DNA of 64,000 nt from Azolla caroliniana (taxonomy: Eukaryota; Plantae; Polypodiophyta). Shown piece by piece: positions 1 through 64,000 of the stretch. Both the position numbers and the translations under genes were made by a program. The first letter of the stretch is position 1. Every line of letters begins with the position of its first letter. Under the pieces are notes generated by a model. That model made no database searches, was not told where the DNA came from, and saw only the letters and a list, made by a program, of their open reading frames with translations. The stretch covers positions 19,344,001-19,408,000 of the forward strand of contig JBHGNT010000014.1 of the NCBI GenBank assembly GCA_043228905.1, given 5' to 3'.

Positions 1-720
1 AGCTAATTAGCTAGTACCATAGCTAACTAGCTACTAGGATAGCTTATTAGCTACTTTACACAACTATGTCAGTAGCTAATTAGCTACTATGATAGCTAAT
101 TAGCTAGTAGGATAGCTAATTAGCTAGTAGGATAGCTAATTAGCTAGTAGGATAGCTAATTAGTTGCCAGTAGCTAATTAGCTAGTAGGATAGCTAATTA
201 GCTATTTTACACAACTATGGTACTAGCTAATTAGCTAGTACCATAGCTAACTAGCTACTAGGATAGCTTATTAGCTACTTTACACAACTATGTCAGTAGC
301 TAATTAGCTACTATGATAGCTAATTAGCTAGTAGGATAGCTAATTAGTTGCCAGTAGCTAATTAGCTAGTAGGATAGCTAATTAGCTTTTTTACACAACT
401 ATGGTACTAGCTAATTAGCTAGTACCATAGCTAACTAGCTACTAGGATAGCTTATTAGCTACTTTACACAACTATGGCAGTAGCTAATTAGTTACTAGGA
501 TAGCTAATTAGTTACTAGGATAGCTAATTAGTTGCCAGTGGCTAATTTAGCTAGTAGGATAGCTATTTAGCTTTTTTACACAACTATGGTACTAGCTAAT
601 TAGCTAGTACCATAGCTAATTAGCTACTAGGACAGCTAATTAGCTAGTAGCTCATTAGCTGCCAGTAGCTAATTAGCTAGTAGGATAGCTAATTAGAAAA
701 GACTAAGCTTATTAGCTACA
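1..720. repeat. Array of 14-bp palindromes TAGCTAATTAGCTA (20-bp basic unit, ~184-bp higher-order unit)
   Basis: Basic unit TAGCTAATTAGCTAGTAGGA. The marker ACACAACTATG recurs at 58, 209, 282, 393, 466 and 578. A perfect 32-bp palindrome CTATGGTACTAGCTAATTAGCTAGTACCATAG occurs at 215-246, 399-430 and 584-615. Confidence 0.97.
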
Positions 721-2586
721 GTATGGTATACCTGTTTGTTTTCTCCACTCATTTGGTAGAGTTGTACTGCAATCTCCCAAACAGAATGCAGCAATTCGAC
801 AGGCATGTTGAAAACAAAGCAGATGGTATGTGTGGTTGCATGGTTGTAGGTGAACCAACAAAGACGCAGTTTTGTCCTCCACACCTAACCCGCAAGCGAT
901 GCAACGTGCTTGAACTGTCAATAAATCATTTTCTGGTTCTACTTCATTTGGTAAGGGAGCAAGAATGTTCAGGTCCAAATCCTGTATGGTCCTTACCATT
1001 TCCTCCACAAAATGTAGCTTCTTCTTAAGGCAGCTAACTACCTGTTCTTGATGAATGTATTGTTCCTTCAACGCAACAGAGAAATTTACCGATTAATTAT
1101 TCTTGTTGTTGAAAGATACACCAACTTTGCTCAGGAATCGTTAACTTACTTGAAGCTTATCCAAATTGTAATCTGCAACAGTATTTACACCTAGAAGGTC
1201 CAGGTTCATTGAAAGAACCTGGATCTCTATTTGCAGTTCTATTTTACGCTGGGGATCCAGTGGCCCCTCTAATTCAAGCTCCTGTTGCGCAACCTATTCC
1301 AGATAATGCTTGATTAGCACATTTTACCCGTTATTTATAACACAATCACATACCAGCAAAACAATAGTTACCTGAATCTTATTTCTAATTGTTGTAACAG
1401 CAGAAGTAACTTTGCTCTCCATTGCAGAAGCCATTGTGGCTTTCTCTAAATCAGTCTTAAAAAATGCCAATGTCTCACAGGCTTCATGGAAATTTTTTAG
1501 CATATAGCTAACCAATGTCTCACCTGTATCATCGACATTGGCTTTCCTTGGGTGTCGGTGTGGTGTATGCCCCCGGTCTTGCTGGGAGTCGGCAGTTGCA
1601 TCAACAGCTGCCATGCTCCAAAATCTGTCTATTTTTTGTGCCAAGGTCCCCATCTTTCGGCATCTTTTTACCGATGCCTCACCATAGACTGCCCAAGCTA
1701 CCCTATACATTTCAGGGTCTCTAGATTCCTTCGCTGTTTTGCAGTACTCATATGCAAATGCTCTAGCAAATGAAACTGACAACTCATTGTTGACTGGGAT
1801 CTCCTGATGAACTTTCTGGTGCAGTCTCATGCAGTCATCGTACAAGTCGGCTCGTACATGCTTCAGCTTGACCTTGCCTTTGACTCTAGGCACTGTATAT
1901 ACTGTCATCCAGTCTATATCACTGATCAATTTATCACTTAGGACAGCAGGGTCAACACCCTCGAGTGACAGACCATAGGTGTTGTGGAAGTCCTCCTTTG
2001 TCTCGCAAAATTTTGCGAAGTTTAGCACTCTCGTATACGGAGGAACGAGCCATCTGAAATATCATTTCAGAAATCAGAAATAGTGCAAAATCAGAATATG
2101 TGAGAATCAAAAACCCCAATCAACAACAACAAAAATGGTGCAAAATCTTTAACTTAACCTAATCAAAATCTGTAATCAGAAGTTTGAAATCAGAAACCCT
2201 AATCAAAATCTGTAATCAGAAGTTTGTAACCAGAAACCTTATTCAGAAATTCTAATCAGAAATTTATAATCAAAAACCCTAATCAGAAATTTCAATCAGA
2301 AACCCTAATAAAAAATTTCAATCACAAACCCTAATCAGAAATCCTAAGCAGAAATTTATAAACAAAAACCCTATTCAGAAATTCTAATTTGTAATCAAAA
2401 TTTGTAACCAGAAACCCTATTCAAAAATTCTAATCAGAAATTTATAATCAAAAACCCTAATCAGAAATTTCAATCACAAACCCTAATCAGAAATTTCAAT
2501 CACAAACCCTAATCACTAAAGACAGGATTAAACACAAAAAAAGTAATATAAACACACCTGTTGCTACTCCCCGATTTGCGAGACAT
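712..2586 (-). CDS. 4-exon gene (~402 aa): unknown N-terminal domain, coiled-coil, C-terminal RING-H2-like zinc finger; transposon cargo
   Basis: Exons 2586-2558, 2053-1372, 1293-1150 and 1065-712 are joined by GT-AG introns with phase preserved (1209 nt, no stop). They link track ORFs 1324..2028 and 712..1071. C-terminal CIAC-x17-CNHTYHLLC-x10-CLGDC fits a C3H2C3 pattern, with a C-x3-C last pair. Confidence 0.8.
2068..2520. repeat. Degenerate ~13-bp tandem repeat (AATCAGAAACCCT / AATCAGAAATTTC) filling intron 1 of the RING gene
   Basis: Many AATCAGAAA units. Many carry the AAACCCTA telobox/telomere-like motif. The repeat lies within intron 2054-2557. Confidence 0.9.
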
Positions 2587-3068
2587 CCTTGTATGGGACT
2601 CCAAGGACTTCGCCCTATTCGATTTTGGGGAAATATGAATCGGCACCAAAGTTCAGACAGTAGTCAAAATGAAAAAACAAATGTTTGGGGTTTCTGTAAC
2701 TGAAACATACCTGGACGATGATCGAGCGGGTTCTGTGTTGTAGCTCTCAATCTGCAATGTCGATTTTTTGCTGTTGCGGGAGCTACGTCTGCGTTCGTGC
2801 TCTGAGTACTCCATCTGCGTTCAAAATCAGACTTAGGCTAAACAGGAAATTGATGACATTGAAGTCGACCTTAGATGATGGTGATATTCCCCAAGTTCCA
2901 CTACGTCTGAAACAGAAGTTCAAATATTTGAGTTTTTTCATAAATTAGTTTTTCAAATATTTGATTTTCCCACAAGAAAGACTAGCTAAACAAATAGCTA
3001 ATTAGCTATGGCCATTTTAGTAGCTAATTAGCTATAATAGTGTTTCCACTCGCATGCTTTTACCCCTA

Positions 3069-5948
3069 GATGAAGACGGCATCCGTGCCGGTTTTTCTTC
3101 GGGAGGGTGGACACTCCACAGGGGGAACCTCCTGCTTGCTAGAGGACCCAAGATACACTCACTGTATCCGTTACATGTTACGCTCAGAGAGGGTAACCTG
3201 TTTTTGGTGGATATTCCTGTGTCATCACTATGGCACAGAAGATTAGGACACCTCAGCAAGGCCGGCATTACGCACCTATCTAGAGCCGGATACATCCCTA
3301 AACTCTCCTTCTCGGATCATCAATTCTGCGAACATTGCCAATATGGCAAACAAGCAGCCGCATCACACCCGACATCAGCACCAAGAGAAACGAGACCTCT
3401 CGATTTAGTCCACTCGGACGTCTGTGGCCCAATGCCGCATCAGTCTCTCGGCGGTGCCTCTTACTTCGTCAGTTTTATTGACGATTCGACTCGAAAGGTG
3501 TGGGCTTATCCAATTCGCACCAAAGATCGTGTCTTCTCGATCTTCTCCGATTGGCTCGCTATGGTAGAAAATCAAACTGACCGAAAACTGAAATGCTTTC
3601 GGACCGACAATGGGGGAGAGTTCAAATCAGAAGAATTCGTCAAATTCTGCCGACAACGCGGCATCCGACGTGAATTTACGGCACCACACAGTCCGGAGCA
3701 AAACGGGATTGCAGAACGCATGAATCGGACAATCCAAGAACGGATAGTTTCCATGCTCCAACACTCCGGACTGTCGGATGGCTTCTGGGCAGAGGGTCTA
3801 CTCACGGCAGTACACATAATCAATATGTCGCCAAGCAGACCTCTAGGACTTCAAATACCTCAGGAACTATGGATCGGCAGTAAGCCGAATTACGACAAGC
3901 TGAGGATCTTTGGATGCGAGGCGTACGCCCTTATTCCGAAAGATGATCGCCGAAAACTTGCACCTCGGTCCAGGAAATGCATTTTCCTTGGATATGGATC
4001 AGACGGCGAAATGGGATACCGACTCTGGGACCCCGAACGCAGACAAATCGTTCGAAGTTCGGACGTTGTGTTCAACGAGTCGGCTATGAATCCATCAGTC
4101 GAAACACCGATCGAAGTCCGAAGGGTAACATTTTCCGATGTGCCGACCCTTCAAGAAGGCCCCGCTCTTAACACACGGTCAGCTTCATGGGTAGCTGAAC
4201 CTTACACTACCGACTCGGACAACTCTGACTCGGCACAGCAGAATAATTCGCTTTCGGACCATCCGACCTCGATACCCGATACGACCAGTCCAATCATACC
4301 TCGACGATCCGAGAGACTGTCGCAACCTCCGGAGAGGTATTCTCCTGGAATTTTCTTCACCGACGCCGGCGAACCGACGTCTTACGAAGAAGCATCGACA
4401 TCTGTCGATTCAGCCACCTGGCATCTGGCGATGGAGTCGGAAATGCACTCCATTCGGGCAAACAAGACTTGGGATCTGGTCGAATTACCTCAGAATCGAC
4501 GTGCTCTTCCTTGCAAGTGGGTTTATCGACTAAAAGAGACGTCTGATTCGACCACCCCAAAGTACAAGGCCAGATTAGTTGCGAAGGGCTTCCGACAAGA
4601 ATATGGCGTCGACTTCGACGAGATTTTTTCACCAGTGGTGAAAATGACAACCCTTCGTTTTCTACTCGGCGTAGTGGCAGCTGACAACTTGGAGCTGATT
4701 CAGCTAGATGTCAAAACAGCCTTCCTCCATGGTGATCTTGAAGAGGAAATTTATATGGAGCAGCCAAAAGGCTTCGTGGCAACTGGCCAAGAACATCTAG
4801 TCTGCCGACTCAGGAAGAGTCTATACGGCCTCAAACAGGCACCGCGACAATGGTACAAGAAGTTCGACGACTTCATCCAATCGATCGGCTTCTCAAAAAG
4901 CGATGAGGACCATTGTCTTTTCACCAACACAGCTCCAGATGGATCACCCATCTTCCTCATCATTTACGTGGACGACATGCTAATTTCTGGACGCCACGCG
5001 GGCGAACTTGCCGATCTCATTCGGCAATTGCGGTTGAAGTTTGCCATGAAGGACCTCGGTCCGGCACGACACATACTTGGCATGAAGATTAGTCGGCATC
5101 GCGATAAACGACATCTTTTTTTGTCTCAGACCGACTATATCGGACGTGTCTTGGAACGCTTCAACATGCAATCAGCCAAATCTGCTTCAACCCCGCTCCC
5201 CATGAATCTTCGGCTCTCTCAGCGAGACTGCCCGACATCCGGTCCGGAGGGGGAAGATATGAAGTCGGTACCGTATGCACCGGCAGTCGGCTCCCTTATG
5301 TACCTGATGGTCGCGACACGGCCTGATATCTCTCATGCCGTAGGAGTCGTTAGCAGATTTATGCACAATCCTGGCCGATCGCATTGGAACGCAGTCAAGC
5401 ATGTGTTCAGATATCTGGCTGGCACAAAAGACCACGGCATTCTTTTCGGTCCGAACTCAACCTCAGGCGTAGTCGGTTACACCGACTCGGACTTCGTCGG
5501 CTGTATAGACAGTCGGAAATCAACAACTGGATACTGCTTCAAATTCGGCAATGGAGCAATTTCGTGGAAGTCGAAACTTCAGGAGTGCACAGCGACCTCA
5601 ACGACCGAAGCAGAATATGTAGCTGCGTCCGACGCTGCAAAAGAAGCTTTGTGGCTCGGCCGGCTGGCGCACACGTTTCGACAAGTCGACCATGACTCGG
5701 CCCCAGTTGTCTATAGCGACAGTCAAGGTGTTGTTGCCTTGTCGAAAAATCCGGTTCACCACAACGCCTCCAAACATATCGACATTCGATATCACTTCGT
5801 TCGGGACTGCGTCATTTCAGGGAAAATCGGTCTAGAGAAAATATCCACAACCGACAATGTCGCAGATGGAATGACCAAGTGTCTTTCGGCAGACCGCTTT
5901 CGGTCCCTTCGGCATCAGATGGGCGTAACGACAAACCAGTCCGGTTAG
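3069..5948 (+). CDS. pol: Copia pol polyprotein (GAG-pre-integrase, integrase, RT, RNase H), 5'-interrupted
   Basis: LWHRRLGH...CEHC zinc motif, integrase VHSDVCGP / RTDNGGEF / QNGIAERMN, RT KARLVAKG / LYGLKQAPRQW / YVDDML, RNase H YTDSD / TEAEY / KHIDIRYHF. Open frame with no stops. The first track residues (MLLPL) come from the TIR. Confidence 0.95.
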   Translation, partial: DEDGIRAGFSSGGWTLHRGNLLLARGPKIHSLYPLHVTLREGNLFLVDIPVSSLWHRRLGHLSKAGITHLSRAGYIPKLSFSDHQFCEHCQYGKQAAASHPTSAPRETRPLDLVHSDVCGPMPHQSLGGASYFVSFIDDSTRKVWAYPIRTKDRVFSIFSDWLAMVENQTDRKLKCFRTDNGGEFKSEEFVKFCRQRGIRREFTAPHSPEQNGIAERMNRTIQERIVSMLQHSGLSDGFWAEGLLTAVHIINMSPSRPLGLQIPQELWIGSKPNYDKLRIFGCEAYALIPKDDRRKLAPRSRKCIFLGYGSDGEMGYRLWDPERRQIVRSSDVVFNESAMNPSVETPIEVRRVTFSDVPTLQEGPALNTRSASWVAEPYTTDSDNSDSAQQNNSLSDHPTSIPDTTSPIIPRRSERLSQPPERYSPGIFFTDAGEPTSYEEASTSVDSATWHLAMESEMHSIRANKTWDLVELPQNRRALPCKWVYRLKETSDSTTPKYKARLVAKGFRQEYGVDFDEIFSPVVKMTTLRFLLGVVAADNLELIQLDVKTAFLHGDLEEEIYMEQPKGFVATGQEHLVCRLRKSLYGLKQAPRQWYKKFDDFIQSIGFSKSDEDHCLFTNTAPDGSPIFLIIYVDDMLISGRHAGELADLIRQLRLKFAMKDLGPARHILGMKISRHRDKRHLFLSQTDYIGRVLERFNMQSAKSASTPLPMNLRLSQRDCPTSGPEGEDMKSVPYAPAVGSLMYLMVATRPDISHAVGVVSRFMHNPGRSHWNAVKHVFRYLAGTKDHGILFGPNSTSGVVGYTDSDFVGCIDSRKSTTGYCFKFGNGAISWKSKLQECTATSTTEAEYVAASDAAKEALWLGRLAHTFRQVDHDSAPVVYSDSQGVVALSKNPVHHNASKHIDIRYHFVRDCVISGKIGLEKISTTDNVADGMTKCLSADRFRSLRHQMGVTTNQSG

Positions 5949-6141
5949 AGCCGGACACAACGCAGGATGGTTTCAGACAACCGACATCAGTTCCTTAATG
6001 ATCGGCTTCAACTCTTCCGACCCGACCAGTCCGGCCTTCTGCCTTCGGACCCTGCCGACTCGAACAAAACTGATATGTCCGAGAACCTAGGTTTATACCT
6101 GTAATCTTAGATAACCCATGTATACGCCCATTACGGGGGAG

Positions 6142-6443
6142 TGTCGAATACAAGTGTATAATGGACGTATTCACACTATCCCTTTGTATAGCTCAAGTCT
6201 GGGCCATTTGTGTAATTAGCATAAATGGTAGTTGCCCTAAGTTTGTCACTATATAAAGTGACCTAGTAACCTTTTTGTAAGGTTGGTTGTGTTATTGTTT
6301 CTATTGAATAGAAAGAGTCTTTTGTGCCTCCTCTCTCTCTCTCTCTCTATCTATGTGCACGATCTTAGAAACTCTCATACGCAGGTACTCAACCCCAATC
6401 GAATGCTACTTGATCTTCCGCATTGACGGCCTTGTCTTCAACA
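6142..6443 (+). repeat. 3' LTR of Copia A (302 bp)
   Basis: TG...CA ends after the PPT, TATATAAA at ~6250, (CT)n tract. Confidence 0.85.
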
Positions 6444-7096
6444 CGAAGGAGACCGCCTCCACGGCTTCGTTGATTTCCTCGCGCTGTCGTGAAGAATTTC
6501 GGCCATAGGCGAAAACCGGGAAACATTGTCTACATCGGCGGGCTGCAGCGTGTGTACGCACCCATGTACATTTGGTGTGAATATTGAGGGCACCTTTATG
6601 GCGCCGAAGAGTAGTGAAGTCGGGACAGACGATCCCATGAAAGTCGGAATTTCTCCCACATTGAAACGCATCCCTCTCCTTGTTCTATAAAAGGGAGGGA
6701 ACGCCCTTTGTAAAAGGCTTGCCCATTTTGCATTCGAGGGTATACCGTTAGGTTTAGAGTTAGGTTTCTTCTTCTTCTTCTTCCCCCGTCGTGTTCGTTT
6801 AGGGTTTGCTTCGGCTCATCTCCTGCGCAAGGCCCCGCTCGGCGCGACGAGCTCGTGAGCTCCCCGAGGGCGGCTTGGCAGCAGACGACTACTGTAACCT
6901 ACCTCAGTCCGGCTCGAAGCCGGGAATATATTCTTCATATATATATACATGCATATACGTTTATGTTTGTCTGTGTATATTCGCGTCGTTGTTGGCGTCG
7001 GGTGCTTACCCTCTCCTGCGTTTTCTGTACATACGGCGTGAGTCGGGTTGAGCTGCGCGCATTTGTGTGGGTGTGTGCGTGAGTCGGTGTTAAGCA

Positions 7097-7163
<67 letters not shown>

Positions 7164-7300
7164 CCTTCGGTTGCTTCCGGTGTGTTTCTGGGATGCCCCA
7201 GAAATTGTGAAGCACGACTCCCTACGCTCCATCACTCTCTCGTCCAAGACCCTCGTAGTCCCGCCTTTCTCCACGCACGCGCGTAACTACGCGACATATT

Positions 7301-7318
7301 TGGTGAACCCGACGTGAA
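7301..7318 (+). promoter_or_regulatory. Primer-binding site complementary to the 3' end of tRNA-Trp
   Basis: TGGTGAACCCGACGTGAA is the reverse complement of the plant cytosolic tRNA-Trp 3' end (...TTCACGTCGGGTTCACCA). It lies 4 nt after the LTR. Confidence 0.9.
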
Positions 7319-7333
7319 AGGCGGCAAGGGAGG

Positions 7334-8602
7334 ATGCAGTCGGAACACGACGACCTTGTGGAGATGGTGGCCGAAGTGGTGTTGGAGTCAGCACGAGTGG
7401 TGATGAGGCGAGAAGCAGCGCAACAAGCGGTTGGGCGAGTGGTCGAAAGAGTCGGTCGTTTCAACGGGGACAAAGTCCCATCTTACTTGGAAGCCTACAA
7501 CGCGGAAATGGAAGAGCGTGGCGTAGACGAGGCGTTGAGGCTGGAGTTCTTCTGCCGGGTCGTAGCTGTCCGGATGCATGCGGAAGTAATGGAGCTCCGT
7601 GAGGCTCGTGGTTCGTGGGAGGCCTTCGAAGAGGTGCTCCTGAAGGCATACGGAGTACGGCGGAAGAGCCAGGGACGGCACCACTTCGACCAGTGGGTAG
7701 CATCGGCAAAGACCCACCGGGGTGCGACGAAGGCGTTCCGGGAATTCGAGTGACGACTTGCTCGGCTCCCAGAGCGGGAACAAGGTTTGGTGGGGGCGGA
7801 CAAAGTCCTTTTGTTCGTCAGGTCAATCGACCGAACGGAACGGGAAGCCATCGGGATTGAGCTCGAAGACGATGATGGAGCGAATGGGCTTACGGAGGAC
7901 TGGTCGAGGGTCGGAAGGGTGTGCCAAAGGCTAGACAACGAGCGAGCCGAGAAGGCTAAGAGGAAGGTACGCGACGGCGTGCCATCACAGCGGGAAGAGG
8001 CCGAACGGCACAGAGAGTCGGCAAGGGTCGGCGTTGGGGCCAGGATTGCGGAGGCGTACGCAACGCTCAAAGCGATGCTCGAGGAAGAGGGGAAAATCGA
8101 AGCCGAAGAAGGGCTTATTATGGAGTCGGGCCGGAGGCGATCGGAGGATGAGGAGGCCGAGATACCGATCGAGGAACCGGAACGTTGGGACCAGCGGTTT
8201 CGGGCGTGTCAGCCCGAGATCCCAGTCATTGGAGAAGCAAGCCCAGACGGGGCTTGCGCGATCGGTAAGAAGACAACCGCCGAACACGAAGAGTCGGTGG
8301 CTACGGACAAGGGCGTAAAACGGGCGGGTGATTCTTTGTGTCTTCCCACGCTTGCTCCAGAGACGATGGCAATCGGGCCCGAATACCCGCGTGAGTCCCA
8401 AGCGGAGGAAGGCTGCGGCGGAGGGCCAAGAATCACCGGCGAGAAGATACGGAGAAGGATCGGACGAAAGCCCACGGACCCGATTCCGGAGAACTCAGCA
8501 TTCGGGCCCGTATGCCCATGTCAGACCGAGGAGATGGATGGCAGTACCGAGGAGTCCTGGCACGATGCCAGCGAAGTCGGATGGGAAACGGCCTGCGAGT
8601 AG
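7334..8602 (+). pseudogene. Gag-like ORF of element B with one in-frame TGA (7751-7753)
   Basis: Track ORFs 7334..7753 and 7787..8602 are in the same frame. GRFNGDKVPSYL...VLLFVRSID...GLTEDW..V.RVC aligns with element C gag (GRFSGKDATSYL...VLLFVKSVD...GLTVDW..VKRVC). Confidence 0.85.
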
Positions 8603-8959
8603 GCCGAGGGCGGACACGGCACGAGGCGATCGGCATTCCGATACGGGTGGAGCGTGATCTGGTCGTGGATTGTTCGATCGGGTCCGGTTTCGGCATGAAA
8701 GAGCCGATACGGAAGGGGGTGCGGGACGAGCCGCCCTCTTTTACATGGGGAGAAAGACCGACCGGGCGAAGGTCGAGATTACGGACGAGAACTGGGCGGA
8801 GCGGACTCCCGGATAACCATTCCGGGAGGGAGGAAGAGAGCAGGCCTACGAAGAGGCTGAGGACACGGTTCTTCGGTACCACGGGAGAGGGTGCGGAGTA
8901 AACCGCCCTCTCGGCATGCGGAAAAGGACGACCCGGGACAGGGTCAGGAAGGCAACAAA

Positions 8960-10320
8960 CGCCTACGGAGGATTCTTCACACCGGTTCTAGAGACTTCGG
9001 CAGTCGGCAACGCGGGCGACGTAAGAACAAGATACTGACGGTGGCGGCGAGGTGACGAAGGCAAGGGCTATGGAAGGGCGGTCTACAGAGGATCCTTCAC
9101 ACCGGTTCTAGAGACTTCGGTTGTCGGCAACGCGGTCGACGTAAGACCAAGATACTGACGGTGGCCGCAAGGTGACGAAGACAATGGGCATAAGGAAGTC
9201 CGGTCCTACGGGATCCCCACACTTAACCAGAGACTCCGGCAGTTCGGCCAACGTGGCAACATGAGACCGAGAGAAAAGGTTGGTGGCGGCGGGAAACGGG
9301 ACCCGGCTACGCTAAAGGCACGAGGAGAGTCCGGGAGGGACTCAAATAAAAGACACCCGACTTTCGGCAAGCATAGAAACGGAGTCCGGCCCTATGGAAC
9401 CCTCACACTGATCCGGAGACTCCGGCAGTTCGGCCAACGTGGCAACGTGAGACCGGGGGAGAAGGATGGTGGCGGCAGGGAACGGGATCCGACCACACGA
9501 GGTAACGGAAGGAGCCGATAGGGGTGAACACGGGGAGGTGTGTCAGGCCGGAAAGGAACACCTTGGACAGAACAAGGGTCTCCCGAGTGGCCATCACGGG
9601 ACGGATCGAAGCGTGATTACGGGACGGTGTTCGGCGCGGGCGAGGCCGAACGAAGGAAGCGGAAGACGTCACAAGGGAGGTGCCGAGAACAAAGGGACAA
9701 GTGCCTAGTGGACTGCACAGGGTCGAAACCAGGACGGCAAGAGAGGCCGGAGGAGGATCCTCCACACTCGCTTCGTAGATCTCGGTAACTCCGTCGAAGT
9801 AACAAAGACTGACACAGCAAGCCGGGGTGACAAGCTGGTGGGGGCGAGGGGACGACGGCAAGCGAAAGACCCAGGACCTGTTTCAGCAGCACGATGATGG
9901 GAAGGGCCAAGCGGGCTACTACGGGGTGTTCCTCAGATGCAAAGGACACCGGTATGCGGGTGAACAGCGATGCACGATTAGGCCGGAAAGGGGCCGACGA
10001 GGAGTGCAACACGGGCAGTACCAAACAACAGACGAGGGTAGGTGGCACACGGAGGTGCGGAGCAGAAAGGCGAGCGCGGAGAAAGGGATCTTCCACACCA
10101 TTCCAGAGACCATGGCGGTTCGAGCCGACGTGGCGATGTAAGACCATGGAGAAGGAAGGTGGCGGCGGAAGGACGAAGGTGACGTGAAACACCATCGGGA
10201 CATCACGATTCGACAACGGAGGCCAAGCGGGCTGCCACGGGCATTCCTCTAGCGGAGGACATCGGGCATACGGCGGGAAGCGTGGGCGTTCATACAGCCG
10301 AACAAGGGCCAACGGGAGAA
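8960..10320 (+). repeat. Diverged ~120-bp-unit repeats in the internal region of element B
   Basis: Near-identical pair at ~8963 and ~9083 (GGATTCTTCACACCGGTTCTAGAGACTTCGG...). Related pair at ~9206 and ~9392 (AGACTCCGGCAGTTCGGCCAACGTGGCAAC). Further copies near 9755 and 10085. GGCCAAGCGGGCT occurs at ~9906 and ~10220. Confidence 0.8.
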
Positions 10321-11305
10321 CGCGTGCTACAGAGATCGCGGCAGAGGACCCATCGGCAGGTCGAACAAGCCTACGGGGAGGTGAGCGCGAAGGAAGACTC
10401 GAAGCCGCCGGATCAAACCGACAGCGAGCCGAGATGCGGATCATGGGAGACCAGTTTCTCACCGGCCGAAATCTCTCACCCTTCAACCAGATTGGCACGT
10501 ACCGGTGGACGTGCAGTTAGGTGGGGGCGGATGTCGTGAAGAATTTCGGCCATAGGCGAAAACCGGGAAACATTGTCTACATCGGCGGGCTGCAGCGTGT
10601 GTATGCACCCATGTATATTTGGTGTGAATATCGAGGGCACCTTTATGGCGCCGAAGAGTAGTGAAGTCGGGACAGACGATCCCATGAAAGTCGGAATTTC
10701 TCCCACATTGAAACGCATCCCTCTCCTTGTTCTATAAAAGGGAGGAAACGCCCTTTGTAAAAGGGTTGCCCATTTTGCATTCGAGGGTATACCGTTATGT
10801 TTAGAGTTAGGTTTCTTCTTCTTCATCTTCCCCCTTCGTGTTCGTTTAGGGTTTGCTTCGGCTCATCTCCTGCGCAAGACCCCACTCGGCGCGACGAGCT
10901 CGTGAGCTCCCTGAGGGCGGCTTGGCAGCAGATGACTACTGTAACCTACCTCAGTCCGGCTCGAAGCCGGGAATGTATTATTCATATATATATACATGCA
11001 TATACGTTTATGTTTGTCTGTGTATATTCGCGTCGTTGTTGGCGTCGGGTGCTTACCCTCTCCTGCGTTTTCTGTACATAAGGCATGAGTCGGGTTGAGC
11101 TGCGCGCGTGTGTGTGGGTGTGTGCGTGAGTCGGTGTTAAGCACGCTCTCTCTCTCTCTCTCTCTCTCTCTCCCTTCGGTTGCTTCCGATGTGTTTCTGG
11201 GATGCCCCAGAAACAGTGAAGCACGACTCCCTACGCTCCATCACTCTCTCGTCCAAGACCCCCGTGGTCCCGCCTTTCTCCACGCACGCGCGTAACTACG
11301 CAACA

Positions 11306-11412
11306 ACGCGCACTCACTATCCGGTCCACCGCCGAAGCCATGGCCTCTGCAAGATCCGACCCCCTCATCTTCTGCTCTTCTGCCGCCTTCTTCACGTCGG
11401 GTTCACCAAGTA
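11306..11412 (-). mobile_element. Start of a second, internally deleted unit of element C (PBS + gag start); continues at 6444-6484
   Basis: Perfect Trp PBS at 11391-11408. 11306-11390 matches 14441-14525, and 6444-6482 matches 12128-12166. Confidence 0.88.
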
Positions 11413-14400
11413 TGTCGCGTTGTTATGCGCGTGCGTGGAGAAACGAGGCGGGACCACCGGGGTCTTGAACCGAAGAGCAGGTGATAGGAGGGCAAAGAGA
11501 AAGAGGGAGACGACCGGTTACGTATGAGCAAAGAAACACAAGGACACGGCCTGTCAACGCAGAAGACGCGAATGGACACAAAGACAGAGAGACACGAATG
11601 TTTTTATATTAACAAGTGACACAAAAACAACAGAGCACGCGAGTGGTTACAACCGAACAGGCCGCCGAACAGATGCCGATGCCTACTCGTCTGCGCACGA
11701 AAGGGGATAGGATGGAGGTGCTGCCGGAAGCACACGGGCGTTCCTCGAAGCAGCGCGAGCCTCCCGAAAACCTGCAGAGAAGATCAATAGAGAACAAACA
11801 GAGGAGAAGCGTTCGGTTACGGTCCGACAGCACTTCGTCCTCCTCAATGCGCGATCCCTTCTCCCAACGTCTCCCTCTCCTTTATAGCTTCAAGAAGGGA
11901 GCCGTCTCCCTCATTTACTTCCTACCTACCGAATCTAACTACCCAGGATATGCCTTTGTACTTAATTCCCTATTATATACATTGAAGAGCGCGCACCCGT
12001 GAAGAGCCGGTTCACGCGCGCTATGCACCGATTGCGCCAAGGGACGGTTTTCTTCACGACACCGGTATCATCCGGTCCTCTTTAAGGCCCTCTCCGACAA
12101 CCTCTCGCAGTATTCCCAAGGTATCGTCAAAGGAGACCGCCTCCACAGCTCTGTTGATTTCCTCGCTGGGCCTGAGAACTCCGCACGCCCGAAGTCCCTC
12201 TTCCACCCTTGTCTTTTCTTGGCCTATGAGGCCGACTATCGTACACCCTCTGTTGTCGGAGAAACAAAACTTCCTACTTATGGTACAAGGTTTCTTCGGT
12301 TTCGCTTCTATCGTACATTTGTGGGGGTTTCCCGGAGTGTCCGGACTGTCGCGGCCCCACGCCTTGGCAGCCCTCTCTAAAAATCCTCTCGGTTCTCGCC
12401 ATCGAGGGACTTGCGGTTTCGCTCGTGGTTCGGTCGCACCGTGAGGAACTGGACCGAATGACGCCCGTCCTAACTCTTGACCCTCGCGTAAGCCGACCCG
12501 TTGTCCAGCACCTTGGTCTCCATTCGCGCTGCCGTAATGTACGGTTCTCCCAGTATGACCGGGTGCGAGGACATCTCCTACACAAAGAAGTGATGTCCTA
12601 TCTCGACATCGCCGATCTTGACTCGCACGTTTGGGCAGGCCCCGTGTAGTTCCTCGGTGGCGCACGTTGCCGCCCGTATCTTCCACCCGTGCTTAGTGTT
12701 GATCGGCCATTTCCCCTTCTTGTAGAAGTCCATGGACATCAAGTTTATTTCCGAACCGTGGTCCACCAGCGCCACCACCAGTTCCTGAACATCTCCGATC
12801 TTCACCGGGGTTTCCGTGGTCGCTCGGGTCCAGTGTGGCCTCGAATAGTGGCTCTCCACCCACTCGTCTTCCAGTGCCATGTCCTCTATGTGCGCCGTCC
12901 GCACCTCTACCGGCCTTTCCGGTTCTACCTCCGTCAACAGCCTCTTCCTCTTCACCAAGTCCACGATGGAGTCGTGGAACTCCTTCTTGGCCATTCCGAG
13001 CACCTCCCGCAACGACAGTTCCACTTTGCTGTCGAGGATTCGTTCTTCCAGGACCTTTCGTAGGTCCGTGGTCCTTTCGATCTCCGTGCCCAAACGGTAT
13101 CCGCCCTTCTTGTGGTTATCCCGGGCACTGGACTCACCGGCCTCGGTCTGTTTCGGCCCGAATCGGGTTTCGTATCTCTGTGAGGGTCCGGCCCCTCCGG
13201 TTTTACCTACCCGTTTGTCTTCAACCAGAGCCTCGTAGTTCTGGCAAGCTGCTTCGACGAAACCCGTCTTTTCTTCGACCGGGTCACTCCACCCGGTTAC
13301 CTCCTGGACCCGCTTCTCCACGCGGTCCGCCTCGTCTCTCTTTAGTCGGGCACCGGCGAGGTCTTCCAGCACCGTCGGCCAGAACTCGGCTTTGCTCTCC
13401 CTCCAGGCCTCGCTGCCTCTGACCCGAATACCGGCTGACGCTGGGTAGTGGACGGTCTCCGCGTGCCGGGCTGCCGCCTCTTCCATCAGCCTTTTCATTC
13501 CTCCTCGCCCGTCGTTTCGGTTCAAAGCCCTCCGGGTATCGCTGGCGTGCACCTGACCTTCCCACAGGTATACTACCCGACTTCTCAAAGCCTCCGTAAA
13601 GTCCCCGCAATCTTTCCGGATGTGGCCGACCTCGTCGCACCACATGCACCTACTTCCTGTCGGAGGTCGTCGGTCACAAGCCTGATCGCCGCCTTCCCTC
13701 CGAGCCTGGGCGATCTGGAAATCCTTTACCGCTCGTGTCAACTCCTCCAAAGCTGTTCCCCCGGACGAGCCTCTGACCACGCCGGTCGAAGCCGAACCGG
13801 TTTCGAGCCACTCCCGGGTCTCTTCCCTTCGCGCCTGTGCTATCGGTTCGAGCTTCCTTGCTACGACAGGTCCCGCCCTGGTCGCCTCTGTATCAGCCCA
13901 CTCCCACCGTTTGTCAAAACGGCCGCAGACTCTTTTTACCGCGGCCCAGTCGACCGTCAGCCCGTCTTCGGTTTCCAGTAAGGAGCCCACTTGCCCCTGA
14001 TCCCGTGCGTCAACCGATTTGACAAACAGTAGGACACGACTTGTGTCCAGAACGGTCCGATCGAGCGCCGAAAGGCGCGCAAAGCGTTCCTCAAACTCTC
14101 GGAGGAGTACCGACGCATTTCTTCCTTTGTTAGGGGACTCCACCCACTCCATGAAGCCCCGCTTCGAAAGTTGAAGCGCGTCATCCAGCCCGTATTTCTC
14201 CAGGAGCCGTCCTTCGAACTCCTCCCAGGTCCGGCTCTTTGCCCGGACTTCGAGCACCTCCGCATGGATGCCCGGCATCGCCACTCGAGGGAATCCGGCA
14301 AGACGCCTCTCTTCCGGAATATCCCTCATCAACATCCCCGCCCGGTAGGATGCCAAATAACTCGTGGCATCCTTTCCACTGAACCGGCCGATCATACCGA

Positions 14401-15195
14401 TGATCGCCTCAATAGCCCTGTCAAGGGCGTCGGTGCCCTCGCGCGCGCTCACTATCCGATCCACGGCCGAAGCCATGGCCTCTGCAAGATCCGACCCCCT
14501 CATCTTCTGCTCCTCTACCGCCTGTTTCACGTTGGGTTCACCAAATATGTCGCGTTGTTACGCGCGTGCGTGGAGAAACGAGGCGGGACCACCGGGGTCT
14601 TGAACCGAAGAGCAGGTGATAGAAGGGGAAAGAGAAAGAGAGAGACGCCTGGTTGCGTATGAGCAAAGGAACACAAGGACACGGCCCGTCAACGCAGAAG
14701 ACACGAATGGACACAGAGACAGAGAGACACGAATGTTTGTATATTAACAAGTGACACCAAAACAACAGAGCACGCGAGCGGTTACAACCGAATAGGCCGG
14801 CGAACAGATGTTGATGCCTGCTCGTCTGCGAACGAAAGGGGATAGGATGGAGGTGCTGCCGGAAGCACACGGGCCTTCCTCGAAGCAGCGCAAGCCTCCC
14901 GAAAACCTGCAGAGAAGAGCGATGGAGAACGAACAGAGGAGAAGCGTTCGGTTACGGTCTGACAGCACTTCGTCCTCCTTAATGCGCGATGCCTTCTCCC
15001 TGCATCTCCCTCTCCTTTATAGCGTCAAGAAGGGAGCCGTCTCCCTCATTTACTTCCTACCTGCTGAATCTAACTACCCCGGATATACCTATGTACCTAA
15101 TTCCCTATTATATACATTAAGGGCGCGCACACATGAAGAGCCGGTTCACGCGCGCTATGCACCGATTGCGCTAAGGGACGGTTTTCTTCACGACA
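11413..15195 (-). mobile_element. Non-autonomous Gypsy-type LTR element C (gag + aspartic protease, no pol; TR-GAG-like), first unit of a tandem
   Basis: LTRs at 14548-15195 and 11413-12061 (roughly 7% different by eye). tRNA-Trp PBS at 14526-14543. The internal region is only 2.5 kb. Confidence 0.93.
12578..14530 (-). CDS. Gag-protease polyprotein of element C (truncated by a premature stop; frame continues to ~12376)
   Basis: CCHC knuckle CMWCDEVGHIRKDC and protease motif LVDHGSEINLM. After the TAG the frame continues EMSSHPVILGEPY...VQFLTVRP. First ATG at 14503. Confidence 0.88.
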   Translation of the reverse strand: MKQAVEEQKMRGSDLAEAMASAVDRIVSAREGTDALDRAIEAIIGMIGRFSGKDATSYLASYRAGMLMRDIPEERRLAGFPRVAMPGIHAEVLEVRAKSRTWEEFEGRLLEKYGLDDALQLSKRGFMEWVESPNKGRNASVLLREFEERFARLSALDRTVLDTSRVLLFVKSVDARDQGQVGSLLETEDGLTVDWAAVKRVCGRFDKRWEWADTEATRAGPVVARKLEPIAQARREETREWLETGSASTGVVRGSSGGTALEELTRAVKDFQIAQARREGGDQACDRRPPTGSRCMWCDEVGHIRKDCGDFTEALRSRVVYLWEGQVHASDTRRALNRNDGRGGMKRLMEEAAARHAETVHYPASAGIRVRGSEAWRESKAEFWPTVLEDLAGARLKRDEADRVEKRVQEVTGWSDPVEEKTGFVEAACQNYEALVEDKRVGKTGGAGPSQRYETRFGPKQTEAGESSARDNHKKGGYRLGTEIERTTDLRKVLEERILDSKVELSLREVLGMAKKEFHDSIVDLVKRKRLLTEVEPERPVEVRTAHIEDMALEDEWVESHYSRPHWTRATTETPVKIGDVQELVVALVDHGSEINLMSMDFYKKGKWPINTKHGWKIRAATCATEELHGACPNVRVKIGDVEIGHHFFV

Positions 15196-15666
15196 ACGTC
15201 TCTTGGTTTCTTCACAAGAGATGACAAAGCAGGTAGGTGAATGGTGATTTTTTGCAAATGTGCTTGCTTTCATTATTCAAACGAAGTGGAAGGGAACTGG
15301 TATCCCATTCGAATCATCATGTGTATAGACAAGCAATGGAACGTCAACCCTAAATCATAGAGCTGGAAGGAAGATTTAAGGTATGTATCGATGATAATCG
15401 CTTGCTAGAACAACTTGATTGTGGCCTTGTGGAATATCATTGGAACATCCCTGTAGAAACAAATAGCGTGCGGAAGCAATAGAAAACAGAACACAGAAAA
15501 CAGGTTTAATGGAGAGCTTAACAATACGCGGGAGAGACAGTGAGAGAGAGCACACAGAAACTTAATTCAAAAATACTACTCAGTTTGTACATCGTATGTG
15601 TTCAGTGAACACTGTTATACAAGTCCATCTGGATTGACAAAAGTACGGTGTACTTCAATGCTCACA

Positions 15667-16430
15667 ATGTTGGTTGCTTTTTGCTGCTCCACGCAACAGC
15701 CGCGCTACCAAGGGAAAACATATAGCCGGAAGTTGAACGGAGATCTGATGCATCGTCGGCCCAGTCGGCATCTGTGTAGCCGACTAGTTCTTCGGTCATA
15801 CCTCGCCGGTATAACAGTCCCCAGTCCTTCTAAATGAATTGACTAATCACACCGATTGGATAGCTGATGTCGGGTCGGGTGATGGTCCAATATATAAGGC
15901 TTCCGACAATTTGTCGGAACCGTTTCTCATCGTAGGCAAGTCCAGAGTTGGGACGGAGCTTCTGTTGCCGATCCAAGGGTGTCGAAATAGGGCAGCATTC
16001 CGTCATGCCGAACTTGTATAGCATATTCAACACATAGTAACTTTGTGAGAGCAATATGTCTTCGGGGGTTTGGATCACCTCGATCCCAAGGAAATAGTGA
16101 AGGTCCCCTAGGTCCTTCATCTCAAATGCGTCCGACAGTTGGGACTTTACTCGCCGGATTTCATTGAGTCCGGGTCCGGTGATCACTAGATCATCAACAT
16201 ACAGCAAGATGCAAACCGGACCATCCGGACCTTGCCGGATGAACAGTGAAGAGTCAGATTTGGAGGCCACAAACCCCATCTTACACAACCAGTGCGTGAT
16301 CTTCGCATTCCAAGCTCGGGGGGCTTGCTTCAGGCCATAAAGTGACTTCTTCAACCGGCATACCGCCGACTTGTTCATCTCCGTCTGCAAACTGGGAGGT
16401 TGGGTCATAAAGACCTCTTCTTCTAGATCG
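15667..16430 (-). pseudogene. Copia E reverse transcriptase C-terminal half and start of RNase H
   Basis: LKKSLYGLKQAPRAW, LLYVDDLVI, FEMKDLGDLHYFLG, TRPDISY; degenerate DRRSTSGY..F / KKQPT further on. Confidence 0.92.
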
Positions 16431-16917
16431 TGTTAACTCTTCGGGCCGGACAATGGCCTAACACATGGTGTCTACGGGAGACACTTCACCAAAGGGTGTT
16501 ACGGCAACCGGATTAGACTTCAACGCTTAATCCGACTTAATCAAGTTACTTATTAGGATCGTCTTCATAACACGCGTAAGATATAACAATTAAGATAGAA
16601 CGGCAATTAACACACAGAGATAACAACGCTTAAGCTTTCATTAATTAACCGCTAACTATTACATTGTATCCGGGCCTTTAAATAGGTTTCCGGTCTATAT
16701 TACAAAACGATGCCATCCGACCCTATTCGGGATCGGTCCGGATCCGGAACGGCATACCGATTCCGGTCCGTCCGTCCATAGTCAGAGCTTAATTACAACC
16801 ACATTCCTACTACTTAATTAGCTCTCCTTTTCCCACTCTGGACTCCTTTGCCGGCCGGTAACACATGGCACGCCCGTGGGACAGTACCTTGTACGTCGAA
16901 TCCACAACCGACCCTTG

Positions 16918-17732
16918 CTATTCTTCGTCCAAAATGTCCAGAATGCTTTGTTCGAGAGGCTCCAATGGTTCATCTGGAAGTGGTTGTTGTTGTTGTTGCT
17001 GTTGCTGCTCTATTGCTATCTGCTGCGGCGGATCCGTTGGTGGTTGCTGCGGCTGCTCCTCCATTTGTGGCTCTGACCCCGGCGTCTCCGTCGTTGCTCC
17101 CTGCGTCGTAGTGGTCTCCGGTTGACTGGTTCCCGGCTGGCCCTCAGCCGGCGACGGTTCCTCATCACTAAGGTTAACCGTTGTCGCTTCCCGTGCTTTT
17201 TCTTCCCGTACCCGGGACCGCGCGTAGCTTTCAAACTGGATTTGAGCGTCCAGCCTATCATCGTCCAACTGAGCTACGAGCTGCCTGACCTGCGCCAGCT
17301 GTTCATCTGCCAGGACTTGGAAGTCGTCGGCCAACTCGTCCCGTATGGCGGTGAAGTCCTCCGAAGTCAATGTATAACAATCATCTCCTTCCTTCCGCCC
17401 GTAACAACTGGAGTTCCGCCGCGTTTTGTGCCCACTTTGTCCACCATTTTACGGAGCTTTCATCAATCAAGTGTTTCGTCTGATTCAGCCATGCCCGGAG
17501 GATGGACTGAATCCGGCTCGTTCCCAATTGCGATTTGGTTTCCGCCGCTTGCCGTTCCTCCTTCAGTTGTTTGATGATTTTGACGTTGTCCTCCGCCTAC
17601 GCCTTCTAATGCGTCAATTGCCTTTGATATGTACTTTGTAATTTCTGCAATACTGTTGACGCTCTCTCTTTGTCTTCTTGCTGCTACCTCTGGAGCTCCA
17701 TCCGGACCTTCTCCGCCTCTTCCAAGCGTCAT
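16918..17732 (-). CDS. Further short ORFs of Gypsy F (89 aa and 150 aa, acidic/poly-Q) ending 55 bp from the 3' LTR
   Basis: The ATG of 17463..17732 overlaps the upstream TGA (ATGA). 16918..17370 is an acidic helical ORF with a Q9 run. Function unknown. Confidence 0.45.
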
Positions 17733-19882
17733 GTATTTTCCGCCCGTTCGTCGGCGATCGCCGTCGCAGCCCGATCAACTGCCTGCTGGAGCTCAGCCAT
17801 CCGTTCTTTATGCTCCGTTTCCAGCCGTTTGTAGTCCCGGTGCAGGTGCTCAAAATCATCCGTCTTTTGCTTGAGCCATGCATTGATCTGACGACGGGCC
17901 CGGTCCTCGCGGTCCTTCTGCTGGCGGAGCTCTTCCTTTAGCCGTTCAATCTCTGTTTCCGCCGTTTTTCGCAGCTTGTCCTTTTCCTGCAGCACTTTGT
18001 CTTTCTCCTCCTTTAGCCGGTCGTACGCTTGATGGCCTTTCCGGAGGCTCTCCTCTGCCCGGCGGAGGTTCTCAGCAGTCTTCTTTAATTCGGCTTCGGC
18101 CGCCGTCTTCAATTCTCGTTCACGACTCCTTAGCGCTTCTTGTGCGGCAAGTTCCTCTCTCAATTCCGCAAGCTCCCGAGCTTGCGCCGCATCTCTCGCC
18201 GGAACGGTTTCCGTTGCCGGGGTCTTATTGCTATGTACAGGTCATTCCATTTCTTTATTCTGTACACTTACCGGAGTCACCGGTGATTGGATCCGTATTT
18301 TGGCCATCTCTGTCGTGACCTGATCCAAATCTTTTTCAAGGCACCGGATTCTGGACCGGGCCGTCTCTAGTTGTTCGGTTGTGACGAGCAACCGTTCGCT
18401 TTGCGCTCTTTCTTCCGCCTCTATATACCCCACTGCTCCGGCTATTTGTTCGCCTATCCACCGGAGCCACAGGCTACCGGTGCCTTGTTGTGCTTGCACG
18501 GAGGTTTGATAGATGGGCTCACTTGTAGAGGGGTGGTCCCACCTGGTTGCGCCGAGTTGCAGTTCCTTTTCTGCCCGTGGACCATCCTGTTGTCCTGGTT
18601 CCCCTTGCGCTTCTTCTTGGCTGACCGAGGGAGGCTGCAGTGACCTTTCCGGCTCTGGCGGGATAGGACTTGCCGGTGTTGCCGGTGGTTCCGGGGCTTC
18701 TATTTCCGGTGCCATCTGCACCGGTTTCGGTTCCTTCCTTGGCGTAGGAGTCTCAGTATGGGGAGCCAGTGTTCCCTCCGTCTGAGGGTCCGAACGTTTC
18801 TCGGCTGTCTCAACGGTCCTTGCCGACGACCGTCGTTGGAGGTGCTCCGTAGGCTCCTCCTCTATTTCCTCCTCCTGAGCTCCGGCATTGAGTTTTTCCG
18901 CCAAGGGGTCCACTTCTCGATTCACCGGTCGGCGGAGTGTGACCTTTACGGGCCGTGCCGGTGGTTCCTCTTGCGCCTCCGTTGGGCGCTTCCAGCTCCC
19001 GCTTCCTGCTGCCGCCTGTTCTGCATCCACCGCCTTTCCCTTACTAGCCTTAGAGGCCAACAGCTGTTGCCGTTTGGAAGCCGTCCTTGGGGTGCCTTCC
19101 GGCACTCTTCCTCGCTTCTTGGGCTGGACGGTCTGAACGGGTGGCACCAGCAAGGTGAGCCACTGCGTTACAGCGTGCCATATCCTTCGTCCGTCTCAGC
19201 CTTCTTTGCCGTCTTTGCCTCTGACGATCTCGATCGCCGCACACAACCCGTCTGCAATCAATACCGGCCAACCCACCTTGATCCCTTCATAGGTGGCGAT
19301 GATCATCCCTGCCCGGTTCTGCGGCATGACAGGGGGTCTAGGGTACACGTGGCCGTATTCATGGAGCACACGAGCAATTTTGCGGGACAGCATAACTCCG
19401 CCGCCCTGTGTCCGGTAGCCCTTGTTGGCTAGAGAGTACTCACCAAAATACCTGATGAGTTGCTCCGGGGTTGGATTGTCGATCGTGAGTATGCCTCCCT
19501 CCGGAAGGCCTGTTAATGCTCGAATCGCCTCTGCCGTTATGATCTCTGTATCGATTTCCTTGATCACTTTGTCGGCTTCTTTGTATGGCGGTACTTCCAT
19601 CATCATCAAGAAGCCCTCGAGCCCGTGTTGCTTCAGCCATGTCTTGGCGGCTTCCGACAGCGTTTGCGGGTCCATCTCTGTGTCGGGGTCGGATTGCGGT
19701 GACGAGGATGGATGGTGATGAGAGCGGGGTTGAGAAAGAGAGAGTTCAGAAGGTGGGGGTTCTCTGTGCGCAGGTTCTCGTCTGATGATCTTGCAGCGTT
19801 TCGGTGCTTCTGGCTCCTGGGTTCGCGAAAGTAGAGGGTCTCTTTGTCTGTGCATTCTGGCGCCTTTTTCGAGTTTGTGCAT
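17729..19882 (-). pseudogene. 3' extra ORF of Gypsy F (env-position ORF): helical N-domain, Pro/Glu-rich linker, long coiled-coil; two in-frame TGA
   Basis: Track ORFs 19196..19882, 18242..19153 and 17729..18163 share one frame and are separated by single TGA codons. Likely start MDPQ at 19675. Confidence 0.8.
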
Positions 19883-20031
19883 GTCGCGTACTTAAAATAG
19901 CATTATGTCCTGTGGTGGCGCTTTAAATGCCCACTACGTACCTTTTCGCTCCACGCTCTTTCATCCATTCATTCCTCGCTTTTGCATGATTGTTTTTTTT
20001 TTTTCCAGTTATTATTATTCTTAGTGTGACA

Positions 20032-22950
20032 TCACATGTCCGTTGGTCCTCCCGGACCCTTACCGGCCTCATTCTCTCCGGTTCCCGGCTTGCCGTCTCT
20101 GCCATCTTGGTGGTTGTTGTCGGTCCTTTGCTCAAACGGGTTCTTAGGCATCGGTCCTCTATATGCCTTTAACCGGAATCCGTTGACCCATTTGCCCAGC
20201 ACTTCGCCGGCAAGTGTCCCCAACTAGTAGGACCCATTATACTCCTGTGTTAGCCAATATGGTCTGGTCTATCTAAACCTTAGTTTACCCGGCATCTTGC
20301 CCATCCGGGTTTGGAATACTAACACTAGTTTGCCGATTGCGAACATTTTTTCGTTACCTTTCCTGTGCCGGTCGACGAATGCTTTCCGTCGCCGTTGCTC
20401 CAATTCTAAATGTAGGATGCTAGCCAACCGTTGTTCCTCCAGCTCACACAACGTTGTCAACCTTATTGTCTCCGACTCCTTCTCGTTCAGCCGTTCTCGT
20501 AGCTGGATCCGTAAGCCAGGTACTTGAAATTCTACCGGCATGACCGCCTCGAGTCCGAACGCCAACCGGAACAGTGTTGTTCGGATGCTCGTTTTGTATG
20601 TCGTCCGGTATGCCCAAAGCGCGCTATGTAGCTTTGTGTCCCAATCCGTCCGGTTCTCGTTGACGATCTTCCGAAGGATGTTCTGGAGCGTCTTGTTTGT
20701 TGATTCCGCTAATCCGTTCGCCTGTGGATAGTAAGGTGTGCTTCGTTTGTGGACCACGGCATAGAAGGTCGTTAGGCTTTCCACTACTTGTCCGAGAAAG
20801 TGCCCCCCTTGGTCACTTATCAATTCAATGGGGCATCCATAATGGCACCAGATGTACTCATATAGAAACTTTACCGTTGACGCAGCGGTGTTATCCCGTA
20901 AAGCTTTGGCCTCCACCCATTTCGTGCAGTAATCCGTAGCAACGATAACGTACCGATTACCCGTTCTCATTGACGGTGGCTTGAACGGTCCTACAAAGTC
21001 CAGCCCCCACTTTTGGAATGGCTCGAGTGGTAGTACCGGCTGGTGTGGCATACGAGCCTGCTCCGTTGGCTGGCCCATTCTCTGGCATAGGTCACATTCT
21101 TTTGCGTACCGTACCGCATCTCTTAATGTCGTTGGCCACCATAGGCCACTTTGCCATATTTTTCTGGCTGTCGCATCTCCGGCATAGTGACCTCCGGCAA
21201 CTCCGCAGTGGGCTTCCCTCAGTATCAGTTCCTTTTCATCGCTGCGCACCGCCCGTCTCCATATGTCGTCAGCGCCCTTGTGGTACAGTGTGTCTTGCAG
21301 TAAGCAGAAATGTCGGCTTTGTACCGCCAGGCGTTTCCGTTCGTCCCGGTTCAGCTCTTCCGGAGGCAGTCCTGTGCTCAGAAACTGGTGCATATTTGTG
21401 AGCCACTTGTCTTCCTGGGCCACTGTCTCATCTGCTGCCGTCTCCGTAGTGACTCGAAACAGCTCCGCATCCGGAAACTCATCCGGTACTCCGTCACCCG
21501 TCTCTCCGGACTCCAATCGGCTTAAGTAATCCGCTACGGCATGCTGTATACCGGGTCGGTGGAATATTTCAAACTCGAACTCCTGTAACAATAAGGTCCA
21601 CCGGGCCAATTTGCCGATCAGTGACGCCTTGGACACCAGGTAAAGGAGTGCTGAATGATCTACATGGAAGGAAAACTTCCTTCCCAATAAATAGTGCCGA
21701 AACTTTGTCACACTGTAGATCATTCCTAGAGCTTCCCGTTCCGTAGTAGAGTAGTTCTGTTCTGCTTGGGATAGCTTCCAGCTGGCATAGTACACTGGCC
21801 GGTACCACTTTGGTTCCGTAAGCTGCATCAGTACGCTTCCGATTGCGATGTCGGAGGCGTCCACGAACACGTGAAATTCTTTACTCCAATCTGGAGGTTG
21901 TACTATCGGTGCCTGCGACAATAGTACCTTGAGGGCCTTATACGCCCTATCCTCAGTATCGGTCCACTGGAATGGTGTCCGATGTACGGCGGCATGCAAC
22001 GGTGTAGCCAGGTCGGCCAAGTATCGGAGTATCCGGCTGTGCCACCGGATCTGGCCTAAGAATCGGCCTAATGCCTTTGCCGTTGCTGGCGCCGGTGCTT
22101 CTAATATAGCTTTCACTTTGTCCGGGTCGACTGCAATACCTTCCTGGCTCACGATATGTCCTAATAAAGTTCCACTAGACACGCCAAATACACACTTTGC
22201 CGGATTCAAGCTTAGCCGGTACGTTCTACACTTTTCTAGACAAAGACGGAGGTGCTGAAAATGGTCCTCCTCCCGGCTATAGACGGCGAAATCGTCAAGG
22301 AAAACCTGCATAAAAGCCGGTATATATTCACCAAAGATTTCCATGATGATTCGTTGAAACGTTGCCGGTGCCGTTTTGAGTCCGAACATCATCACCACGG
22401 CCACAAACACCCCCCATTCGGTGACGAATGTCGTTTTCTCTTGGTCGTCGGGGTGCATCCGGATCTGATTATACCCGCTGAATCCGTCTAGGAAGCTATA
22501 GACCTCGTGGCCGGCGACGGCATCCAACACTCCATCTGTGAACGGAAGTGGAAACGCATCCGTTACCGTAGCCGCATTGAGTTTCCGGTAGTCCACGCAA
22601 ACTCGAATTTTTCCGTTCTTCTTCGGTACGACTACGATCGGGCTCAGCCATGTCGCTTTCTTTACCGGACGGATAAAGCCAACTCTTAGCAGTTTGTCGA
22701 TTTCTTCCTTGACCTTGGCAGCATAATTGGGATTCATCCGGTACCGTCTTTGTGCCACTGGTTTTGCGTCCTTGCTCAAGTGCACTTGATGCTGGTATAA
22801 ATGAGGGTCGAGTCCTCGCATGTCTTCGTATGACCAGGCGAATACATCGCGAAATTCCGTGAGAAGTGTTATCATTGTCGTTCTGTCTCCGGATTTCATC
22901 TCCTTGGCGATGTGCACCGGTTTTGCTTCGTCCGTGGTGCCTAAATTCAC
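20032..22950 (-). CDS. pol: Gypsy F pol (RT, RNase H, integrase); premature stop at 20269 before the GPY tail
   Basis: RVCVDYRKLN, LDGFSGYNQI, VFLDDF, FVDAS, NYSTTEREAL, HHCC (H..GGH..CDLC), WGLDFVGP, SDQG, QANGLAE. The tail VNGFRLKAY is in 20032..20223. Confidence 0.95.
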
Positions 22951-23104
22951 CTCTTCCAGTTGCGATGCTTTTACGCGCTATGAAACGGCCATTTCCCGTT
23001 CCAACGCTTCCTGCGCTTGCCGTAACTCCCGGATTGCGTCTTTATCCGGTTCTGCTTCCGCCTCTTCCGGTTGCAGTAAATACGGTGCTACGGCTTCGGC
23101 AATG

Positions 23105-25412
23105 TCAATTTCGAAGAGGGGTATGATCTTCGGGTTTTCCTACAGGTATTGAGCTTCTTCTTCGTCCGCTAACCCTTCGAGCATGTTGACGCATTCCGCA
23201 TACAACGGTGTACATTCCTTGCCAGTGCTCGTATTTGGCTGTGTTGGTACCCGTACCTTGGCTTTTCCTCGCCGGAAGGTAATTATATTTTTCCGCCAAT
23301 TCTATTTGATATGTGCCGTTTTCAACCATGGCCGCCCCAGCAATAACGGGTATGTGCCTTGTGCCTGTAATTGTAGCACTACGGCCGAGATGTGAAATGT
23401 ATGCCCGTCGACGGTGACTTCTAATTTCCGTATTAATCCTGTCGGCCGCACTGAGCTTGTATCGGCCATCCGCAACCAGAACGGACACGGCTCCCACTCG
23501 TGGATTCCTAGGTCATCACACGTCCGAAGGCTTATTACATTTACCCCAGAGCCTCCATCTATAACTGTGCCGGGGAGTTCTTTCCCTTTTACAATGGCAA
23601 TGATTACCGGACTGCTGGTGTCTACCACTGTTGGTCCCTCCTCCGGATTCGAGAAGAGTACCAGTGCCGGTGATGGTTCTCCTGCCGTCATGGTCGTCTT
23701 CAGTCCTTCCATGAATCTAGGCACGAGTTGTAGGAGTCTTCCTAGTGGTAACATAATCTGGCATTCTTGCAACGCCTGCCATGTCTCGTTCTCGGAGTGA
23801 CTACCGCCGGCAAGCCCTGCGGTGTTCTCCTTTTACTGTTGTAAGTCTGTGACATTCTGCTCGTTTGCTTTCTTTACCCATTCCGTTGCTTGTTTGCGGA
23901 TGGTCTCCTGTGTCTCCCATTCTTTGGCCATGCCCTTCGACCTTGTGGTCACCTGCTGCAGGTCTGCCACCTCAGGGACTACCATATTTACCGCATGTCT
24001 TTTTTCATAGCTCTTCACCGGGCATTGGTTACTATAATGGCCTTCCTGTCGGCAGTAGTAGCAGTAGGCTTTCCGGGCATTGCCAGATTCGGCCTTGTCT
24101 GTTGTACCCGGGGCAGGTCCTACGGTACGCGCGGGGTTTTGTACCGGTTGGTTACTTGGAGTGCCTTGTTCCGGATCCCGGGGATAGCTGCCTTTTTTAA
24201 AATGCCGTTTTTTGTTAAAGCTCTTCTTATTACGGTACTCTTGACGGGGTTGCCCGTTATATCTGCCGTATTCCTCCCGTTGCTGACGATACCCGGGGGA
24301 GTGCTCCCGGTCGTACTGTTCGTATCGTCTATTGTAATCCTGGTACCGATCATGCCGGTCATAGTTATCTCGCCGACCCTAAACCGTATCGGACATCATT
24401 TTCCCGTCGCTCGCCATACCGGACATCCTCTGCCGGTCGGTCACGGTCCATTCGCCGCCAGCGTTCGTCTTCTTCATCCCGGCTGCTGCGTGGCTCAATT
24501 TGTCGGACGGGCGGTGCTTGCCGAGTCAACAGATTATACTCGCACCTATCCGTCGTATGGCTCTTGGATTGACCGATTACACATTGCGTCCTCATAGTGC
24601 ATTCTAGAGCCGAGTGTCCGGAATTCAAGCAGGTTGTGCACTGTATTGCTTGCCGAAACCGGAGGTCTTCATCGGACAGTAACGCCCGTTGAAGTGCGCC
24701 CAGTGTGAGCCAGGAGCTTGTCCTTTCCATCTCTTTCACCCGGTCAATGACCTGGTCGATGGTACTTGTGCGGAAATCGATTACCGTGCAAACCGTGCGT
24801 AGGGGTTCCCGGAGCGCGTTTAGGAATATCGTCCGTAATTCCTCCTCCGGGGGTGCACGGGCAAGCTGACTATGCATCCGTTGAAACCGGATGACAAATT
24901 GGGGAATGCTCTCCCCTGCCTCTTTCCGGATGGTATAAAATAAGCCTACCATTACGGTCTGGTCCACCTCCTTTTGAAAAAAATGCATGAATTTAGCTTT
25001 TAAATCGGCAAAGGTGTTGATGGTAGACGGGTCCTGCGTCCGGCGCCATCTTGTTGCCGGTCCCTCCAATGTGACGCCAAACTCTGCTATCTTAGAGCGT
25101 TCTTCTTCTTCCGGTGTCAGTCGCTGGGACACATGGTTGGCTTCCCATGTCTGTTCAAAGGCGTGCACATGAGCTTCCCATGTCAGTCGCTGGATCATCT
25201 CTATACTTGGAGTACTGGAACGGCATGTCGTCGTCCGGGTGCGATGTTTGTTGTAACCAGAGGGAGTCCTCCGCTACTCTCCGGATTACGTTGGAAAACG
25301 AGCGATCCGCTCTAATTTCCTGCGCCGCTTGCTGGAAAGCCTCGCGTCTCCTTTGCCTTTCGGCAAGGCGTCGAGTTCGATCTGTAACCAAGTCGTGCGT
25401 TGATCTAGACAT
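23105..25412 (-). pseudogene. gag: Gypsy F gag and protease, frameshifted
   Basis: Retrotransposon gag core (LEGPATRW...FADLKAKF...ESIPQFVIRF). Two zinc knuckles, CTTCLNSGHSALEC and CVIGQSKSHTTDRC. Protease VIDGGSGVNVI...LLLGRPWL. Split over several ORFs. Confidence 0.88.
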
Positions 25413-25448
25413 CCATCCGTGCCGTCGTTCGCTGCAAAAACAGGAATC

Positions 25449-25458
25449 GTGGTCGCCA
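25449..25458 (-). promoter_or_regulatory. PBS of Gypsy F, probably tRNA-Arg
   Basis: TTTTTGGCGACCAC follows the 5' LTR and gives 10-nt complementarity to a tRNA-Arg(UCG)-type 3' end ...GTGGTCGCCA. Confidence 0.6.
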
Positions 25459-25898
25459 AAAACTGTGTTAACTCTTCGGGCCGAACAATGGCCTAACACA
25501 AGGTGTCTACGGGAGACACTTCACCAAAGGGTGTTACGGCAACCGGATTAGACTTCAACGCTTAATCCGACTTAATCAAGTTACTTATTAGGATCGTCTT
25601 CATAACACGCGTAAGATATAACAATTAAGACAGAACGGCAATTAACACAGAGAGATAACAACGCTTAAGCTTTCATTAATTAACCGCTAACTATTACATT
25701 GTATCCGGGCCTTTAAATAGGTTTCCGGTCTGTATTACAAAACGGTGCCATCCGCACCTGTTCGGGATCGGTCCGGATCTGGAACGGCATACCGATTCCG
25801 GTCCGTCCGTCCACAGTCATAGCTTAATTACAACCACATTCCTACTACTTAATTAGCTCTCCGTTTCCCACTCTGGACTCCTTTGCCGGCCGGTAACA

Positions 25899-26718
25899 GA
25901 TCGCCTTGAAGAAATGCATTCTTCATGTCCATTTGGTGAAGATGCCACTCCCTTGCCACAACAACCGCCAGCACCACACGAACTGTCGCCATCTTCGCTA
26001 CCGGAGCAAAGGTCTCGTCATAGTCGATTCTGTGGGTCTGCGCGTATCCCTTCGCCACTAACCGGGCCTTGTACCGGTTAACTGAACCGTCGGCGTTGTA
26101 CTTTACCTTGTACACCCACTTGCATCTGATTGGTTTATATTGTCGGGGAGGGTCAACTAGGTCCCATGTCTCGTTGGCATCCAGTGCCCGCATCTCTTCC
26201 TCCATAGCGACATGCCAATGTGCGTCCTTTGCCTCTTGTGCGTAGCTCTCTGGCTCACGCACTTCCGCCACCTTGGTCATGTACGCATAGTGATGCGGCA
26301 TGTACTCATTGTACCCGTACCGCTTAATAGGTTCCTTCTGGCGGTTTGACCAGCGTAGCCCACCGTTACCCAGTTTGAGGTCCTTCTTGGCCAGTTCGGT
26401 CTTCGGTGCCGAAGAACTGTCATTTTCTTTTCCGGAGTCGGATGCGCTCTGATCTGACTCATCATTACCGGTTTCATAATCCAGCATCTTCTTCTTCCCC
26501 TTCTCTTTCCGCGTGAACCGTCTTCTCGGTTCCTTGCACGGGGAGAGCACGGCAGAGTCTTCACTACTCGCCGGTTCCTCTTCTGACTAGTCGGATGGAC
26601 CCAGTCTCTCGTTCGGCCCACTCAACCGAAACGATTCCGAACTCTCTTCTTGAGTCCCGGATTCATCATATTCTATCTGGACCGGTTCAGGCTCAGTAGC
26701 CTCATCCTCCGGAACATC
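25899..26718 (-). pseudogene. Copia E integrase-RT linker and RT N-terminal half
   Basis: EPESY..A...W..AMEEEM.AL..NETWDLV, KWVYKVK, KARLVAKGY, LHQMDMKNAFLQGD. Joins LEEEVFMTQP across the F insertion. Confidence 0.92.
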
Positions 26719-28340
26719 GTACATCGTATGTGTTCAGTGAACACTTTTATACAAGTCCATCCGGATTGACAGAAGTACGGTGTACTTCAATGCTCACACA
26801 AGCGTCTGACACTAACTACGAGATATTAACTCCCTAGTAGACTAGCTACTACTTGGCTTCCGGTTACTGCTTGATCCAGCTAACCAGCTCCCCAACTCAC
26901 CAGCTCACCGATCCGGCTCATCCTTCTGGATGCCGATCCGGATCTGGTTGAGCTTGCCGCTCAACAATCCCTAATCATAAGAAAAAGTAGTTCTTCGCCT
27001 ATAGTACGTGCATAGGACGGTGTCTACTACTTTAAAAGCTGGTCAATAAGACCCCAATTAAAAATAGGTGGGCATCACACAACGTACATGACTCCTTACA
27101 CAGGTTTTGGGAGAAATTAGGGATTACTAATCTCTCCCAAAAAACAAAGTCATTTTTCTGGTTGATTAGCTATTGTGCTCTTCCAACCAGGGAACGGAGC
27201 AACAAATGTGGACTCAACCCAACTTGCCGCTTGTGTGGTGAAGTGACTGAATCATCTCAGCACTGCTTGTGGTCTTGCGTACACGCATAAGAAATATGGA
27301 AGCGAAGTTTACGGATACTAGCTCGCAAGGAAGGTTATGGATAGGTCTCATGGGCGGCAGCCCAATGGGTCACGATGGACTAGGAATCATGGTTTCCCTA
27401 GTTCAATGAATCAGGCCCCTTTATGCAACTAGAGCGGGGAACTATTAGGGGGACGGATTCTCCATCCTGGTCACAAACAAAGGCAACAAAGCTAAAGTAA
27501 TTGTTGATTACACTTGTTAGTCTAACAATGTGGCGGATATGGAAGCACCGTTGCCGCAAGATCTTCCAAGGGAATCATATCCCACGAACAAAGGTAATCA
27601 TGTAACTTTGGGATCACCTCATCCCCTTCCTTCATGGGTCATATGAAGATATTCAAAGCGAAATAGACTCGACATTCAGGGCACATGCAACCTTCATTTT
27701 GAGTTGGTGTGAAACGTCGATGTTGCAATTGTAGGGCGGCAATATACAGTGGTGTTATCTCCCACCGAAATGACTCTTCCCACCAAGGACTCCCCCCATG
27801 CGACATCCCCCTACCGTCCCTGGGTTGTAGAAGGTTCACTTTAGGTTTCATGTTTTTAGAGTTAATCAAAGCCACAAAGCTCTATATGAGGCCTGGCTCT
27901 TGTACATATGATACCTCCTATATTTCTATCTAACTAATGGGCAACAATTTTTTTTTGGAAAAAAGAGAGAGCAAAGAACATAGAAGGCAACCATATGCAT
28001 GAAGCAAAAGAATTCAAAATGCAAGCAAGTGATGAACTATGGGACTACATATACCTCAAATTTGAAAATCATGTTTTTGGAATTATGGAGGATATCCATG
28101 GGATTAGGAATTAGAACTAAGTTATGGAGCGCAAGGTATTAATGTTATATTTTCAACTAAATCTTGGGAGCATTATGCAAAACACATACCTAAGATAGAT
28201 GGCTACCTTGAGTGTCCTCACTTGTACCTAATACCGTGTGGGTCAAGTCTTGTGGGAATAGTGGTGATGGTGGACAAGAGTCATTCACCCATGTGGCATG
28301 GAATTTAATTGGAATTATAGCATGCTATGAAGTATCCTAC

Positions 28341-28786
28341 CACTTTGTTGTTCCTTTTGAAAAAGAAGCCAAACATAGTACCCAAATGAGCAACTAGTTT
28401 GTTGTTTCTTTTAAAAAGAGGCCAATATTTGGAAATGGGTGTTTCTCGTGAATAATAGGCTAAGGTTTGGAAAGGGGATCCATCTACTTTCTCAGTTCAC
28501 CTAAAAGAATGGAATATTTAGAAAGGGGATCCATTTCCACTTGTTTAATTGGAGTTGTAATAAACGATCAAGTGTGTTACTACACTACTTTGCTGTTTCT
28601 TTTGAAATAGATGCCGAACATACTATCGAAATGAGGAACTACTTCGTTGTTTCTTCTAAAAAAGAGGGCAATGTTTGGAAACAGATGTCTCCTTTGAAAA
28701 AAAGGCTAATGTTTGAAAAGGGGATCCATCTATTACCTAAGTTCACCTAAAAAGTTCACCTAGAAAGGGAATCCGTTTCCGCTTGT
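28341..28786. repeat. Diverged ~240-bp direct duplication
   Basis: CTTTG.TGTT.CTTTTGAAA...AAAGGGGATCCATCTA...GTTCACCTAAAA...TAGAAAGGG.ATCC.TTTCC.CTTGT occurs at 28341-28543 and 28583-28786. Confidence 0.8.
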
Positions 28787-28837
28787 CGCATATTGAAACT
28801 TGTTGGAGAGGGAATTGTCACCTCCCGTAGGTATGAA

Positions 28838-28841
28838 AGAG

Positions 28842-28915
<74 letters not shown>
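28838..28915. repeat. Compound (GA)n(GT)n microsatellite
   Basis: Directly visible. Confidence 0.98.
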
Positions 28916-28916
<1 letters not shown>

Positions 28917-30169
28917 TTTTATTTTCTCTCTATCATTGGTTACATTGATGATTGAATTGAGGATCAAGTGCAAATAATATGCGACTTAAAAGTAATAGCT
29001 AATTGATGACCAACTGAAATACTAATAGTTAATAATTGCTTAAAAATACTCTAACAAATCGATTAGTGTTTACAAGTTTGGATCTAAATTTACCAATTTT
29101 AAAACATAAAAATAGATCTTAGTCATTTAGATCTCAATTGAAAAAGGAGTAAAAGTAGTTAATGTTATGACATGTTATGAAGGCACTTGGTTCACAACTT
29201 CTAGTGGTATTGCTCTCAATGGAATGAAATGGCGAATTTCTCCATTGCTTTTACTTTAATGAGCATAACAGGCTGGCTACATGAGAACTTAGAAGAGTTC
29301 ATTTTCATGAGGTCCCCAAAGAAGATATTGTACATACGGCTCATGGTTTAAATGGTGAATTCACTTTTAACCTTTTCGTTAAATATATGATGTTGGATGG
29401 CACCGTGAGAGAGAGGCATTCAATTATATTATGGTCCTTGGTCATTATGACTTGTGGTTTTATCGTTGAAGATGATCATCTCTCCTTTATTGGTTTCAAC
29501 GATGTTTGTTCGATATTGGTGATTGGTCTTCAAAACCTTTTGAATTGATATTTTTCAAGTGTTTAAGGTTCTGACACTAAATTTATTGTTGACTTCCGAA
29601 CAAAAGTTCTTTTGTAAGAAATTCTTCACTAAGAGTTTGGGGTTGGTAAAGGTCTTGTCAATAGGATGTAACCCATGCATGCATTTGGGATTCATAATGC
29701 CATAAATTATAGTAGTGAAATATTTAAACATCATGTGCATGTAATCGTTATCTTTCAAGTAAATATTTCACACATTTGTTTGGCATTGAAGACAACACAC
29801 CTACTCTAAATGTGTAGTTCTAACCCATCTTACTATTTGAAGGATGCATGTGAGTTAAAACATGGAGTGGTCTTTTATTCTCAGATTTTACATCAAAATA
29901 CTTCTTTTCAATCTTTCTCTTTTAGAAAGTATTCATGTGGATATGATTTAAGGAATATATTTATAAAACATGTTGAGTTCAAAAGGGTCCTACTTTGTTA
30001 GCCACATGAAAGTAGGTATAATGGAGGGGGATATCACAATAATAATGAGAGAAGATCAATTCAGGAGGAAAAACTACAAGATTAAATGAGTATTACCAAG
30101 GATTGATGTTTAAAGCCCACCTTCATTATCTAAGCTAAGGATTGATGTTTAAAAACTTCGGTATCCCCT

Positions 30170-30725
30170 CGGTTCCAAGAGATTTGGATGTTGATCGCAG
30201 GCTTCACCCTTTGGTATTTGTGGATAGCATGTTGCCTAAAGGTCTTCCAAGATTTGGTACACCCCCCCCCTAAAGAGGAAATGATCATGGACATTTGGTT
30301 CATGATTATCAGTTGCCTACAAGGGCAGTTGGACGAGGTTTGCAGACACTACGACGATGTGGTCACTGTCCGCTTATGTTTTTGGTAGAAATGGAGGAAC
30401 ACATTGATGTTGACGCAAGGAGGAAATGGCCCGAGATGGAACTACTAACCCCCACACTAGTTGTTTCCTACTCACCTTCCACCCTCCCTCTGTTGAATGT
30501 TAGAGGATCATGCTCGTGTTGGCTGGATATGATTGCCACTAGTTTATAGCTCTAGATACCTACTTACATTAAGTAGTCAGTTTGAAAGAATATGTACGTA
30601 CCTCATATTCTTGAACTCGATCGGAGGGTGATTCCCCGATTTATGTATAAACCACCTTGTATAGTCTTTATGTAATATTCTCTCCTAACTAATGGGATAG
30701 TAGTGCCTTTTTGGAAAAAATAAAC
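30170..30725 (+). mobile_element. 5'-truncated LINE 3' stub
   Basis: WMLIAGFTLWYLWIACCLKVF..PP......IW..IISCLQGQLD parallels the ORF2 C-terminus of the LINE at 43719-44204 (WMLLAPIFIWNIWTTRCTRVF..PP..IW..LITTLRAQYE). A-rich end at ~30715-30725. Confidence 0.7.
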
Positions 30726-33700
30726 TTTTGTTTTGGTAAATATGAAAATGAAATTGTTCTAAGCATTATTGTTTAGGTACATGGGAAAATGTTTGTCATT
30801 GTTTTACTAGGGCTATGTTGAGACCACATGACATAGATTGATATTGTGTCTTCTTATATGAGGGGTTCTTTTTATACTACACCTAAAACATAAATATTAG
30901 TTATATGATCCATAGGGAAACAAGTTTCATTACCTAACGAGGCAAGGCAAGGGAATGAACTACAACAAAGACTCAAGATGACTAAATCCATGAACATTAA
31001 CATCACTCACCAAACCTTGAAGCAAGGGGAAACTTTTCAAAACCGCACATCGTTTGTTAAATGAGTATGCCCTTGAACATAATCGTCCTTCCTCTAAGTT
31101 TGTAATGAGTATAATGATCCAAAAGTCTTTCTATGGGATTATTCTTAGACATATGGAATTAGTTCTTCCCATTTGAGTAGAAGTGGCAATATTGAAATCA
31201 CACGAATATATTGTTTCTTGCCTTATCATGTCTAACTTTGTAACAAGGATTTATAGGTATAGGGAAACACCGTGCATGGGAATATTCCATGAAATTCATG
31301 GTACTAACATTCTATAACATATGAAACCTTCTGGTGGCATATTGCCCTCATCACATCATGTGTACCAATACTAAATAATGCAATCTATGATTGTGAATGA
31401 ATGGATGTCAATAAAAAAGATAGGACAATTTACACATGTGCTCAATACTCAAATTTGCAAAGATTGTAATATACTAAGAGCTTGACAAATCAAAGACATG
31501 AATGCAAAGTGGCACCATGTGCTCATCCATCCCAATGTGACTAGACCTATGTAGACCCACTAAATTTGGGCCATAAGGGTGGCTTCTTTTCCTAACCCAT
31601 TTTTTATTGTTGATCTTACCGTCAATCTCTTTCATCCAAAACATTTTTACTAGTTGTATTTCTACCCATTCCTTTTGATATATATTTTGTACAAATTTCT
31701 CAATACCACTATCTTAATTCTTAATTCACATTGTCTCACCCATCTCTTGGTCAAGAACCTTTGTTGTTCCACCCAACCACGCTACAGTCCACAACGAGAA
31801 GAAATTGGCATACCCATTGGTTTAACATGGGAAACCCACCGTAACCTTTATTGTGGATATTGTTTATGTCGGAAAGTTGAAGTTTAAAGTCCCATTTAAC
31901 AATTTTTATGCACATTCAAGATTAACACTCTCAACATTTGACTTTGCATATGTTTGTGTGTATTTTGATCTATCAACCAAAATAGTGAAAATGGAGCTAG
32001 AACCTCAAGAATGGTTGCATACATTTTGTAATGATGTGTCGCACATGCAAAAGTCATTGATTAGGGAAGAAAAAACAAGTGAAAAGGTGTGAAAGAAATT
32101 CACTATCTCTTAAGGAATGTCTATTTCTATGTCTCAAAATTTGATCCAACCAGTTGTCGGAGGTACGAACAAGCAAATGGAGCCCTTCCTTATCATGTAC
32201 TTTGGACTTGTTCCCCATACAAAGCTTTTCTCAACACATGCATTGTTGTCTATGATTCCCAAGAAAAAAACTTAGTGTTATTGGGAGTTCTCGTCACATG
32301 AATTCCAAAGAATCGAATGAATGTTTCCATGGAATTTTTTATGCAATTCGTCATCATTCAGCTCACCATTGTATACACCCCCCCACCCCCCCAAAAAAAA
32401 AAATAATAATAATAATAACCCACCCAATCCAATAGAACATATTATAATTTTGCTTGGCTACGTACTTATATTCAACATACAACCTTTAACTCATCCAATG
32501 TGAACCTTTAGTGCTACTTATCATTTCAAAGTTTTCTCTATATCTAAATCTTACAAAAACATTGACTAAAATTCCTTGTCTCACATGTTTCAATAGGTTT
32601 GGTAAAAAATAAATCAATTTGATATCTTGAATTGTATTTTTGCATGTTTATAAGTCACAAATCAACATTATTTATACACATGCAATGAACATTGTTCATC
32701 CTCCAAACTAGCATGAATAAAAAATTGATGCTAGTTTTGAATGACCTTTGTAAATAAGATAGGAAGAATGATGAATTGACTAACAAAGGTCAAGTGGTGA
32801 ATCTGAATGCTAAAGCACTTGGTGTTTTCGAAAAAGCTAGACATGGACTAGTGATCAAAACAACCTTCATGGGTTGCTTAAAGGCGGGAAACATGTGGTC
32901 TAGAAAAATATTTTAATCTAAAGCTCGAGACAATTTGGTACAACCATACAAGTAGCTTCGAGCCTTGATAGTTCTAGTGGTTGTCCACATGGCTAACATT
33001 GTAGTATAGTTAGTCGTATTTATTTGTAGATATATAGGGCTTTTCTTGCATTTTGTATTTTATCCACCACCTTAGAAGAAATGTTGAATTAGCTATGGAT
33101 CCTCTTATCCATATTCTAGCAAGATATGAAATATTCCATGGGGTGTCTTGAAATAAATTCCTTGCTTTAATGGAAAACTTCTCATTTCTTGTGCAACATA
33201 AAGTAAAAAGGAAAACTAATCATAGGTAGTTATTGGTCTTGAAACGTGACACACACACACACACACGATGACATGAATATGAAATTTAGGTTGCTTTGTT
33301 TTATGTTTATATGATGTCATTGTTTGCATTTAGTCTCTAGAGGATGGTTTGAGCATAATCATATAGAATTTTACATATTTATGGAGATAAAAACAAACGC
33401 ACGTGCGATTGCACAGACACATACATATTCAGCACAAAGCTTCCCCCCCCCCTCCTCTCTCTCTCTCTCTCAAAGTGTTTGTCGGTTGTACATCTTCCAC
33501 TTACAACACTAGCCGTGCAAGCTAGGCTAGAATATTGTTTATGCTCCCCTATACATGACGATTGTGAACCAAGAACCATAGGGCTCAATCACATGGAACA
33601 TAAGGAATTGTAAGTTGCATCTGCATAGACCATCTAACCTTTAAAATGAACAATAAGATGTACTAGGCAAGTTAAGATATATTCATATCGTATTTGTACG

Positions 33701-36700
33701 GTTGCTTAAGAAATTGTAAGGGAACAAAAGTTGGATTTGACAAAAGAGAGCATTATTTTATTAACATGTCACGAGGGTTTGTCTAGTTCCAGGATTTGGC
33801 CTACCATAGGATAACATATGTGCCCCTACGCATTGGACTAATATGCTTTTTCTGTGCATGTGGTAAACCAATTTCTTGAACCAATAGGGAGGCCAACTAG
33901 TGACCACTACATTTACCTAGGGGGTACACGAATGATTTTCAAAAGGAAAATACTTGTTCAATTGACATGGAATATATCTGAATTTCATGACTTTCAAAGC
34001 TAAAAGCAATTAAAGGAGAGTTATCCTATAACATGCATGATGTTTAAACTTTACACTGATGAACTCTTTTCTTGTTTGTAAGTGGGAGGATTATGCTCAT
34101 TCCTTGTGCATCTTCACATATATGGCCTATCCAATATCCATATTTAGGAACCAAAGTATGTGAACCACAAATATCTCACAAACTTATGCTTCAAGTTGCT
34201 TATTTATAGAATTTCCATGTGAAATTGAGATGCATATACATTGAGATTTTCTTTTAACATAAAAGAGGAACTTCTTTTTTATATACATTGAGGTTTTCCT
34301 TGCAATATAAACCAAAGTTTTCAACATCTTAGAATGTATTATAGTAAGTATTGAAACCCTGACACCTCACATTACCTGAAATACCTCACAATAGTAAAAC
34401 ACAAACAACCCAATGTTTCGTACATTTGGTACATATAACAATATTACACATTGGGCAAAGAGAGAAGTTATCTTAGGTAAATACATAATAACAAGAATTT
34501 TGACTCTGCTAGAATAAACACTCGTTGAAGAGAATTTATGTTTGCATGTATCTATCTTCATGCAATCAGCCCTTCCAAAGTTCCATGAGTCGTGGATCCT
34601 CATCTCACATGGATAGTAGTTGGATAGAAATTCATCGAACATTTTATAGGACCATAACGACCATATAAAACTACATGCAAATCAAGACTACAATAACTCA
34701 AATAATGACCAATGAGAAATTATCATTTGTTAACATTGTAATCACTATATATATTTACTTATAATCAAGTTTGCAAGGTCGTGACTATCAATGAGATCTC
34801 ACAATTTTGTAATATGGTTGTCACTATATCGTTCTCATTCCCTATATGGAATGTCAACGATGTCATTCATTTTAGAGGAAACAATTTGTTATTGCAAAAT
34901 TATTAAGGTTTTTTGTCAAAAACATTGCTAGAGATTTTGGGCTCATAACCTTAACACTACAAAACAGAAGCCTTTTAATTTGAATTTAAAATATAATAAC
35001 ATAGTTTCGTGAATAAGTAAGGAATCATTTGTGGATACATATGAAGTCTCATATGCTATGTACAAAGGCTTGTATATAGTGTGCTAATCATACTCACAAT
35101 ATGTACTCTAGCACTTTCTGTATACATATTGTTTTAGTTGGACTAAATCACTATGAAATAGCCATCGTGGTAATATCTATGCACACACACACACACACAC
35201 AAGAATATATCATGATTGATGACCTATATGCCTTGATCTTCGTGAAATACTTCTCCATTCTTACCTATGCATTATTATCATTTCGGTGCGCATTTAATAT
35301 GGAACAACATTTGTTTCGCATGGGGAAGTTGTGGGCGATAAACATCTATAATTCAATTTCAAGTTTATCTCATGGTTCTAGGAAACTAGACTTTACGCCA
35401 AAAAGGTATATATGCCTTCTATCTACCCGAGATCATCATGTTGCATTTCTGTTTATATGTCCAAGTCTCCAGGAACCTTTATCACTAAAACTAGTGGAAT
35501 GCAAGTTCTCACTGTATATATGATATTACAATTTCGAGTTTCATTGACGCATAATTGACATTTGATTCAAAAAAGTTAACACACGGTTTAGAAAAAGAAA
35601 TTAATGTGTTAGATGTGAACATAAATCTCGCGGCCCAAGAAGATTATTGAATACTAGTTGAAAGTAGAACAAAAGGGAGGTGCTATTATGTCAATAGTTT
35701 TTTTGTCTATTTCTACAAAACAAAATAAAAAATCCTTTAGATTTTATCGTTCTAAACTTTTTTCTTTCTCGAGAGAACATAATGGGCATGTGTTTGTTTA
35801 TGTTTCCTCCACTCCCAAGTATGGACTCTTTATTCAATACAATTATAATGTTGTTTTGGAATGTTGCTCGATAGACCCAATATAGAGTGTGATGTCTTGA
35901 TGGATGAGCCAATACACAACCCCAAGATTTTAGCATAATCAAAACAATATAATCTTATCCATGTGCACGCGGAGTTCGCCTCCATTTTAAAGAGAAAAGG
36001 AGAGGCACATGTGCACACACATACATGTGAGAGAATGGTTGTAAAAGGTATGGTCCATTGATTTGCGACATGTAATGCAAGAAAATAGTAGGTATAAGAT
36101 ATTGCCTAAGATGCAATCACATATTGTCAAACTTAGTCGACAATGTTATATATGCATTCACATCTCCTTTTGTAAGATGTTGTCGACGACGGAGATATTA
36201 ATGCATCCCTTGCATCTTCACCGGAGTGGGTTTGTATTCTCAAAGCAATGCATATCTCTTTATATTTTGTAGGGCTCAACTTTATTTCATCATGATATAC
36301 ATGTTTGGAAGAAATAGATAGGTTTATGCAAATAATTGACTGCTTAAAAAGGCAAACCGCATCCTTGCCTTAGTCAACAAATTTTCAATATGGGTTTTTT
36401 TGTCAAGTGGATCTATTGTAATGTCGAAACACGCACACACACATTCACTCTCAAGATAATATATTCACCTTGACCTTTAGTATTACTTTGACTAAATTTA
36501 GTTTATTAGCTATACCTTTCTAATCGTAAAGGTTCATAGGTTGATGTGATGATATCTCGCTTCTAATTACTTTTGACACTGAATTTCTATTGTGTTTAAA
36601 TGAGAATAAATTGGGATTCAACTAGCTGGTACAAGCCCCTCTCTTTATGTCTAGTCCAGGCATGATTTTTAGCCTTAGTTTGGCATGGCTGAGTAATCCT

Positions 36701-37553
36701 GAACTCACATAAGTTGCAAGGTTTAACTATTTAACCACATTAAAATTGAATTAGAATTGTCACATAACGATTGCACTCTCAAAGTGCCAACCTCTATTTT
36801 AATAGAGTGATGCTTCATGACAAGTAGTTCTTGTTATACCAAAAAGATACATTAGAACAAAAATCACACAACCTTTAACTCTACCTTACCTTATGTTATG
36901 TAATATGGACAAATTGTTTGGATAGAAACTATTTTTGCGTTTAAGTATTTTGATGTGACAAATTAGCATGACCATATAGACAATAATGAAAATAATGACA
37001 CTCATATATGTGCAACTACAACAATGAGGAGCAATTTTGTAATTGTGCATTGACATGATGCACTAGACATCTAAAGTAAAAATTTGCAAAAGTCTAGATT
37101 ACTATCGAAAATTGGTACTTGACTACTATTCTGCATGTAAAATTTCAAACTACCTAACTCGATCAAAGATCCATAAGAATAGGCTCAATTAGGAATTCAG
37201 GACTATTTTGGATTCGTTGTCATATTCTATTGGTACATTGTTTATTTTTTAGAAGTGACTTTTTCAACTATCCCAATATCAAATGATTCCTTGGCCTATG
37301 CATAATGTATGTAGTAAGATCGTTACTTCCATTATGATGTTTCAACATCTTTACTGTACAAATCAAGTGTCACTAGAAATTTTCGTGATGATGGAATTGG
37401 ATCATATTTTAACATGACTTCAAGGACACTTGATTGAAAAGAAGGTTGTGCTCCAAATATCACTCCATTTGATAATGTATGAGTGGCTTGCAAGCAATAA
37501 AACTGCATGATTTAGCCACCTCATAATTCTTGCTTTCTTGATACCAAACTTGA

Positions 37554-38567
37554 CTAAGGATTGTAGAGTTTTCCATGACATTGGCATTTCCAAGATAATG
37601 GGTAGTACTCTGAAGCAATTGATGGTGAGTTTATATGGATGGGAACAAGCACTGTCCTACAAGGGTTGCAATTGCTGCATCTTTGAGAACAATTTGGTGG
37701 AGATGACCCTACTAGGGTTCTTGTCAGTGATACTTGACTGCTTACAATATCATTGCTCACCTTTAGAAATATTATAAATCATAGTAATGTTAGATCTTCA
37801 TTTCCTATTTAAAGGACACATAGGATCATTATAAATAAGCTGTCTATATCAGGAATACATTACATGACAACTATCCATGAATAATTATGTGCATCTCTTT
37901 TCCAATTCATTGTAAATTCCATATAGATGGTAACATTTTGCATATATTATGAATGCCTAAAACAATGGGATAAAAATCCCCTTCGAGATAAAATGCACTA
38001 CATGCTACAACTACATATTTACTATAATTTTCAATCTCAAACTACGAAGGACCTATGAGTGCTATGTTCATGATTTGTAGACAAAGTTCGAGGGAAATAA
38101 TGGATTGAGGATGTTAATGAATTTGTGTGAACAAATTATTTTACAAAAGCAAAATCACAATACTTTAACAACATAAGGAAAGAGAGCAAGAGACACTAAA
38201 AAATTCCATGAAATGTGAACGAGGCATAAAAAGAGAGATAATTGTAAGTTCTCACTTACCGAATCTTTGGGCAAGGATGTCCAATGTAGAGTTAAAAGAT
38301 GCCTCCTTTCATTGTGAATTCTTATGGCTGCAAATAATAATCAATTCAACTTTAAGCTCAAAGAGTTAATAACCTAGACTTGCATTATAGGGGGGGGGGG
38401 GGGGGGGGAGAGATCTTACCAAGAGAGGATTGAAGTTGTGTGATCTCAAAAATGATGAGGAACCAAAATATAACATAATTTGAGAAGTGGGTCGATGATG
38501 TTCTGCAGCTGAGTGGAGGGGTTTGTGGACTAAAGAATGAATTATAGCATTTAGAGTGGAGTAACAT
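37554..38567 (-). CDS. EPFL: EPIDERMAL PATTERNING FACTOR-like (EPFL4/5/6, CHALLAH-type) secreted cysteine-rich peptide precursor, 3 exons, ~140 aa
   Basis: Exons 38567-38420, 38327-38260 and 37760-37554 with GTAAG donors, AG acceptors and consistent phase. Hydrophobic YVIFWFLIIF signal-like segment. Mature domain GSSPPNCSQRCSNCNPCRTVLVPIH...EYYPLSWKCQCHGKLYNP has the six EPF-family cysteines. Confidence 0.92.
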
Positions 38568-41500
38568 TGAGAGAGAGAGGGAGAGAGGAGAGAGGAGAGG
38601 AATTGGATGAATTGTAGAAGAAGATGATATTGGAAGATGAATATATGTATATTGCCAATTGCAAGGGGGTAGGAGACAAAAGGTTTTTTGAGATTTGACC
38701 TCTTGGTGAGTTAATAAATGAAGGTTGGCATTTTTATGTACAAATCTTGTAGAAAGACTAAGACAAGCAAGACCAACTTTGTGTCTCTATATACATATAT
38801 CTTCTTTTTTTAACACTCCAAACATTATATATACCTTCTACAAAAGTCAACATTCAACAAAGCAAAAGCCATTTTCATCTATCCTATATAAGTACCTAGT
38901 ACTCTAACCTAAGTACACCATTCCAATCCCACCATATAAGGTTCGTATACCCTCCTCCATGTGCATGTCCACATCCATGTCCATGTCCAAGGCTAAATGC
39001 TCGCATCACCACCTTCCGACAACGTGTCTCCATGCCATGCCACCCAATTTCCGATTTTAGGGCTACTAAGCTAAACACATATATTAATTTCTAGCTAGAG
39101 ACAATAATTCTACTTTGTACATACAAATTTTACTTGCATATACTTTTTGCCAACGAACTTGGGAAAAAACAAAGGCATGGTATGCTATTTAAACTCACCT
39201 CAGTATAGTTAAAGTATGTCATTGTACCTTAGATTGTTATATGATAGAAAAATGTGTGCCCTATACACATGAGCCTAAACTAGGTCAAGAACGCATCGCA
39301 TTCATCGGGCAACCTTGGTTCAATATTGTCAAAGGTACATAGTCCTTCGTATATTCCAGAGATCATGTACTTACATATTATATTCTGGTTTTTTACTCTT
39401 ATCAAATCGATCATCCTCTCTTATGATGTAGGACCCAAGTGTGACAAGGCATGTTACTAGGGAGGTTTGGTGAGGTTATAATTTTTACCTATGTCTCACA
39501 TGATGCCTAACATGTTCTATTGCCAAGGCAGCATGGGGTAGTGTGTGTTAAGATGCGAGCAAAGGACCTACTTTGACATGTGTCTTTTACTAAGAGGGAC
39601 TTCAAGGTTCAAAGTTAAAGATATCAATGTTTGACTTAGACCATCAAAGTAGGCAGCATTGTTATGGGTTTTAAACGCTACTTCCATACATGTATGAGGA
39701 AAAATAAGGATAGACGAGTGCTTTGAACAAAAATACTTGGAACAAACATGTAGGAGAAGTGTTGATTTTCTACTTGAATAGAGCTTTAGGCCGATGTTGG
39801 CATAGTTCCTTGCAAAAGATCCAACAACATAGAGAGATATTACTAAAAACACAACATAATAAAACCTTTCGACGCACAATGTATTGCAATGCAAGCAATG
39901 AAAAGATCATCATGGATCTGACAACAATAATCCAAAGGCATTAGAGTAGATTGAATAATAACATTGTGATTATACACACGAGCCACATGCATATCATGAT
40001 GTCTCCTTAACATTTTTTGTATCAACAAAACAAATATATCGGCACAATAGGTTTGCATTCCTCTTAGTGGAGATCTCTCCATGTTGAACTAGTGTATGTT
40101 GGAGATCTTCAGAAATTAGGAAACTGGAATACTAATTTTATTGGAAATTGAGCTTCCACCCTTCCATTAGCCTCTGTGTGTTTGTGTATGTGAGAGAGAT
40201 AGAGACAGCTCGACAGAGACAACAAGACAAGAGGTGGCAAATAATATATTCCTATGTACATCATGCGCATATCTGTCACTACTTGAACAGATAGTATAAC
40301 ACATGTGCATATCTAACAACATGTGCATTAGACATGCTACTAGGTTAATTAAAACGCAAGAAAGTGGAGTTTGATTATACATGATAAATGGATTTGTCAC
40401 AACTTGTAAACATCAATACATAGTTAGAGCTATGTTAGATTATACCAATGGATTCTTATATGCATTTGAAACTCATCACATCATTCTTACATAAGCATAC
40501 AATAATCCTCAACATATTATGATTAGTTATGATTCTTGATAGTGTGATAAGACACATTTGTTAAAGGGAGTGTGTGGCAAGTCGTATTATACAAGGTCGA
40601 TAAACAAGGGCGTGTTTGAGCCATTATAAAGAGGGGAGAGGGCTGATTTGGTAAAAATCTCAACATGAGAATGCAAATTACTCTTTTCTACTTGTTTGCT
40701 TTAGCTCAACTTAATAAATTCTTTCTTTATTTGATTGAAAAGAAGAGTTGGCATAGTCAGTCATCTTTTCCCATAATTTTTTGAATCAAGTCTCGAAAGT
40801 TCTTTCACATGGGAATTCAAAGTTTACATATTTTTTTGTTTGTTTCACATTCTGAATTATGTGGATTGATTTATGTATTTTGGAATAATATATCCACTAA
40901 AGTAATTTTTTTATTGCTAGTGTATGTTTTGTTTTATTACTAAAGAATAAATTGCATGATTATAGTTATAAAATACTATGTTTCGTTTTATTATTAAACA
41001 ATAAGTTGCATGATCAAGGTCATAATTTTGTGGGCATGACATGTACCTTTTTAAGATATATTGATGCTTTTTTTATTTGTGTATATTGAGATTGGATTTA
41101 TTCAAGTGATACAAAACAAAGGTTTGATATGATTCGATAGAATAGCATGTTATAAGAAAATTTTATAGTGACCGAATGAATGTTGTGGATGAGACTTATG
41201 TGATAACATGGTTTATGGATGATATTACAGTGTAAAAAGTTCCCCTCGTTGACAATTGGTGGTTGTTTCAAGACAATGTGAACATATCTCCTAGTTTCTT
41301 ACCCTAGGGACAAAGTTCCTAAAGATTGGAAAACCGTAACATATCGCATTATCATGTCAACATTTACAGCAAACATGCAAAGATCATTCAAACGTAAGGG
41401 AGCATAATTTGACAAAATGTTTTATTCATGACATGTGTGTGTGTGGGGGGGGGGGGGGGGGGGGGGGGGGGAGATTTTGTGCAATGGCATCCTCCACAAG

Positions 41501-41924
41501 AAAGGGGATGTGCCAATTCATTACAAATGTAGGTTTTGGCAACATCAAGTTTGTTGAGATGGGAAGGTAAACAAGAACTAAACCTTCAAAAATATTGGAT
41601 GGTTACATAACCCTCGTGTAAAGAATCGGATATGATTCTTGTGTAGTGGAAGAGATGTGTGTTATGTGTAAGAGAAAAAAGATGAGAGAAGAGAAACACG
41701 AGATAGATAAGCTAGAGATGAAATACTCAAGAAGAAGGTGTATATTCACAAGGAGAATACCAAATACAAAATGTAGCATTACAAGGAGTCATAACCAACT
41801 TAGTATGAAGTAGGAGAAGGGTGCTTTATATAAGGTTACCCTCTCTCTTCATTAACACTACAACAACTACTCTCTCTTAGGGAATATGAAGACTCATAAT
41901 CATGGGGAATATGGAACTCATTAG

Positions 41925-42100
41925 TTATATATGTATGTATGTATATGTATGTCACTGTGTATATATATATACATAGATTGACCCATGCGTAATATACGTG
42001 GTATTCGACGTCCGCAATATTCGAGAATATAAATCGGCCCCAAGAATATTATAAAACCATTCGTTTACATATACATGTACACACAAAAATATATGATATA

Positions 42101-42133
<33 letters not shown>

Positions 42134-42320
42134 GATATATACATATACACACATACATCAATAATTAATTAACTCACTAATATAATAATTAATTAATTCA
42201 CTTAAACATTAATTGATTCACTATACATTAATTAATTTACTAATACATATCTTAATTCATCAAAAAATTAATTAATTCATTGAAAAATATTAGTTAATTA
42301 ATTAATAATTAATTAATTAG
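41925..42320. repeat. (TATG)n/(TACA)n microsatellites and TTAA-rich low-complexity tract
   Basis: Directly visible. Confidence 0.85.
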
Positions 42321-43718
42321 GGCTTCTCCTAAACTTAGCTAAACTTAGGGTTTCCATGAAAGTCTGAGTTTGCAGTAGAGAACAAGATGTAGGATTAGAA
42401 TAGAGCATGAGAGGGAGTCAAGGACGCGGGCTGAAAAGAAAGAAAACTCTTGAAACTAGGATTATTATAGAAATTAGGGTTTTCAGCCGAAACCCTAATT
42501 TCTTAGCCGAGAACAAGATGCAGAGGGAAGCGAGGGCAACACGTAGAGGGAGTAGGGTGAGGCTTCCTCGCTCGTTGCTCACTGTTCATTCACTCGCTCA
42601 CAGGGAAAAAATAGGTTTTTATTTTTTATTTTTTATTTTTTTATAAAAAATTCCAAAAAAGAAAGAAAACGAACACCAACCTGCCTTGATCATATTGAAC
42701 CACCGGGTAATGGGCTTACGAAAACCCCATATCTTTATAACCCTTTCTTCCATCCACTTATGTTTATCATTAAACTTGTGATAAGCATCATTTGTTAATA
42801 TCACAGTCAATTTCCTATTTCCAACAAATGTCAAATCAAGTTCTTGAGATCCCCTCCATCTAAATCAGGATTTGGCTCATAGGATGATAATAATACTTGC
42901 TACTTCTCCTAGATAAAGGTATAACCTCTTGGAATATAAAAATGGCAATCTTATTGTTCAAAAGGTCATTAATCTTCTTTGTGACACCAACATAGCCTCC
43001 TTGATTGTTACCAAAGCCTTGGGGATGCATGAAACAAAAGAAACATTGCTAGAGGAATGTGTTTCTTTTGTTCGGTGGAATTGGAGCATAATAGGGATCA
43101 ATTTATTTCATGTTTGATGGTTAGAATGGTTTGGACGTGTATCAATTTAGTGTGGATGTCTTTGACTAGAATAAAACTATCTTCATTCAATTGGGTTTTG
43201 GCACATATGAAGAAAAATGGAGTAATACCTCATTTCCAATTTATTTTTGAGTTCTTGAGGTATTGGGGGCTATGGTGTCACGAAATCTCACCCATGAAGA
43301 GCACCAACTTTGCAAGGTCACATATAAGCTATTTGACATTTGTGTAGGCTGGGATTGAGTTTGTAGCAATAATAACAGTATTTAGATGCCTAGAAGAGTT
43401 CTATATTTTGTTGTAAGTTAGTCATGGTGGTGTTTTTTCTTTCATAATGAAAACCATTATTTAAACGAAGAGAGAGAGAGAGAGAGAGTAATAGTTAGGA
43501 ATCAGGATTCTACACTCTTCATATGTTAGGAAGTGCTCTTGTTATTTGTAATTTTATTTTATTTTCCAAATAAGAATATACTCCATTAGTTAAAATGACA
43601 TACAATACAGAACTTTAGTCATTATCTACTTCCATATGGGCTACCTCACTTATTTATCTTACACTCAATAGCCCACATGTTTGTTCTCCATGTTTTTCAT
43701 GTCATTCACGCCCCTCTA

Positions 43719-46700
43719 TCATCTAATGGGAGGGGGGAACAACCATCTCGGTACTACGTATTGCCACCGTATATCCACTCCAATTTCTGCAGCCGTCGGT
43801 GTAGTACACCATCGTTTTCTGAAATTCAACCTCATTAATTCTGAAGCATCATTTGTTCCATCAATCCGCTCATATTGGGCTCTCAATGTAGTTATTAATG
43901 TGTGCCATATTAGCTTAATAGATTCAGTTGGAGGCCATTTGTTTGCTGAAAATACCCTGGTACATCTTGTGGTCCAGATGTTCCATATGAAAATGGGTGC
44001 AAGCAACATCCATAGATCTCCAACTTTTTGCTTCTGGGCATTACTTGTAGGTGCACTGTTATCAGTGATCAATTGAATAGTTCCATTCTGCCCTCTGTAC
44101 ATTGCTTTGCATGTCCTATCAAATTTTTCCACATCATCATCAAGACAGTTCCAATAAGCATGTCCCCATTTGAGGGTAAATGAGCTAGAGGCATGACATA
44201 GCAATCGTAATGCCCTTCTCCATACAATCGTTGCCTCATGACATTCCCATAGACAATGGGAAATGTTTTCTGGTTGTCCACATGCACTACATCTAGGATC
44301 TACATTGGGGCCTTTAGCCCATGCCCTACCGGCAAGGCTCTATGCACAATAAGCCATAAGCACATCATTATCTTGCAGTCACCACTATCATGCCATATCA
44401 TTTTCCAGAATTTAGCTAATCTCCTATCACTAATGCCCTCTTGTATCCAAAATTTACAAGCTGCAATATCTTTGTGTTCTTGTTTTAGTATAATTTGCCT
44501 CCTGATTTTCCTGTTGTACTTGAAAATTTGAACCAACTTGGCACCATCAATTTGTCCTTGAGTTCTCCAGAAATACATCGTTGGGTCCCATGATAGCTGA
44601 TTTGAATGCCCTTCTATCGGCCAACACACTGTCGTTGGTTTGAGCTCACTCAGCTTGGGGTCAACTATCATATCATTTCCATTTTTTGTAGGCAACCAAA
44701 TCGGCCTTTCAGTTTGATAGGTTGGTTGCTCACATATCACCATTCTATGCTCTATTTTGTAGTAGCATGCATCATTAGATCCTGCTTTCATTCCCTTAAT
44801 TCCAATTAGATAATTTTCAGCATCGATAAGTCCCGTCCATTCAATTTCAGAGGGACTTATGGCTTCATCTTCCAAGATTTGCTCGTTGCATGCAATGGCA
44901 TATGTAATCCTCATTAACATGCATTTACCCTTGTTTATCCTCCATATTCTAGCCTTTTGAGTGCCCACATCATTACATAGAAATCTCTTCCAATCTGCCA
45001 ATGTATTCCCTTGGGCAATGATTAAATTGGCCCATTTGAAGCCTGCTTTTTGTCCTATCATCAACCCATCCACATCTCTAATTAGTGGGTTCCAAACAAT
45101 AGGCATGTACATTCAGGCATATGCATCATTGCTCCACCTACAAACGATTCCCTTTCTTATTCCTTGCCATGCCTTCATAATTCCAACAACACATATACTC
45201 TGTGTACATCCCCGGTATTTGGGTCGCACTTCAGGCACAAACCCCCAAAAAGCGTTACTTGGCCAACTTCCACCTTGTTTTGGCAACCACATCTTCCATC
45301 TGCGTCGCTAGAGAATTTTCCAAGGTGCCTCAGGTGGTTGCAAGCTCCTGACCACCAATTTGCCTAGCAATGCCTTCGTTTGCACCACAGGATCTATTGG
45401 CCCCACCCCACCTTCACTTTTATCTTTTATGAGTGTGGTCCATGCAACCTTTGCACGAGCATGTTTTCCCTCAATGCCCCCTATAAGAAATTTTTTATCA
45501 ACCTTTTTATCACTTTCATCGACTTGGGTGCGATTATCCAACATGCTACAGTATGCCATATTGTGGCCATTAGCACCTGATTTGCAATCACAATCTTGGC
45601 TGCAAAGGATAGTTTTCTTGTATTCCACCATATTAGCTTCACTTTTATTTTGTCCACAAGTAGATTGCAGTGTTCTGAGCGATCAATGTACAACCCAATT
45701 TTGAAACCCAAGTATCTAGTAGCTTCTCCTCTCCTCAACCATTTGAAATTAGAGTCTGGAGCCCAATTTACCACATGCTTATTGCTAATCCAAATGCCCA
45801 CTAATTTATTCCAGTTTATTTTAGCACCTGATCCCCTACAAAACTCATTTATTGCACTTTGCAGTCTGTCCAAGTTGTTTGCATCCCCCTTAACGTAGGT
45901 TGTTGTATCATCAGCATATTCTGTATCAAGCATCATTCCTACATCCTCAGGTAAGGGAAGGCCTTGTATTTGCCAATATCTATCACCAATCTAATAATGC
46001 AAAGCTTCTACTGCAATAATGAATAGGTACGGGGCCAATGGGCATCCTTGGCGTACTGATCGTGTCATCCGAAAGCTCTTCCCCAAGCTTCCAACCATTA
46101 AAACTTGGCTGGAAGCATCCCTGTAAAAGGTAGCCAATCCAAGGATCCATTGTTGCTTGAAGCCTAGGGCATCATCACTGCTTCTAGGAATTCCCATGAG
46201 ATCCTATCATAGTAACATTACTGCTAGGTCCACTCCTTGCTCCTCCGCCCATGCTGAATACTCCCAGAAAGTTATCACATTGTCAACAATGCTCCAGTTT
46301 TTCATGAAGCTAGTTCGCGTAGTATGTATTATGTCCCCTATGACCATTTTCAATTGACTACTTACAACTTTAGCCATGATCTTGTAGGCATTAGTGAGAA
46401 TCGTCAATTGTCACCAATTATCAAGCATTGTTAGATCTTTTCCATCATTGGGAATTAAATAGATCATTCCTCTACACATTGTTGGAGGTATTAAACCTTC
46501 TGCCATAATGTATTGCATCCCTTCCAACATGTCATCCTTAATTAGATCCCAGTATTTGATGTAAAAATATATAGGGAGTTCATCAATACCTACACAACTT
46601 TGTTTGTTCATATCTGAAATTGCATCCCACAATTCCTGCATACATATAGGGGTATTTAGACGGTCCATCATCTGAGCAGTAACTCTCTTCGGTATCTTGT

Positions 46701-48053
46701 TTATTATATTTCTAAAGGCATCCTACTCAATATGTTCCTCCTTGCATACATTCAGTAGTTGCATATAATGGCCCGTAGCCATTTCAAGCATTTCCTCCTC
46801 GCACGTGGTCATTGTGCCATTTGTCATTTTCAAACATGAAGGTTGAGTCCTAGAGCCTTTACATTTTACAGCTTCAAAAAACCCTTTTGTAACACGGTCT
46901 CCTACCCTCATCCAACTTGCTGCTTTACTTCGATAGGCATTAGTAGTCCTTAGTTTTTGCTACATATCCAGTTTGCATTTTGCCTCCTCTAGTCCGACCT
47001 CAATCCATACATTATTCGGGTATTGTTCTCTTAGTCGATGCATAGAAGTGAGTATCCATTGCATTCTCTGTAGTTTCTCCTTCATCTCTTTTCTAATTTC
47101 AAATGCTTTCTTCAGAAAGAAACATGCACATTCCTCAATTTTCCTAGCCAGCCTATGAGCGGGATCATGATACATCCATTTGACCTTAGACCATAGTCTT
47201 CTTATGTCTTATGTCTTAGTCCATTTATTGTCCATAACCAACTCCTTGCTCACCTTCACATTATGTGGATTGCATCGAATGTTTTCTTTTATATGCAACA
47301 GGACTGGTGCATGGTCTGAGAACATCGTTCCCGGACAAATTATGCATTTGCCTTTCATATCGATGAGCCAAGGTCCAAATACCATATGTCTGGCTTGGAC
47401 ATTGTCCTCCCATGCACGCTTCCTCCTACTCTAGAGTATATAAGAGATTTTTCTTTTTGCATCTGAAAGTTAGGTGCGTTCCAACAATCTATCACATTAT
47501 ATGCTAAACAAAACTTATCGCATGCATCTTTTTCTGCCCCTTGCACCGTGCCAGTTTCATTTCCGCTTCTATCTTCTTGTTGCTCCACTATATTAAAATC
47601 TCCTCCAATGATCCTCAAATCTACATCCGGTTTCTTGTCCACTAGTTGCAACCAGAATTTCTTTCTTTCGGCAACTAAATTTGGGGCATATATGTTCAGT
47701 ATGCCCAAGTGCCCATATATGTGTTTTATCCTTATATAGACATCACGACCCTTTATTAAACACCCTTTGCCTGTGAATGTTGCATTATAATTAGCTTTCA
47801 TTGCTATGAGTACTCCCCCATGAATCTATTTGTACCCCGTAGTTGTCAACCATGTATTGGTCCAACTCCCAGGGCAAATGTTTCCAATTTTGTTGATCTT
47901 ATCCCCATCTAGATGGTGCTCTTGCACCATGATAACATCAGGCACAATTGCCTCAGTGCATCGTTGAATTTCAGCAGCTAATACATTCTTCCTCACGTGG
48001 AATTGGCCGCCACTAATTCCTTGTATATTCCATGTTAGCAAGCTAAGATTCAT
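43719..48053 (-). pseudogene. LINE ORF2 (AP endonuclease, RT, zf-RVT region), many stops and frameshifts
   Basis: LSLLTWNIQG, VQEHH, NIYAPN, IIGGDFN, SDH, RSVRQGCPLAPYLF, EYADDT, YLG, C-terminal IW.IW..RC..VF. ATG at 48053 lies 1 nt after the ORF1 stop. Confidence 0.92.
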
Positions 48054-48054
48054 T

Positions 48055-49782
48055 TCAAAATATACCATGCCTCTTTAGTGGCCCAGCCAAATCATTTTCA
48101 GCTTCCACTAGGTTCGCTAAGATCATATCTTGGAGATTATCCTCTTCTAGTGTCACCATTTCAAGGTGGTATACCATGAATTCCATGATCATTTGAGGAA
48201 GCTTCCTAAATTTCACATTTATATAGAACATGCCTTGCTCATTCACCTTGCCTGAGCTCCATATCAAGGTGTCTTTCCATTGTCTTTTCATTTTCACACG
48301 TATTGCAGTACCATATGTTGAATCTACATGAGCACCCATTTGTTGTTCCAACCATCCAAGAGCTTCTTCTCTGTTGTGGGGCTCCTTACTTCCCGCGATC
48401 AGCATATAGGACAGTCCACCGATCTTACCTTCGTCCTCACAATTACTATAGATATTGACTCTACACATGTTGTCCTTCTTCATCTCAGCTCCACATATTT
48501 CCTTGAACCACTTTTTGCCTGTCAGTTTCAATCTGATTTGTTGCCCGGTATTCGATAGGGGGGTCACTTTGTATTGAGGATTCCATTTCACTCTTGAACA
48601 TTTACGCATACCTTTGTTTTTCTCCATTCCATTTTCTTCCTCTTTTCTAGCACGCATATGCCTTTTCATTTTTTCTATCCCCTTAACATGTTGGGTTGTC
48701 ACCAGTGACTTATCTTGATCTTTCAAGGGGCTTACATCCTTTCCAATTCTTATTTCTCCTACCTCATCCATACATTCCTAATGCATATGTTCAGTCTCCA
48801 ACACTAACAAGTTGTCTTCCTGTTGGAATGTTTATGTGTCATTAATAGCATTCACAAAGTTGCTCTCCGAATTTGCCTTTGATCTTGCTTCCTTGTCATT
48901 AGCTATGTTTTCATTGTCCTCTAAGGTTAAGAGTTCATATTTGTTGCTAAGTGGAAGCCATTCTTGTCCGAGCATAATTTTTTGTTTTCCTTTATTGTTC
49001 ATATACTTCGATCCATCTTCATTCATCCGCATTGCATGGTTTATTCTCATATTTTTCTGTTGTGTCAGACTTGTTGGGCTTTTCCATCCATGCTTCCCAT
49101 TTCTATGATGCATAGTCTCCTTACCTCTAGGACATTCTCGAGCCATATGCCCCATTTGTCTACATACAAAGCATTGCCCTGGGAGTCCGACATATTCCAC
49201 TGGTTGTACATGATCAGGCATTAGTTTGCTTCTTAGCACCATTGATTGTGGTAAGGCCTTTACATCAAAGACAATTAATTCCATCCTTGGCGTTTCACTT
49301 ACTCTCTCTGCAAATGTTTTTTCCAAGCATTGCCCTCCCAGAATTTTACCAATGGCTAGGAGAAAGGACTCTCATTGCTTAGGTAAACCAGGGAAAAAGG
49401 TTGTTATTACTGCCGGATTTCCTACACAAGCATTTGCTTGTCACATGTCAAAGTCTACATCCCATTTGAATACATATGCTCTTGCATTGTGCCATGTCAA
49501 CGGGTTGATCTCGATAATTTTGCAAATATTCGTTTCAGGCATCACAGTAACATGGTAAAACCCCTTTCCCATAAATGTGATGTCCTTCATTCTACCAAGG
49601 TTTTCTTGCAAGCAACTTTGCAACCAATCCCGCAACAACGGGCGATTCGGTCGACCACCCACCACTTTCACCACAAATGATTCCCGTCTAAGTCTTATTA
49701 TTTCACTCTCCATGATGCATTCTTCTGGGGAGAGAACGAAGGCTCCCATAGCTTGCATTGAGCTATCACTTAGCCTATGCAT
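48055..49782 (-). pseudogene. LINE ORF1 (DUF4283/RRM-like region, CCHC knuckle, extra C-terminal domain); single frame with four stops
   Basis: VVKVVGGRP..MGKGFYHV..VFKW and QPVEYVGLPGQCFVCRQMGHMAREC. Track ORFs 49441..49782, 48832..49326 and 48055..48771 are in one frame. Confidence 0.85.
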
Positions 49783-49947
49783 CCCATCTATCCCCTATTC
49801 CAGATCATCATCATAAGCATTAGAATTTCGATCCTCACATACCTGCGTCCCCTTGTTGGCAAGAGGGTTTCATGTTGTTGTTCGTGTAGCCTCAGATGCT
49901 TCCGAGACGTTGTTTAATGCCCCCTCTATTGTTGTCACTCCTCTCAT

Positions 49948-50082
49948 CCCCGCCATCCCTGTCCACCGTTGCTTCTCCTCTGCTCATGTCAGTATCTAGC
50001 ACCTAATTTCTGCTCCCCGCCATCCCTGTCCACCGTTCCTTCTCCTCTGCTCATGTCAGTATCTAGCACCTAATTTCTGCTC
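49948..50082. repeat. Tandem duplication (~67 bp x2) near the LINE 5' end
   Basis: CCCGCCATCCCTGTCCACCGTT.CTTCTCCTCTGCTCATGTCAGTATCTAGCACCTAATTTCTGCTC occurs twice. Confidence 0.92.
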
Positions 50083-51232
50083 GTCTGCTCATGGATGACC
50101 CTTGCTATTACACTTCAGGAGAGCACGTATTCTTCTCTGTTATTTGTAATTCTTTACAAAAAGAGTCACTTGTAACTTCTCGGTTATTATATTGGCGTGG
50201 AAAAGAGAGATTGTGCTCTTAGTATAATTGATTTTTTTGTTTGGGTGTTAACGAGGTGGGAGATATAATTGATGCTCGAACTCAAAGATATAAACAAAAA
50301 ACAATTGTGGGTTGATTGGTGTTTATGGGAACATATGTTGTTTTTACAAGTGACTACTAATCTCTTATATAATTGCTCCCTTGAGTCCCGTCAGTGGCTA
50401 TCACTAAGGCTAAACAAGAATGGAATGTACATACATTTGATTATAGATTGTGACAAATTTCAAAATGTAGTTGGAATTCCAAATTGCCACTTGTAATGAA
50501 GATCTTCATTTGGAGGGTTTTGATTGGGGGTTTGCCTTTGGATTAACTCTAAGGCGACGTGGACTAGTACAAACAATTGTTTCTTTCACATTTTTCAAAT
50601 GGAGGATAGTACTCATTGTTTTATACTATCTCTGATTGCAAGCCAGATTTGGATTACATTTCCTCAAATTTGGCAAGTTTGTCACATTGTTATTTGACGC
50701 CAAGACACTAGGTGTTTACAATTCACAGTGGACACACGTCAACCCAAAATCATAGATGGAGATTCTTCTCTTATTTCTAACGTATTCGGGATTGTGTCAT
50801 AATTGAGATGTCCACAATGCTTTTGTATTTGATGGCAAGCATGGAGTGATAACCCCCTCTTAATATATCATCATTGCTTTCACGAAGTGCACTATATTCA
50901 AAGCATGTAAAATCCTCTACCAGTGATGTGTGAATAACGGATACACATATGAGCTCAACCGTTTAGGTGCTCTCTTTGGTGTGACACTCAAAGTCATCAC
51001 CCCCTCTAATATATCATCTTAGCTTTCATGAAGTGCACTATATGCAAAGCATGTAAATTCCTCTACTAGCGATGTGTGAATAAGGCATACACATATGAGC
51101 TCAACCATCTTATCTAAGCAGGCTCGGCCCTTGCTTTTCGGGTATAGAAGGCTTATTATAGAATGCCTATATGCTTTCCAAATCAAGTTAGGGTGATGGG
51201 AAAGTGGGAATGCTAACTTATGACCATACTCA

Positions 51233-51319
51233 CGGATGGAGAGGGATTTGAACCCCCGGTATCTCTCCGAATACTTCGGTTTTCAAGACCGACTCTTTAA
51301 ACCGCTCAGACATCCATCC
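51233..51319 (-). tRNA. trnS-UGA: Mitochondrial-type tRNA-Ser(UGA), nuclear copy (likely pseudogene)
   Basis: GGATGGATGTCTGAGCGGTTTAAAGAGTCGGTCTTGAAAACCGAAGTATT...ATACCGGGGGTTCAAATCCCTCTCCATCCG forms a cloverleaf with a long variable arm and anticodon TGA. It resembles plant mt trnS(UGA). The T-loop reads TTCAAA instead of TTCGAA. Confidence 0.93.
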
Positions 51320-51500
51320 CTTTCCCGATAAGATCACAAGCCATCAATAATCAACGGGAAAGCGTGCCAAGCTTTCAGGTCTTTGTAAATCGCACGCAAC
51401 GCCTTCATCTGCCGCTTAGCCGAAAGCTATGAAAGCACTTTGTGGCACCTTAAAATTGGAGCCGGCATAACATCGTGAAGTTGCCGCTTCTGCATAATTT

Positions 51501-51567
51501 GCAATTCCAACTTCATGTTCTCGAGTTGCAGAGAACAATCCGAACTGAGGCAATCTTTTTGGATTCG
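51501..51567 (-). rRNA. rrn18: Fragment of mitochondrial SSU rRNA (rrn18)
   Basis: AAGATTGCCTCAGTTCGGATTGTTCTCTGCAACTCGAGAACATGAAGTTGGAATTGC matches the SSU rRNA 3' major domain in its alphaproteobacterial/plant-mitochondrial form. Confidence 0.88.
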
Positions 51568-51829
51568 TTGTTCTCTTTGGTGTGACACTCAAGTCATCAC
51601 CCCCTCTAATATATCATCATAGCTTTCACAAAGTGCAGTATATGCAAAGCATGTAAAATCCTCCATTAGCCCTTCCTTATACCTTACATGTCTTTATATT
51701 TGGCTGATTTTGATGTCATAATGGAATTTCAATATCTAGGTTGTGTGATCGAGTGCAACAGGGTTAGGGCTCTACGAGAGTTTATATTCATGTTAGTAAT
51801 AAGGTTAAATACGATCAATAAACCTTCCT

Positions 51830-52395
51830 GCCTTATATAGAACCTAACATTCAGGATTGATGTTTGCAATGTAATATTCTAATTTTGTCCTTTTCGCATC
51901 TTCCACTTCTTCTTAATGGTTCCATTAATCTTTCCTCAATAACTACATATTTCATAGCATCACTTGAAAGCTCTATGAGACATCCCATCTTTTGAACCAT
52001 TTTTTATGTCAACTATCCAACCAAATGAGAGGATTTTTCTATTGTAATCCTTTTGTTGTTTACATGCAACATTCCAAGCATGACGTGGTAATCTATGATT
52101 TGGCATATTCTTAGACTTTCGTAATATATCTATTTGCTCCATGTGGCACCAATACCTCTGTAGGTCGAATACCTGTTTCCAAACGCATAACATGATAGGA
52201 GATGGGGATTTAATTCCCAATTGTCTCCTTAAAAAATCGTTTGAATCTTCTCAATCTAATTCCATGCATTAAGAGAGATATTGTCTACCCACACTTCTAC
52301 TCCATAAAGCAAAACTTGTGTTATCATAGCATTAAATAACATTAGTTTCACTTCCCATCAATGAGCATCACTCTGGTTGCATTTATTTTCCACCT
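51830..52395 (-). mobile_element. Truncated non-LTR retroelement (RTE/CR1-like) 3' fragment
   Basis: Degenerate KLMLFNAMITQVLLYGVEVW...IEKIQ...LGIK...MPNHRLPRHAW...W..DIK, typical of the post-RT region. It is a different type from the L1-like copies. Confidence 0.65.
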
Positions 52396-53684
52396 AGTTC
52401 CATGGGATAGTGATTAATCTATGAGCAAAGGCCACAGCCCATGACGAGCATCAAACTTGGGTTCTCTTAATAGTATGAGAGGTACAGAGAAAGGGAGAGA
52501 GAAGCCCAATTTGTTATTAGAAGCGATATTTTTAATCGTAAAAGGCAAATTTGACAATTCAATCTCCTTTGTTCTAGTGGGGAAGACATGTTCTAAGTTT
52601 TCCTATAGAATTTATTCAAATTATTGTATATAATAAATAGCTGTTATTTGTTTATTTTAATCCATAAAATGCTCATAAAAGCAAAGAAAAAAGAGAAAAA
52701 AACCATGCAACTATTTATAGATATTGTTATTTTGAGTTGTTAAAATTGATTTACTGCTCTTCAGCTTGAATGGAAAATATGTTTTGAGCTTTTTAAGCAT
52801 TCATGTAACCTTGATGGAAAGTTTGTAGGATAGAATAGTTGAGTTACAGCAAAAACAAGAACCAACCAGAGACAGCTCAAGAACTTGCATCTGGAGCAAC
52901 TTTATGAAGGCTGCCTCATGTACTTCTTTGAGATCACGGCAATAGATTATGATTAATGTTTGGCGCGAGATTGAGAAACAAGGTGACTGGATAGGTTAGC
53001 TCCAAACCGATTAAGTGTATTGTATAATTCCAAATTCTATTTCTTATGATAGTTACAATATACCTCAACATATAGATAATTTGTGACAATGGCAGATTAT
53101 GTTATGCATTTAAAACTACCTACCCAATCGTGTACCTTTACCTAATAACAATCATAATTCTATGACTAAATAAACAATGTTTCTACTCTTCAGCATGAAT
53201 GGGCACAGAGATATGAGACCTTAGGGGAGAGAAACAAACCAATTTCCAATATCCTTATCCTAACCTTAACCATCCAGGACAATAATGATGACAGAACTCA
53301 TTGTAAAAATGCTCCCACTGCAGCAAAATCACATATAAAGATCATACATGATATAATGTGGGGATGTAGCATGTCAATTTACACTCTAAATATAGTTTCT
53401 CCATATGCCTTGCTATTTGAAAGCAAAGATCTGATATTCAACTACACGTCAACCCTTGTAAAATAAAAATGAGAGGAATGTATAAGGTATAATCGCAAAA
53501 CCGATTATATTGAGTATTTGTTGTTAGAAACTATACCCCTAAATAATTTCAGAAATCCACATGTCAATTTACACACCATTCATGGAACCAATGATGAATG
53601 GAATATTCACATGGGATGTTTCTTCATAGCTTACAGTATGTTTGAGGCCCCCTCTAAGAAGCTTTAACTAAGAATGAATGGAAA

Positions 53685-56122
53685 TCAATGTCTGCTCTCT
53701 ACTTTCTGTTTTGCTTTCTCACTAACCTTAAGAAGTTCATGCAATCTCAAGTTCTCCTCTCTACTGATCTCCAGTGTCTTCTTGAGGTCATCAATTTCAG
53801 CAACTTGCTGTTTAGCTTCTTTCTCCATTGTGAGTAATTGTTGACGAAATGATTCCATTCTTTCATCTCTTGCTTTCAATTGTCGATCAAAAGCATTGAT
53901 CTCTTGTAAGTGCATTTGCTCCATTTTCGATCGTGCCTTCTCAAGCTCTAGCCAATCTTGCAATGCAGGACTTCTCCTATTATATGAGACTATAACACAT
54001 CATGAAAAGGAGAGGCTTTTAGTTGCAGAACACTCGGTAATAATATTAATAAATTCAAAAACATACTAGAAATTTAGCTGTTGTCTTTCATTGAGAACTT
54101 GGGATAATATTGTACATTCATGAGACATACTAAAAATTTCAAAAAAGCGGTACTAACAGTTACATGCAACATTCTACCATATTCACAAAACAATAAGGGA
54201 GTAAGATATCAATCATTACAATAAAGAGATGAACCTGAATCAATGCTCCCTTTTTGCAGCATATCCAGTGTTGCTTTTGATGCAAAGTATGCTTTTTTCC
54301 ATTTTTTAAGTTGTTTTTCGAAGTGAGTGTCTGAATTTATGCACTGAGAGAGAGCAGCATTGTCAACTGAAATGTTGTTAGCATTAGTGGCGTTATAATC
54401 ATTGCAAACCATCAAGACCCCGGTATGTGTTTCTTCACTGTGGCAATGAGTTCCTTCTAAACTACTCATATTCTTTTTATGCTTAGTCTTTCGAGAAAGT
54501 GAATTTTGTTCTAAACGAGATGCTTTTTCTTGAAATACGTCAAGCTTCTTCTGCAAGAATTTCACCTCTTCATCAAATGCTGATTGAAGCTCTTGTATCT
54601 CTTCATCATGAAGTCTTTGCAGTTCCTTCAGTTTATCAAGTCCAGGTTCTATTCTGTTCTTCGAGTTTCCATGACTGTTTGTTTCTTTCAAAACATGGCT
54701 GTTCTTAACACATAATTTCCGCCATTTCTCTTTCTCACTTTCTGCGTGTAGGAACTTAGCATTGGCAATAGCAATCTGCCTTTCCAGTTCTTGTTTTTCC
54801 TCTGTTTCTCTCTCAGATTTTTTCAGCATTTCTGTTATGATATCCTCTTTCTCCTCAGATGCATTTTGAAGTATGGAGATTTCAGACGACATTTGTGTAA
54901 CTAACTCTTCATAGTGCTTTTGTTCTTTTTTCATCTCAGTTAGGTTGTTAAGCGCAGACTCTAGGTCTTGCAATGCTTGCGTTTTCTCCTCTTCAATACA
55001 TTTTTGTGCACTTTGAAGCTCAGCCATAGCCATTTGAAGCTCATCAATCACCATTTGACTCTTACAGAGATCTGAGGAACGAACTTCTGATTCAGTCAAA
55101 AGCTTCTCTTTAACCAAAAGCTTTTCTTTGAGCTCACGTAGTTCAGATTCAACCATAACCAGTTTTCCTTTAAGAGCATTTTTCTCCTCTTGCTCTGCCT
55201 TGAGTTCCTCCATGCTAGCCATAACCACAAATTCTTGCTCCCGAAATCGTTCTTTTAGTTCAATAAGGAATCCTTCTTTGCGATCACATTCTTCACATTC
55301 AGATTCTAATTGTATATTTCTCATTCGTTGAGATGTTTGTTTTAGATATTGCTGATCCATGAAAGACCTTTGCAATTCTTCCCAAAGGCGCCTCTGATCA
55401 GAAATAAGTTTTCTTTTCTCTGCTTTCCAAGCATATTCTCTACTAGCAAAGATGGAAACAACTTTCTCGTTTGCTCTTCCTTCTTCAGCTCTTCTTCTCC
55501 TGAGACTAAGAACCTCATCCTGCAATTGCTTAATAATATGTTGTAAAAGCAGTGTTTCTTCCTCACCTATTTTTGATGATGTAAAACATTCTTTCTTGTG
55601 ATCCATGTTTTCTTCTCCAGAATTATGGAGTTCCAATTCTGAAGTTGATAGATACTTGTCTTCTCTTAAGCAGATGGCTTTGTCTTGACCATATGCTATC
55701 TTTAATGGTGTTTTGTTGTGATCTACATCCTCTCCTATAGAATTGTGAAGTTTTACTTCTAAAGTTGAGGTATTCTCCTCTGTCTCTTCCAAAAATGTAG
55801 TTTGGTCTTGATCGCATACCTTCTGCCCTAGTTTTGATGATGTAACACATTCTATATTGTGATCTGCATCTTCTTTTATGCCACACTCCTTTTTCTCATC
55901 TGAAAATGTGGGTTTGTCATATACCTCCTGACTTATCATTGATGATCCAATACATTCTTTGCTGTGATGTATATCTTCTTCTACAGAGTTCTGGAGATCT
56001 ATTGTTGAGATTGAGCTATTCTTCTTGCCCTCTTCAATAAATATACCTTTACGTTGGCTATATGGCTCTTGTGGATTCATGCTTGTAAAATTTGTTTCTT
56101 TTGAGAACAGAATATCACACAC
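53685..56122 (-). CDS. Long coiled-coil protein, similar to Arabidopsis At5g53020/At3g45900 family (annotated 'RNase P subunit P38-related')
   Basis: Exon to 54235 (CAG|GTTCAT), intron, then exon 53989-53685 in phase. Recalled family motifs RRRR.E..RANEKVV.IFAS.E..W..E...L and EQ.H..E..AF..Q....DE..E.FR..LL.ME. First in-frame ATG at 56080. A further donor (AAG|GTTAGT ~53727) is possible. Confidence 0.75.
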
Positions 56123-57289
56123 TTTCTGTTAATCTGGAGTTGATTTACATCCTGTAATATCTGGAACAAACAATGACATATCTCTGCTATTCTTTCTGCT
56201 AAGAATTTATGGACGATAGAAAAAAGATAGCAAATTGTCTTCTTTGTGGTGTTGAAGTTGACTTAACTCCTGCTTGATCTTCAAACGAGCAGGATTGGCA
56301 GATCTCTGCCATTTCTACTTCCTAGAATAAATGCCATCTATGACAATTTCCTTCAATTCAGATTGGAAATTTGACCAAATTGAAGCAACAAAAAAACATT
56401 ACATAGAACTCTGAAATTTAAAGAATCTACAGCAGCTTCTCTTTTTGTGTTTACTGAATGTTCATATATGTTCTGTTCAATCTGGGGGTTGAATTATCTC
56501 TTGTCTTCTTATAGCTGGACCAATCAATATTGATAGATCTCTGATATTTTTTTCTTTGATGGAAATTATGACAGTGACCAACTTTCAGAATCAATCGTAG
56601 ATTTTCAAGGTTTGATGAAGGCAAAGCTTCAACGAATATTGTATATATTTTCTGATGCTTTTCTGCAGAATTTGTGAAGTCTATAGAGAGATTTATGTGT
56701 CTGCCTCTCAATTTCTCCTGCCACATTAGAAACGAACAAACAACAAATTTGAAATGAACAACAGAAAAATAAAGTTGATGCAAATGAACAACACAAGAGA
56801 CAAAAAAGACTTCTTGAAACAAAACAAGCAAATATATAAAAACACCAAGACAGACAACAAATTCAAAACAAACAACCAACAACAATGTCAAGAAAGCAAT
56901 AGTTTGCTATTTCTTCTTTACACACCTCAACAAGTAATGACCTGCAATTTTAGAACTGGGTGTAATTTTGCGAAAATTCAAAGAAGTAAGAAAACTGTAA
57001 ATGCCATTTCTTCGAATGGTGCAGAAACTATGGAGTTCTAGAGAAAACAAACGTACATGAAAACAATGTTTGTTTATTCTTTCTGAAATATTCAAAAACT
57101 ATGGCGTTGGTGTTCTAGACGGAACAAATAGAAAAGGTTTTCGTATGATGTCTTGCAGAAATACTTTTAAGCATTCGAAGCTCTCTCTCTGTCTCTCCCT
57201 GTGTGTCTGTTTGCTTCTGTGTGTGTGTGTGCCTGTGTGTGAGAGAGAGAGATACAGAAAGACAGACAGAGATAGAGAATTCAGTGGCG

Positions 57290-57520
57290 ACATACCTTGT
57301 ATCACGAAGAAGATCTACACGGAGGAATGCACAAGGAATCCTGTCTGCTGAGAAGGCCTTACTCTCACACACACACACACACACTATTTACCTCTCTTTC
57401 TGTCTCTGTCTCTGTCTCTGTCTCTCGATTAGGGTTCGCAGAGTTAGGAGGCCGTACTACTGCCTGTTGCGAAGCTCCCATGGAAGCTTTATCGCTCAAG
57501 GAAGACAGGAGGAAGGAATT
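57290..57520 (-). promoter_or_regulatory. Probable non-coding first exon / TSS region of the coiled-coil gene
   Basis: Telobox AACCCTAA at ~57430, GA/GT repeats, and donor AAG|GTATGT at ~57295 on the minus strand. Confidence 0.5.
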
Positions 57521-57989
57521 CGAGTTTAAATTTTTATTTCGTTTTTTTCTGCTCAATGCTCATTATTGGCTCCCATTTTTATTGAATAACAGTTATATTC
57601 GTTTTTTTTTTTTTAATTAATTAATTAATTAATTTATTTATTTATTTATTTATTTATTTATTTTTCTACATTTATTTTTTTATATTAACTTCTTTGCTTT
57701 ACATTTACTTCTTATTTCTTTATTTAATTGCTCATTTAGTTTTTAATTTTAATTTTATTTGCTTAATTGCCAATTTATTTTTATTTATGTTATGTTATGT
57801 TATGTTATGTATGTATGTATATCTGCTTATTTGATTTGCATTTATTTAATACGTTAGTAAATAGGAAAGAAAAGTACTGAGAAAAAAGGGAGCTCATTTT
57901 GCTTGTATCACACTTTGTGCCAACCCAACTAATTCGTGTTCTAACGAGAAGAGACACAAGCTCACGGGTTGGACTGAGGTACGATACGA

Positions 57990-58105
57990 CCACGCCAATC
58001 GATTGACATTCCATATGATCCAAGCCAATCGGTCGAGATAATACGATACAATCCCAGCAAATCGGCCAAGATAATATGATACAATCCAAGCCAATTGGCC
58101 AAGAA
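57990..58105. repeat. ~31-bp degenerate tandem repeat
   Basis: GCCAATCGG..AGATAATA.GATACAATCC.A units, about 3-4 copies. Confidence 0.75.
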
Positions 58106-58286
58106 CACACACCACACCTCTCCGGCCACACAACACATCGTTGTTTTCCTCTCTTAACATTGGTCATTCTGTGGACTCTATCATTAGCTTGTGATCTACA
58201 TTGTGGCCTCAGACTCGAATCATCGTTTGACCATACAATTCATGGTTGCTTCTATTGCTTATATTCAAAGAGATGGCGATCTTATG

Positions 58287-58600
58287 TAGAACTCCAACCA
58301 TGGCACGGGGTAAGCTACTCTTTTTGTCGACTACCTAGTGGGGAAGACATACTTATACCCCATACATTCAAAGGCACAACAACTTAAGTAGAACTCCAAT
58401 CATGGCACGAGGTAAGGTGCTCTTTTTGTCGACTGCCCTGTGGCCAAACCACACTTATCTCCCTTACATTCAAAGACATGTCGACGAATGTAGAACTCCA
58501 ACCATGGCATGAGTTAAGCTGCTCTTCTCATTGACCACCGTGTGGGCAAGCCACACCATTGATGGAATGCATCCACATCTTCATCGTACATTCAAATTGT
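58287..58600. repeat. 102-bp tandem repeat x3
   Basis: TAGAACTCCAA.CATGGCA.G...TAAG..CT at 58287, 58389 and 58491. Confidence 0.88.
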
Positions 58601-60299
58601 TCATTCCCTCGTCTTGTCGTTGCTTATTTGCTATATCCTTCCAATTTCCTAACATTTTCTTACTTTTGTATCAAACTCGAAGCAACTTTTGGGTTTTTTT
58701 TTTTTTCAAAAAACCTTTTGGGTTTTATAGTTAGACCCCAAGCAAGCTACTATGATTGCTTGTGAAGGATAGGTGCACCCAACCCTATTTATTTGTATGC
58801 TTCCTTGCTTGTTTTGGATGTTTACTTACATTGTACCATCGTATTTTCCAATTTCCTAAGCACCCTAAACAAAATTTGTCAATTACAAAATATATAGCTT
58901 AAATATTGCCATTGCCTAAGGATTCTATAAAAGTAAATTAATGTTATTGTTTTCCGAAGTTTTGGACCTTTTGGCCCTTTTTAAGGATAAACTAAATGTG
59001 GATTAGCGTACTCTTCGTTCGATCATAAATGATAAGAAAGAGCACATCATATTTATTGAATTTCCTAGCCTTTGACTTTCATTTAAATATAAGCTTTATA
59101 ATCCACGTCCTTGGGATTAGGTTTTGTTGGCATTCCCTGATGATGAAGGCAATCATCTATAATTAACACGCTATTTTTTTCAACCCAATCCTTGGGTTAT
59201 GAAATGTGTATGTGGAAAACCATATTTTAAGGTGAATTTGACAACTTGTAGGTCACAAGACCCAAGTGATTTATATATGTTATCCCTGCACACCTAGATA
59301 GAAGGAGAACTAGTTTAATGGGTGTGGGCTTATCCTATATACTATGTTTTGTATATAAAACACATTTGTTTGTACTAATTCAATTATAAATTTAATGTTT
59401 CCATATTTCACTTTTTAGCTTGTAAATATGTTGCCCAACTTCAGTCTAGTTTAGTAGGCCTTCATTGTGAAGAAAATATTTGGCAAGAGAAAGTGCATCT
59501 CTAGCAAAAGTAGAACCAAACAAATTTGAGTTTCATTGATCAATTGCCATCACGGGGTATCAATTGTGCAATATTGTGGGAAAAAAATACGAAGATATTG
59601 TTTCGACGTCCTCGAGAAATATATTGAAGTTTCATCAAGCACGAGAGATTTCTAGAAGAAAAATACAAGTATATATATATATATAAAGCTCAATTTCTAG
59701 GTAATGCATCTTCAAAGTTTTTTTAAGAATGAAATCAAGTGATAATAAATTATGTGACCTTTATGTGAGGTAGTAAAACACTAATAAAAGCACGAAACCC
59801 CACACATCACCAACCTAAAAAAAGTGTTTTTCTCGTGTAATAAAAATGCTTTTAAGTTAAGCAAATCCCGGATGGATTGATATTGTACGCGTAAGCCATG
59901 TTACTCTATTTAAATTTTCATGACAAATGAAATTGTTATAATGAAAATCTAGGGACAGTTGAACTATGTTCAAAACTTCATGGAAATATTCAAATATAAG
60001 CAAAGAATCATTCCAAACCCTACCAACGTTGAAATTCTAATCACAATAAATTATATTATTTGTAATTTATCATCATGTATGTATTTAGATTGATAAGATC
60101 AAATAGATATCTAGCGATGTAACTGTCAATGGAACCAATCTCTTATTATGGCAGTTTTATTTGTTAATCGGCATATGTTGTTCTAAAGGTTAGAGACCAA
60201 CTTATAGTTCAATCGAGTCATAACTTCTTCTTCTTCTTCCTTGAAAGATTTTCTTCAATAGTATTAAAAACATCGAAAAAGTACAAGTAAAAGTTATTT

Positions 60300-60985
60300 G
60301 CCTGTAGGCTTACAATGTAATGTATGTACACCTAAACCTATACATACAAAAACAACTTATACAAGGATGTTGAACCTTAATACGGTACATTAACATGTTG
60401 GTTTTATATCAAGAAAGGGTTCATGGAAGATGATAGTTCCATTGAGGTCTTTGATTTGTCACTACAAAGAGAAGCACCTTCCTCCATAAGTGAAGAAGCT
60501 TCATCCTTCTTTTATGAATATTTTCTGGAGAACCATACATGTTATCATATTGCCCACGAACTACTGTCAACAATGTTTCCCATATCTCAAGCAATACCTC
60601 AGGAAGACCAAGCTTTGTTGCATCGTAAAGTCGACTGCATCTACATTTCCATAATACCCATAATGTTATTGTAGTCACAGTTTTCCAGATCTGAACAGAT
60701 CGCACCTGCTTTCGAGGTTGCTAAAACAGACTAATCGATATCAATCTTCTGTTATGTACCGTCATGGCCTCTTGTATATCATCTGCCTCATACAACATCA
60801 AGCTGGAGTGTAAAATTCCCCACACCGTTGCTCCCCATGAGAACAAGCAACCAACATTGATCGTTAGGAATAAACAAAGAACTTTATTCCATACTTGCTG
60901 AGCCAAGAGACAAGTCCAGAGGGCATACTTAGTAGTCTCCGATGTTGCATAGCAAAATCCACATTGCCTGAGATTATGTACTACA
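60300..60985 (-). mobile_element. 5'-truncated L1-type LINE 3' stub
   Basis: CGFC...ETTKYALWTC..AQQVW, W.TVTTITLWVLWKCRC.RLY...IW..L...VRGQYD, QW.Y.LP, same ORF2 C-terminus as the full-length LINE. Confidence 0.8.
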
Positions 60986-61655
60986 TTCCCTTTTAACGTC
61001 TATGAAGAAAAAGGCTACTTTACATTAACTTTATAAAAACTCGTTTCTATCACAAACAAGAGGGAAGGTAGAAGCAAAGGAGAGAGATGGGTAAAGTTTA
61101 GAAAGAGACGGTCTCTTTACCCATGGATCTTGCACAACAATGAAAAACCAATGTCAACGTTGTTAGCAAAAGTCAATCATCTAGTTTTTCACATGTTGAG
61201 AGTGCAATCTTGCCAAGGTTAAATATATACATAATCCTTGGAATTACAGTGGTTTACATCATTGATAAGCATGGTAGGTTCAATTACACTTTTCTTGTTG
61301 GGATCTCCTAGAGACACTTGCCCTCCAAGAATTGGGAGTGTTAAGTCCACACTTACAACATTGTGTTGACATTTGAGGGTTCATTTCTCAATTTCATGGT
61401 ATGCATCCACATCATTCTCATTGAAATAATGCTCATTGGTCAAGTGTTTCCGGATAATGCAAGCATTGGCTGGAATTTAAAATGGATGATATTTCAACCC
61501 ATTTTATGACTTTGCAATTTGACATTCAATGAGATTTCACATGCATCTTCAAAGGTCCCTTTCAATTGGAACGAACAAATTTAAGATCTCCATAATTGTT
61601 ATGTACAACAAAGGAGCATGCTTATTTGTATTGTTTCACATCAGTTTGTATCATA

Positions 61656-64000
61656 TTAACTCTCCCATGACCGAACATTGGCATAAGTATTCGACATGAA
61701 AATATATGCGGAAACTTGTTGAGGATCGACCATGACAGAATGCCGAAATGCCCACTCGGCAAATGAGATGTTGCCATGTGTACAGCAAGCACCTAACAAG
61801 CACAACAACATTGATGTGTCTGCTTCCATCGGCATCTTTTCAAGCATATTCTCCAGCCTTTTGAAATCTCCAACTCTACCGAGGAGATCTACCATAGCTC
61901 CATAATGTTTTGAGTTCGGAATAATATCATAGTTTCGGCCCATAGATTCAAATAGCACAATTGCTCGATCAATAAGCCCCTCATGGTTGCAGATAGAAAG
62001 AATTGTAGTCAATGTCACTTCATCTGGCTCCATACCGGCGATTTGAAGTCTCTCAAACATATGCATACTTTCTACTACACTTCCTTCTCCTACATAACCA
62101 TCGATGAATACATTCCACAACACAATATCTGCGATGAAGGGAAGTTCTTCAAAACAAGCTTGCATTTCAACAATACCTCTGCAATTTCCATATGCATAAA
62201 TTAAAGTAGTTGCTAAGGAAGGGATTTCCTTATAACAAGAAGAGGCAATACCAAAATGAATCTCCTTACATATGTCCAAGTTTCCTGTCAAGCTACAAGC
62301 TTGTAGAATACTAGTAAGGGTCAAATCATCGAAAATGGCATGTTGTTTTTGTGCTTTTCTTAAGAGTGTTAATGCCTCTTCTGGTTGGCCATCTCTAATA
62401 TACGCAGAAAGGATAGTGTTCCATGGTACAATACTTGAGTTAGAGAAGATATCAAATAAATTCTTTGTTTCAAACATGCCCCCACATTTTGCATACATAT
62501 TCATAACACTACTTCCAACAACTACATCTGACATGAACCCCTTCCTCTCGGCATCTATATGCAAAGCTTTTCCTATTTCTAAAGAAACTAACATTTCCTC
62601 TTTTATTTGCTGGCATAATAGATCTTCTTTCAAAGTAAGAATAGCACATGCTTGTAAAATTATAACAAATGTTAGCTCAGTTGGAGCAATCCCATTCTCT
62701 TGCATCTCTCGAAACAATCGTAAAGCCATCTCTCCTTGCTGTTTATTAACATATGAAGAGAGCATTGCATTATATGAGACTACATCGGGTTGACATAATG
62801 CTGAAAAAACCATCTCTGCCTCAGCAATAGCACCACACTTTCCATACATACCGATGATTGTATTCACAACAAAGATATTAGTAGAAGTAAAACCCTTTCT
62901 CCTTGCATATGCATGCAGTGCCTTCCCTATCTCTGAATCATTTTTTTGTTCTGAATTTGACTTTACATCAAAATCTTCTTTCCCCACAAGATTGGCAGAA
63001 GCTTGTAGTGCATATACAAGAGTATGTGCATCTGTGATCACACCTTCTTCTTGCATTTGTCTATATAACAGTAAAGCTTTGCCTTCGTGACCGTGCATGA
63101 CATATGCTGAGAGCATTTTATTCCATGCTACTGAATCTTGTCGAGATAATGAAAGAAACAATACCTCTGATTCAACTATGGCTCCACAAGTGCTATAAAT
63201 ACCAACAAGTGTGTTGTTAATGATTAGATCCACGCAAAAACCCATGATACAAACATTTGTGTGTATTGCTTGGACTATATCCACACAAATCATCTCAATC
63301 GAATATTCATGAGAGATAGCTCCTGTCTCTTCAAACACAATAAGTCCACATGCTTTAAGGGTGAAGACTAGGGTAAGAATGTCTATAGCAAGACCATCTC
63401 GTTCCATCATCACATACAACTTTAATGCTTTGTTTCCTTCTCCATTCGCAACGTATGCTGACAGCATAGCATTCCATGAAAACACGTCCCTATGGGGCAA
63501 TTCATCAAACAAAACCTCTGCTTCCTGAACTGCCCCTATTTTTCCATACATGCTTATAAGTGTGTTAATGACCAATATACTCGTTTGAAATCCGTGCTTG
63601 GCGAGACAAAAATGCAATGCTTTTCCAATTTCTAAAGCTATATTCTTGGTTTCTTGTTCTATACTAACAAGATTTTCTTCATTCATTAGGTTACCACATG
63701 CTTGAAGGGTCATCAAAAAGGTAACCTCATTTGGATTTACATTGAGATCATACATTTGCGCATACAACTGCAAAACCTTCTCAATATGTTGATTTTCGAG
63801 GTAGGCTGACATCATTGCATTCCATGAGACAATATCTCTCCTCGGCATCTCGCAAAACACACTTTCGGCCTCGACAACAAATCCACATTTCCCATACATA
63901 CTCACGAGAGCGCATCCAACAAACATATCATATGCACAGAATCCTTTCATACAAGCAAAAGCATGAAATATCTTTCCATTCTCTACATCTTGATTTATGC
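61656..64000 (-). CDS. PLS-class pentatricopeptide repeat protein with E domain, no DYW (5' end beyond window)
   Basis: Repeating P-L-S triplets (ALVSMYGKCG..EAE.VF / DIVSWNAM.SAY / P.EVTF...LQAC). C-terminal HYGAMVDLLGRVG...MPMEAD...LLGAC..HGN...AY..MSN.YA. Intronless; the frame is open to the window edge. Confidence 0.96.
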   Translation of the reverse strand, partial: INQDVENGKIFHAFACMKGFCAYDMFVGCALVSMYGKCGFVVEAESVFCEMPRRDIVSWNAMMSAYLENQHIEKVLQLYAQMYDLNVNPNEVTFLMTLQACGNLMNEENLVSIEQETKNIALEIGKALHFCLAKHGFQTSILVINTLISMYGKIGAVQEAEVLFDELPHRDVFSWNAMLSAYVANGEGNKALKLYVMMERDGLAIDILTLVFTLKACGLIVFEETGAISHEYSIEMICVDIVQAIHTNVCIMGFCVDLIINNTLVGIYSTCGAIVESEVLFLSLSRQDSVAWNKMLSAYVMHGHEGKALLLYRQMQEEGVITDAHTLVYALQASANLVGKEDFDVKSNSEQKNDSEIGKALHAYARRKGFTSTNIFVVNTIIGMYGKCGAIAEAEMVFSALCQPDVVSYNAMLSSYVNKQQGEMALRLFREMQENGIAPTELTFVIILQACAILTLKEDLLCQQIKEEMLVSLEIGKALHIDAERKGFMSDVVVGSSVMNMYAKCGGMFETKNLFDIFSNSSIVPWNTILSAYIRDGQPEEALTLLRKAQKQHAIFDDLTLTSILQACSLTGNLDICKEIHFGIASSCYKEIPSLATTLIYAYGNCRGIVEMQACFEELPFIADIVLWNVFIDGYVGEGSVVESMHMFERLQIAGMEPDEVTLTTILSICNHEGLIDRAIVLFESMGRNYDIIPNSKHYGAMVDLLGRVGDFKRLENMLEKMPMEADTSMLLCLLGACCTHGNISFAEWAFRHSVMVDPQQVSAYIFMSNTYANVRSWES

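Follow-up and report, generated by a model that had tools for sequence, protein, structure and literature searches.

A Sola2-type transposon of Azolla caroliniana with a conserved RING-like accessory gene and family-specific motif arrays

Organization of the locus

The window analysed here, a 64,000-nucleotide (nt) stretch of the Azolla caroliniana genome, opens with the right-hand part of a DNA transposon that is inserted in a Copia retrotransposon (Table 1). By fetching the left-neighbour sequence (L021), we recovered the complete Sola2 element, which spans 11,240 bp from L021:1727 to window position 3065 and carries two genes arranged tail-to-tail on opposite strands, a transposase gene and an accessory gene. 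The latter codes for an N-terminal domain (hereafter referred to as the N-domain), a coiled-coil region, a RING-H2-like finger and, most likely, an FCP1-like domain.

A preliminary description of the window had recognized that the transposon end cuts a Copia pol ORF, and the right TIR indeed interrupts that frame, which still runs for 974 amino acids from stop to stop (3024–5948). The open frame and the near-identical LTRs agree with the recent insertion that had been proposed, and the gag/protease half of the Copia element, sought on the other side of the insertion, lies at L021:574–1722. Elsewhere in the window, long minus-strand ORFs occupy positions 12578–14557, 20269–22977, 54209–56128 and 61656–63998, and tandem repeats of 120 bp and 102 bp are located at 8963 and 58258, respectively.

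Table 1. Features of the locus; positions refer to the window unless prefixed with L021.
Feature	Position	Strand	Remarks
Right-hand 3.07 kb of the Sola2 element	1..3065		Remainder left of the window (left end L021:1727)
Palindrome array, probable intron 4 (1,306 bp)	1..731, on to L021:9327	-
Probable exon 5 (start) and FCP1-like exon	L021:9326; L021:8541-7487		Placed by conserved acceptors
Exon 4, RING-H2-like finger	732..1065	-	Cys 903 to Cys 769; phase-1 GT donor at 731
Exon 3, coiled-coil region	1150..1293	-
Intron 2	1294..1371	-	Spliced in contig X1
Exon 2, ~135-aa N-domain (about 1610-2030) and start of coiled coil	1372..2053	-	dN/dS 0.18
Intron 1, with 13-bp tandem repeat at 2158-2515	2054..2557	-	X1 joins exon 2 to exon 1
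Exon 1, ATG at 2586	2558..2586	-	Loose end of X1 agrees with 2561-2590 in 27/30 positions (by eye)
Two subterminal copies of the 14-bp palindrome	2995..3034		Starts at 2995 and 3021, by the TIR
Right TIR, 25 bp, starts GGG	3041..3065	-	1 mismatch to left TIR
Target-site duplication CTAG, 4 bp	3066..3069	+	Partner copy L021:1723-1726
Host Copia pol, 3' of the insertion	3070..5948	+	Open frame 3024-5948; RVT_2, rve, SH3
Host Copia 3' LTR	6140..6443	+	301/304 identical to 5' LTR

Identity and age of the element

Extension to the left recovered the matching TIR that had been predicted. The right end had been placed at 3068 and read as Ac-like, with an 8-bp target-site duplication (TSD; GATGAAGA) and a hAT transposase expected upstream. 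hAT/Ac elements generate 8-bp TSDs, and the termini of Sola2 elements read 5'-GRG..CYC-3'. The actual end lies at 3065 and reads GGG..CCC rather than TAGGG, a string that the flank completes by chance in the window copy alone. Full copies start with GGG, end with CCC and are flanked by a 4-bp TSD in 9/9 cases (10 copies fetched, 9 with both ends), and at the insertion site CTAG stands unduplicated in 7/7 uninterrupted Copia copies. No hAT Pfam family was found at E ≤ 1 in either transposase exon. Given these ends and TSDs, together with the Sola2 motifs of the transposase, membership in Ac/hAT is practically untenable.

The transposase is an intact protein of 863 residues encoded on the plus strand by two exons (L021:3069–3818 and 5021–6862), the first of which carries an HTH (Pfam HTH_11, E 7e-5). 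Its motifs DFAENY, SDGAASQFK and HGKGEHDG and an upstream cysteine cluster match part 1 of 2 of a Sola2 alignment (PMC3627910, Additional file 10); the match, to DF(A/S)ENY, SDG..Q(F/Y)K and HGK..DG, was made by eye. Three aspartates of the transposase are invariant in 36 relatives. Named relatives occur in Ceratodon, Calypogeia, Cryptomeria, Taxus and Adiantum, and the animal proteins are more distant. Judged from its sequence, the transposase belongs to Sola2.

Sola2 TSDs are 4 bp long (PMC3627910, in part), and Sola elements are known from fern genomes (PMC6786969 and PMC6890710, both in part). The present element shares its transposase motifs, 4-bp TSD and short TIRs with the described ones, among which some Sola2 elements of amoebozoans carry a Fanzor1 passenger protein (PMC3627910 and PMC4455052, both in part). 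Here, by contrast, the passenger is an N-domain/coiled-coil/RING/FCP1-like protein, arrays fill the introns of both genes, and the TSD lacks an AT preference: TSD sequences varied among the nine full copies, with no target preference at these 9 sites.

The terminal 43 bp have 242 exact matches in the genome (control, 0). Full copies are 99.5–99.9% identical to the window copy over the coding parts. They range from 10.8 to 12.4 kb with widely varying array length, and both genes are stop-free in 3/9 of them, including the window copy. The family (hereafter family 1) is young, high-copy and recently spread, and the window copy is intact. A tandem repeat of 83 bp is found at L021:2050–2800, upstream of the transposase.

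Structure and splicing of the accessory gene

The preliminary description had placed a four-exon, stop-free gene of 402 amino acids about 480 bp inside the terminus. Its model (2586–2558, 2053–1372, 1293–1150 and 1065–714, with GT..AG introns) reproduces exactly, with the ATG 479 bp inside the end. Of the three junctions proposed, two are spliced in contig X1, a presumed RNA contig from a relative about 95% identical that leaves the gene at 1250: introns 1 and 2 are absent from it. The third, intron 3, has a conserved GT/AG pair and diverges faster in older copies. Of the other sets compared, X3 and X4 contributed no aligned contigs, X2 behaves as DNA, and a second round of alignment brought no evidence of splicing. 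The 13-bp tandem repeat of intron 1 (2158–2515) holds telomere-like AAACCCTA units and is largely missing from the older subfamily.

The proposed end of the gene at 714 is disfavoured, because all older copies in which the site survives (8/8) conserve the GT donor at 731, whereas the read-through peptide varies in length and frame. Phase-1 acceptors are conserved at L021:9327 and 8542. Comparison of the copies thus indicates that the palindrome array most likely represents intron 4 rather than a tail, and that the gene probably runs on to a linker and the FCP1-like domain. The presence of the same palindrome in the array and by the TIR was correctly recognized in the preliminary description; the RING-H2-like finger, described there as C-terminal, probably is not.

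Open reading models of 574, 747 and 776 amino acids differ in the last exon used. The long form of exon 5 has a dN/dS of 0.84, yet it ends in an acidic-PL stretch and a basic TRS tail that recur in three other families. This acidic x-PL motif followed by a basic TRS tail closes the ORF in all four (L021:8791–8970, L054:7110–7250, L170:8567–8710 and L056:4145–4330) and may mark an alternative last exon with a nuclear localization signal. DNA contigs (X2) show many variants over this piece (L021:8791–8970). In the linker before the NIF domain, individual copies of the young family hold between 1 and 5 units of a 39-bp in-frame repeat (L021:8278–8420).

Domains of the accessory protein

The N-domain is predicted by AlphaFold to be mostly helical (pLDDT 94.5). 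It has no covering Pfam family in 66 members, and fold searches returned 0 matches at E ≤ 0.001 in the PDB and viral Foldseek sets and a best Z of 2.6 in VIA; the best Atlas score, 0.85, was uninformative. Such a lack of matches is no proof of a new fold. The domain is mildly basic (22 K+R, 19 D+E). A reading as a plant mobile domain (PMD) was rejected, with no PMD Pfam hit in the 66 N-domain proteins. Exon 2 matches 138 cluster representatives, and 8 of the 10 looked up are unnamed Adiantum proteins. A RING pattern appears in only 16 of 69 long N-domain relatives and a NIF domain in 8, and in predicted Adiantum gene models a single chain comprises N-domain, RING and NIF. Four N-domain models (P0152, P0162, P0242 and P0293) include a gag, protease or pol domain of a retrotransposon; these are either nested-insertion chimeras or cases in which other elements use the domain.

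RING-H2 fingers are typically E3 ubiquitin ligase modules. The finger encoded by exon 4 has eight candidate ligands for a C3H2C3 pattern, six of them invariant in 9 relatives, and its last pair is C-x3-C; its Pfam scores fall below the cut-off (zf-rbx1, E 0.096; zf-RING_2, E 0.26).

The FCP1-like domain resembles the FCP1/SCP (NIF) HAD phosphatases, with a Pfam NIF match above the cut-off (E 4e-8) and an Atlas score of 0.93; its single-sequence fold prediction reached a pLDDT of 36, and a PDB sequence search with it gave 0 hits. The canonical motif I of FCP1/SCP is DxDx(T/V). By contrast, motif I reads ELDKV in the young copy and in 6/7 older copies aligned, with the catalytic aspartate absent, and DLNG in relatives, and the domain lacks some 26 residues behind motif I. 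Because motif I reads ELDKV, the domain is predicted to be inactive and is likely a dead phosphatase.

Linkage to the transposon and selection

In all 19 accessory-gene copies inspected with their surroundings, the gene follows the same TIR; for a 20th (L010/C19b), the right TIR is present and the sequence did not extend to the left end. The ten fetched copies of an older subfamily, about 85% identical, have this TIR before the gene.

We computed dN/dS on the differences shared between the young and the older subfamily. The ratio was 0.18 for the N-domain (P 2e-8), 0.15 for exon 3, 0.24 for the RING (P 1e-3) and 0.23 for the FCP1-like domain (P 2e-10), alongside 0.15 for transposase exon 2, and it was weaker, at 0.38–0.61, for the linker and coiled-coil parts. 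By these ratios (0.15–0.27 in the domains), purifying selection acts on the accessory gene. Copies of the young family differ little from one another and in a near-neutral way, as expected after insertion.

The accessory gene in other Sola2 families

The genome holds a second Sola2 family (125 matches), with a transposase about 46% identical, GGG ends and a 4-bp TSD in 5/6 copies; like family 1 it has the GGG..CCC termini of Sola2. The N-domain is encoded opposite to the transposase in 6/6 copies (E 3e-6 to 1e-5), and the coiled coil and RING are present. In a copy read in detail, a C3H2C3 RING exon, whose last cysteine pair is C-x2-C, leads through a phase-1 GT into an intron with an array of its own. 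A search for NIF gave no hit in this family.

We further searched a metagenome set of 80 loci, most of them short or decayed. In two fern-type contigs (L056 and L058), an FCP1-like (NIF) ORF lies tail-to-tail with a Sola2 transposase, and the L058 ORF shares 79% identity with the end of an Adiantum model, P0236, that combines N-domain, RING and NIF in one chain. No RING was found in the L066 family. Among moss-type loci, 8 loci of 6 families have an N-domain-like stretch on the opposite strand downstream of the transposase (all hits with the moss N-domain profile at iE < 1; best reversed control, 9.2); one of the 8 hits is the profile's own family and the other seven are weak (iE 6e-5 to 0.6). 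Later profile rounds were circular and were left out of the counts. The fern N-domain profile alone found nothing significant in the 80 loci. The fern and moss profiles align with each other at 90–97% probability, and the suggested fern–moss link rests on this profile–profile alignment.

Motif arrays

The 14-mer TAGCTAATTAGCTA occurs 16 times in positions 1–3065 of the window and 0 times in the rest (0.0005 expected). The transposase intron contains the same palindrome array as the accessory gene. The two introns hold 70 of the 78 motifs of family 1; another 5 are found between the two genes, 3 at the element ends and 0 in coding exons.

A table of motif counts by element is nearly diagonal for seven elements, each with a motif of its own, with cross-counts only between family 1 and L056. 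In at least six families, arrays built from different motifs recur at matching intron positions. The intron motif of L054 and L058 additionally adjoins the left TIR, such that three families, including family 1, have the motif within or next to the TIR. A small hairpin (ATGTC..GACA) lies between motif copies just interior to the left TIR of these families (L021:1756–1785, L054:1820–1835 and L058:70–85). Arrays are weak or absent at many moss-type loci. Over positions 1–700, the array has 0 CG, 18 CHG and 224 CHH sites, compared with 32 CG and 68 CHG sites in exon 2, which is of similar length; the array thus offers almost no symmetric methylation sites.

Discussion

Very probably, this Sola2 element contains a dedicated, selected accessory gene. 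The preliminary description had proposed that the gene moved as such a part rather than as a random captured fragment, and the TIR linkage, the purifying selection and the recurrence in a second family bear it out.

Some plant DNA transposons encode accessory anti-silencing proteins that act on motif arrays of their own, as in VANDAL/VANC. We favour the accessory protein as the reader of the motif, because the layout of the element parallels VANDAL/VANC: a transposon-encoded accessory gene is accompanied by family-specific short motifs in tandem arrays at similar places (PMC5735166 and PMC10398659, both in part). VANC motifs are arranged as tandem repeats specific to each family and occupy introns as well as intergenic and terminal regions (PMC5735166, in part), and the family-specific arrays in the introns of Sola2 lend circumstantial support to a protein–array link. 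A VANC-like anti-silencing role is proposed tentatively, by analogy and with somewhat less than even confidence. The N-domain would read the family's own motif, the coiled coil would dimerize the protein, and the RING could bring an E2 that ubiquitinates a nearby silencing factor or histone, with the FCP1-like domain as a possible phosphopeptide-binding scaffold; positioned on the arrays, the protein might shield the element from host silencing. Unlike the VANC system, which belongs to Mutator-like elements, this one would combine a RING and a pseudophosphatase with an N-domain that has no Pfam match, in a Sola2 element, with putative motif binding and demethylation (PMC5735166 and PMC10398659, both in part).

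Other systems offer partial parallels. In Spm/CACTA TnpA and MuDR, as here, the motif adjoins the termini and the element encodes a regulator (PMC10398659 and bioRxiv 10.64898/2026.08.24.746577, both in part); TnpA is transposase-derived (PMC10398659, in part), whereas our accessory protein has no similarity to transposase. The plant mobile domain proteins MAIN and MAIL1 form protein–DNA motif modules that oppose silencing, as is proposed here (bioRxiv 10.1101/2024.09.27.615353, in part), but these are host genes, and the N-domain proteins lack the PMD.

Alternatively, the motif could be read by the transposase, whose HTH is an equally well-placed candidate, given that three families have the motif next to the TIR. 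Its binding would serve end recognition and self-activation, and the accessory protein would be a selected partner acting through proteins, for example by degrading a host defence factor or by controlling the transposase level. AtMu1 transposases are reported to activate their own copies (bioRxiv 10.64898/2026.08.24.746577, in part), and Pfam, fold and Atlas searches and the charge of the N-domain gave no sign of DNA binding. However, the motifs in the two introns lie 2–3 kb from the ends, one of these introns is inside the accessory gene, and the same intron position in the second family holds a different array. We regard this alternative as a serious one, at appreciably less than an even chance.

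In a further, improbable reading, the arrays arose by slippage from a subterminal binding site and are tolerated in introns, and the accessory protein is a transposition cofactor for targeting or transpososome assembly, unrelated to silencing. The wide variation in array length, the many moss-type loci with weak or no arrays and an unrelated recent tandem repeat in intron 1 fit such an origin, whereas neutral slippage does not predict that six or more families would place different motifs at matching intron positions, and the TSDs show no target preference.

A neutrally decaying fragment of a captured host gene (Pack-type cargo) is very improbable and largely refuted: RING and NIF are common host domains, the few differences within the young family are near neutral and the genome searches for a host parent covered the best 150 of 550–790 candidates, but the low dN/dS between subfamilies, the same gene beside a transposase of about 46% identity and the lack of a closer non-TE hit for distant queries among those best 150 all speak against it.

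In the literature searched, with Repbase and the original Sola paper outside it, we found no account of an accessory gene or arrays in Sola, and the accessory gene of Sola2 is apparently undescribed so far. Transposon-encoded counter-silencing is documented for few plant elements. The gene is conserved across Sola2 families, with a well-folded domain unmatched in Pfam and solved structures and a candidate target motif per family, and a single genome with two active families that differ in motif provides a built-in specificity swap. A broader reading, which we consider rather unlikely, is that land-plant Sola2 elements have carried an anti-silencing system since before the moss/fern split, in which a DNA-reading domain of new fold and a ubiquitin-ligase finger co-evolve with intronic family-specific arrays, an independent VANC-like invention acting by targeted ubiquitination. 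If the proposed anti-silencing role holds, it would represent a ubiquitin-based route of transposon self-protection, would help to explain the abundance of Sola in some ferns and could yield a compact chromatin tool with sequence specificity.

The present case also shows that a large number of fern gene models labelled 'hypothetical' are in fact genes of transposons. One fish Sola2-like transposase (P0114) bears the annotation sentrin-specific protease, a hint that domains of the ubiquitin/SUMO pathway are carried by Sola2 elements repeatedly.
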